A DNA stretch of 64,000 nucleotides, from assembly GCA_964187785.1 (NCBI GenBank), contig OZ076412.1, positions 61,628,001 through 61,692,000 of the forward strand, in the 5' to 3' direction. A model generated the notes under the pieces. It was not told the DNA's origin and searched no databases. It worked only from the letters and a program-made list of their open reading frames with translations. This document shows, piece by piece, positions 1 through 64,000 of this stretch (position 1 is its first letter; each line of letters opens with the position of its first letter). The translations under genes were made by a program, and so were the position numbers. This DNA is from Amphiscolops sp. MND2022. Taxonomy: Eukaryota.

Positions 1-561
1 GAGCAGTTCAAAACTTTGAGAAAAAAATGGATGAAATGCATGCTGAGCTGCGCAAAGCAGACGTGACAAAGGAGAAACTCTCAGATCTCCTACCGAACCG
101 ACAAGACGTTTTCACCAGATGGAAGAGACTCGTTGCGGCGAAGAAAGCACTCTTGAAAGCCAAGTATCAACCAGAATGGGATGATGATAAAGGCAACAGA
201 TTTTGCAGATACCGGGATGATCTAGATTTCTTAGAAACACGACAAACGAACATTGGGCAGATGCTTACAATGATGCGGAGCCTAAAGAATGAAGGACAGT
301 TGAAGGAATTCCTCTGCTTCAAAAATCCAAAGAAAAATGTGATGAAATGTTTCAAAAGAACGAAGACGAAATAGACAAAAATCAGAATACTCTTTGCAAC
401 TCAGGGGATTACAAAACATTGGTACAATCCAACGAAGAGACCCTCAAAATGAGAACTGAAATTGTGGATAAAATAAATGAGTTGTTGAAGCCTAGTGGAG
501 ATACTTCAATCTACCGTGAATTGCATCATCTGGAGGGAATCATGGCCCGTGCCAGGGCGGA

Positions 562-1836
562 ATGGCAAGAACAACAACCCGCGACACTTCTCCTCAGAAG
601 CAGGCAAATGATGAAGTGGCACAAGATACCGTTGGACCCAAATCGTTTGTGAATTGTTGCTATAATGAGGTGACATCGCTACCCGAAGAAAGAGACAGGC
701 GTGCAAGCAAGGCACATTCAAGGGGCAACAGAACCGCAGTTAGTTCCAAGTCTTCAAAAGCAAAGCGTGTGTTACTTCTGGTATTAGAAGCAATGAAAAA
801 ACAAGAAGAAATGGATGAGCAACTATCTGCTAAGAAATTTCAAGCCGAGATCCGGAAGAAACAGGAGGAGATTAACATGAGGATACTCGCAGAGGAACTA
901 GAAATTGCCAAACTCGAAGAAGGAAACGCAAGGGCTAAGCGAATCGCAGAAAAGGAAATGGAAATCGCTCGAGCGGAGGGAAGCAGAGCAAGCACAAGTT
1001 TGCGAAGCATCTCGCCAATGCCCATTCAGAGCGATCCGTTCAAAAAAGTGCCTTCTTGGCCTGATGAAATTGGATGTGACGAAAAAACAACGAAGTTTGT
1101 AGAAGAGGTATCCAGAATCGCACTGGCCACCGAACCTATCAAACCACAACATGATCCTTTGTCACACACAACACAAATGCCCCACCTGGCTGCTAAAACG
1201 GTGCAGCCCAACATGGCAAAGGATGGCACGTCGGCCAGTCAATTCACGCCGAAAGCCGCATCAGCGAAGATGCAAATGATTAAGACAGTTCAACAGCATG
1301 TGCAGTTTGAGAACTTCGAACCTCCAAACCAACCATTGTTAAAAAATCAAATGAGAAATGACACATTGCCACCACCAGTAGCACCCTCAGCTAACTTCTC
1401 TGCCCCCATACAGAGTCAGTTCGCGACAACAAGAAATGAAGCAGTGAGCCTACCAGCCAGTTTGCCGAAACTGAAGCTGGCAGAATTCTCAGGCGACCCA
1501 TTGGAATGGCCTGAGTCGTCAGGGTTGTTCCTCTCGACCGTGCAAGCTGCAAACATCGACGCAAGTCTGAAGATGAATCACCTCGAAACGCTGGTCACTG
1601 GAAAAGCAAAAGAAGTAAGTGCTGGACTAGGCTACACCGGAGACATGTATGATATTGCTTGGAATAACTTAGTCGCGCATTTTGGGAGACCACAATTTGT
1701 AGTTAACGGACAACTGAGACGAATTTACACCTTTCTGCCAGTGAAAGTTTACGACTCTGTAGCCTTGGTCAAATACTCGAGAATAGTTTCAAGTTGTGTA
1801 CAAGTTCTGACGCAGATGAACTATGTTGGCGAGTAG
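562..1836 (+). pseudogene. gag: Bel/Pao gag fragment (DUF1759-like region), frameshifted
   Basis: ORF-track protein nearly identical to the 6913-8811 Gag; a short deletion near 1830 breaks the frame into 1823-2287. Confidence 0.85.
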
Positions 1837-2423
1837 TGCGACCAAAAAATTGCCAATGAACATGAAGACGAAATGGTTGACGCACGCGAGACAAAATGCT
1901 AATTACTACATGGGGCTGGAAGCGTTCAGCTTATGGTTGCAAGAGGTAGCAGCGGTGCAGGAAGACGTTCTCATGGCAAGCAATCCCAACGCCGACAAAT
2001 CAAAATGGACAAGTAAAGACAAACCAAAGAACTCTACTTTTTCAACTTTCGCTATCGACAATTCCGACAAGAAGACTGGTCGAGATTGTCTTGTGAGAGA
2101 TGGTAAACATCCTTTGTGCAAATGTGAGAAGTTTCTGAAAATGACATGTCAAGCACGAAATGAGAAAGTCAAAGAGTTGAAACTCTGCTTTTGTTGTTTG
2201 GCTGGGAAACATGTAGTGAAAGACTGCACATACAAAGCGTGTGGAGTCAAAAATTGTAACAGGCGACACACACCGCGAGGCAAATGAGCGGCACAAGGAA
2301 AGCGGACCGGAAGACCCACAACAGAAGGCGGAGGCGAACTCTGCATTTTGCTCATTAAAGAGCAGTGGAATTCTACCTGTTATACCCGTCATCATCTAAG
2401 TTGGAAAAAAGCAAGAATCGACT

Positions 2424-3002
2424 TTGGCGTTGTGTGACTCTGAAGCGAGCCTATCGTTCATAAACAAGACATTAGCTGACAAGTTAAATGTTCACGGGGA
2501 AGAAATTGACCTGAGTGTGGCTGGAATACATGGGACAAATGATGTGAAATGTGAACGATTCACTGTGGGAATTCGTGGCAAGGCAATGCGCGACACACAC
2601 CACATGACAGTTTACACTCATCCAAACATAGACGCCGGAACAATGATCTACAACTATCAGGATCTCAAACTTGCCTATCCCCATTTGTCGGTTTTAAGCG
2701 AAGAAACATTGAAACTCAAGGATGTAAAAATGATATTGGGAAAAAACTGCTACCATTTACATCGGCCTGTAGAAAATAAAAGCTGCACGAATGGTGAGCC
2801 TTGGGCAGTGAGAACGAAACTTGGATGGATTCTCTGTGGACCACTTCCACAGCAAAAATCTGTGCAGATGACTGCATCTTGGGTAACAGCTTCTGAAGAT
2901 GATGTGCTGGCAGAACAGATTAAAACTTGGTGGGACATGTATCTGGAAGGTCCAAGGTCGACGAGAAGCGTTGCAGATGCTAGAACAAACCACGAAGTTT
3001 GA
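2424..3002 (+). pseudogene. pol: Bel/Pao aspartic protease region of pol, disrupted
   Basis: LCDSEAS (DSGS-type active-site variant), EPWAVRTKLGWILCGP, TWWDM motifs. Confidence 0.8.
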
Positions 3003-3016
3003 TGGTGGAAGATACG

Positions 3017-3064
3017 AAGTTCTCCTCTGGAAAAGTTCTCCTCTGGAAAAGTTCTCCTCTGGAA
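3017..3064 (+). repeat. Tandem 16-mer AAGTTCTCCTCTGGAA x3
   Basis: Three exact units; the paralogous site at 9545-9576 has two units. Confidence 0.95.
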
Positions 3065-3360
3065 GGACTCCTCGGAAAAGAAGGGGCCCCTTCTTGCCGA
3101 ACAACTATTCGTCGGCATTATGCCAAATGAAATCGTTAGAGTATAGACTTGAAAGGCAACCGGAATTGAAGGAACTTTATCAAGTTCAACAAAAATGATT
3201 TCAACAGGCGCTCCGTAAGGGAGTCGTGACTAGGAATTTTAAAAGTCAAGCTAACGATGAAAAGACTAAAATAATAAGGATGATTAAGCATTTTTAGTGA
3301 ACAAAATCGAATTTTAGGATTCCTAGAAAACTTTAGGTGACGAATAAGTAAGGCTGAGAA

Positions 3361-3760
3361 GGTATAAATACCTAAAGTTCATGAAAAGTTTTGATCAATC
3401 AATCTTCTGTTGTTACGAATACGCTCCGTTGAAAAACAAAACAGTTTTTTTGAAGAATTTCAAAAACCCCAATGAAGTCTCTTTCTCTCTTCCTAAGACG
3501 ACTACTAGAAGCCACAAAAGAAAAGCTGTAGAAGAATTGGTTTCTGTTGACCAAGAGACCCCTCTGGGTAGAAATGACGATAGTGAAAATCCCGAAGTTG
3601 GGACGAGCAAATCACCAGAAGTTCGGATTGAGAATTTAGAGGAAATAGAATCCACTCTGAGAAAAAAGATTCTATCGAACCTTACAAAAAGCTGAAAACC
3701 AAAAAGAAATACAGTTTAATGGCACCAGTTTAACACATGAAGATGTTTCAATTTATGCCA
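3361..3760 (+). mobile_element. Decayed Gypsy LTR fragment with LTR-encoded Gag N-terminus (third family)
   Basis: GGTATAAATA at 3361, followed ~130 nt later by a frame reading TTTRSHKRKAVEELVS...ENLEEIESTLRK, matching the box-plus-TTR-K layout at 18890/19030 and 61577/61423. Boundaries not resolved. Confidence 0.6.
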
Positions 3761-5153
3761 CGAACTCATTCAACATGATCTTTGTTGCGATCAATTAATT
3801 GTTGCCACATCATCCGGGTGGACGTTCCAAAGTGAGTGCCAAAACAAACGAATTTATGCTTCCAGAATGAACTTGAGGTAACTAACAAGGCCAACGAAAC
3901 AAAATCGAACAGGTGGTTCCTTGAACTGCAACTTCGAACACGTGTCGATAGGTATTCATCGAAGAGCACAGCACTTAAACGTTCGTTATTTTTATCGTTT
4001 CCAGGTAAACTAACTTGGAGAACACAACGGCAGCTTGAGAATTCAATATTGACGCAACTAAAACATCAGAGGAATCTTTTACAAGATCTGTGTACGCAAG
4101 TAAGGCTCCCGCAATATAGTAGCTAAGCCACTGGGCATAACAGAGTGCACTTATTTTAGGTAGTTCAAATATTTAAGTATAGAGATAATTTTTGAAGATA
4201 AATAACTAATTCTTCCTCAAGCTGAAATTGAGATCTCGGCAAAGTGATCAAGAGGACATGACTATAAGGTTACAGTAGCATCTAACAAAGTCTTCAAACT
4301 TTAGGTATTGAAAGGGACACGTGCCTGAGACAGATAATTCTCATGAGCGGTTAACCTTTAGTAGGTTTGCAACCCCCCCTACTTATTTGCACTGCAGATG
4401 AAACGACAATAGCTGTGTTGTATTTTTTTACCACGATAACGCGTCATACTGCTGAAATGATCCATCAAGCGCTTGAGAAAGTATGCACACTTCAATGTTA
4501 GACAATGAAACGTTGTTCCTGTCGTTCAGTCTAAACTCGCAAACTTTCAAACTTCCGTTAACTTCTTGCACCTTTTGTCGTTCTTCCCATTGTGGTGGCC
4601 AACTTTAATAACTCTCATTCGAAAGAAAGTCGATGCTTTTTGGAAAATAAGCTTCCTGATTTATCTCAAAACAAATTATTTGAAAAATCGCTGCAGTTCT
4701 CAAAATTCCCAAGTTCTCGGAGAAAGTGTAGTTATTTTCCATTCATTCAAACTTTTTCCTATTCTGTGAAAAGATTACAGTTCAAAGATTTGTCTCGTGA
4801 CGAACAACCTCGGACTCAAAGTTTTTAAAGTATCCAAAGACGCCACAAGTAACAGTTGAAAGATTTTCCGAAGTTTTCGGCTGATTCAAAGATTGAAAAG
4901 AACTACTCAAAGAGTATCAAAGAAGTATCCGCGGGATTTCAAAGCTGTAACAAAAGAATATCCAAAGATTTTCAAAGTATTCAACGCCTAACCTACGAGA
5001 TCTTCAGAACAACTCCCATTTCCTCCAATACAAAAAAACTAAGTAAAGGTATAAATAAGAACCCTGAAGAACGAAGAATCCCAAAAATATCCAATCTGGT
5101 ACAGTTTGACGGAAATTGAAGTGCAAAAGAAAAGTCATGCTTCCCACAAAGCG

Positions 5154-6003
5154 TGTTGGCGCCAGTCATCAGCAAGCAAAGAAACTCGATTCAGAACATG
5201 CTGGTTGAGAAACAAAGCTTAAACTCCTAAAAACTTAGAAGAAATTTTGATGAAAAGTCGAGGGGGAAAAATCGAAAACCCCCCCAGGCGGGATTTTCCC
5301 GACAACTCTAAGTTCTAGAGCCACGAAACTTGGCACACACACGCAAGTATCTAACACCAACACACCGGCGAAGTTTCAAGGTCATTCATCTATTAACACC
5401 CCCTTTACCCCTCACATGTGTGGTATTCAAGGTCATTGAGACTAAAATGTAAACTTTGTTATTTACCTTAATGACCATACTACAATGTATCTCTGTTGAA
5501 ATTAGTGTTATTTACATTGTGTAAACATGCTTTAGAGCCCACCTAACCAACATGCTAGACCCACACTATGGTTTGTTTACATAGCCAATAACTTTAATAT
5601 TTCACTTAAATGTCATTTATTTATACTTTATATTTTGACCTATAATTACTGTAGAATTGAAAACGATATGTATACCATAACTAGTTAGGCACAAATTGAT
5701 TGGAAAGCTGTATTAAAGTCGGGTCTCAGGACCACACATATTCTCAATTCATTTCTTCACCTCTTTTCGACTTTTCGTCAAATACTTAGGGCGATTAAGT
5801 TAGCTACTCTCAACTTGTGGAGAGTTGGACGTGTTAAGAGACAAGGCAGAAGTGGAATTCGGGATCATTGGATCCTACTAAGTTACGATACAGTCCTTTC
5901 AATCTAAGAAGCAAGCAGTGTTCGGTAACGATCCGCAGTGCCGAGCACCGAATTCAGGGCGGCGTGAAGTTTGGTCAACTGAAGGGATCAAGCAGCCGTT
6001 ACA
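5154..6003 (+). repeat. 5' LTR of Bel/Pao copy 2
   Basis: TGTTGGCGCC...CCGTTACA; direct repeat of 12727-13575 with scattered substitutions. Confidence 0.95.
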
Positions 6004-6005
6004 TT

Positions 6006-6018
6006 TGGTCCGCCGGAC
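6006..6018 (+). promoter_or_regulatory. Putative primer-binding site TGGTCCGCCGGAC
   Basis: TGG-initiated motif 2 nt downstream of the 5' LTR; cognate tRNA not identified. Confidence 0.55.
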
Positions 6019-6406
6019 ATCATCATTTGGGCGGACATCATCAATTGGGCGGACAACTGGATGATTATCTGATTGCTACACAGCCAGAGAAGCACTGTGC
6101 GAACAAGTGAACGTGTACAGTGGACGACAGCTTTTGAACCACTGTGGTTGAACCCTACAAAGCTGTGTGCGCTGAAAAGTGGACTCATCTGGGCTCTCCT
6201 CTTAGTATTGTGTACTCTGGGGCTTGGGCTACTTCTGCAGGCTCTGGGAGATTGTATTCGAAGTGGTATTACTGGAGCTCTTGGGCATAAGGTATACTCT
6301 GGGGTTTTGGTTTACTTCATCAGCTTTTTGGGAGTTGTATTCGCAGCAGAATAATTTGGACTCTTTGGTTCATTTAGTGTACTTTGGGGTTTTGGGCTAG
6401 TTCAAA

Positions 6407-6868
6407 ATGGCTGAACCCAAGAGAATTGATTACGAAAGAATTGACAATCGTTTGAAGAGTTCTCTGGACAAGCCACAATGGGAGAGCAACATGAGAGCAA
6501 TTCAAAATTTTGAGAAAAAAATGGATGAAATGCATGCTGAGCTGCGCAAAGCAGACGTGACAAAGGAGAAACTCTCACATCTCCTACCGAACCGACAAGA
6601 CGTTTTCAGCAGATGGAAGAGACTCGTTGCGGCGAAGAAAGCACTCTTGAAAGCCAAGTATCAACCAGAATGGGATGATGGTAAAGGCAACAGATTTTGT
6701 AGATACCGGGATGATCTAGATTTCTTAGAAACACGACAAACGAACATTGGGCAGATGCTCACAATGATGCGGAGCCTAAAGAATGAAGGACAGTTGAAGG
6801 AAATCCTCTGCTTCAAAAATCCAAAGAAAAATGTGATGAAATTTTTCAAAAAAACGAAGACGAAATAG
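6407..6868 (+). pseudogene. gag: N-terminal helical segment of Bel/Pao gag, separated from the main gag by frameshift(s)
   Basis: 153-aa charged ORF, duplicated at 27-374; the alternative frame (KSKEKCDE..KNEDEIDK) leads on toward the 6913 ORF. Confidence 0.7.
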
Positions 6869-6912
6869 ACAAAAATCAGAAAACTCTTTGCAACTCAGAG
6901 GATTACAAAACA

Positions 6913-8811
6913 TTGGTACAATCCAACGAAGAGAACCTCAAAATGAGAACTGAAAGTGTGGATAAAATAAATGAGTTGTTGAAGCCTAGTGGAGATACTT
7001 CAATCTACCGTGAATTGCATCATCTGGAGGGAATCATGACCCGTGCCAGGGCGGAATGGCAAGAACAACAGTTGAAGTCCCGCGACATTTCTCCTCAGAA
7101 GCAGGCAAGTGATGAAGTGGCACAAGATACCGTTGGACCCAAATCGTTTGTGAATTGTTGCTATAATGAGGTGACATCGCTACCCGAAGAAAGAGACAGG
7201 CGTGCAAGCAAGGCACATTCAAGGGGCAACAGAACCGCAGTTAGTTCCAAGTCTTCAAAAGCAAAGCCTGTGTTACTTCTGGTATTAGAAGCAATGAAAA
7301 AACAAGAAGAAATGGATGGGCAACTAGCTGCTAAGAAACTTCAAGCCGAGATCCGGAAGAAACAGGAGGAGATGAACATGAGGATACTCGCAGAGGAACT
7401 AGAAATTGCCAAACTCGAAGAAGGAAACGCAAGGGCTAAGCGAATCGCAGAAAAGGAAATTGAAATCGCTCAAGCGGAGGCAAGCAGAGCAAGCACAAGT
7501 TTGCGAAGCATCTCGCCAATGCCCATTCAGAGCGATCCGTTCGAAAAAGTGCCTTCTTGGCCTGATGAAATTGGATGTGACGAAAAAACAACGAAGTTTG
7601 TAGAAGAGGTATCCAGAATCGCACTGGCCACCGAACCTATCAAACCACAACATGATCCTTTGTCACACACAACACAAATGCCCCACCTGGCTGCTAAAAC
7701 GGTGCAGCCCAACTTGGCAAAGGATGGCACGTCGGCCAGTCAATTCACGCCGAAAGCCGCATCAGCGAAGATGCAAATGATTAAGACAGTTCAACAGCAT
7801 GTGCAGTTTGAGAACTTCGAACCTCCAAACCAACCATTGTTAAAAAATCAAATGAGAAATGGCACATTGCCACCACCAGTGGCACCCTCAGCTAACTACT
7901 CTGCCCCCATAGAGAGTCAGTTCGCGACAACAAGAAATGAAGCAGTGAGCCTACCAGCCAGTTTGCCGAAACTGAAGCTGGCAGAATTCTCAGGCGACCC
8001 ATTGGAATGGCCTGAGTCGTCAGGGTTGTTCCTCTCGACCGTGCACGCTGCAAACATCGACGCAATTCTGAAGATGAATCACCTCGAAACGCTGGTCATT
8101 GGAAAAGCAAAAGAAGTAAGTGCTGGACTAGGCTACACCGGAGACATGTATGATATTGCTTGGAATAACTTAGTCGCGCACTTTGGCAGACCACAATTTG
8201 TAGTCTACGGACAACTGAGACGAATTTACACCTTTCTGCCAGTGAAAGCTTTCGACTCTGTAGCATTGGTCAAATACTCGAGAAAAGTTTCAAGTTGTGT
8301 ACAAGTTCTGACGCAGATGAACTATGTTGGCGACTTGCAGTCACAGGGCGTCCTGAGTAGTGCGACCAAAAAAGTGCCAATGAACATGAAGACGAAATGG
8401 TTGACGCACGCGAGACAAAATGCTAATTACTACATGGGGTTGGAAGCGTTCAGCCTATGGTTGCAAGAGGTAGCAGCGGTGCAAGAAGACGTTTTCATGG
8501 CAGGCAATCCCAACGCCGACAAATCAAAATGGACAAGTAAAGACAAACCAAAGAACTCTACTTTTTCAACTTTCGCTATCGACAATTCCGACAAGAAGAC
8601 TGGTCGAGATTGTCTTTTGAGAGATGGTAAACATCCTTTGTGGAAATGTGAGAAGTTTCTGAAAATGACATGTCAAGCGCGAAATGAGAAACTCAAAGAG
8701 TTGAAACTCTGTTTTTGTTGTTTGGCTGGGAAACATGTAGTGAAAGACTGCACATACAAAGCGTGTGGAGTCAAAAATTGTAACAGGCGGCACACACCGC
8801 GAGGCAAATGA
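6913..8811 (+). CDS. gag: Bel/Pao Gag (DUF1759-like region plus Cys/His knuckles), 632 aa
   Basis: SLPKLKLAEFSGDPLEW, KHPLWKC, CFCCLAGKHVVKDC motifs. Confidence 0.88.
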   Translation: MVQSNEENLKMRTESVDKINELLKPSGDTSIYRELHHLEGIMTRARAEWQEQQLKSRDISPQKQASDEVAQDTVGPKSFVNCCYNEVTSLPEERDRRASKAHSRGNRTAVSSKSSKAKPVLLLVLEAMKKQEEMDGQLAAKKLQAEIRKKQEEMNMRILAEELEIAKLEEGNARAKRIAEKEIEIAQAEASRASTSLRSISPMPIQSDPFEKVPSWPDEIGCDEKTTKFVEEVSRIALATEPIKPQHDPLSHTTQMPHLAAKTVQPNLAKDGTSASQFTPKAASAKMQMIKTVQQHVQFENFEPPNQPLLKNQMRNGTLPPPVAPSANYSAPIESQFATTRNEAVSLPASLPKLKLAEFSGDPLEWPESSGLFLSTVHAANIDAILKMNHLETLVIGKAKEVSAGLGYTGDMYDIAWNNLVAHFGRPQFVVYGQLRRIYTFLPVKAFDSVALVKYSRKVSSCVQVLTQMNYVGDLQSQGVLSSATKKVPMNMKTKWLTHARQNANYYMGLEAFSLWLQEVAAVQEDVFMAGNPNADKSKWTSKDKPKNSTFSTFAIDNSDKKTGRDCLLRDGKHPLWKCEKFLKMTCQARNEKLKELKLCFCCLAGKHVVKDCTYKACGVKNCNRRHTPRGK

Positions 8812-8819
8812 GCGGCACA

Positions 8820-11800
8820 AGGAAAGCGGACCGGAAGACCCACAACAGAAGGCGGAGGCGAACTCTGCATTTTGCTCATTAAAGAGCAGTGGAATTCCAC
8901 CCGTTATACCCGTCATCATCTAAGTTGGAAAAAAGCAAGAATCGGCTTTGGCGTTGTGTGACTCTGGAGCGAGCCTATCGTGCATAAACAAGACATAAGC
9001 TGACAAGTTAAATGTTCACGGGGAAGAAATTGACCTGAGTGTGGCTGGAATACATGGGACAAATGATGTGAAATGTGAACGATTCACTGTGGGAATTTGT
9101 GGCAAGGCAATGCGCGACACACACCACATGACAGTTTACAGTCATCCAAACATAGACGCCGGAACAATGATCTACAACTATCAGGAGCTCAAACTTGCCT
9201 ATCCCCATTTGTCGGTTTTAAGCGAAGAAACATTGAAACTCAAGGATGTAAAAATGATATTGGGACAAAACTGCTACCATATACATCGGCCTGTAGAAAA
9301 TAAAAGCTGCACGAATGGTGAGCCTTGGGCAGTGAGAACAAAACTTGGATGGATTCTCTGTGGACCGACCACTTCCACAGCAAAAATCTGTGCAGATGAC
9401 TGCATCTTGGGTAACAGCTTCTGAAGATGATGTGCTGGCAGGACAGATTAAAACTTGGTGGGACATGTATCTGGAAAGTCCAAGGTCGACGAGAAGCGTT
9501 GCAGATGCTAGAACAAACCACGAAGTTTGATGGTGAAAGATACGAAGTTCTCCTCTGGAAAAGTTCTCCTCTGGAAGGACTCCTCGGAAAAGAAGGGACC
9601 CCTTCTTGCCGAACAACTATTCGTCGGCATTATGCCAAATGAAATCGTTAGAGTATAGACTTGAAAAGCAACCGGAATTGAAGGAACTTTATCAAGACAC
9701 CATCAAAGTAGATGTTGAGAAGGGATTCGTCAAAATCCTAAAGCAGGAAGAGTTAGAAGCAACAAAATTGGAAAGACAGTGGTAGGTACCACATCACCCA
9801 GTGCGAAACCCAAACAAACCTGGAAACGTAAGGCGAGTGTGCAACGCAGCTTCTAAATTCAGAGGAATTTCACTGAACGATAACCTCTTGACCCGACCGG
9901 ATTTACTGCAGAATCTAATTGGAATCATCTTCAGGTTCAAGGAACAAAAGGTCGCCATCACCGCCGACATTGAGGCGATGCTCCTCCAGGTGAAAGTACC
10001 ACCGGAAGATTGTAAAATGTTGAGATTTCTATGGAGAGACCATCCAAATGAACCCGTTAAGGTGTATGAGTATGGAAGACATATCTTCGGAACCAAAAGT
10101 TCGCCAACTTGCGCCAATTATGCTCTGCAACAAGTTGCAAGAGATAACGCACAGGAGTCCCCACAAATTACTAAACTGATAATGCGAAACTTCTAAATGG
10201 ATGACTTTGTCAAGTCTGTTTCCAGCGCTGAGCAGGCTATTGAAATCTACAAACTATTGCGAGCAATGTTGGCAAAGGGAGGCTTTCAGTTGACAAAATG
10301 GATTAGCAACTGCGAACAGACTATGACATCTATCGACCAAGATGACAGGTCACTTTCCTCTAGTAAAACCTTCGAGGCTGAACCGACTTCTCCATTCATC
10401 TTGGGACTGCAATGGAACGTTGATGCAGATAATCTGGAAGTCTGCAGAGGCATGCCGAAGGAGATGCCGGTGAAGATAACTCAGCGAGCGGTGTTATCCC
10501 ATGTTTCAGCTGTATTCGAAACTCTGGGAATAGTGTCTCCTTTCACAATAAGAATGCGACTGCTACTGAAATTAATTTGGAAGGATAAGGGACAGTCGTG
10601 GGATAATGAACTGAATGACGAAAATCGACATGAATTCAAGAAATGGGCATCAGAGATGATACATGTGAACCAAATGTCCCTCGAAAGAACATATTTTCAG
10701 TCGAGTGTGAACAAAGTAGATCTACATATCTTCTCAGAGGCTTCGTTGGAAGCAATGTGTACGGTTGCCCTGTTTGAGAAAGCAAGAAAATGACGAAATG
10801 GCCTTTGTGATCGGAAAATGTAGAGTAGCTCCAATTAGGAACATGACAGTGGCCAAGTTGGAGATGCGTGAGTGTAAGACTGCGTGAACTCAATTTAGAA
10901 GAACATGATCTTGAAGTAGACCGAATCGTACACTGGACAAATTCAACAACGGTCCTACAATGGCTTCACGCAAGCAACAACAAGCAACCTCAACCTGTCT
11001 TTGTAGCGAACAGAGTCGCAGAGATCCTCGAAAACTCAACTATAGACCAATGGCGACATGTGGAAGGAAAAATGAATCCTGCTGACATTGGAACTCGAGG
11101 AATGACAGTTGAAGCCCTGAACGAGAGTGAGTGGCTCACAGGGCGGGCGTGGCTCACCGAGACAGAAGACGCCTGGCCTAAGGCGCCTGAAAAGTTACAA
11201 TTCAGCATTCGAGAAGAGCCTGAACGAGTCATGGAAGCTGCGGTAATGGAACCAGCATTCAAATGGGAAAGATTTGGGTCTTTCAAGAAAACGATTCGAG
11301 TGCTGTCATACTGCCTTAGATGGAGGAAAAAGAAATCCGAATTCTGACAGTTCAAGAACTCAATGCGGCAAAACTGGCAACTTTGAAGCGTTTTCAGAAG
11401 GAAAGTTTTCATGATGCCTTCGAGAAATTCTCCAAAGGGCAGCCGTTGTCGGCTTCAGATCAGTTGAGTAATATATCGCCGTTTTTGGACGAAAATGGGT
11501 TGCTACGACTACAAGGTTGCCTGAAACATTCAAAGTCAAGTTATGCAATCAAACACCCAATCTTGTTGTCAGCAACGCATTACGTTGTTTTCAAGTTGAT
11601 TGAAGATGCGCATCGAGCGAATTTTCATGAAGGCACAGAAAACGTCAGAAGTGTTCTCAGGTAAGAATACTGGATTATTGGTTTGCGTAACGCTCTTAGG
11701 AGTGTCAAAGCGAAATGTGTTAAATGTAGAAAGCAACGGGTGGGAGTGTCTCAACCATTTATGGCTGATTTACCGCGAGAGAGGTTGCAGGAACGAGTAT

Positions 11801-12726
11801 TCCCCTTTACCAACTCTGGAGTTGACTATTTTGGTCCCTTCGAAGTGAAGTTTATGCGTAAGACCATGAAGAGATGGTGTTGTCTGTTCACATGTTTGAC
11901 GACTAGAGCAGTACACATTGAAGTTGTTCCATCTTCGGGAGCAGAGATCTGCTTAACTGCTATTACACGGTTTATTGCCCAAAGAGGTAAACCTGCTACA
12001 ATTTTCAGCGTCAATGGGACAAACTTTGTTGGTGCAGCGAAAGAAATGAGAGATTGTATAAATGCGTGGAATCAGTCAGACATTGAGACGTCTTTAGCTC
12101 AAAGGGACATCAAGTGGAAATTCAACCCTCTTGGAGCTCCTCATTTGGAGGAAGATGGGAGCGGTTGGTCTGAAGTTGTAAAGAAGCAATGATAGCCGTG
12201 TTGGATGGACGATCTCTGACAGACGACGTCCTTATAACTACTATGTGTTTAGTAGAACAGACGTTGAACGCTAGACCACTGACAAGTGTTAGTGACGATC
12301 CTGATGACCTGGAAGCTTTGACACCGAACCACTTCTTAATGGGAAGAGCTAATTTAGCCACACCATTCCTACCAGACTCTCAACGTTACACATATTTGAG
12401 ACGAGTATTTCGAGTGTCGAAAGCTTATTCAGATATGATTTGGACTAGATGGACTAAAGAATATCTGCCGGAATGGAATGTGCGTAATAAATGCAACAAA
12501 GATGACGTGAGACAGCTGAAAGTCAACGATTTGGTTTGGGTCGTGGATTAAAATGTGAAGCGGTCCAACTACAAGATGGCGAGAGTATTGGAAGTGCAAG
12601 AAGGAAGCGACAGCAGAGTTAGGTCTGCGACAGTGGTGACGAAAGATGGCAAACTCAAAAGACCAGAGTGAAACTGGCACCCCTGTTCTTTGAATGTGTT
12701 TTTCGGGAGAAAAACAGGGAAGGCAA
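8820..12726 (+). pseudogene. pol: Bel/Pao pol (protease, RT, Pao RNase H, integrase) with stops and frameshifts
   Basis: CDSGAS protease; RVCNAASKFRGISLND, DIEAML, IFGTKSSP, (Y)MDD RT; HIFSEAS, FVANRV, NPADIGTRG RNase H; GVDYFGP, CLTTRAVHIE, LTPNHFLMG integrase. Confidence 0.92.
12705..12726 (+). promoter_or_regulatory. Polypurine tract of Bel/Pao copy 2
   Basis: GGGAGAAAAACAGGGAAGGCAA immediately 5' of the 3' LTR. Confidence 0.75.
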
Positions 12727-13575
12727 TGTCGGCGCCAGTCATCAGCAAGCAAAGAAACTCGATTCAGAACATGCTGGTTGGGAAACAAAACTTAAACTCC
12801 TAAAAACTTAGAAGAAATTTTGATGAAAAGTCGAGGGGGAAAAATCGAAAACCCCCCCAGGCGGGATTTTCTCGACAACTCTAAGTTCTATAGCCACGAA
12901 ACTTAGCACACACACGCAAGTATCTAACACCAACACACCGGCGAAGTTTCAAGGTCATTCATCTATTATAACCCCCTTTACCCCTCACATGTGTGGTATT
13001 CAAGATCATTGAGACTAAAATGTACACTTTGTTATTTACCTTCATGACCATACTACAATGTAACTCTGTTGAAATCAGTGTTATTTACATTGTGTAAACA
13101 TGCTTTAGAGCCCACCTAACCAACATGCTATACCAACACTATGGTTTGTTTACATAGCCAATAACTTTAATAATTCACTTAAATGTCATTTATTTATACT
13201 TCATATTTTGACTTATATTTACTGTAGAATTGAAAACGATATGTATACCATAACTAGTTAGGCTCAAATTGATTGGAAAGCTGTATTAAAGTCGGGTCTC
13301 AGGACCACACATATTCTCAATTCGTACTTCACCTCTTTTCGACTTTTCATCAAAGACTTAGGGCGATTAAGTTAGCTACTCTCAACTTGTGGAGAGTTGG
13401 ACGTGTTAAGAGACAAGGCAGAAGTGCAATTCGGGATCATTATATCCTACTAAGTCACGATACAGTCCTTTTAATCTAAGAAGCAAGCAGTGTTCGGTAA
13501 CGATCCGCAGTGCCGAGCACCGATTTCAGGGCGGCGTAAAGTTTGGTCAACTGAAGGGATCAAGCAGCCGATACA
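12727..13575 (+). repeat. 3' LTR of Bel/Pao copy 2
   Basis: TGTCGGCGCC...CCGATACA followed by TSD AAGCG. Confidence 0.95.
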
Positions 13576-16500
13576 AAGCGGTAGCCACAAAATACTGGAC
13601 GGAGGCATAAGCATTGATTCTCCTGACATGTTAGGTACCGCTCAAGGCTTGAGGAGGATGCCCTTATTCGCTTAGATCAACTTCAGAAAAACCTCGCCAG
13701 GAAACAAAACTCTCACCTCAGTAATCTCAACTCCAAAATCTAAGCTAAGTTCGACGTTGAGGCAACCCTTGAAGACGACATCTTACGGTCAGAAGAAATC
13801 GATGACAAATTGGTTCAACAACTCGACCAAACAGATTGCTTCATCAAATGCAACACCTTAGCCGCATCAACTTCAACATCATCATCTCTACCGACATCCA
13901 CAAGAAGCACCATCTTCAACAACAACCACGATACCCAAGCTAGATCTGTCGATATTCTCTGGAGATTACCTCACCTGGGCATCGTTTTTCGATCTCTTTA
14001 AAGGAGAGCTGTTCACAACAACTCAACACTTCGCGACAGCCAGTAACTACCATATCTCAAAGCGACTTCGAGAGGCGACGCAACAAAACTTTTATCATCG
14101 GTAACAATTTTTGATGCTAAGTTTACAGTCGCTCTAAAGTTGTTACGAGACTGCTATCAAAACAACCGCAAGATATTTTGCAATCATGTGAAGGCAATGG
14201 TTGTCAAAAAGCAGCTCCGAGAAAGCAGCCAAAGACGTTCGACAGTTTTTGGTAACAGTAGAAGGGCACAGTCAGTAGAAAACGGTCAATGCAATTTGAA
14301 GCATCATACACTCTTTCATCCACAATGCTCTTGACTATTTAGATCCGTCAAAAACACAATTGGAGACAACAACACGGATCGCGTGGCTGAAGAAGCTCCC
14401 GTTGCAACAACGCCGTCGCGGCCAGAAAATTATATCATTACCACTTCAGTTTTTCAACAAAGAACCTGAACCAAATTTCTGCAAACAACAATGATTCCCA
14501 TCTTGGCAAATGGTGAAACCACCTCGTGCCGAACACTTTTGAAGTCAGGTTCACAAATGAATTCCGGCTCCTTTGTAATGTGAAAATTCACTAATGATCT
14601 GCCTTTGTCCGCTGTCTTAACAACTCTTGGAAGCATCTCCCGAACCTACGACTTGCCGACTCAACGTTCAACCTACCATCAGAAGTTGATCTCAATCTTG
14701 GAGCAGAGTTGTACGGAACCATCATGTTGGGTACCCGAATCAAAGCAAACATTACTACAACCTACTGTACATCTAGGTTTAGTTGAGTTGTCATTAGAGA
14801 ATTGCATTCAGAGCCGATTCAATCGCTCACAACATGATTCAGCTCAATGAATTTGATTCCAGAACATACCTTTAAAACATTTTGGAAACAGGAGTGCTTC
14901 CAGAAGGTCGCCACTTCACCAAAGAAGAACAAGCCTGGGAAGAACACTCCCAGTGAACGACCATACGTACCCAAGATGGACAGTTCGCTGTCAAACTACC
15001 CTTCAAGGAAAATCCACACCTCTCGGAAATTCCTTCCAACAAGCGAAACGCTGTCCCGACACACTTCTTTGACGACCTATTTTAGATGAAAATCTCTAAG
15101 CGAGATACGCAGGCCTCATCAAGGACTTCTTGGATCTGGCACTTGAAAAGAAGATTCCGAAATCCCCATCGAACCCAGTAAAAGCTTCTACCTGCCTCAC
15201 CATTGTGTTCTGAAGAAACCAAGCACCACAACAAAACTTCGTGAAGGTTGTGACGCTTTGGCGAAAACAACATCCGGAGTGTCACTCAACGATAATGTGA
15301 TGCTCGTTCCAGACATCCAAAAGGATCTTTTGGAGTTCTTGATCAGATTCCGTTTTCACAAAATGGCTTTTTCAGCCAACATCGCCAAAATGTACCGCCA
15401 AAAACTCCTCGATAAAGAAGATAAGGACTTAAACATACTGCTGCTGAAGGAATCGCCGTCATCTCCGTTGAAATTTTACCGCATGAACCGCAACACATAT
15501 GCTGTGACATCTGCCGAGGTCCATGTCATACGACCCCTCTCACTGCAAGTCTAGACAATCGAGCAGCCTCTTGCCCTTTTCGTGCTAACGTTCGACACGT
15601 ATGTCGACGACCTACTAAGCAGAGTTCCCATCGAACATCTTGCCACAGCTGGTTTCCAACTTCGCAAGTGGTCCTCAAGTGACGACGTCACCTACTTCAT
15701 CTTCACGCACGACGTCAATTCATGAGAACAATCCCTGCAGACCAAACAAAAAATTCTGTCCGGAGTTATCTGCACCTTCGCCCTTTGGGTCTTCTCTCGC
15801 CAACCGCATCCACTTGCAGTCATTTATACAAGCTCTTTGGTTAGATCAATTGCGCTGGAACGACCCACTGAATCCGAATTTTGTCAACAGTATCAGTATC
15901 TCTGTCACCATCTCAACTCAATCGAAGAAGTCCAGATTCCGAGGTGCGTTCTGAATAAGAACACGACTTTCAGAGAAAAATCTCTTTAACATCACGTCTT
16001 TTAAGACGCCTCAAAAACTGCCTACGCTGCAACCGTGTACAGCTGTCAGTTGATCTGTCAAGGAGACTTCAGGTGTCAGCTCCTCGTGGCCAAAGCCACA
16101 GTGGTCCTATCAAAAATTTTTGTGTTCCAAGACTAGAACTCTGTGAAGACTGTTTGGGAGCACACTTTGTTCAACCCAGCAGAAACGCTCTCCAAGACAA
16201 GAGATTCTCGAACTTTGAAGTCTTTGCTTGGACTGATTGCACCGTAACTTTGGCTTGAATAAAAAATCATTCGAGTTTCGTTGGAAAACCTTCGTCGCCA
16301 ACCGCGTAGCGAAGATCCGAAGAGCGGTCCCAGTTGGAAATTGGAACGATGTTCCCACTGACTCCAACCCATCTGACTGCTTCCGACCTGCAAACAACAA
16401 AAAAATTCAACACATTTCGATTCACAAGCAACCCTCGACAACAACGACCACTTTGTTGAAGAGAACGAACCAGATGACAAAGACGAAGATGAATACGAAG

Positions 16501-17840
16501 AAGAAAAAGAAGCATCAAATCCATTGAAACCTCCTGAAATCAAATCACCAGCAAGCCATTTCATCCGCAAACTTGAAGGTTACAAAGTCCCAAAGGACAC
16601 CGATAGTCAAATTCTCACAGCCACGAACAAATCTTCCAGCTTTAAGAAGCTTGTCGAAGTGTTTGCATTTGTCCTTTGGTTTGTTTTTGGTCTGAAACAA
16701 ACCAATAGGCCGAAAGAAGAGAGAAGAATTCGTCGTCCATCATTCACAAACCGATACCAATCCAGTCTGCCGACGAACTTGAAAACACTAGACTACCTAT
16801 AAAGTCTTGATCAAGCTAAATGTTTGCCCCGCAAGAGCTCACTAAAAGAAAACCAAGTTCTCCGAGTTGGTGGACGCATAGCAATTACCAACTGGATTTC
16901 AAGTTCTCCATCATTGTTCCTCGACAGTCAGTTATCATCGCACCACTGGTCCGCGAAACACATCTCCATTGCCTCCACGGAGGTTTGGCAACTGACGTTG
17001 TCAACCTTACGACAAACCGTCTGCAAATCAAATCGTACACGTATCGTACAATCAACATTTCGACGATACCCTCAATGCATCAGTTTCAATAGCCGCCAAC
17101 GCTAATAGTTAATAAGAGATCTACCCGAGCAACGTATATTACCTCCATCCTCAGCCTTCACCTACATCCAACTCGACTACTGTGGGCCAATTACGACATA
17201 ATCGAAAATCAAAAAATCCTTCTTCTTTGTCTTTCAACAGAAGCAGTGCATTTGGAGCCAGTCGAAACCCTTAATAAAGAATCCTGCCTCCCCATCCTAC
17301 AACGCTTTTTCGACCGTCGTGGCTTGCCTCAAGCAGTCTACAGCGACAATTCGCGTTCCTTCACGGAAAGTCATACTGAGCTTGAACTACAAAAATGCTA
17401 GCTGAACAGAAGGTCAACGACGCTCTGGAACCTTTTGTTGCTTATCGCAAGATTCAATGGCTCACAATATCACCACGTTCTAACCATTTCAGTGGCCTGT
17501 GGGAAGCAGCAGTCAAATCCTTGAAACAGCATCTGATGAAGACAACTGGAAACACTACGGTACCCCTAGACGAATTGAAAACGCTGCTGAACCAGATCGA
17601 AGACTAAAAAAATTAGTACAGTTCCATCCAACGATCCCAACGACTTTTCGGCTTTCACGCCAGCTCATCGTCTAATCGGACGCCAACTACTATCTGTTCC
17701 CAATATTGAGCTACCCGATTCTGCTTGACTTATCGCTCGTTCGAAAGTTTCAGTAACGTCAACACGCCATGAACCTCCTCTGGAAGCGATGGTCTAACGA
17801 ATACCTAACAACGCTACAGCAACGAGAGAAGAAAACAGAA

Positions 17841-19597
17841 TGTCGCAGGCTGTCGCCTGTGACGGCACATTAATAACGACGTCAGCGGAAAATCAAGAAA
17901 TCGTCCCAGGTACCCTACCCACGTTTTAAGCTTTCCCTTGCTGAAACTTATATTTATTTGTTAATCACATTCATTTTTGTTTATTCAAGTGCAATTTTAT
18001 ATAATTGTCCGTGATATTAGTCTGTTAAAATTACGATTTGGAGCTATCCAAATCAGGTTGTAATTTGAGATTTTTAAAGGAAGTTTTGCTGTATTACGAA
18101 TAGAGTATTGAAATTTGATCAAAGCTGTAACGTACAATAAGCAGGTTAATCGCGAGAAGGAAACGTGTTCAAGTAAGAAAACGTCCTTTCTCGGCAATGT
18201 AACTTTCAGTACGATTATTAGCCAATCAGAGCTTTCCTTTTGCTAATTATGGGTGCTTTATTTATGATGGCCGGATAAGGCCAATTGACTAAGCGGTGCT
18301 AATTCATATCAGTCCCTCAGTCAAATGGACGGTTTCGGCCAATTCAAGCATAATAATACCTTTGTTGCCTAATTGAATCAATACTTACGCGGAGCTATTA
18401 GAATCATGATTTTAGTCTAAATAAATACGTTTGTGGTGTTTTGATGTTTGTATATTTTCAACTTGGATAAAGGGACGGTTGAGGCCTTTTTACCATGTCC
18501 TTCATATGCGCAGTACATGTTATGGATTTGGGCCTATTCCGGCTCTGATATGTGAGTGTATTTTCGTGAATATCGATGCAGTATTAGAATTCCACACATA
18601 GTAGTACATTCCATTTTCAGCTTAATTTGCAGTAAACTTGTGCCGGCACGTGCCTTCATTTTACATCACTATAAAATATGCAAGTGGTGATATTTGTTTA
18701 CATCACACTTGAAGTAGGTCTAACCGATAGATTGTTTGAAGTTGCTACTTAAAATGATGACTCTGAATACCATTCCTTAAATGTCCCCCGGAAATATGTA
18801 ATTGTCGGGGATTTCCCTATGATGATTGTAAAATCCTATGATTTGTCTTGGTCAAAGTATGTAAAAAATGTGTGTGTCATCCTTGCAGAGGTATAAATAC
18901 CCATACCCCTGCAGGAAGGCTCAGACTTTATACTTCTCTCCATTTGATAAAGACGTTCATAATACAAACGGTTTCACTGTTAATTTTCCTTAAATTGATA
19001 ATTCAAGTATTCAACCCGGTTCTGTCTTAATGCCTACTACAAGGAAGCAAAAGAAAGCAAGGAAATCTAGAGGATTAGAAATTCTCTCTGACATTGAAAA
19101 CCTTGACTTAATGTTAGGTGAAAATCATTTCAATGATACGAGAAGAGACGGAAGTCTCGATGGAACTTCCAATAGAAGGCGAGAAAGTATTACAAGTAAT
19201 AACTTGAAAAATGAAGAAATGGATCTTCATTCTGATCATAGAAATCTTGGAGTTGGGACTAGTGCCCGTTACGACCAAAATTCAGCAAGTATAGATTCTC
19301 AAGTTGGGATCAATAAGTTATCGAGTGAATTGAACTCTAGAATATCTAGAGAGATGGACGAGATGATGAACAGTGGTAGTTCTCAGATCCAGAGAGCCAT
19401 AAGTGACGCCATCAATAACCAAGTTTTGCCCCAGATTCAAAACGTTATTATGGACGGATCAGGACAGGAGACTAGAAGGGGATGGGAAAGATCCGATGAG
19501 AGACCGGAAAGTTATTCCGAAGTTCAGTACAACGCGAAAGCTAAAACTTCTCTTAATAGTGATCATGGTGACAAAACATACCGTAATGAACCTGACA
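17841..19597 (+). repeat. 5' LTR of the Gypsy element (1757 bp)
   Basis: Direct repeat of 32068-33808; ends CCTGACA and is followed directly by TGGTCACAGG. Confidence 0.95.
18890..18899 (+). promoter_or_regulatory. TATA box in the Gypsy LTR (GGTATAAATA)
   Basis: About 130 nt upstream of the gag ATG; also at 33101-33110, 3361-3370 and (minus) 61568-61577. Confidence 0.7.
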
Positions 19598-20724
19598 TGG
19601 TCACAGGAGTCAACGAATCTCCAAATCAAGTTCCTGAGTTTCTCACAGGACGAATCTCATCCAGAAATCATCTCGACAGGTCTTTTGAGGACATCAACCT
19701 CGACACGACGATCCCAGCACAAAAGAGAATCGCTACGGCTGCTGACTCCGACCCCATCACTCGACTGGCAGAAGTCTTGACTACAATGCAGAATAGACCG
19801 ACAGCCCAACAACTCACCATACGCCCAGTCAACTCAAATACCATGACATTCGATGGCAAAAGTGAAAAATTCGAGCTGTTCGAAGACCTATTTCACACTA
19901 TGATCAAGATGCAGCCAGAAATGACTGAGCAAATGAAGATCAATCACTTCCACTCTCTATTGAGGAAGAATGCTCTTCAGACATTCAGAAACATCAGCTC
20001 AAGCAACCGACAAACTCTAGAGGACGTATTAGTCATCTTTAGACGAAAATACGTCAAGCCCGAGTCACAGGCGACTGCCAAACGTAAATGGCACCGTCTG
20101 GTCTTCGATCCCAATACGATGAAGCTGCCTGATTTTCTAAAAAAATTAAACCAGGGAGCCGAGAAGGCGTTTGGTGATCATGCACAGAAAATGATTGGCA
20201 GCTTGCTTTACGCAAAGCTGCCACCTAAGCTGAAGCGGTCTGTCAACATGGCAAGATTAGAAAATGGCTCATATGATGAAATTGTTGCTCATTTGGAGAG
20301 AGAGTTGGAACTCAACGCCCTTGAGGAATCAGATGACCTACCAATGGCCACAATGACCTCCTCGACTACAAAATCCAAAACTCCTCTGTCCACTGGGCAA
20401 ATGTCAGACATTATTTGCAATTATTGCAAGCAAAAGGGCCATATGGTCAAGGACTGCGAAAAACTCAAAAAGAAAAAAGAAAAAGATGCACAGCAAGGCA
20501 AACAAACACAGAAGAAAACGTATCCGGAGTGTGGCACTTGTGGTAAAAAGAACCACCCGGAAGAAAGATGCTGGCAAGGTGCTGGTGCGCATCTCAAACC
20601 CAAACGCACCAGACCAGATGACGCCAATGACGGTAAGCCCACTTCAAAGGCCCAGAAACAGCAAAATAGGCCAACATCTTCAAACTCACAATCCTCATCC
20701 TCTAATGATGAGTCAAAAAACTAA
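19030..20724 (+). CDS. gag: Gypsy Gag, 564 aa; the first ~189 codons lie inside the 5' LTR
   Basis: Uninterrupted ORF; FDGKSEKFELFEDLF capsid-like region; two knuckles CNYCKQKGHMVKDC and CGTCGKKNHPEERC. Confidence 0.93.
   Translation: MPTTRKQKKARKSRGLEILSDIENLDLMLGENHFNDTRRDGSLDGTSNRRRESITSNNLKNEEMDLHSDHRNLGVGTSARYDQNSASIDSQVGINKLSSELNSRISREMDEMMNSGSSQIQRAISDAINNQVLPQIQNVIMDGSGQETRRGWERSDERPESYSEVQYNAKAKTSLNSDHGDKTYRNEPDMVTGVNESPNQVPEFLTGRISSRNHLDRSFEDINLDTTIPAQKRIATAADSDPITRLAEVLTTMQNRPTAQQLTIRPVNSNTMTFDGKSEKFELFEDLFHTMIKMQPEMTEQMKINHFHSLLRKNALQTFRNISSSNRQTLEDVLVIFRRKYVKPESQATAKRKWHRLVFDPNTMKLPDFLKKLNQGAEKAFGDHAQKMIGSLLYAKLPPKLKRSVNMARLENGSYDEIVAHLERELELNALEESDDLPMATMTSSTTKSKTPLSTGQMSDIICNYCKQKGHMVKDCEKLKKKKEKDAQQGKQTQKKTYPECGTCGKKNHPEERCWQGAGAHLKPKRTRPDDANDGKPTSKAQKQQNRPTSSNSQSSSSNDESKN
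19598..19609 (+). promoter_or_regulatory. Putative primer-binding site TGGTCACAGGAG (inside the gag ORF, codons M-V-T-G)
   Basis: TGG directly after the LTR-terminal CA. Confidence 0.6.
20715..20721 (+). promoter_or_regulatory. -1 ribosomal frameshift slippery site A AAA AAC
   Basis: Canonical X XXY YYZ heptamer in gag phase just before the gag TAA; the -1 frame is the pol frame (K-L-T-L-P-Q-L...). Confidence 0.8.
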
Positions 20725-20726
20725 CT

Positions 20727-23700
20727 TTGCCACAACTCCAATACAACGAACTGATATCCGTCCGCCAATACATCAGGTCGGATCCTCCAACAAAAACTTT
20801 TCATCAGTATACACAACAATTTATGGGCTATCCCTCTGTTGTCTGGCAGCAACAGATGGACAAAGCTATCACCATCACCTATAACAACACCCATTTTTTC
20901 CAAAAACCAATTCCTGTTTGGGACCCTGATTACACCACCACCTTTAATACCCAATTCAGGCCCATTCCCGTAGTCGATAACTACAATCCAACGTATATCG
21001 ATCAAGACTACGGCAGAGATCCCTTTTGGGACACCGAGATCTATAATCAAGAACTATTACAATTTCAATACGTTCTAGATGATATTGAACACTACAATCG
21101 GACAGTCCACAAGAACCCTCCAATCACCCACAAAAAGAAGACCAGAGCATTAATTGAAAACTGGCAAATGAATGATGGCACAAACCATCCAGTGTTCCCA
21201 AACCCATTGGGGACCGAGACCCATGACAACAATGTAGAACCCATACCACAATCATTGCTAGACGAGAAACAGTTCCAAAATGTCTTAATCACTAGAGACG
21301 GTGAACCAGACTGTATACCCCTGTCAACCAACATCAACCTCAAATGCAAAAAACGCATGTTGTATTTCCCAATGGACTTTGGGGAATTGACCATTGACGG
21401 ACTCATTGACACTGGAGCGCTGTCCAGTGCAATTCCTGAATTGGACCTCCGGAAAATTCGACTTTTATCTCCACAATCCGTTACCCGGGAAGGTCCGCCT
21501 CCGAATTTCCAAATAATGGTGGCTAATGGGCAATTGGAAACTCCTAAGAGTACAATAAAGCTCAAATTTGAAGTTGGTGACATCGAGTTTCACGAGATTT
21601 TCATAGTGATGGAACATCTGACAGGTCCGATCATTGGACTAATGTTCCTTCAAAGAAACCATACAGTTCTGGACATGCGACAAGGGATACTGAATTTCCC
21701 GTTCTTTTCGATGCAGCTCAAAACGGCTGACCATAAGTATTCAAATGTATTAGAACCAATCCTCAACCCTATTGAGATAAGTATTCCACCAAATGATAAA
21801 GTCCTAATTAGGACCAATTCCCTACTCCACCCTGAGAATGCTGTCACTGGAATTTTGCAACCGAGCGACCTTCTACATGAAGAAGGCGACATCACATTTT
21901 GCCCAGCTTTGGTCACTCTGAATGACGGCAATATATTGATACCAGTGAACAATTTCACAGACCACCCTTATAAACTCAAAAAAGGACTTCATATTGCCAA
22001 TTTCTCTGTCATGACGCCAGAACAGATGAAGTATGTCAAACCGGTAGATCCGGCATCAACCTGGCACCTTTTGCAGAATGACCAGGAGCAGGCAGCCCAC
22101 TATGTCAGCAATCTCATCAAGACCAATAGAAATCCACAAAACTCCGAAAGTTATTGGTTCCCGACTCCAGAAAATCCTGGAAATCCTGAGGAACACACAC
22201 CTATACAAAAACGAATCCTTCGAGAATTACAGGCCCTACAAGACCTGGAGACACTTGACCCCACCAAAGATGAGGAATCGCGTGCAAAATTCTTAGAAAA
22301 CTTCGATTGGAAAGATTCCACTCTTACTCCTGAAGAGAAGAAGAAAATTGAGGAATTGTTAGTGGAATTCCATGACATTTTTGCACGACACCGATTTGAT
22401 GTAGGCATGATTGAGGAATTCAAGGTGAAATAGACGCCTAAGGACGATTCCCCAGCCTTTAGTCAAAACCTTCCAGCTTCTATCAACTTGAAGGAGGACA
22501 TCCTAGTTGAATTAGCCATGTTACACAAATATGGCATAATAACTACACTGCCATTTTCGAAATATGCGAGTCCAATATTTGCACAAAAGAAACCGAATGG
22601 GAAACTCCGACTCTTGGTTGACTTGAGAAAAATCAACAATTTCATCTCGGATGATTATATCAACAATAATCACCCCGTCAGTACACTAGTTGATGCCGCC
22701 CAACACTTGGCAGGCAAAAAACTGTTCTGTAAATTAGACTGTTCGCAGGCATATCACTGCCTACTAATGGCCGACCAACGTTCAATCGAAATGTTGGCTT
22801 TCAATTTTGCCAGTCGCACATTCGCCTACAGAAGTTTGGCACAAGGCCTTAGCCGGTCACTATCCGCATTCTCGAGTTTCATGAGGGAATACCTCGACAA
22901 AGTCATTAAAGCGGATCAGTGTGCCCAGTATGTGGATGATATCGGCATCGCAGCCAATGATGTTGATCACCTCATGACGAACCTGAGAGCTACGTTCAAA
23001 TGCATTCAGGAAGCAGGCCTTAAGTTAACAATGCACAAATGTCACTTCGGTGCAAAAGAAATTGATTTTCTCGGACGGACGATTACCCCACAAGGCGTCA
23101 AACCCCAGAAACAGAATGTGCAAAACTTTCTGGAAAAGACTAAATTTCCGAAGTCGAAAAAGGCTTTACAGCGCTATTTGGGATTCCTAAACTATTACAG
23201 GAATTATGTCCCAAGACTCTCCGAACGCCTTGCCCTATTCTACAAGATGCTCAAAAGTGACGAAAAGGTCCTAGTATCGAAAGAATTAGTCCAACAATTC
23301 GAAGAAATCAATAGAGCACTAGACAAATGTTGCGACTTCGCCCTACAGCAACCCATTCCGAACAAGCAAATAGCACTAATGACTAATGCAAGTTTTGGTG
23401 CAGCCGGGTACGAGGTCCTAATTGAAGACGACCCAAGCCAGAAAATTACATCACTCAGGAAATCGTATGCACCGGTCGCATATGGATCAAAAACTTTCAC
23501 CCCAGCAGAGATCAAGATGTCAATTTATGCCAAGGAATTCCTTGCAATTTATTTTGCATTCAAAGATATCGGACATATCTTCTGGGGTGCGCCGAAACCG
23601 GTCATCATCCCTACGGACAACAAAGCTGTCACGAAATTTTCCAAACGAAAATAATACCCCCAGCCCTGTGGAACGCGTGTGATTATGTCATTTAGTTCAA

Positions 23701-25921
23701 TTTTGTCATAGCACACATCCCAGGGGCACAAAATACAGCTGCCGACTATTTGTCCCGATTGGAAGCAGATCCGAAGGACAAGTTGGAGATGAAAATTCGC
23801 GAAGATGTACAAACACTACCAATCGAAATCAATGTCCAATCCGCAGGGGTGTCACAAGAAGAACAAATCTTGTACACCAATGACGACGATGAGACAGAAG
23901 AACAGTATTGGGCAAGAAGAAGCAATCAGGAAAAATCCAGCAACTGATGAACCCACTGTTACTATACAAACTCTGTCATCAAATCGGGTCAAGCAACACC
24001 CCGATATACAAGTCCGATTGAGGAAAACGAACCAGATCAATATCGAGCAATCCAAAAATGCAGTACTACAACAATTGAAAGCAAAACTGCTTCATGAAGA
24101 GTATTCAGAAAATCTACTGCACCAGGATGCCCGATATAGACATTACGCAAACAATCTGGAACGAATTGTTTTAAAGGACGAAATCCTGGCAAGGCAATAT
24201 TTTGATGAAACAGGGAATGTTAAATACCATCAAATTTTGCTCCCGCAACATTTACTCCGGGAATTGCTCCAATCTCTTCACGGGACAGCGCATAAACATC
24301 CTGGGATTTCAAAAATGCTGCAGGAAATTCGACAGAGGTATTACTACCCTAGCATGGCTAAACACGTCAAAAAGTGGGTAGAAGGGTGCGAACAATGTGC
24401 CAGAGACAAAAGAGTCCCTAACGCAACGATCACACCTGAGCTGCTCAACTTGCCCGAATGGGACCTTGGACCTGAAGACGCCATGCAAATCGACCTATTG
24501 CCGAATCTTCCCCCAAGTGGAGGGTATGAAAATGTCCTAACGGCAATTGATGTATTTCCCAGATATTTGTTCGCCTATCCCCTTACGGACGCATCAGCGA
24601 TCAATGTAGCAAAATCGCTCATTGACATCATGACTAAACATTCATATCTACCAACGACTCTTATCACTGATAAAGGTACTGCATTTACTTCTACAATTAT
24701 TGCGGAGGTTACGCAGATTTTGGGCATCACACTCAAATGTTCAACGACAAAACACCCGCAGACAATTGGGAAAATGGAGCGAACTCATGCCTCATTGAAA
24801 ACAAATCTCAAAATGGCATGTGGGGAATATCGCCGACAATAACACAAATACTTGCCATTAGCAGTACTGAATCATAATACTAGTTATCACGCCAGCATCG
24901 GTTGTGAGCCGACGAGGGTATTTCACGGAAGAATTCCATTTAATATCTTGGATCACAAGCTTGGAAATAATCCAAACGAGCAAATCAACAACACAACCGA
25001 ATTTGCTGAAGAAATCCAGAACCGGACAAAAGTCTTGATTGACAAAACGAAGCAGAACATTATGCAGTCGTATATCAAGTACAAAGAATATTATGACCGC
25101 AAAGCAAAAGCCGCTCCACTAAAGTAGAACGAATACTGTTTTGTCTTACAACCGAAAGCGGATAATCAAGGATCAAAAATTCCATTCCGCGATTACCGTT
25201 GGGTTGGACCATTTGTAGTCCAAAAAGTTTTGCCAAATGAAAACTATATAGTACGACGGATCAATACGAACAAAACTCAAATTTTACATCGGATTCGCAT
25301 TATGAAGTTTGTCCCCAATCAACCGCTTGAGGATAATTTCCGAGAACAACAGTTGCAGCCAGACGAAGAAATTGTCATTCCGCAAGATGATTTATACGTC
25401 ATAACGTGGGAAACCGACTTTGGCGAGCAGCTAGTTACACGAGGCAACGAGACTATTCCGACCAGCATGCCGAATGGCGAACGGCCGAATGCGGCAGAAA
25501 CGAATACAAATGACGTGGCCGAGAATGAAGCGGATTACATAATCACGCGAGAAGTACCGAACAACGACAATGCAGCGCACAGCCGGAATAACCGCTTAAA
25601 TGATGACGTCACTGAAAGCAATGAATCTACTGCAGTCACAGAAATTGAAGAATCTGATTGGCCGAATCCGGCCGTTTCCCCAAAAAACCAAGGAAAATCC
25701 TTGCCAAATACGCAGATAGACTGGAAAACGATGAAAATTTTTCAGAAAGAAATTTGACGAATGGAAACGATACACAAAATTCTCCAAACAGGGGGGATGA
25801 TATTATCGTGCCCGAATTATCTGAAAACGATGTTAGAAATGAAAGTCTGAGCCCCAGAGGAGGGAAATATATTCTCAGGCCTAACCCTAACCCAAACTAC
25901 TCAGAAGATTTCAGATACTAA
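20727..25921 (+). pseudogene. pol: Gypsy pol (protease, RT, RNase H, integrase) with several stops and frameshifts
   Basis: LIDTGA protease; QYVDD RT; ALMTNAS and KEFLAI RNase H; HGTAHKH...CEQC zinc finger, QIDLL/TDKG/ERTH integrase. Stops at 22431, 24840 and 25125, among others. Confidence 0.94.
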
Positions 25922-26185
25922 GAATTGAATTCTTCCCGAAAATGGGAGTTCTTTTCTACTATCTTTCTTTTCGTTTTTTTTTCCGGTCCCTCTACTATTT
26001 TTTGAATAACTAATGGGACGAATGATAGACCCCTTTCAAATAAATAAATACAGGGGTTGAAAGATACAAACAACGAAGAAACAAAATCAAGAGCAAATGA
26101 GAAAATAAAGCAATGAAGGAAATGAACAAAGTTTACAGTCTGAAAGTTCATAAATACATATGTACATTTAGTCTTTAGAGGACCC

Positions 26186-29100
26186 CTAAACGGCCTTCTT
26201 GGAGGCAGACGAAATTGTAGAACTGCTGCTACCTGCTCGCTTCCTCTGCTTCTTGGAAGGCACCTTTACAGCTGAATCATCAGTGATGGACGAGGCAGTA
26301 TCCTTTTCTATCCGGACAGAACGAGTAGAAGGAACAGCAGTAACGGCCTTATAGGAAGTGAGAAGACTCTTGTAGATCTTGGACCTACCAAACTCATCCA
26401 CAAGGGTCCATGGATCGTAGTCAGCCGAGAAAGCAGAACGCTCGAAAGAGGAACTGAGAACTGAGAATTTCTCTAAATTGGCATCCGAGCAGCAATAGGA
26501 GATGGAATTGGGCACACAGGAAAGGTAACTCTGGCAAGGCACCACTAGATCAGCAAAACGGCCCTGACACCCGGTTGTGTCAACACTCCCGAACAATACT
26601 GGAGGATATTGGGGACTAACACTAGTCAGACACAAACAGCAGAGTTTGAAGAGATAGAACAAGTGCTCATGAGTTTGGAAAAACTCAAGCTCCATTAGAA
26701 AGTCTATAGGAACGACGGAATTCTCCATCAGATCGAAATCTGGGGGATAGTTGACTCGGAGGTAGTCCAACAGAGCCAGATATTCGTCTCGGCAACTGTT
26801 CTCGTTGACGCTAGTGACTCATGATCGAAGCTGGAAAGTAGAATATAGCACATCGAAATGCCGGAGCCCGACCTCAGAAGGCCTTTTGAAAAGGACGAAG
26901 GGGTCAAAAGCAGCCAACCCCTTGATCACTTCAGAGCTCAGACCAGCTTGACTGAGGACTTGTTTGACCAGATATTGAATGAATTGCAACGCCTCTTTGA
27001 CAAAGCTGCTGGTCGTTTCTGCGGCCGTCTTAGCAGCCTTCTCCGATTTCTTGTTTAGTTGTGTGACTTCTGCACTCTGTTTACTGGCTGTAGCTATCCG
27101 GTTTGTGAGGCGGTGCCGGATAAGGAAGTCTTCCTCACTCATGAATTTGCCCTCGCTCACCTTGAACCCGAGAAGGAGGAACCACGAGTTCTCGAGGGGA
27201 ATAGTTTCTGGCAAATAACATCGGGCGCACAGTTTTGAAACAAAACGGCAAACCTCCCCACAGAGGAAGAGTGACGCATCTCGGCGGCCCTGCAGATTGA
27301 TGGCGAAACTGGTAACGTCTGGAAATACAACAGTCGTGATTATGAGAGGAATAGGATACACAAACGAAACAATGTTAATAGTGATTCAACAACTCAAGGA
27401 CATAAATTATCAGAACGACGTCTTAGTGTACCTACATGAAATGAAACCGTATACTCACAATCGCCAATCATGCGTTGGAAGAATTCCAATTTGGTGACAA
27501 AGTAGAAGTCACAGATGATGGACCACTCGAAACTTTGGACCTGATTGTGGACTCCTTGCATTCCTTGGTGAGCAGTGTGTGTAGTCAAGTACTGTCTGAT
27601 TGCCTTCCAATGCTTCACAAGTTCTCGGCAAAGATTGGGAAGGCTTGGCAAGTCTAGTTTGCAGGTGTCGATGGCCTTAAATGAACCGAAATTGTCTCTC
27701 AACTGCACCTACCTTCAAACCTCTAGCTACATGAGTGGACTTAATATACTTACTCGTCCCAGATCAGGAGATTCCAGAACCCAGTCCTCACCAGTAGCTG
27801 CTCCCAATGAAACGATCAGGCACTTCAGGACGGAGAAAAAGTCGATCCGTCCAAACACGCTATAGGTGGGCTTGTGTATCATCTTCTGAAGCTGCAGCTG
27901 CTCGAAGCGAAAGCAACTCTGTACTGCTCGGGGAAAGAACCCATTGTGATCTATGGTTTGGATCAACTCTACCGGACATCCTGAACAGGCAACGATATCG
28001 GCTTTGGTTGAAACCACAGAGAGTAGTCTGGATATCGAACCCAATTCCCCAGTCAGATCAGTGGAGGGAAGCCCACTTCGACACACAAAGACGCGACAAA
28101 GGGAATCGCCTTTCCAGAATTTGACAGACGTGAGCCTATTCACACCCACATTTTCAAATTCGATGGCGAAACATTGGGTGGTAGCGATTTGCTCTGCTAA
28201 TTCACTCATGGCACAATTGAAAATGTGTTGGAAGATGGTCTGAAGAAGAAAAAGATAATTATGAAACGTGTAGGGAATCTATACCATCCCTGAGCAAATG
28301 TTAGCTTGAAAAGGAACCTACTGAAATTCGTTCTTCCCCCCAATCAAAATCGCAGTAGCTGGTTTGATAGTTCGTCAGAGATCCTATTTGAGCCCATAGT
28401 CTGCGGAGTACTCCAAGATCACCGTGAGTTTGCACAAAGTCTCCAATGAGGTGTATTTGTGTCTTGGCCCTTGACGCAGGAGTGACGAGTGTGGTCGACG
28501 TCCCTTTCACGAAGTCGTCGTAGAAAGGGAAGCGTTCTCCAATGTCTACTAGTTCGACGTGCATAAATTTGGGGAGTTCTTTTGCCAGCTCAATCTTAGT
28601 GAGAATCTTGCCGTTCCGCCCCCTGACCCGATGCTGCATTTTCCCAGTCACTGGATCGACGCTTTTGAGGTGTTCATAGCGCCATCTCTGGTCACGTCTG
28701 AGATGTTTTTCATTCTGTGGTGACGCAGAATCTCTAGTGTACCCTTGGTTTTCACAGAGATATTCTTCTTACATATATGGCACCACACCACATAAGGATT
28801 GTGAAGGGGATCGGCTGGCCCGGAGATGAACGAACGGGTCCAGCCAATTTTGGAGAAGAATTCCTCCTTCATGGGAACGCCTCGTGTATGACCGCGCCGT
28901 TTCTTCTTGGGCGACTTGCCAGAGCTTGAAACTAGAGGTTGTGCTGGGGCCGTCTGGGTACGTAGCTCGGAGAGTGTGGCGTCGAGGCTGGACTGCTCAG
29001 TGGACTCAAACCCTGCTTGGGTAGGGTCAGCTCGAGAAGGTGGAAAGCGGCTGAAAGGTTCCTTGAAAGCCTGTGAGATGAGTGCCATCTCACCAGAACT

Positions 29101-30490
29101 GTCGGCTTCGTTGAAAAATTCTGACCCTCTACTTTCTTGGCCAGCACCGGATCCTTCAGAGGTGTCAGTCCCTGATCCGGAGCAGTACCCAGCCCGCAAA
29201 CTATCTTCCGAATCACTTTGCAGCCCTGGGCCGGGAGTTTGAGCCCTTGGTCGGATCTTGAAGTGGTCAGTTCGAGAGCTGGAAGTGACAGGGGCCCCCC
29301 TAATCGCTCCGATTACCATCTGCTCCATGGTGGTGTAAGACATTTTCAAGGTCTCGTCTGTAAGGACCCTTAGGAGATGGTAGATTTGCGGCTCCGTGAA
29401 TGCCACAGTTCTATGAGCAAGCGGGAAGGTGATAGTGCTGGCATCATCATCGAAATACTGTTTCGAAATGGCCCTACTACGGCCGGAAAGTTCCCTGATT
29501 TTAGGGTCCTGAGCTGCTGAAGTGGAAGGACGCATGGAATCAGGAATTGCAGCAAAAGTATCAGTTGATGACCCCTCTCCTGCAGTTTCCGCTTCATTAC
29601 CTATTGGCAGGTAGGCGTACAATAGAGGGGCACTAGCCTGGCTGGATGTGTCGCCAGCTTCTTCAGTTCCAGTCTCATCGCCCAGGCATCTGACCTTTGG
29701 TGTTCCTGTTGGCAACTTCGGGACATCACATAGGGAAGAGCCTTCGTCCGTTTCAAGCTGAAGGAATGAGGCTGCGGACATTTCAGCAGGAGTCACGTTA
29801 GTGGGCAACAATTCCGGTAGTATAGTCCTTGTGGAAGGAGCAATCGCTAGTCCAGTCTCTAGCTGAGTCAAATTGAGCTCGGCGGTCTCACTGGTTACAC
29901 CTGGGATAGGGGTACTGGTACGGAAGAGCGGCGTAGTAATCCGTGCCTCGATCTCCGTGGGATAAGGACCCTCAGTTTTACCCCTCCCAGTCTCTTGTTC
30001 TCCTCTCTCAGAGTTTTCTTCGGTGTGCCCCTTTGATTGCTGTTGGGCCTGCTCGAGGAGCTGAAGCTTTTCATCGGCATAAGATGTTACGTCGACGTTG
30101 CTGTCTGTACTGCTAGGAGACCTTGGTGGCTTTATTGGAGGAAAAGGAGGAGGAGACAATTGTGATCCACGGACGTTGGTGGACGTACCCACAGAAACAA
30201 TCGGTTGTGTATGTTGATCGGGAATGTCCGCTGCAGAGTTGGTTTGTGTTTGCGGTTCGTCTCCTGGCTGATTTGCTAAACAAAAAGAGATGAAATTTGG
30301 CGGTGAGCTTCCTTGAAAGAAATCCATTTTACCGCATTAGAAAACTTCCCACAAGTGTTTGAAAATCTGAACAAAACGTGTTATCCCGCGTTTGCTATTG
30401 GAAACAGGAAGCATATTGTGAACGGATTTAACCCTGATCAAGTTAGACTTAGTTCAAAATAAAAACAAACCAACCTTCAGAAGAAGACAT
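26186..30490 (-). pseudogene. Antisense, multi-exon accessory gene: disordered N-terminus, BED-like zinc finger, hAT-transposase-like body (~1270 aa; one 1-nt deletion and one premature TGA in this copy)
   Basis: Proposed exons 30490-30475, 30275-28322, 28239-27754, 27675-27459, 27318-26186. Phase-compatible GT-AG introns join ORF-track pieces 28648-30327, 28301-28651, 27727-28209, 27394-27708, 26819-27361 and 26186-26770. Zinc finger WCHICKK...LRHHR(T)EKH. Confidence 0.75.
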
Positions 30491-31371
30491 CCTGGGATTG
30501 AATTGGATGTGGGAACGAGTCCTTGTCCGGCTATAGGAGTTGATGGATTTGGCCGAATCCGGCTGGAGAAGGAGGACCAAGAGTTGCTCTGGGACGAAGA
30601 ATCGGCTAAGACGTAACACGTGTAAGAAGATGAGTATCAGTCGGAAGGAAACAAATAAAAGATAATCAGAATTGAAATGGAATTAAAATTGGGTAGAAGA
30701 ATTGAAGAAATTGGAAAGTTGGAGTTCGTGGCTGAAGATTATTACCAGACTAATATCATGGATTATCTACATATTTATTCTGTACATGGAGTCTGCCAGC
30801 GAAGTGTACAAAAAACTTTGTTATTTACAGCTTATTTAGTTAGAGGCCGGTTACGGCCGTTTACCCTGTTTCATTTCGTCGTTTTGTTCAGTTGCCTTAG
30901 TTACCCTTTAGTTAGGATTTCCGCCATCTTGGATTATTTGGATTTATTGTTTTCGCCATTTTTATTATTTAATTTTACAACTTATCGAAGCTTAACGCTG
31001 ATTGGCTGAGGCCGTTACGAGAAATTTTGGTGACGCGTGCCGTTAATTGCTTACAAGCGACCCGTTAATTACCCACTTGAGACGGGTGTAGTTGATATTC
31101 ATAAGACGAGCGTCATTCACACCTCTTCTAGTGATGACACTGATGAGGGGTAAACATCAGGTTATCAAAGGGAGCCGACTAATCATGGAATTCGATCAGA
31201 AAAGTTTACGACGGATCGGGACAATTAACCTAAGGTTCTCCCGCCGAACTGGAAAGTTCGGGAAAAGGCCTGATTCGGCTAAATTCTTAAAACTGACAAA
31301 TTCATTCTGCTATGAACTTCTCTTTAATCCAGTTACTCCGTACAGCTTCAAAAATAGCAAAAAAGATTATC

Positions 31372-32058
31372 ATGAGCAAACACAACTTAGCTAGAACATT
31401 GTTCGATCTGGAGGAATACGACTCAGATGATTCCGAAAGATCAGTAATATACATTTCCAGCAGTGAGGAAGAGTCATCAGATTGGGAAACCGACTGTTCT
31501 ACAGACACGGAGCAGCTTATTGCAAGAATCGAAAGGGAAGTCACCTCCAGCCCCATGCTAATTGGGGGCCGCGTAATGACTATGGAGGAATCTTCAGGAG
31601 ACGAACCAGAAGCTGGCCCCAGTTCTTCCCAGATACGAACAGACGTGACTCCGAAATTTGACCACAGGTACTTTGACCAGGAGATGTGCTATGCTCCCCC
31701 AAAGAAGTTGGGAAAGTCAAGAATAGAGATTTGCAAGACTCTATTACCAGTGCCAGAGTCACCTATGTCACCGCCTGACCATGAGAGAGGGCCAAGTTTG
31801 GACACCCCCCTGATGCAGCCTACCATGGGTGGTTTTCACGCGTCGTTCCATGTACAGAACACAAGGCCGTTCGAGGACGTGAGCAATAAACTGTATTCTG
31901 GCTGTATGGTGTGTGGCAGATCCTCAGAAGCAATAAAGAAAGAGAAGGTAGAATGGTATGTTGCAAGGTCCAAGCCGCGAGGACAGCCTGAGTACATCAC
32001 GAAAATCAGAAGGGAAGCATATGAGAACGGTCTCAACGCCGGGCATTCCTCTTCATAA
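31372..32058 (+). CDS. Accessory ORF of the Gypsy element (env position), acidic/Ser-rich with one CxxC motif, ~228 aa, function unknown
   Basis: ORF track 31312-32058; likely ATG at 31372 (MSKHNLARTLFDLEEYDSDDS); GCMVCG motif; no signal peptide or transmembrane segment evident. Confidence 0.7.
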   Translation: MSKHNLARTLFDLEEYDSDDSERSVIYISSSEEESSDWETDCSTDTEQLIARIEREVTSSPMLIGGRVMTMEESSGDEPEAGPSSSQIRTDVTPKFDHRYFDQEMCYAPPKKLGKSRIEICKTLLPVPESPMSPPDHERGPSLDTPLMQPTMGGFHASFHVQNTRPFEDVSNKLYSGCMVCGRSSEAIKKEKVEWYVARSKPRGQPEYITKIRREAYENGLNAGHSSS

Positions 32059-32067
32059 CACCCGCAG

Positions 32068-33808
32068 TGTCGCAGGCTGCCGCCTGTCACTTCACATTAA
32101 TAACGACGTCAGCGGAAAATCAAGAAATCGTCCCAGGTACCCTACCCACGTTTTAAACTTTCCCTTGTTGAAACTTATATTTATTTGTTAATCACATTCA
32201 TTTTTATTCAAGTGCATTTTTATATAAATGTCCGTGATATTAGTTTGTTAAAATTACGATTTGGAGCTATCCAAATCAGGTTGTTATTTGAGATTTGTAA
32301 AGGAAGTTTTGCTGTATTACGAATAGAGTATTGAAATTTGATCAAAGCGGTAACGTACAATAAGCAGGTTAATCGCGAGAAAGAAACGTGTTCAAGTAAG
32401 AAAACGTCCCTTCTCGGCGATGTAACTTTCAGTACGATTATTAGCCAATCAGAGCTTTCCTTTTGCTAATTATGGGTGCTTTATTTATGATGGCCGGATA
32501 AGGCCAATTGACTAAGCGGTGCTAATTCATATCAGTCCCTCAGTCAAATGGACGGTTTCGGCCAATTCAAGCATAATAATACCGTTGTTGCCTAATTGAA
32601 TCAATACTTACGCGGAGCTATTAGAATCATGATTTTAGTCTAAATAAATACGTTTGTGGTGTTTTGATGTTTGTATATTTTCAACTTGGATAAAGGGACG
32701 GTTGAGGCCTTTTTACCATGTCCTTCATATGCGCAGTACATGTTATGGATTTGGGCCTATTCCGGCTCTGATATGTGAGTGTATTTTCGTGAATATCGAT
32801 GCAGTATTAGAATTCCACACATAGTAGTACATTCCATTTTCAGCTTAATTTGCAGTAAACTTGTGCCGGCACGTGCCTTCATTTTACATCACTATAAAAT
32901 ACGCAAGTGGTGATATTTGTTTACATCACACTTGAAGTAAGTCTAACCGATAGATTGTTTGAAGTTGCTACTTAAAATGATGACTCTGAATACCATTCCT
33001 TAAATGTCCCCCGGAAATATGTAATTGTCGGGGATTTCCCTATGATGATTGTAAAATCCTATGATTTGTCTTGGTCAAAAAATGTGAAAAAATGTGCAGA
33101 GGTATAAATACCCATACCCCTGCAGGAAGGCTCAGACTTTATACTTCTCTCCATTTGATAAAGACGCTCATAATACAAACGGTTTCACTGTTAATTTTCC
33201 TTAAATTGATAATTCAAGTATTCAACCCGGTTCTGTCTTAATGCCTACTACAAGGAAGCAAAAGAAAGCAAGGAAATCTAGAGGATTAGAAATTCTCTCT
33301 GACATTGAAAACCTTGACATAATGTCAGGTGAAAATCATTTCAATGATACGAGAAGAGACGGAAGTCTCGATGGAACTTCCATTAGAAGGCGAGAAAGTA
33401 TTACAAGTAATAACTTGGAAAATGAAGAAATGGATCTTCATTCTGATCATAGAAATCTTGGAGTTGGGACTAGTGCCGGTTACGACCAAAATTCAGCAAG
33501 TATAGATTCTCAAGTTGGAATCAATAAGTTATCGAGTGAATTGAACTCTAGAATATCTAGAGAGATGGACGAGATGATGAACAGTGTTAGTTCTCAGATC
33601 CAGAGAGCCATAAGTGACGCCATCAATAACCAGGTTTTGCCCCAGATTCAAAACGTTATTATGGCCGGATCAGGACAGGAGACTAGAAGGGGATGGGAAA
33701 GATCCGATGAGAGACCGGAAAGTTATTCCGAAGTTCAGTACAACGCGAAAGCTAAAACTACTCTTAATAGTGAACATGGTGACAAAACATACCGTCATGT
33801 ACATGACA
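32068..33808 (+). repeat. 3' LTR of the Gypsy element
   Basis: TGTCGCAGG...CATGACA followed by TSD CAGAA; contains a duplicate gag 5' segment (ORF 33241-33882). Confidence 0.95.
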
Positions 33809-34961
33809 CAGAAGAACAGCAGAACTTGCATATGAAACATCGTGTTCCAGAAGGAAATGAGGCCAATGGCCATGCTCACTAATGTTTACAAGGAAATGAC
33901 CAAATCACGCGCGTCGTCGAGATCCGGACCCGAAGAGGATCCTAGATGTGGCCAGCCCATCGGTTATCTTTGTTTTTGACAGCAAAAGAATGGGATGAAC
34001 GCAACCAAGAATCAAGTCACAAAGAACGTCAATACCCAAAGGAAAATGAAATTCACTTAGTAACTAAGAAGACTCCCAATACAACAAATACCCAAAAATC
34101 GCAGCTTGAGGACAAAGCCTCCAACCAAGAACTAAAATGAAAGCGACATTGTTCTAGAAGAAACCAACTACTACAGCCATATGAACCAAGACAATCAGTA
34201 ACCATTCACTATTATTGAATTTACAAATAATGAACCATTTTTTTTAAATAGGCTTCCCATTTTTGGGTTATTTTACTTCTAGCTAACCCTCGCTTTGGAG
34301 TTTCCGTTACCTTTCTGGGGGTAAATGGCTATGGGTAATGGGTCTCTGCTATCTGGTTTATGTCTGTAGTGTTCAGATTTTCCAGAAACCAAGTTTAGTA
34401 TATTTTTCCTTTTACTGAAAAACTTCTTTTTCTGGGTTATTACAATTGCTACTTTGTCCCAAATGTTTCAGGTTTTTCCCGTTTTTCCAACTTAGAAAGT
34501 AGCAAATATAATATATTCATACCAAAATATATTCATACCAAATCTGTCTCCAAGAGTGATTCAGTAGACGAAGGCATGTGAGTTTTTTTCTTCGTTAATG
34601 TTCACTTTGTTGAGTATGAAGTTGTATGAAGTATCAGCAAATGAAACTTACAAAGCTTCAACCAGCGAACAATTCTTTCGGGAAATTTTTTTTAAAAATG
34701 TTATTGTACATCTGAAAAGTTGAGTGTTTCATCCCAACAAGCCCAATTTACTTTTTTTGACGCTTCTCGACAATCCTGGACGCACTACGAAACACGTTTC
34801 AAACTAAAATCTGTCGTCTACTTTGGGGTAAAGTCATCTGACAGAGATAAACTCTAAAAACGACCACGTATGCAAAAATTCAATTTGTAATAAATTGTTT
34901 AAAGAAAAGTAGAAGTTAGTAATCTTCATTTTTTGAAAGTTTGACCCAAGGATACAGTGCC

Positions 34962-37900
34962 CTAGGATCTTTTCTGCTGTGGAGAATCCTGCTTAGTTGT
35001 GGCAGATTGACCAGAAGCATCATGTTGATCTAAATCAAGAATGAGAGTAAGTATAGTTTCAAAAAATATTGAATTGTGAAAAAGCGCCCCTGTCAAAACC
35101 TACGATATAACTATCGAAAGATTCCGATTCACCGAAAGTGCCTACTTTACAAACAGTCAAGCAGTCAAAAGCGCCCATTTTAAACTATTGAAAACACTCC
35201 AAACAAAAAGGTTATCGTGATTTTTTTAAATCCACCTTTCTCGGTGGATTTTCCTCTTTCGATATGAGAAGTTCAAACATACCAACTCACGATGAAAAAC
35301 CAACCAACGCTTGGTGTTGCTGCGCATAAAAAGGGAAGAAATGCTCACAAACACCAAGAGTTTCAGGTTGACTGGTTCAAATGCTTACTGTGTGATCCGG
35401 ATTTAGTCTATCACGCACCGTTTGGCGAGACATGTTGAAAACAGTGATTAGTTATATGTTAATAGACTCTCAGATTCACAAATCAGTCGTTATAGAAATG
35501 TCTCGACTTTGACAATAACAATTACAAACGAATATTTAACACAAAATTCAAATAGTTAACGGAAGCAGGTGCTTAAGTTCAAATCATGCCCCTCGTTTTC
35601 GAGCTTCTCAGACAAAATTCAAATTTCAAAGACCTTCTCGACGTGACATATTGTAGAAACTTGTTCACATGGTTACATTTTCCCGTCACTTGGCCTAGTG
35701 GATAAAATGTGTGACTCTGAAGCAAGACGAAGTGGTTTCGGATCTCGGGAATGATTTTTTTATTTCGCGAGAATGACGAAGACCCAAGATGAGTTTTTAA
35801 TGTTTGCAGTTAGGGAAAAGTAAGTTTCGAGACTGGAAGGATCCCTTGGTGTAATTTTCCGCTCTGTAAGATTTATGAAGAGTTTTGGCCGTACCCCGCA
35901 TTTTTTCGGTGTCTTTGCAATTGATGTAACTACTGATTTGTTAGCCTCGTTAAACAGGCTATAAAACATAGGTTATAGGTCGACTACGTTCGCTTCAGAC
36001 GTAAAATTATGATGTAGCTAAAATATTCCAGGGCAAAAAATCCCTGGCCTCGTGTCAAAAAAGCGCCCATTGAGGACGGAATGGTTTCGATTCCATTTTT
36101 TGATTGATTATTCGAACTTTTTCGTTGGCATACGTTTATTGGATTTGACATTTTGACTAGATTTGCAAAAAAAATGAGCGGAAAACATTCCGGTACTTAC
36201 CGAACGTGTTGTTAATTTGTTACTGTGCTGAACGGAACTTCAAGGAAAATTAAAATTGAATTAATTGTGGAAGGAAATGTGAGCTGGGTGTGAAAAGAAT
36301 GCTTGAAAAGGCTTGCGATTTTGACAGGGATGCTTTGATCGATGACAATAAGAACATTCGAAAAACAGCAAATGTTATTGAAATTCATTTTTCGACATTC
36401 AGCTTTGAAGATTGGCAACAATGATTGTTCAATGATTTGAAACGTGGTAACTTGGGCAAACATATAGTTGATTCATTGAAATTTATCTTAATTTTATCAA
36501 AAGCATCTTTTTGTATAATAATATTCAAAAGGTGACAGAGGTAGCTGATAACTTGTTAAAAGCTTAGAGTTTATTGGAAGGGAAATTTGAGACTTTCATT
36601 GCTCACCCCTGACCGCGCCCTCCCTCTGCTGAAGTTGATGGTTCTGCTGCTTATTCACGGATGCGGTTGCAACACGTGGTATCCCCAAGAAGTTTCTGCA
36701 TGTGTTCCGAAACGTGATGCTCCCAATCATGTAGAACACGAAGTTAAACGAGTGATTGATGCATGCGCTCAACTCCTGGAAGGTAGAAATGGTATTAGAG
36801 TATCATGCCAAAAAAGCCATAAGTCAGCGCTTCGCTTGATGCTCAAAAAGACATATGAAGGCTGATGCAGGAAAAATATTTTTGGAAAGTTTCCAAAGTT
36901 CAATCAGCTGAACTTCAGAAAATTGATTGAGCTTTGAAAAACGAACGAAACGTAAAAAACAATTCTTTAACGTATAAAAAGTTAGTGTGGGAACTTTAAA
37001 ATTATGTGATATACTGATATGCAGTTTTACGTAGCAATCAGCAAAAATCTTTAAAAAAACTGATTTTTGCGACTAAAAACAAAACACCAATTGAAAATTA
37101 GATATCATCAAGGTAGATTAGTTGTGAGTTTTGGACTGCCCTATTTTATTTGAATCTGAACCTTTTTTCAATTTTTTGCAGTAAATACGTCTATCTTTGT
37201 GAACCAGAAAAAGTTGAAAGAAAGATTTTTTTATTTGCAGTGCTGTAGGGAAACCATTCTGTTTTTATCTCTATAGTTGAATCGTTTCAAAGTTTAGCAA
37301 CCCCGGAGAAGAAACTATTCTCCAACTGGGCTTTATTGCAACAATGTATTCAGTAAATAACTTCAGTTCTTGAATGAGACCTTACATAAGCAGCCGGAAT
37401 GCTCAGATTCTTCAATTTTAGAAGGTAGGGATTCTATTTCGGGACATTTTAGAAAAATGACAAAGCACTTTAGCGCAAGAAAAACCGTACAGGTAGGATT
37501 GATCTTGATTTTCAGGTTCGTAGCGCTATCAAATTAATTACAGAAAAACATGCTTTTATTCCCCAATTAATCCGTTTCTCCATTACTAAAGTACTTGCGA
37601 AGCCACTGATTATACCAATACTCCAGATGACTGATTATTAGAAACTTCAACAACTCCATTCTCACATCTTCATCGAGTAATAATATGCGTAGATGATAAA
37701 TGAATTGTTTGATTTAGTTTATATTTCACTTCATGTTGAAAATACATTTTTTTGAATGTGCATTCCAGGATATTTCATCCATGTCGAGCTTTTAAGTTTA
37801 TGTCCTTGATTCAGCAAAACTGAAGCGCGAGCTGTTTTGTTTCGGAACTTTAGCCAAGAATATGAGAATAATTTTGATTCATAAATGATTAGTCGATATG

Positions 37901-40900
37901 CGTCGAAAAATCTACCATCTGCAGCATTTTTTGAGTGAGACATTGAGACAAACTGTTGCGGTTTCAAACGCTTTACCACTCACAAGAATTAGACTATCAT
38001 CTATATTTTGAGGAATTCCGCAGTTTTTCGGGGTACATGACGAAAGGCGATAATTTAGATATTGAACAACGATGGCCCTACAACATCTTTCCATCTGGGA
38101 GACTAATTTTACATCAAAATGTATCATTCGTTATTTCGATTGCAGAAGGAGTTCAAACGTCCAGGCTAAATCCAAAATCACGGCAGTAACAAAAGTTTGT
38201 GTTATTCAATTGCTTCCGTATAACTTCTGTAACATATAGTAGAGTAGACTTTATGCAGTGGAGTGTATCGACGGGAAATCAAATATCGACGCTTTTTTGT
38301 ATCTTGGACAACATCAAAATGAGTTTGCACTTTTATTAACTGTTTCAAGTACTTCAAAGAAGTTTCAAAGGGCTCACAAAATTTTCAACATTCATCGACG
38401 TGCCAAGTTCTCTTTCATGTTTTAGTTCACGTTTATTACAGAATACAGTATTCCAACACCTATGTTTTTCAGAATACAGATTGTATCTGAGGGTCCAAAT
38501 TTCAACAAACTAAGATTTAAAGTGATCGACGTGCTTGAAGCGAACCCTTCGAATATTTTCTGAATTTACTTGTTCAGGTTTAAAATAACAAAACCCTGAT
38601 GAAGTTTCAGGAAAATTGTTACGTGGAACTAGGACTTACTAAAGCTCATTTTGGACTGGGAAGTGTGCTACAATTAGCGGAATAGTTTTACACGGGATGC
38701 CCACTGAGTACCCGAAACATTTTACAAACAACATTTGAGTTGGTCTCAAGAGCATCAGATACAATACAGAACTTTACGAACTTCTGAGAAAAAAAACTAA
38801 AATTTCTGTATAAAAAGAATGCTGAGTGGCTAGTTGTTCCGTCGAGCTATTTGCTAAGACTGTTTCCGGATGTTTTCTTGGAGCGTATTATGATAAATTA
38901 GTAACAAGTTGCAGCCGTATGATGATGTTTGATCTGTTAGATCCCCTATTTCCATCTACTTTCCCAATATAATGTAACAGCAGGTAATCACTGTCCCTTG
39001 TCCGTCCGCGAAGATGGAGGAACCTGTGACATTAGTATGTGCCCGGGACAGGCGCCCGTAGCCAAAAGTTCATATTGCCTCCTGAAGTAAAACATGTGCC
39101 GTCAGGAGGAAGTCCTCAAAGGAGCTCTTGTAAAGCTAGTCTGTAACAGCTGGCAGTAACAGGCATTTTGCCTTTTCTTTTCAAAATCACCATTTGGACC
39201 GCCTTCAAAAACGAAGATGGTGGTGCCAGGGGTAAATTCTTCTATATCACAGGAAATTGAGAAATAGTCGCTAATGAGCAAAGACATCAAGAAAATACGA
39301 TAATTCACAGCATTCTTGACGTTTCACGAGGATAAGCCAGGAGCCACAAGCACCGTAAGCTTGGTTGAAAAATGGAATTGTTGAAAAAGGTTTACAAGTT
39401 GGGCAGAGGAAGTCTCTTTACAAAGTAACTCTATTTGATGGAAGTTGGTTCTGGAATTATTGACTTTCCAACTGCACTTCTGGTCTCAAAAAATAAAAGC
39501 CTGACACCACTTTTTATGAGAGTCATCGAAGGAAATTTCAAAAATAGGATTACGTCAGGGAAACGTCAAGTTATTTATATGCTTCAAACTCTACTGCGTG
39601 ACAATCGAAATATGATCAGCGGGCTCTCAGGACCATAGAAAATGGCATAAAACGTCATACAAAAAAGTATTACAAATGTAATTCAACAATACACTAGTAA
39701 TACCACTACTGAATGATCAATTATTGTAAAATCGCATTATGACGAGTACACATCAGGCCTCAAACCTCGTAGTTCTGCATAATGGTACTATGCAAAAACG
39801 TATGATGGCGTATTTTTGTTAGGTCTCGAACCACATAGTGTTGAATAGTCACGAGCACATGCAATCCTTAAATAGCATCACAATCAGCAAACTACATACA
39901 TCTTTCAATCATATGACTCACTAGACTAACTTATGGATGTGCAGTTCATCATTCCATCTAAGCCAGACTTATTCAGAACAAAAATAGGCTCTTTTCTGTT
40001 TTCCCCCCCACCACCAAAATTTTTTTTTTGAAAAATTAGTGAAAATCTTATAACAAAATGTTTCGAATACAAACCAGAAAGCTTCAATTTTACATGTATT
40101 CTCAGTGTGACAATTTAGAAATCAGATTTAAACTTTGTTCACACTTTTTCAATATGTAGTCATGCATTTTGGATGAAGAAATCAACAACTTCCTGTTTTG
40201 AGTCATCGAAAAACACTTAATACGAGCATAAGTATAGTCAAAATGCGTGAACAATGGTTTGTTCAAGCAAAAAATGTCCAATAGACGTTAACTTCCCGTA
40301 ATGAAAGAAGGTTTTATACTTTTAAATAATCTGGTATAAAGTTTTTAAGGAAATTTACTTCCAAAAATTTTGGTGGTGGGGGGGGGGGAAAACAGAAAAG
40401 AGCCCAAAAATATTATCGAAAATAATATGCTTGTATGACGTCATTTAAGCAAACAAAAACATGAAACATCTGTTTTACATCTGAGTTAACTTCAGTCTTT
40501 GTTCGCCTTCTTAATGTTGCTCCCCGAATCCAACACAGCTGTTGGGCTGTGATACACGCTTAAGAAAGCGCAAGTTTCTATTTGTAGTTCGTCTTGGCAA
40601 GTTTAGCAATTTGATACCTAATAGGTCTCACAAAGTCAGCATCAATTTGAAAAATTTCATGGCAGAATAATGGAAGGCAGTGTGTTGAAACATTCTAGCG
40701 CGCATTAACAAATACACCATCCAATAAAAATGCTACATAATTAGAAGTGACTGATAACAGACGTCCTCGTTCGCAAAGTTCGGATACGACTTTTGGATTA
40801 TTAGGCATTGAAGATTTGAGCAACGAAAGCTGTTAACTAATCGTTAAGGCAACATTCTCACATTTCTGATCGCAAAGTCGAAAAAAGTAATTCGAGGATC

Positions 40901-43900
40901 CGAACGGAGACCAGATTGAACGCATTATGTAACGAATCCCTTTTATCGCAATATCACAGACCGGATTATTACAAAGTTCAAATATGCCATGTGGAAACTT
41001 CGTTCAAGCTGGATTTGGCTTCCCACTGAGCATGTCATCCAAGTACCTGCCAAAGCAAAAATGAGTAGAAAAAGTCATCGCGTGAGAACGAGAATGAACC
41101 TCCACCATATCCAACACCGGAATCTTAGGCTACTAAGTAGATTGTTTTCGGAAAAACATTACATCTGTTTTATAAGAGAAAAGCGTGAAATGTTCATTTT
41201 TGACAGTTTTATATCTGTTTTACCATTCTTAGATTTTTCGTGGGTAATAGAAAACAAAAATGATTGTGTAGTAACTATGGAGATCGAGGGAATTCAAAGC
41301 AAACCGGAAACAGCTCAAGGTTTGTGAAAAAATGTTTTAAATATGCAGAGGGACAGTATTTTGAAAGAATTTATCAATTTTACAGAACCAGAAAACACCC
41401 GGAAAGACACCCACGAGACTCGAAAAACGCTGGAAATGTCAAAAACCCAACTTTTTGGAAAATGTCGAAAACTGTTTCCTTCTGGAAAAAGTCTCATAAT
41501 GCCAAAAAACCAAAAAGGACACCCTTGAAGTTCGCAAAATGAACCAAAATAACAAAAAGATTTATAGAAGTGTCTATTTTGGCTTTGGAAGTTTCTGTCA
41601 AACCACTGAGAGTACATGATACACATGATATACACTATGGTATCAAAAAGCTACGTACACCAACATTTTTTTAAAAAAACTCAGAACAGTAAAATTTGAA
41701 ACAACTGTTGAAACAAATAATAAATCAATATCCCGTCAAACTACCATGGTTTTTGATTACCTTCACCAGACGATTCTCATACGATGAGTACAAGTTGCGA
41801 ACAACATCAGGGTTTATGTTGTTCCACACTTCCATAACCTTTTCTTCTAAATTCTCCCAGGTAACAACCTGACCTCGCAAGCTTTTTTTAAAAATGGCCC
41901 AAATATTTTCAATAGGATTCAGGTCAGGACTGTAAGCTGGCCAATCCAGCACCTCCCATTGCTCTTGGGCCAGAAAATTGCGAACAACTTCACTTTTGTG
42001 TACTGGGGCGTTGTCTTGCTGGAACACCAAATCCGGTATATTCAAATGTCGATCGTGTTGCTTTAAAATCTCCAAATATCCGTAACTGTTGAGTGTTGCG
42101 GGACATTCAATTAGCATTTTCCTACCATCTGATCTGATGGCCCCCCAAAACATCATAGATCTTTTGTCTGTGCGTATTCCCTGTATGTTTTTCGGGCAAA
42201 AGCGACGACCAGTTTTCCTGAACACCCGCACAACGCCATCACTATTCAAGCGCACACGGGTCTCGTCTGAGAATACGACGTTTTCCCAGAAGCCTAGTTT
42301 CCATCCAGTCGAATTTCAGAACAAAAATGCAAAAGTTCGAGTGAAACAAAAACAACCTTCCTCAAGCTTACAATAACACCCAAATCTGGCCAGCGAATAT
42401 GCATCTAAGGTAGTGCAGAAGGTCCCCCCTCTCATTTTCTCTTTTTTAACGCAACATACGAAACCGAACGAGACTAAAGGGTCCCCTTTCAAACTTTATG
42501 ATATTTTGGTGTTTTGAGGTTTTTTGTCTTTTCATAAAAGTTCTGAGCAGAGTTTCTACACTTTGCGCTTTTTGAGCCTTAGGTTTAGCGCCGACTTTAG
42601 ATGTTCTCGTCTTGTATCATTGACAGCACCATCAAAAGCGCTATTAGTTTACTCTACCAAAGTGATTGATTTGATAAAATTTTTTATTTCGTTTTGGTTT
42701 TTTCGGCACTTTGAGATTTTTCTCAAATATTTTTTCTTTCAAAAAATTCCATAACTTTTTCCCATTTTCGGTGAAAATTGACGCTGGATAAAAACCAAGG
42801 GGCTTTTTCAACATTCTCGAGCACCAGCGTTTTCTGACCAGCCTTTGTTTTTTGTTCAAGTTAAACTTTTTTGCGGCTTTTCTAGAAACAATTCCGTACT
42901 TCTTCAGGATTCTTCGAATAGTGCATTTAGAAACTGTCTTTGACGTTGAAAAAGAGTTTTGCAGTACTCTTACTCGTTCTAATGTTGTTTTTGGGTCTTT
43001 TTCCACTCTTCGAACTATTAGTCTTTGCTCTTTTTCGCTGAGCTTTTCTGGCCGGCCTGGAGGTTTTTTCGCCACATAAGAGTTCGTTCTCAAAAAACGC
43101 TGATAAGCTGTTTGAGCTGTCGATCGAGATTTAAGTCCCAACTTTTCTTTAATTTCTTTGTATGATAAACCCTTTTCGCGAAGTGTAACGATTTTGCAAA
43201 CAACGTATGAATCCAAAGGTTTGACCATTTTCAACAATGTTTAATTCAAGAGTGATTGATTTCACTTCCGGTTGAGAATGAAAATGAAAAGTTCTTCACA
43301 AACTGACTGAGATTTAATTTTCAGCTGTACGTAGCTTTTTGCTACCATAGTGTATGTAATGTTCGATACATGTAGTCTTCTGATGACTTGATATGCATTC
43401 TTAGTCCATGAATAATTCAGAAAGTGAAAACAGCACTAACAGCGAGCAGAAGAAAAATCGCAGCCATTTTCTTGTCGTAGAAAGTTTGTCCATTGAATGA
43501 CTGGAAGGTTATGACTGATCCAGAAAACGCCAGTTGCGATAGAAGAAAGCATGCGCAAACCATCATGAGAGACGTGGCCGCTTCTCTCTCAGGTGCTCCA
43601 AATCGGTCACGTGGGTTTTTCAGCCTTCGTGCAATGCGGGCACTCCAGAAGAGAATGAGGATGAAAGGGACTCCTCGTAGTAAAGGCATGAGACCCTTTG
43701 TGTACACTTCGCCAATGACTGCAGGGAATCTGGTGTTACCAAGATGAGGGTTACCGGCTATGCATCCCTCTTCTCTCTGCTCCGCCACTAAAGGCGAAGG
43801 TAAAGTGAGAATGAGAGCGGCCACAAGCAGTGGCAAGACTGCGCGGCGAGCAACCTGTGTCTTTCCTCTTCGTCTGTAATCCATGGGTTTTTCAATAGCC

Positions 43901-46900
43901 CAAAGTCGATCATAGGTCAAGCATGTCAGTATGAAGTTCGCTAAAAAAGACTGGCAATAGATTAGTAGAACTTTAACCATTTACAGCTGGAGCGCAATGT
44001 TCTTTTCCCAAAGGCATTTGAAATCTCAAGTGTCCCATTAAATAGATAGTGAAAACCATGACGGCAACTTGGATTATTTTTATTTTCCATCCCCGAATTT
44101 CCATATGGGAAAGGAAAATTACTGATCTGCGTTTTTTTTCCAAAGTTTGCCTTGTTCCAGTTTTATATCCAAATCGAAGTGTTCACCAATAGAATTCAAG
44201 TGATATATACTTGGTTCTATGCATTCTGTATTTGTTGAGATTTTTGGACGTTTTTGGTTGATCCCAAATTGACCCCAAAAAACTTCTAATTTTTTCCCTT
44301 CATAAAGATTTTTTGTACAATTTGAAAATTTTATCTGTGATTTAAAACTTCCAAAAAGTTCCATGAAAAATCTATCCAGGATTTTAATAGTCCGAAAAGT
44401 TTGGTTGAAAACGTGTCTCAAAAAGAGTGTTCGTTTGTACAAAAATTTCGAACATGTTCGTGAGTTTGAAGATCCAAGTTCCATTCCTCACACAGTCGCA
44501 CAATTTCTTGACATTTTAAAGCATTTTTATACACTTTTCCAACATTCGCTTGGATGATACGATCCGAGATGTTTGAATCCGAAACAAACCAGCTATCTAG
44601 TATGTTTTTTCACCTTTTTCTATATTTCACCTATTTCGAACAAATTTTCTATAAGTTAGATTATCCGAAAAAATCAAGAGAAAGACACGAGTTGTGTTGG
44701 AGAAGTGTCTCAAAGAACACAAAAAACTAGAAAATTCGAAAAATTGCTAGATTAAGACACCTATTCAGGCACTTTTTGCATACTTTTTGATTGTTTCGAG
44801 AAATTTTTCTTCCAAAAAGTTGATCAAAAAACCAGTAAGCTACTTTGTAAAAGTAATTTGATGTTTATAGTATTGAAAAAAATCTTCAAAAATACCCCTA
44901 TAAAGCTAAACCGTCTTTTTTGACTACTTTTAACAATTTTCGCACGTTTCGAGATCTGTCATCGAGTGTGCTTTCACAGTGAGAAAAGTTGATTTTTGGA
45001 TAGAAAAGGCCCCAAATGGACACCAAAAAAACATTTATCATTTTTGATCATCACACAGTCATTTTTGTTCAGTTTTTGAACGTTTTCGAGGGTTAAAAAT
45101 TTACACAGTTAAAAACAAGGGTTACAATTTTACTCTATGACAACAGAGAGTTTTAATTTGACACATATCATCCAAACGTTTTTAGAAGAGAGATTAGAAG
45201 AGATATTTTCTGTTGTCTGTTCAAAATAAGCAATGAAGCCTCAAAAAACTTTTGAAAACATTTTAAAATGTTGACAGTTTCGTCTGAAAGGAAAACCTAC
45301 AAGTTTCAAAAACAAAACATTCAATATTATATTTTATGAGACCAACTGATAGAACAATCAATTGTCAAGAAAACGTTTTCATATACATCTGTCTATTTTG
45401 ATGGTTATTACTACTTTCGGTGTTCAGAAATCGAAACTGAATATTTATGTAGTATTCGCTTTAGGGGAAACGTAACTTGGGAAAGCTTCGAAATGACATC
45501 AAAACTGCACAAAAATTCCAAAAATAGCTACTTTTGAAATTTAGCAGCAATTTTTGTACCGGTTTAATGCATTTTCGTAGTTCACACTATCCAAAGATGA
45601 AGATATGATTGAGGAACGAAACAACTATCCAATAGGTTTTTAGAAACAACAGTGGAAAATTTTTTCAAAGAAGTCCGCAAAAAGCTCACAAAATAAAATT
45701 TCTCCAATTTCAACCGTGTTAATCACTTTCCGTGCAATTTTTCGCACATTCAGAGAGGTATGAAGAATCGGATGCGGGACAAAACAGCCAATTTCAAAAC
45801 GAGACAAAACAGCCGATTTTCAAAACGGAGCAAAAAGAGTGCTGTTACAGCCAATATGCATGGAACTTGATTTATTTGAAGAGGTTCATATTTGTTGCAT
45901 GGCTCGGTCGCTTCGCTCCCTTCGCCAAGTATCAACATTGAGGCATGACTATATGGCTCGTCGCTTCGCTCCTGCATTCAAGACACTAGGGGTATGTGAA
46001 CATAGCTTACTACGTTAAAATAATAATTTTATTGACTGCTAATCTTACGCATTGACAATATCGGTAATTTCTATTTTGTACTGTTTCAAAATCGGCTGTT
46101 TTGTCCTATTTTGAAAATCGGCTGTTTTGTCCCGTTTAAAACCGGCTGTTTTGCCCCGCTGCCGAAGAACCATCTCGTTGGAGAACAAAACAATTTCCTT
46201 CTTAGTATTTCCTCAAAATGAAATAACCGAGGATATGTTTTAAATAACACAAAATCAAGAGCGAAAAGTGTTGATTTTGCAACGTTTCCTCGGTAATCTT
46301 CACTGGTTTTTGTAGTATGATAGTTCATGGAGTTCAATAACAAAAAGTGTGGCTAGTGAACATACTTTCTGTGAACTTTTGTACACCATTCACGCTCGGA
46401 CCTTGAGAACAGGTCGTAACTAATTTCTTTCTTGACAAAAATTATCCTGCTGATTTAGCGGGCGGCCTGTTTTCTTTTATGCCCCTCTTGACAATTGCAC
46501 TGGTACGCAGCGTTTATAAATACATAATGCTCACAAAGACAATAATTTCATTGTACGAGTTAGATCGAAAATTTCTTTGAGAAAATTTGATTCGAAAAAG
46601 TTTGGTAAAAAGGAAATGTCGGTCAATGAAAGCTGAGTCAAAAACGTTCAAAATGCGTTGTAGAAATTCATTTTGTTCAAAATAGTTTGAGTTTTGAGCT
46701 ATTTTGACCCGTGTAGGCCAGTGATTTCGGAATAACTATAACTATGGAACGATAGGTCGTTATTTTGACTATTCTAGAACTCAGTAAAAATTGATACGAG
46801 AACTATAAATACACGTTAACATTGATTTTTATTTTGTATTTCCACTTAGAAGAGTTTATTCTTGCATTTAGTTAGTGCGCAGATCAATACAACATACCCT

Positions 46901-47361
46901 TGCAGCCAATTTCTGATATATTCAACATATATGTTGAATATAACAAAATTGGCTGAGTTGTTATTTGTTGTTACACATCCGTACTTAACGTATTCGGTTC
47001 TAATGGATGGATTTGAGACATGTTTAATGTAACCTGCATTCATTGCCGACCCGCCCAAGAAACGCATCGTTTTGCACGTGTAGTTGTTGGCAATCCAAGA
47101 TGTGGATTGAAGCCAGCCTGTAGCCACGCTTTGGCCAGACAATGCGACTACAGCCAGTGAATCAGCCACAGCCAGTTGTTTCATGAAGGCAGTTCCAGAT
47201 GTCTGGTTCCTCAGTTTGGAGGCAACAAGACATGCCAGTGTATTAGCAGCCAGTCCCAGTGGTGCCATTCCGACCAGTAGTAGTCGAAGTCCATTTTCGG
47301 TCACTTCCAGTAGAGGATAATCCTCATCTGTATTCATGGTGTTGTTCATCGTCAGTTCCAT
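34962..47361 (-). CDS. Class A (rhodopsin-like) GPCR, probable peptide-receptor type, 4 coding exons, ~354 aa
   Basis: Exons 47361-47034 (TM1-2: GLAANTL, LAVADSL), 43940-43441 (TM3 LTYDRLWAI to TM6 CACFLLSQ), 36775-36607 (TM7 INHSFNFVFYMIGSITFR), 35029-34962 (tail and stop). All three introns are GT-AG with matching phases (1,0,1); total 1065 nt. Confidence 0.88.
39987..40404. mobile_element. MITE (418 bp) with ~40-bp TIRs and 8-bp TSD
   Basis: TIR GGCTCTTTTCTGTTTTCCCCCC-CACCACCAAAATTTTT at both ends; CAAAAATA duplicated at 39979-39986 and 40405-40412. Confidence 0.88.
41725..43228 (-). CDS. Tc1 DD34E transposase, 333 aa after removal of one intron (exons 43228-42796, 42293-41725)
   Basis: HTH region with GRP; junction CTT G|GC TTC TGG gives KPLGFWENVVFSDE; QQDNAPVH and SPDLNPIE with 34 residues between D and E. 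Confidence 0.9.
42297..42795 (-). mobile_element. 499-bp non-autonomous TIR element forming the transposase intron (introner-like)
   Basis: Ends GTTTTTATCCAG... and ...CTGGATGGAAAC (10/12 inverted match), flanked by TTG and TAG; GT comes from the element end and AG from the flanking TAG. Confidence 0.75.
45774..46159. mobile_element. MITE-like foldback element with subterminal tandem repeats, in GPCR intron 1
   Basis: Repeated ACAAAACAGCCGATTTTCAAAA-type units at the left end and their reverse complements at the right; internal GGCTCG..TCGCTTCGCTCC motif twice. No TSD identified. Confidence 0.6.
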
Positions 47362-50300
47362 CTCCGTGCAATGCAATTCTTGGCCGAAAAAAAGTTAAGT
47401 CACCTTTCGTCACGAATATACCGTCTGAGCCAAAGTTCAAATTCATACGGAGTTGGAAACACCCAAAAACCCTTCTATAGAAAAATTTTTTATACGCTTC
47501 GCACACTTTCATCAAAACTTGCAGAAAAAGTGTAAAGGCATCTGACTGTTTTAGTTCGAAATCTCAAGTTGATATATACAAAAATTATTTACCAATTGAG
47601 TCTTAACTATTTAGTATTCTTAAGAAATTACCTATAAGTGTGCTGCGCATCACAAAACTCGCCCAGACGATCTTCTCAATAAGTTCAAATTTTGAAGGTA
47701 ACACATCAAATTTTTTGAATTTTTTTTCATCTTAGATCTTAGCTGGTGTATTTCCAAACACTTTAGAGGTCGAAACTCTCGTGGAACAGATATGAAAATA
47801 ATAGACCTGTCAAACAAACTTATTTGTGTTATTTGTGTTTGTCTTCTGCAGACGCCAAAAGCTGCAGGTTTCACCTCGGTGGCGCACCAGTGGAAATTTG
47901 GGAGGGGGGTTGCTTTGGAGTATCAGTTACCACTGCTGGAGGGTGATTCATTGGTGTTCATGGCTCGAAAAAAAATTGAATTTAATGAGTTTTTATGCAA
48001 CCGGTAAGTCCTTCAAAAACCATTTAAAATTACTTTTTCACCAGCAAATATTTTTTGAGCATTCGTTTACTAACGTCTTTTAGCTCCGGCCAAAATGGTA
48101 AAGTCCAGAGTATCAGTCCTGAAAAGCAACTAAAGGCTGCACCCTATGTAACGGAACCCTCTGGTATAGCAAAATCCGGTGATTTTTAAATTTTGACGTG
48201 TTCAAAAATTTGGTCAAAAATTCTAATTCGATGTGTGACGTGGAACTGAGCATGAGTTTGTGCAATTTTAGATACTATTTCGAATTTTAGATATTATTCC
48301 GAAACCACCCTGAAGATGGAAATTTACCCTGTTTATCCTTGGCATTGTTTTTAAAAGCTGTCTAATCGGTGGTCCGAGGCGAAGATCCGCTTATCGTGAC
48401 ACTAACTTAACTCGAAGTCCCGTAAAGTTTTTGGAAGAATCTTACTGAAGTTGAGCATATCAGACATTATTTGCAAGAATCTTGCAAGTGTCCCACAATT
48501 GGAACAAAACCTATCAGATTCTGGCAGATCATACAATTCTAGCAGAATCAGACATTTCATTTCAGATCCGTCCAAGATTCTTGCAAGACAATGTCTGAAA
48601 ATTGCAAAAAATTCTCAGGAAAATATCTGATACGGAGAACATCAAGATTGTTTCTTCCATTTTAAGCCATGTCACAACACCATTTTTCCTGTGAAAAACG
48701 AAAAACATGTTTGAATTGCATATCAAATTTGATACGAAACGAGAACAAGATTCAAGTGCATATAATATATGAAAAATTCTATGTTGTCTGTTATATGTAG
48801 TCGCGCGGACTTAATTGTGACCGAGGTTGTTGAATAAAAAATAGTTTATTTTGGAACTACCAGTTTTTGGAGCGGCACTTTTGCCACGATTGTTACCCAA
48901 GACAGCTGGTTGAGCCGCATCCTAACTTGCCAAGATAAGGAAGGAGAAACTACTCGAGTGTGCAATATCCTATAAATAATGCTGTAAATGTGCCCTAATT
49001 GAGATTGCTGGAACTTTTTACCTGCAGCAGGCCTGCAATGAGTGTAATTTTTTTATAGAACCTAGAAACTTCAGAAAGGCTCCTGTAGTAAACTTTGTTG
49101 AATTAGACATTTTCCACAATTACAATCGAAGTTGAAAATATTTCCCTATTCTTTACGGACACGATCACATTCTATTCACACAATGATTTCTCAACTACTC
49201 ATCTGATTTAATCACCGCTTCTCAAATAGGACGCTAGAGATGACGCTTAAATTTAGGACCGATGCATAATGAAACTTGCAGAACTTCAAGGCCTGAAATT
49301 GTCGCCAAAATTTCGATGATTCTTTCAAGAAGCTTGATAAAACTTTAAAAGAACAGAGAAATATTACCGCATTAAAATTTCCAAGTGTTTTAGAAAATCA
49401 TTATTTATTGCTGGCAATTTCAAAAACATGTTAAAAAGTTCGAGCATGTATCAACAAGGGTGGGTATACTTGTTTTCCTGACGCTGTACTAGCCTTTCAA
49501 ATCTGGTTCACACTCAGTCAGAATAGTCAGAAGTTCTTAAAAGATCAGACATTTCCTTCCAAGATCTTGAATATAACTCCAAGAGTAATACATTGGAAGG
49601 TCTTGGAAGTGAAACCTGACACATTCTTGAAGAAAATGTATAGAAGTTCGACAGGGGAATTCTAGAAAACTTTGTCTCGTAACTAAAATTGACGACACTC
49701 TAAAAATCACTTTTTATCTCTGCGGTGCCCAAATGTTGTTTGCTCCCAAAAAAGGATACAGGAACTTCCAAACAATATTTTCATTGTCCAAGCGACATTC
49801 ATTGGAGATCTTTTCTATAGAGACCTAAAATGAGAACAACCTCAGTTGAATCTGCCGGAGCATTCCTCGTGCTGCTTTCCTGTATAAAAGTCCACAAAGC
49901 TGACAGAATTTTATCTTCTTTAGCGCCTCAATCGCTATTTCCAAATTTCAGTTTCTCAAATATTCATCTTATGAAATCACTTATTGCTCGTGGTATCGTT
50001 ACCGTAAGAATTGTTTTTATTCAAACATTAAACAAAACAAGATCGGAACTGCATAAATTGGCAACCCGCTTAGGTCTCAAAAGGAACTTGAAAACATCAT
50101 GTAATCTCTTTCGAATAAATTCTCAAATTCACAGTACACAAAAACCACCCGAAGGTTGTGACTCTTTCTGCTTGAAATGGTATTTTACTTTTATTTGCAG
50201 CAGAATCTTCAAAAGAGAGAACCAAACCTTTCCCAAAAAAGTTGGCACAGTGCCGGAAAATCAAAAAAGGTTGTAGTTTGTGCTTCAAAGACGTTTCAAA

Positions 50301-51169
50301 AATTGATAGTATCGGAAACTGAAGTCGGCTCCAATTGTGAAGTAACAATTTTCCCCAAAAACTTTCATATTGGCAAAAGTAACCCTCAAATCTACTTTCG
50401 TTGAACTAACGTTGTCAAAATATAAAAGAGAGGACCCTTCCAAACAAATTTCGTTTAAACATCCAATACGAAATGGGTACTTCGACAGGGTTGAAAACAA
50501 ATACTAGGGAAAACCACTTTCATAGTCGCGTGACACAGCTCTAGCGGTCACCATTATGCAACGTCACAAAGTCTTAGATTGTTGTTTGAATGCCGACAGG
50601 CTGTTGTCTAACACAATCGTATTTCCTTAAAGATAGAAAAAGGCATTTGCCACAAAAATTATTACAACAATTCAGTTGAATCATATAGCTTTAATGGTTT
50701 TCGATTGAGTTATAGTCAGCTAAAACAAGGAGATGCGAGATTCGTCGACTAGCAGGGAACAGCGGAAATCAGAAGCGCGCCAACAGTTTCGGGATTGCCA
50801 GCATTCTTGAATTCAGCAGATACAGCCCCTAAAACAGAAAGAAAGGATTGATCGGACATCTTTCTGGTCGCAGCAAACGAAAAATATTCAATGTTAGTGA
50901 GTGAGTGAAACATTACGAAACGTTACAAAGGAACGACCGAGAATGGCAGCACTCATGAACAACTTCAATGAACAACCGGTAGAAAGAAATTGTTAAGCAA
51001 CCTCTTCTTATCACTGAGCACAGCTGACAAGGAAAATCCCACGAAAAAATTTCCGCACATGAAAGTGTCAACGGTGAACAGGAAGAAAACAAGTCGGGAA
51101 CGGCCCAAGTCGGCGCCATATCTAAGGCTCAAAATTAGCAAAAAGACTTGAAAATGTCACAGTATTGGT

Positions 51170-51400
51170 GATTTGGGGACCCTTTTGTGAAAATAATTTG
51201 AAAAAGCCTCACAATGCCGAAAAAGTGAAAGGAGGACCCTTTGGGATTTTTCAACATTCATTCTGTCGGATAATGTCAAAAAATTGAAGGGGACCTTTTG
51301 TTGAATTTTTTTCATCAAAAAGTCTCACAAAGCCGAAAATACTCTAAGGGAGTACCTTTTGGCCCCGTTGAGTTTCTTAGATGATGTAAAAATACTACTT
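51170..51400. repeat. Dispersed non-coding repeat family (GGGGACCCTTT and AAAAAGTCTCACAATGCCGAAAA motifs)
   Basis: Motifs repeated locally; related motifs at ~41490-41530 and, on the minus strand, ~42420-42500. Confidence 0.55.
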
Positions 51401-53385
51401 CGTAAGCTAAGTAAGAATTGTAAAAATTGTAAGATTGTAAGAATTTTCAGAAAAGTGGACCATTCAGAGTGAGATTATCAACCAAAAAACTACCTACTGT
51501 AATATCGGACTTTTGTCCTTAAGGGAACAGGCGCCGAATAAAAATGAAAACAAGCATTCGGAATGCGAGGAATGGAACAATAGACCGCTACAAGTTTCAC
51601 TCCCGGTGCACTCTAACGGGACTAGCAGGGCGTTTATGGAGATCGAACGATCAACGGAAATCGATAAACAGCTAAAACGCGGGCACTTACGAAGAGCATG
51701 TAAACTCACGGACGAAGCCTTCATACACCCGGCAGTGAGAACTGAGGAGAATGACAAATCCTTAAAGAGTTCCGAAGGTCAAACACCAAATGCCGAACTG
51801 AACAAATTAATTGAACAAGTGGCAAAATTTTCGAACGGCGAAGAAGAAGCAACAATGATTTTCACGCCATTTGACACTGAGCCCAGAAACGGCAATGTTT
51901 TGTAATTTGTACAACATCTGAGAAAAGACAACAGAAACATACACTTTCAATAATGGGTATAAAAGATTGCAAAAAAAGCAGTCAAAACTCCAGAAGGTTA
52001 TGGATAAATACATTCACATAATCCAAAAATGATTGCTTCAATGTATAATAACCTTTTAGGGGACTAAGGAACAACACATAAAAAAGGTATGAGACGTGTT
52101 ACAAGTATTGGACTACCCGAAATTCGCTTGAAATTAGGGCAATACAACATTGCCAAAACCAAGACAGAATATGCCTGATGTTTAAAATGTCAGCGAGCAG
52201 AGTACAGTCGTATGATGAGGAGATTCGAGCAATGACAGAGAGACTAAAGTCAAAACGTTTGAAAGAACTTCGTTCGTTTATAACAACAAAATACAGAGGA
52301 ACTTTTATCTCAATTATTTGTCCCAACTTTGGCACATTTATGCGCATCACTAAGGCCCATAGTGTGTGACGACAAAGCGTTTCAGAAATCAACGGATGCT
52401 ATTTAGAAAGTAACAAAATTACATTACTTTAAAAGAACCAAATGAGGAGAAGTGTGTACGGCAAGGCATTCGTATATTTCCTGCAGCAAACACAAGACAA
52501 GAATGGTTAGCAATCTATTTTGAATCGTGGTTTCTAACCAACTTCTAACAAAATTCTTGGAAAAATGAACCAGAACTCTTAGCGGTCATGTGTACGGTAA
52601 AAACCTCAAAAATATGTATTGGACCCAGTTCGAAGTAGTATGGGCACTAACATCTATACCAAAAGGAAACGGGGCCAATCAAACGTCTTCAAGCGGACTA
52701 ACCCGAGGGATAGATAGGTTGCTACTGTTTAAATTCGTTGTGACTCAGGCTCTGAGAAACCATTGGGGTTGACATTATATGTCAAGACGTCCATCCCCAA
52801 ACAATAATAACCACCAATCAGAATCTGAAGAACACTGGAACGACTGGTTTACCGTTAACCAAAGAAACTATAGTGAGCCTCTTTTAGATGAGCAGAATAG
52901 ACAAAGAATGACAACTCAACCAATCACAGCCAAACTGGCAAAATCGAGCAAACGTGTGGTTAGCAGTTGGGTTGAAAGTTAGAGCGCGATAACCAAACAA
53001 GATGAACAAACAAGAAGATTGGCTACATTGTTCTAAACAACAGCAGCCCCATAGAAGACAGCAACTAAGTTAGTGATCAGCGCGAGGCTAGTTAATTAAA
53101 TTCGCGAATAAAGTGCCTTTAAAAAATTCTCTCAGCTTTTCAATGAAACGAGCTGATATCCTCCAAACGCGAGGAAAAGACCCTTTGCAGAACATTTCGT
53201 AGCGGACTGTTATTAATGGAAATATTCAAAAAACAATCAGTCTTTTTACGGCGCACTGGAGAGATAAACATAAACGTTCACGACATGAATCAAACGATGA
53301 CCTTCACATGGACGGAAGTCTTTTATTACCAACGGCGATACGACCAATCACATTGAGAAGCCTCCGCAACGGACATACGGGACTC

Positions 53386-56300
53386 TGTCGCAGTTTCTTG
53401 CCCTTTTCTTGCGCTGGTGCTTTACAAGCAATACACCGCCCTGATCCGTTGTTCAGTACTGTGGACCGTTATCAAACAAGCTTGGACTTCGTATTTGTAA
53501 AGGACTGTTTTTTGTAGTTGGTGGGCCCTATGCGACCCGTAGCATCTCCTGTGATCCCACTTTACTCCACAAGTTTTCCCGCTCTGTATCTTCACGCGCT
53601 CCGACTCTCCAACTATAACAGTAGCTACTCGTTCGTTCTGAGTTCCTTGCGAAAAATTTTAAAGATATCAGATGACAATTAGTCACTTGAGGTGAGATTC
53701 AACTTGACTAGAGCTATTAAGTTGTTAATATCTCTGATTAGTTATGGTTTTTAACTGGTTAAAACATTTTTAGGGATTTTAGATGGAACTATGTGGTATA
53801 ATTATATGACATTCAGAGTATAATTTGAAGTTATTGGCCATGTAAGTAAACCATGTTGTGGATTTTACATGTTTGTAAGGTGGGCTCGAAAATATGTTTA
53901 CACAATGTATATTTCACCAATTTCAACAGTGTTACATCCTAAAGAGGTCATACGGGTACATACAAAGATTAACATTTCGGCTCAATGACCTGAAATCTAC
54001 ACATGTGAGTGGTGAAGGAAAGTATAACGGGTGAATGACCTTAAACGTTAGCCAGCCGGGATGTTCATGTTAGGTTCCTCCTTACGTGTGCCAAGTTTCA
54101 AGTCTCAATGGTCATTAGTTGTCGAGCTAACTAATTTAAGGTGTGTTTGCGAGTTTGTCGCCCTTGTATGCTCATCAGAAAATAATCTGCGATTCCTAAG
54201 ATTTTTGAGGTATGAGTTTTGTAAATCACGTTCGAATTTTAGTTTCTCATCTTGCAATGGATTGGTTCTAACATTACCTTCCTGTTTTTCTCCCGAAAAA
54301 CATTTTAAAAGAAATGGGGTGCCAATTCCACTACTTGTTTTTTGAGTTTTCCAACTTTCCCACTTCCGTTTTCACCAGAACTGATTTTTTGCCCCAATCT
54401 CTTCCATGATATACTTCTAACACTACACCTTCATGGTAGTGTGCTCGTTTCATATATCTCATCCACCATCAACACCAAATCATTGACTTCCAGTTTTATA
54501 ACTCCTTCTTTGTTCCATTTAGATTTCTCATTCCATAGATGAAAGTAATCTCTGTTCCACCTGCTCTGGATCGTATCTACAGGTGTCTGTGATGATCTGA
54601 GTACTCTTTGCAGATCCGTGTATTGCTGAGCATCAGGTGTGAATGGAGGTGCTGGACTTGCGCCTCCTAGACGATTTGGAGTCAAAGGATCCAAAAATTC
54701 AGGATTATCACTGACACTAGAACGGCAAACGGATTTCAAAATCTGTTAGAATAAACACTTGGTTGTGGATACATCATCTGTCAGTGATGCTTCCCATGAT
54801 TACCATCTATGCTCTCTTGCAGCTTCTAACCATTCGCTCCCAAGCACCTATGAACTTTGGCGTATCAAGATGGCTGAAGTTCCATTTTAATTGCTTTTGA
54901 GCCAATGATTGTCAATGATCGACTGGTTCCAGGCTGCTATCAACTCTTGGATTTCTGTTGCTGCGCTCACAAAAAATGTTATTACCACTTGAACTGATAC
55001 TAGGTTTGCTTCTTCGGACGATGAATCTCACAGAAACATAAGCGTCGGCTTACAGACTGGCACCAATTCAACACAAAAGCTTGTCTCATCAAACATGTGA
55101 AGAGACCACACAATTGTTTCATCAGTTTCCTCAAGAATCTTACTTCGAATGTTCAAAATTAACTTACCCCAGTATTGACAAAAGGGATTTTTTCTTATCA
55201 ATCTTTCGTTAGTCAGGTCTGCAGTGAAAAGTAAAACTCTACACTTAGCACGCTTCATCAGCTCATTTCTGAGAGCGTTTCGAAAGACAATGATCCAAGT
55301 TTTTTGCTGCATAATTCTGCAAACAATCCCCGTTCCTTCGTTATAGTTACTTTCGTGCGCATCCTCAATCAATTTCCTCACTATTGGGTGCTTCGCAGAT
55401 AGCAAAAATGGGTGTTCTTGTCATATCTCGCATCAGCATGACGAACTCCTCCTCTCAATCACATGAAGTTTTGATTGTCCATAAATGGCGATAGTTTGCT
55501 CAATAATTAGATTGTGCCAAGGCTTGCTAAAATTGACCGAAGATGTTCATTTGAGTTCTTCGTAGTAGCATTCGGAGCACTTGCTGCCACTTTTTTCTCA
55601 TTACCACTTTTTCGTTGATTTTGGAACGAAAGCAGTAGTCCACGATCCGCGTCATTTTTCCGGAGTAATTGATGTTTTTCCAATCTATTTTTACCGACAC
55701 GACTTTGAAAACTTGTTCTGTGCCTTCTGGTTTCTGCTGATACAATTGTGATAAAGTTTGTCTCCATTTATCTTCTTTCTTACGAACTTCTGTGAACCTT
55801 TCGTTCTTTTCCCGTTCATGAACAGATTTTCTTCTTGCCCATTGTCGGCCGGGTTTAGGGTTCCTTCGAACTGTCTCCACTGATCAATAGTTGAACTATC
55901 TACGATTCCGGGAGGTATTTCTTCCATTACGCTCTCGCAGTTACAAATCCGGAACGTGAGTTGACAACAGACATCCACCAACTACTTTCGCAAGCTTTTG
56001 TACACCTCAAGAGTCTACAGCTCTTCCTCAGGAGCTACTGACTTCTTTATATAGTCCATGCAGAAACATCCATCTGTTGATCAACTTTGCGACCATCCCT
56101 TTGTCATCTCTGCAGTTTCTTCCGACGTGTGGCAAAGTTAACAATGTTGGCGAACTCTTAGCGCCAAAAATGTGTCTTCCATATTCAAACACAGCGATAG
56201 CTTCCGGGTTGCTTCCATTCCGCAAAACTCTTAGTTCCTCGCAGTCTACCGGAGAGGCCTTCACTTGGAGAAGCAGCGCTTCAACGTCTGCTGTGAATGC

Positions 56301-59300
56301 AATTTGCTTCTCCTTCTTTCTCCAATCTCCAATCTTCTATCTCCATCTGAAGAGAACTCTTTTGACCAATTGTAGAAATTCTGGACCGGCTATCAGATTA
56401 TCGTTTAGTGAAACACGTCAGAACTTTGAAGCTGCGTTACATACACGTCTCACTTTGTACGGCTTGTTCACTTTAAGAACAATGAGTTGCGGAAAGTACC
56501 ACTGAAGTTTTGATTCTGTGATTTCAAGATTTTTCATCTAGAATTCCCACATACTCTCTTTTTTATGTCCACAAAAGTTGTCTCTGCGTGTAGCGTTGTC
56601 TCAGTTGCTCATCTTTTGCAAGTCGGTGCTCGAGAGACTTCAATTTACTCACTGCTGAAGCGTAATACTTTGGCAGATGTGACATTGCTTCTTTCCAGAG
56701 TAGCCCGACCTCCAACCTCTATCCGTTAACTTTCGTGGTTGCCTTGCTCATTTCAAAGGGTTCCTCTGACGACCTTCCGAAAGCGTTGCAGTTTGAAGCA
56801 CACGTTTCCATACTCCGCCAAGTATTCACTTGATCCGACAATGGGTCCACTTCTGCTACAAATAGGATTCCAGTTGCGGCTCTCGCAGGCTTTTGTTGAG
56901 GCAAACGTCCACTGAGCATCCATCCCAAATTCGTTCGCAATGTCCAAGTCTTTGAGTTTCTACATTCGCTGTTGCTGTATGCAAGTGATAACAATCGTCA
57001 CCTGAAATGACTTCGACGGACAGGTGAGGATATGCTTCCTTTAAATTCTAGAGGTGGTACGTTCGATATCCCGCATTTACGTTTGGATGACTAAAGGCGA
57101 TAATGTATCCATCGACTTTTCCCATTTCAACTTCAATTTTGGCTCGAAATCTTCTGCTACAAAAATCAGACGTTCCATTAAACCCTGTGACATACAGATC
57201 AACTGAATGCCTTTCCAAAAGTAGAACTTTTATCAAATTCTCACCTTCAAATAACATACTTGCACCAGAATCGTACAAAGCAAACAATTCAGTGTTTTGC
57301 GCTCACTCCCTCTCGTTACTGGAAAGATTGGATGCAATCCAATGCTTTCCTTTAAAAGCAAGTTGGAGAACTCCTCAACATTTTAACCACTTTGATCTTG
57401 TATGATCAATGTAGTAATCTGTGATGAGGTTTTCCACAAACCTTGACGTCGCAAAGTCTACCTCTGCCAGAGCATTCTTTCACCTGATGTTCGTCTGACT
57501 GACATATGAAGCACAGACTCAGTTTTACCGCCTTTGTATTGGTAAGCTGTTGATGTACCATCTTTCCATAATGTTTGCCACCTTTAAGCACACACTCTGC
57601 TGGGTTTTCGAATTGTCCTTTGCAGTGTTCGTTGCTGATGTAGCAAACGTAGAGCCTTTGGATTTTTACTCGTAGCCCGACTTCGCGCGATCAGCAATTG
57701 GGTTCAAAGACAGAAGCAATCCATCTTGCACATCTGCTGTATCAGTAGCCGTCACAGAACACATCGACTCGCATAGAGGTTCTTTTGCTCGACATCCGTG
57801 AGCCATTTCGTTTTCATGTCCAGTGTTAATATCCTTGTGGCACTGCCTGGAACTCCTTCTGAGTTTATGTCTACCACGTAGTTGAATGGTGTGCGTACTT
57901 GATCAATGCGGCTCCGTCGTAAGGTTTTATGGGTAGAAACTAATAAATTCGCTTCACCTGAGCATTCAGTCAGTTAAGGTTTCCCAACGTTACAAACCTG
58001 CACGTTTCACGCTACATTATACGTCTCAGCAGTGTATTTTAGGCAAACAATTGCCTCTTCGGCTTTGCCCGTTTTAATGGTTTTCAAGTTTTCCATCATC
58101 GAATTGTCGTCCATTTTCGCTGGGTGTATGGTTGCTTGAGAGAGTTGCGACATTTCTGGCTATTCCAAGGGGTAAGCGGTAACTTCTAACAGCTTTAATT
58201 TTGGTAAGCTAGACCTAATATAATGGTCGTCTCTTGAATTAGAGCCAAAGTTTGGCCCTTGACTAGGCAGATAATCCTTCTCTGTGTTTCGCGAACTGCT
58301 GCGCACACATTTGTGGGTGTACTGTACTTATGACACGTTAATGGACTGCGCCACGTTTTTAGCTTCTGTTTTGTCCATCCATTGTGAGACTTTCGTCAAT
58401 GTGTGGTCTGATAACCCGACCGATGAAATACTTGGGAAATTGGAACCACAGCTGCTTGAAAATTTTGTCATTTTAGTTTCATTTCCAGCATCTCTAGCTC
58501 TGCGGGCCAGCTCTACTCGCAAGTCAGCTACTTCGTTTTGCTTCGCTTCTAGTTCCATGTTTTCCAGGCGCTTTTGCAGTTGTCCTTGCTGTTTAAAACC
58601 TTTCAGCTCCCATCGCTCATGCACTTGCTGTTTATGAAATAACAGGCGTTTTGTTGCTGTCGTCATCTGAGTTCTGAGCATCGTGTTCTTTTTGCTCGTC
58701 GAGATCCGGTCCTTTTTGTGGCGAGGAACCACTTTCACCGGAATAACCAAAACTATTAGCAGTCAACTTTCCTGAAATTCTGCTAGTCTCTGATCGGCGT
58801 CTTCTTGACGTCGCAGAGTGGCTCCCGCGTCTCCTGATTTCAGGGGAGTTTCAATTTCACTTCGGAAAGAAAACCTTCTCTGAAGCAACTCGTGACGTGC
58901 TGCGGTATATTCTTCTTCTTCGGCGTCTTAACAGTTTTCTTTTTGGTCAGCCCGTAACTGAAGCACGTTGAAGGATTTACCTTCAGTAGCACGTTTCTTC
59001 TGGTCACGATCCAAGTTTGTTTGTATGTCATTTTCGCTTTCCATTGCTAACATCATCTTTTTCAAGCCTCCAATGATAGTGTTTTGTTGCTGCGAAACCT
59101 CAAATTGGCTCTGCCTTGCCATGTTTTCGGGTGCGAACACATCGGGTATCTGAGGTTGATACCTAAGCTTTCCTGCATTTTGCACTGATTGAATGAGTTC
59201 TTGTCTCCGTATGGTCTCTTTCCTTCGTAACATCAATTCCGGTAACTGTTTGTCATCGTGGTTAAGAGCTAAGCTCTCTTAATTTCCAATGACTGACTTA

Positions 59301-59330
59301 CCGTGCTCGACAGCTGCATTCCAATAACGC
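53386..59330 (-). mobile_element. Decayed Bel/Pao element related to family A; 3' LTR ~53386-54325, no 5' LTR seen
   Basis: Reverse-complement LTR aligns by eye with 5154-6003. Minus-strand fragments: SSLPKLKLLE gag, LYDSGAS protease, YGRHIFGAKSSPT RT, NPAD RNase H, KHPIVRKLIEDAH and LTPNRLGG integrase. Confidence 0.85.
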
Positions 59331-61026
59331 AATGTTGTCATATACATCTTACACATCATACTTACTAAATCTGTTGTATATTAAATACAAAAACTACTTT
59401 TTCATTGATTGTGGCGGGTGTGACAGAGCTTTACCGATCACCATTATGTAACATCACAAAGTGTTTGATTGTTGGTTGAATGCTATTAGGTTGTTGTCTA
59501 TGACAACTGTTTTTAGCTAAAAGATAGGAAAATTCATTTGCCACAAGTTCTATTACAGAAATTCAGTTGAATCATAATATGATACAATTGTTTTCAATTG
59601 ACTTATCATCAGTTATATCAAGTCGCCTTTGATTTCACGAAGCGCTAACTGAAAGGAGTTGAAATATTGCGTTTGAACTTCGAGAAACAAGTACATATGA
59701 ATTGTCCAGCGAAAAAGCGCTTTTTTAACGGCAAACTCAATCTATCTTGCTTTCAATCGATCTGCAGGCGTTGTTTTAGAAATGAATCTTCATAAACCTT
59801 AATTTTTGTCTGTTGGTTAAAAACTAGAATGTCATCGATTTTGGCTTTGGATACTTCCACTAAAGGACACCCGTTCATGAAAAGCAATCCGGCTCAGCAT
59901 ATTGCCCGAAAGATGTGGCATGTTTTATCATAGGAAAAACTGTGTGAAATAAGTTTCCGCTACCGCTTGTATCAAAAGCCTAGCAAAAATTACCAAACAT
60001 TTGCTTGTTTTCAGCTTACGCTTCAAGTCTAGAAGTCACTAGTTGTCGCGAATGTTCTTCAAGGTAAACTTCATCCCGTTTCTCAGATGGTGTTTTGCTA
60101 GTATGCTCTGAAAATATTGCACTTTGATATGAATAGTCTTCAAAGCTGAATCAAAAAGTTTCGTCGAAAATCATACACAAAAACTTGAAAAACGTCTTAT
60201 TGATTTTTTTTTCAAAACTGGCCGCTTGTTTCAAGCCACGGATGTTTCCGCTCTGTTCTACAAAACTATTTCTGACACAATTCCGACAACAACTGTTGGT
60301 ATGATATTTCTTCAGAAACGCGTTGCTATTTTTCAATCGATGGAATTCCGGAAAAAATTCGTCGTACTGGCTCCTGACTTTGCGCCAATACTTTGCACGC
60401 CTTGTGTCTCTGGCTGCAGTTCAGCTTGTTCGAAAACATGCTAAGGCCCCTTTGACTCTATCGTGTCCCCAGTATTATGAAGTGGCCACACACGAAAACA
60501 GGAAAAACTGAAATTTTTCGCATTTTTCTAATTGATTTTTTGGTCCCTTTTTTATTTTGGAGACATCAAGTCAATGATCTGTGAAAATGCGTGCAATGTA
60601 ATGTAATTTTGTCTGAAAATCCTATTCAAGCGTTTTCGTTATCATACGGTGGGCTGGTGCCTTTAGAAGTTTGCAGATCTTGAGTGGTGATCAAACCGCG
60701 ATGCTAATTGGGGTTAATGGCCCCTCGTAACATCAAGGACGCTTTCTGGCACCGCGTTTCCTAAAGCCGCGGTATCTTTTGCATCGTTTTCATTTAGAAT
60801 TTGCAAACTTTAGAAGATTCTTGAAAGATATTGTCGTAACCTAGGTCATTTATCTGCGAGTCTATTGAGCTGTTCTCAGTATAGTTACCGCAATTTAAAT
60901 CACTTTTGGGCTAATTAGATTTCATTTTATTGCTTGAGGTAAGTTCCGGCTTCCTATGAAATCCTAGTAGTTGGTAAAGCACTTTTCTGCTGATGCAGTG
61001 TCTATAGCTTCCAATGTTTGTGAGTT

Positions 61027-61423
61027 TGTTACGACATATTATCGGGTCGTTTTGAATAGAACTTATCCTAACTGACTTTGTTGGAGTATAGAAACTCCTA
61101 GTCTCCTCTTCTACCTCTTCTTCAGTATTTTCTCTAATGATCCCTTTTGTTTCAGGTTTAAGGAGTTTCAACATCTCTTTCTGAGATTCAATAAGGAGGG
61201 TTTTAATCTCCAACGTTATTTCTTCCTTCAAGGAAGCTCTCAAGTTTTCTAGAAGACTATTCTCAGTCCGGGGGGATTTTGGTCTAGAAGGTCCCGCTAC
61301 TTCATCGTCCTGGTTCGAGGAACAAGGATTTCCTACTACTATGGGTGAAATCAAACCTTCACTTACATTCTCATTGGTGCTTTGCTGATCGTTCCTTCTT
61401 TTTTGGCTTCTTGTTGTCGACAT
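61027..61423 (-). pseudogene. gag: LTR-encoded Gag N-terminal segment (MSTTRSQKRR...)
   Basis: Part of ORF 60911-61558; ATG at 61423, ~145 nt downstream of the TATA box; the frame reads off the LTR end into unrelated flank. Confidence 0.7.
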
Positions 61424-63451
61424 TTTGTAGAAAAGTTTGAGCTTGAAGAATTGTATTTCTTTCAAAGATTTTTCCAACAAAGTAGAACAAGGTGAGAGTG
61501 AAATTGAGAATTCAACTGAATTGTACAATTGCAAAAGACTGAGTCCCTTAATCATCAAATCCTATCATATTTATACCCTCCCAGCATCATTTGATCACGA
61601 ACAAAGCTCTAATTTTCTTTGAACAATTAGTCATTTCCTGTATTTTCGATGAAAAAATCATTTTGTTCCCAATTTTACGTCAACATTTCGTCAATTTTTG
61701 AGACACGATGTTCTTCATTCAGTATTAGTCATCAAGTTTGATCATATCATTTCATCTCGGCGTCCTTTTGCTTCCTCCCAAGCAGGAAGTAGATATTACT
61801 TCAGTCTGTCAAACCGGAAATGATTCCCTGTTTTACTGCTTTGGTTCGCGGGAAATTGACGCTGAGATGACGCTGACGTGAACAAAAAATACCTGATTTT
61901 GAATTTCGCTTTGACAAAAATGCTATGACTAATTCCAAAATGGGAATAATTGAACGATGCTAGGACGATATTTTATGAATTTGGACCCAAGCTTTGCCGA
62001 TAGTGAGAATAAAATTGTGATGTAAAAATAATATTTGTTAGCAACATTGTCAAGTCGTGTCAAATGCGACAAGATTCATAAAATTAACAGCAACGTTTGT
62101 TAAATAGCAACATCAACACAACGTATATAACTGGACAGCTACTGGTCGTACTGGTATAAGAAAACATGAACACAATCACAAATACGGCGCTCAATGTCGT
62201 AGAGTACAAAAATGCAAAATATACGAAAATACATTTCTGTTATACAATATACCTTTAGTTGAAATGAATAAACTGTGACTTCCTTATTAACCTACTGTGA
62301 AATCTTGTAATAAGATGATTTATACACATAAGTTTCTTTATTGTTAAGGATACATGATTGTTACTTAATATGAGGTTGAAATTATCCTACATGTGTCAAT
62401 ACTCATTCTGAATTGGGACCTTAAACCAAGGAAAATCAACAATACATCCGTTATACAATTTATAACAGTCTGCAATCTCCTCTTTTTAGGAAACAACGGC
62501 AATTACGCGCTGAAAACCTGACTAAATTTGGCGAATTCATTCACTTTATCCAATTTCATAAACTTGTCAACGTCATGTTGACGAGTTTTCTTGGCAGAAT
62601 AGAGATTTGACTAGTTTGACGCAATGCTGACGAGTATTTTAGAAATGAGTCTCTCGCTAGCTGCCGGTGCAGTGACGTCACAGTGGCGGTAAATTGGAAT
62701 GATTTCTAGCAATGCTATCAATATAGGCGGATAATTGGAATGATTTTCTGGTATGCATATGCGAGGCAGTGACGTCAATTGGTATGCCTTCAAACTTGTC
62801 TGCGTCCTGCTGACGACAAATATACATGTATCCTTGTTTCTTTTGCCGCTTTGTTTACTCAGCGCAGTATTGACGTCCTAAATCACTTTAATTGCTGTTC
62901 AAAAGAGTAATTAAGCTGTCTTTCTAAGAAAAGGCTTAACTACCACGGTGTGTTGTCTCACTGTAATTTCCTGTTTTAGGTCCAAATGAAATGTAATTTT
63001 TCGGGATTAGTTTTGATGTATTTCCATTTAGATTAGCTTATGATCTCTTTAATCTTGGGGTAGTTTTATTCTAATTTTCAGGTTGTGAATGTTTCATTTG
63101 TCGTGGTTGACTCGTCCAGACAAACATGCGTGAAATCATTTTTGGATTATTTTGCTTCCTTATTTCATTTCCGCTCAAATTTGCGCGCGGTAAATGTGTA
63201 TTTTGCATTTCCGGTATTATTTTATTTAATTTTGCGAGAGCATGAAAAGCCTAGAATGCGTTCATTGGTTTTATTTGAATCTTTCGCTAGGCAAAAGTAT
63301 TATTGCATTTTAAGTCACAGTTTATTTAAGTCTAGTTAGAGTTCGAGTTAATAGCCAAAATACCTTTTCGTGAGTTTTGCGGTGCACCCATGTCCACGCC
63401 CAAAACCAACTCTCCTGCATCCGCAATCCAGTCCGGGAGCGGACTGTGACA
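61027..63451 (-). repeat. 3' LTR (~2.4 kb) of a second Gypsy family; element continues beyond the window
   Basis: Minus-strand end ...TGTCGTAACA at 61027; probable start TGTCACAG at 63451 (less certain); contains GGTATAAATA and a Gag-like N-terminus. Confidence 0.7.
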
Positions 63452-64000
63452 GGGCCACTGTCATGGGGCGAACGGCTTTACCGGGTTGATAGAAGTCGAA
63501 CGCCTGTCGCAGGTGATTTTCGCGAGAGTAGTTTTCCTTGGTTTCATCTCGCGTTAATTTCGGCTCCACCAGGTCGTTTAGAGGACTAGTTGTCAGCAGA
63601 TTTATTCTTCTCAGTGGGCCAGGGGGCGTGACAAAGTATGAAGAAGCGTCTTCTTGTTGCACCTTCTCCAGATATTCGGCTACTTTGCTACTTGTTACTG
63701 ATTCGGGTTGTGCAGCTGGGGCTTCTACTATGAATATGTCCGAAGACAAACTTTCATCAGGGCTTTCCGGAGAGTCAGCAACGACTTCTTCGGTTGACTC
63801 AGAGTGGGGGTATTGTCCTGATTCTACAGTTTCAAAACTAGAGAACGACTCACTCAGCTTCATTTTCTTGCATTCTGTTTCTAGTGAATTTACTGATAGG
63901 TCGAGGCATTCTTCTTCATCTGCGTTCGCCTCTGCTGATGAGTTCAGAATTTCGATTACCAGCCCCGGATAGGCCCTGTTGTCACTAGGTATTGGGGTAG
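63348..64000 (-). CDS. Acidic/Ser-rich accessory ORF of the second Gypsy family, running into its 3' LTR (5'-partial)
   Basis: The ORF-track 63348-63863 frame stays open to the window edge; positional counterpart of 31372-32058. Confidence 0.6.
   Translation of the reverse strand, partial: TPIPSDNRAYPGLVIEILNSSAEANADEEECLDLSVNSLETECKKMKLSESFSSFETVESGQYPHSESTEEVVADSPESPDESLSSDIFIVEAPAAQPESVTSSKVAEYLEKVQQEDASSYFVTPPGPLRRINLLTTSPLNDLVEPKLTRDETKENYSRENHLRQAFDFYQPGKAVRPMTVALSQSAPGLDCGCRRVGFGRGHGCTAKLTKRYFGY

Follow-up and report, generated by a model that had tools for sequence, protein, structure and literature searches.

Does the 502-nt interruption of a Tc1-like transposase gene in the genome of Amphiscolops sp. 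MND2022 belong to a mobile, intron-generating element that happened to land in one transposon copy, or is it an intron of the transposon itself? The question arises from a window of 64,000 nt (assembly GCA_964187785.1, contig OZ076412.1, positions 61,628,001 to 61,692,000 of the forward strand), and all coordinates given below without a locus name are positions within that window. A first-pass annotation, made from the letters of the window alone, had read the interruption as an introner, i.e. a mobile element bearing terminal inverted repeats (TIRs) that inserted into this Tc1 copy, duplicated a TAG at the target site, supplied one of the splice sites and makes introns elsewhere in the genome.

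Anatomy of the transposon and its interrupted gene

The interruption lies in a complete transposon, here called family A, which is laid out on the minus strand as follows:

41633-43352, minus strand: complete transposon of family A (Tc1-like, DD34E; 1,720 bp), delimited by its arms, aligned copies and TA flanks
43353-43354 and 41631-41632: TA target-site duplications of the Tc1 element
43326-43352, minus strand: 5' TIR of the Tc1 element, first letters CACTATGGTAGC
42796-43228, minus strand: transposase exon 1, coding for amino acids 1-144 and the opening base of codon 145, with the helix-turn-helix DNA-binding domains (translation; Pfam HTH_Tnp_Tc3_2, E = 8.3e-11)
42294-42795, minus strand: phase-1 GT..AG intron of 502 nt, first letters GTTTTTATCCAG, last letters CTGGATGGAAACTAG, present in every family A copy (38 distinct full copies and genome search)
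41725-42293, minus strand: transposase exon 2, amino acids 145-333 and the stop codon, DDE catalytic domain (translation; Pfam DDE_3, E = 1.6e-19)
41633-41659, minus strand: 3' TIR of the Tc1 element

The inverted-repeat arms of family A extend over 41623-41659 and 43326-43362 (~27-37 nt, 92% complementary), and TA was found on both sides of all 112 element matches among the retrieved loci, so that the element carries both the target-site duplication and the terminal inverted repeats of a Tc1/mariner transposon. A further 29 genomic copies are 98-99.5% identical to the Tc1 element of the window over ~1,726 bases, the TA sites included. Family A is a young, high-copy Tc1 family of an animal genome.

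On the minus strand, exon 1 ends with ...CCC CTT G at 42796 and exon 2 begins with GC TTC TGG at 42293; joining 43228-42796 to 42293-41725 yields a single 333-amino-acid open reading frame (ORF) free of interruptions, which contains KKPLGFWENVVFSDE. The second D and the E of its catalytic triad are separated by 34 residues (counted on the translation from QQDNAP to NPIE), the DD34E spacing of Tc1-like transposases, and the protein combines Tc1-like helix-turn-helix DNA-binding domains with a DDE_3 catalytic domain. The coordinates, the length, the junction and the protein given in the first-pass annotation for a GT..AG stretch whose removal restores the ORF were all correct, and the inverted repeat at the ends of the interruption was found as described, with 10 of 12 positions matching as DNA at a 3-nt offset.

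Among the 38 distinct full copies of family A, the GTTTTT donor was present in all 38, the AACTAG acceptor in 37, and an intact spliced ORF in 9. Older, decayed family A copies also keep the intron.

A number of observations concern the surroundings of the element. Upstream of it, an ORF at 43420-43980 (minus strand) corresponds to an exon of a rhodopsin-family G protein-coupled receptor (GPCR; Pfam 7tm_1, E = 1e-13); as its stop codon lies ~65 nt upstream of the Tc1 element and in equal orientation, the transposon lies within or right at the 3' end of a host gene. Elsewhere in the genome, two family A copies are found 3.1 kb apart in equal orientation (G000:C7:49775885-49776386 and 49779024-49779525, loci L026 and L027), a pair that may reflect local hopping or segmental duplication. 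Read evidence came from four unlabelled contig sets of one study (runs X1 to X4), none of them recorded as RNA. DNA contigs of runs X2-X4 connect the flanks of the Tc1 element at 41627 and 43354, omitting 1,726 nt and placing four other letters in between; this joint, which is anchored by just 28 letters per side in a flank that looks repetitive, may represent an allele lacking the element, a paralogous site or the footprint left by an excision. An Rfam scan of the Tc1 element at a permissive threshold gave chance-level matches only (E above 1), a tRNA scan found no tRNA, and a scan for promoters and terminators of bacterial type, signals not relevant to a eukaryote, stayed at shuffle level.

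Sister family B and the age of the intron

A protein search with exon 2 identified a second family in the same genome, family B (locus L061), with 73% amino acid identity to family A. It comprises at least 38 full copies of 99-100% identity, and the spliced ORF was intact in six of seven sampled copies; two family B loci are L061:1148-3055 and G000:C8:22492313-22493867. The family B gene is interrupted by a GT..AG intron of 906 nt (first letters GTTTTTTGTCCAGCC, last letters GGCTGGATGGAAAAG), at a codon and in a phase identical to those of family A (KKPLG|FWENV) and with ends homologous to those of the family A intron. The two introns align over no more than ~15 nt at their start and ~60 nt at their end, where a pyrimidine-rich block is followed by the terminal arm; the interiors do not align.

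Tc1/mariner transposase genes are usually intron-less (PMC3828361). An exception is Minos of Drosophila hydei, a Tc1-like element whose transposase gene has two exons separated by a 60-bp intron (PMC2874221). Families A and B resemble Minos in that the Tc1/mariner transposase ORF is split by one element-borne and apparently spliceosomal intron, a single GT-AG intron being found in all copies of both families. They differ from it in intron length (502 nt in A and 906 nt in B, versus 60 bp) and, unlike Minos, their intron has conserved base-paired ends and has probably been colonised by host repeats.

Relatives without the intron were found at greater distance. Locus L062, from another assembly (59% identity), has no interruption at the intron site; a third Tc1 family in the same genome (L069-L074, 37-56% amino acid identity to A) is likewise intronless at the site and mostly degraded. 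The nearest intronless relatives, at 55-57% amino acid identity (L080-L082 and L079), are Tara Oceans marine metagenome contigs and a short contig of GCA_013332935.1, which hints at a Tc1 lineage circulating among marine organisms.

Maximum-likelihood tree building on the catalytic domain placed A and B together in one clade (support 100/100) amid intronless lineages, which include the third family of the same genome as well as genomic and metagenomic DNA contigs from elsewhere. Since family B carries the intron at the identical codon with homologous ends, the intron predates the split between A and B; and since all relatives at or below 61% identity are intronless and A and B are one clade, a single gain on the stem leading to A and B is the simplest history.

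Across both exons, the comparison of A with B gave a pS of 0.82 (saturated) and a pN of 0.16. Synonymous saturation together with so low a nonsynonymous divergence over both exons indicates that these have been maintained as one coding unit while the intron was present, and maintenance as one unit with the intron in place requires that the intron be removed precisely. Collectively, both exons are under selection, the intron is present in every copy, its position is shared with family B and its ends are conserved. We consider it likely that the Tc1-like DD34E transposase gene consists of two exons and that the 502 nt are its resident intron, passed down to A and B from their common ancestor, rather than a separate mobile element.

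The terminal stem and the origin of the intron

Four further features lie within the intron of the window copy:

42783-42795, minus strand: 5' stem arm, made up of intron nt 1-13 (GUUUUUAUCCAGC) and including the 5' splice site (pair probabilities; arm conserved in family B)
42401-42618, minus strand: intron nt 178-395, matching a very abundant dispersed repeat of the genome
42312-42352, minus strand: pyrimidine-rich block, located upstream of the 3' stem arm and conserved, the sole interior block that aligns between the A and B introns; probable branch-point and polypyrimidine region
42297-42309, minus strand: 3' stem arm, made up of intron nt 487-499 (consensus GCUGGAUGGAAAC), which stops 3 nt short of the 3' splice site

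When the introns were folded at full length, the stem paired with a probability of ~1 in both families and measured 13-14 bp. In the family A consensus it runs from G1-C(-4) through C13-G(-16) with two G.U pairs, and in family B from U2-A(-2) through C15-G(-15) with three. Pair probabilities of the 5' arm ranged from 0.78 to 1.0 in the window copy, which has a G-to-A change at the inner end of the 3' stem arm, and from 0.97 to 1.0 in the family-consensus type. The calculated duplex energies were -19.9 (A) and -19.6 kcal/mol (B) for the sense strand, versus -13.3 and -14.1 kcal/mol for the antisense strand. Among 5000 random window pairs drawn from each intron, just three (A) and one (B) reached the observed energy.

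The inverted repeat that matches at 10 of 12 positions as DNA pairs at 12 of 12 as RNA. Both mismatches are G.U on the sense RNA, so what had looked like two imperfections of a TIR are wobble pairs of the mRNA strand. We infer that the inverted ends are an RNA stem under selection, the two lineages available giving no statistically useful covariation. A candidate compensatory change between A and B (G-C to C-G) disappeared when the family consensus was used, as it had come from the private G-to-A change of the window copy.

If the 502 nt are a resident intron, its working may be pictured as follows. The Tc1 element would be transcribed and the host spliceosome would cut the intron at G|GU...AG|G, in phase 1; removal of the intron from between the DNA-binding and catalytic domains would yield an mRNA for the 333-amino-acid transposase. 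The 13-14-bp stem formed by the first and last intron bases would close the intron into a loop and bring the splice sites together. The GUUUUU donor is a poor match to the usual metazoan consensus, and because it looks weak, the stem probably helps or tunes splicing. Against this account stand the poor donor, whose position within the stem might impede U1 binding just as well as promote splicing, and the small share of sampled A copies with an intact ORF.

Unspliced RNA would encode the DNA-binding half of the protein only, followed by read-through tails of 53 codons in A and 13 codons in B, which are not conserved. The third intron of the P element is reportedly retained in a tissue-specific manner, giving a truncated repressor. 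The likeness consists in an intron of a DNA-transposon transposase gene whose retention would leave the DNA-binding part only; P element retention, however, is regulated and makes a repressor, whereas the read-through tails of A and B show no conservation. A regulatory use of intron retention in these families would be a conjecture.

Conserved inverted ends would also be expected of a transposon-derived intron, which brings us to the alternative that survives best. It concerns origin only and is compatible with residence of the intron in A and B: a TIR-bearing non-autonomous element, spliceable by chance, may have entered the transposase ORF of the A and B ancestor, its TIRs then being kept by selection as an RNA stem and its interior being replaced. 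Terminal inverted repeats of 13-14 nt do abut both splice sites in A as well as in B, and the outgroups are all intronless, hence the single gain on the A and B stem; yet no donor family with these ends was found in today's genome and neither A nor B shows a recognisable target-site duplication. Every mismatch of the repeat is G.U on the sense strand, a pattern to be expected from selection on RNA and one that needs no TIR ancestry. There is precedent in other eukaryotes, from which introns that derive from transposons and have paired TIR ends have been described (PMC11282704, PMC9860276). On balance we hold such an origin to be unlikely, while taking it seriously.

The closest parallels to it are TIR-paired, transposon-derived introns such as the non-canonical introns of Fritillaria borealis and the nonconventional introns of euglenids (reviewed in PMC11282704). 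As in the 502 nt, pairing of their ends brings the junctions together. Those introns, however, are numerous, reside in host genes, have mostly non-canonical borders and are linked to MITEs, whereas here a single canonical GT-AG intron resides in a transposon. Were the intron of A and B indeed the fossil of a single introner-like event in their ancestor, with its ends kept as an RNA stem which the weak donor needs or which sets the rate of removal (a combination which we think unlikely, though by no means remote), the transposon would depend on a structured and possibly regulated intron, retention of which would give a protein of the DNA-binding half.

Intron removal and the search for mobile copies

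Evidence on removal came from the contigs of run X1. These amount to 129 Mb, versus a genome of 1.07 Gb, and the set looks like a transcriptome rather than a genome. Four X1 contigs cover the region (41831-42294, 42265-42623, 42594-42824 and 42795-43021), with 30-nt overlaps and with breaks at 42294 and 42795. As one G is shared on each side of the intron, 42294 and 42795 are exactly the nodes predicted for a mixture of the 42796-to-42293 junction and the unspliced form, and with just about six such nodes along the element a double coincidence of the break points is very unlikely. The spliced junction had no occurrence in the genome itself, nor did it figure among the contig joints listed. Exon contigs of X1 were several-fold deeper than intron contigs, contig depth not being a measure of level. 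The contig break points, as branch nodes of a de Bruijn graph, suggest that spliced and unspliced molecules coexist.

The converse possibility is that the interruption is never removed, having been fixed as a disabling insertion in a non-autonomous Tc1 lineage that is moved in trans, with the restoration of the frame a coincidence. A weak donor would fit this, as would the broken ORFs in 29 of the 38 sampled family A copies; but the strong purifying selection on both exons between A and B (pN of 0.16 with saturated synonymous sites), despite an intron in both, would be hard to account for. So would the exact conservation of GT, AG, phase and codon position between the families, the intact spliced ORFs (9 of 38 in A, six of seven in B) and the fit of the X1 break points to a spliced form. 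We regard permanent retention as quite improbable, and return to the resident intron as the preferred reading.

The interior of the intron bears on whether the 502 nt could be mobile. DNA contigs were 30-50 times deeper at 42454-42636. The abundant repeat matched by intron nt 178-395 gave more than 4,300 first-look candidates in the genome, many copies being 93-95% identical; independent copies with a sharp 5' boundary occur in the flanks of other loci, and the matches to the copy in L030 are colinear. The repeat is also seen at 51088-51393 of the window and at L030:646-944; its 5' end starts with AACAAGACGGGAACGTC and continues with variable modules of the GGGACCCTTTGGG type. Pieces of it are found in the introns of both Tc1 families. 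The repeat may be a SINE, a MITE or a foldback element. The 906-nt intron of family B holds a palindromic region of ~280 nt made of similar module-type repeats, and tandem duplications were seen inside the intron of one genomic copy. Nucleotides 178-395 probably represent a secondary colonisation of the intron by a host repeat. Because the repeat begins at a sharp 5' boundary of its own (intron nt ~178), it shares no ends with the intron.

Introners, as described in Micromonas, Aureococcus and others, are numerous introns, nearly identical to one another, that occur in unrelated genes, often bear TIRs and target-site duplications and show presence/absence variation (PMC9860276, PMC11282704). 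The 502 nt resemble them in their GT-AG ends, in their terminal inverted repeats and in the precise restoration of the ORF upon removal, and their interior does contain pieces of an abundant dispersed repeat. They depart from introners in being found only inside one transposon, with neither a target-site duplication nor empty sites in close relatives, and in occupying the same codon in a sister family.

Searching the genome with the 502 nt gave 1,570 first-look candidates, among them 40 scored matches of 98-100% identity. The best 30 genomic matches were all located inside the same Tc1 family (30 of 30), so that the expected independent copies of an inserted element did not materialise among them. 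The junction of exon 1 with the intron occurred 117 times in the genome (with up to two mismatches), against no occurrence of the empty site expected of a family A copy from which the intron is absent. The corresponding empty site of family B was likewise not found in the genome, nor was an intronless B copy. An insertion into this particular Tc1 copy is contradicted by these counts.

Neither the 5' nor the 3' end of the intron occurred beside a non-Tc1 flank anywhere in the genome. The 13-nt terminal motif was found 19 times outside a Tc1 context, versus 14 times for its reversed control, which is the frequency expected by chance. Similarly, in the DNA contig sets the intron ends were not deeper than the exons, the internal piece alone being deeper. 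The idea of an intron-generating element at large in this genome finds no footing in these figures.

The proposed duplication of TAG fared no better. The intron is flanked by TTG and TAG in family A and by TCG and AAG in family B; the left flank is CTTG in the junction copies listed for A and CTCG in family B, whose right end is AAG instead of TAG.

The first-pass annotation had itself named the absence of other copies of the insert and of Tc1 relatives with an empty site as speaking against its reading. This is what was found, save that intronless Tc1 relatives do exist, all of them distant (at most 61% amino acid identity). What stands of that reading is a precise phase-1 GT-AG intron with inverted-repeat ends; the mobile insertion, the TAG duplication and the introns elsewhere do not. 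At the level of copies of at least 90% identity, the introner is refuted by Tc1-only copies, zero solo ends and zero empty sites, and overall we see next to no chance of it.

Equally remote is a stem-dependent removal that bypasses the spliceosome, of the kind known from euglenid nonconventional introns and IRE1-type unconventional splicing: a terminal stem abutting the junctions and a poor 5' splice-site consensus would suit it, but the ends are canonical GT-AG in both families, a pyrimidine-rich block is conserved upstream of the 3' end, the adjoining rhodopsin-type GPCR exon shows the host to be an animal and no IRE1-type loop motifs were seen.

With the intron assigned to the transposon, a false lead is removed, and nothing at this locus points to an active element that generates introns. 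In its place stand two young and apparently active Tc1 families which would need the host to splice a long intron whose ends are joined by a stem. The introns of A and B offer a natural system for asking whether end-pairing helps or throttles splicing from a weak donor, and could reveal whether intron retention limits transposase output.
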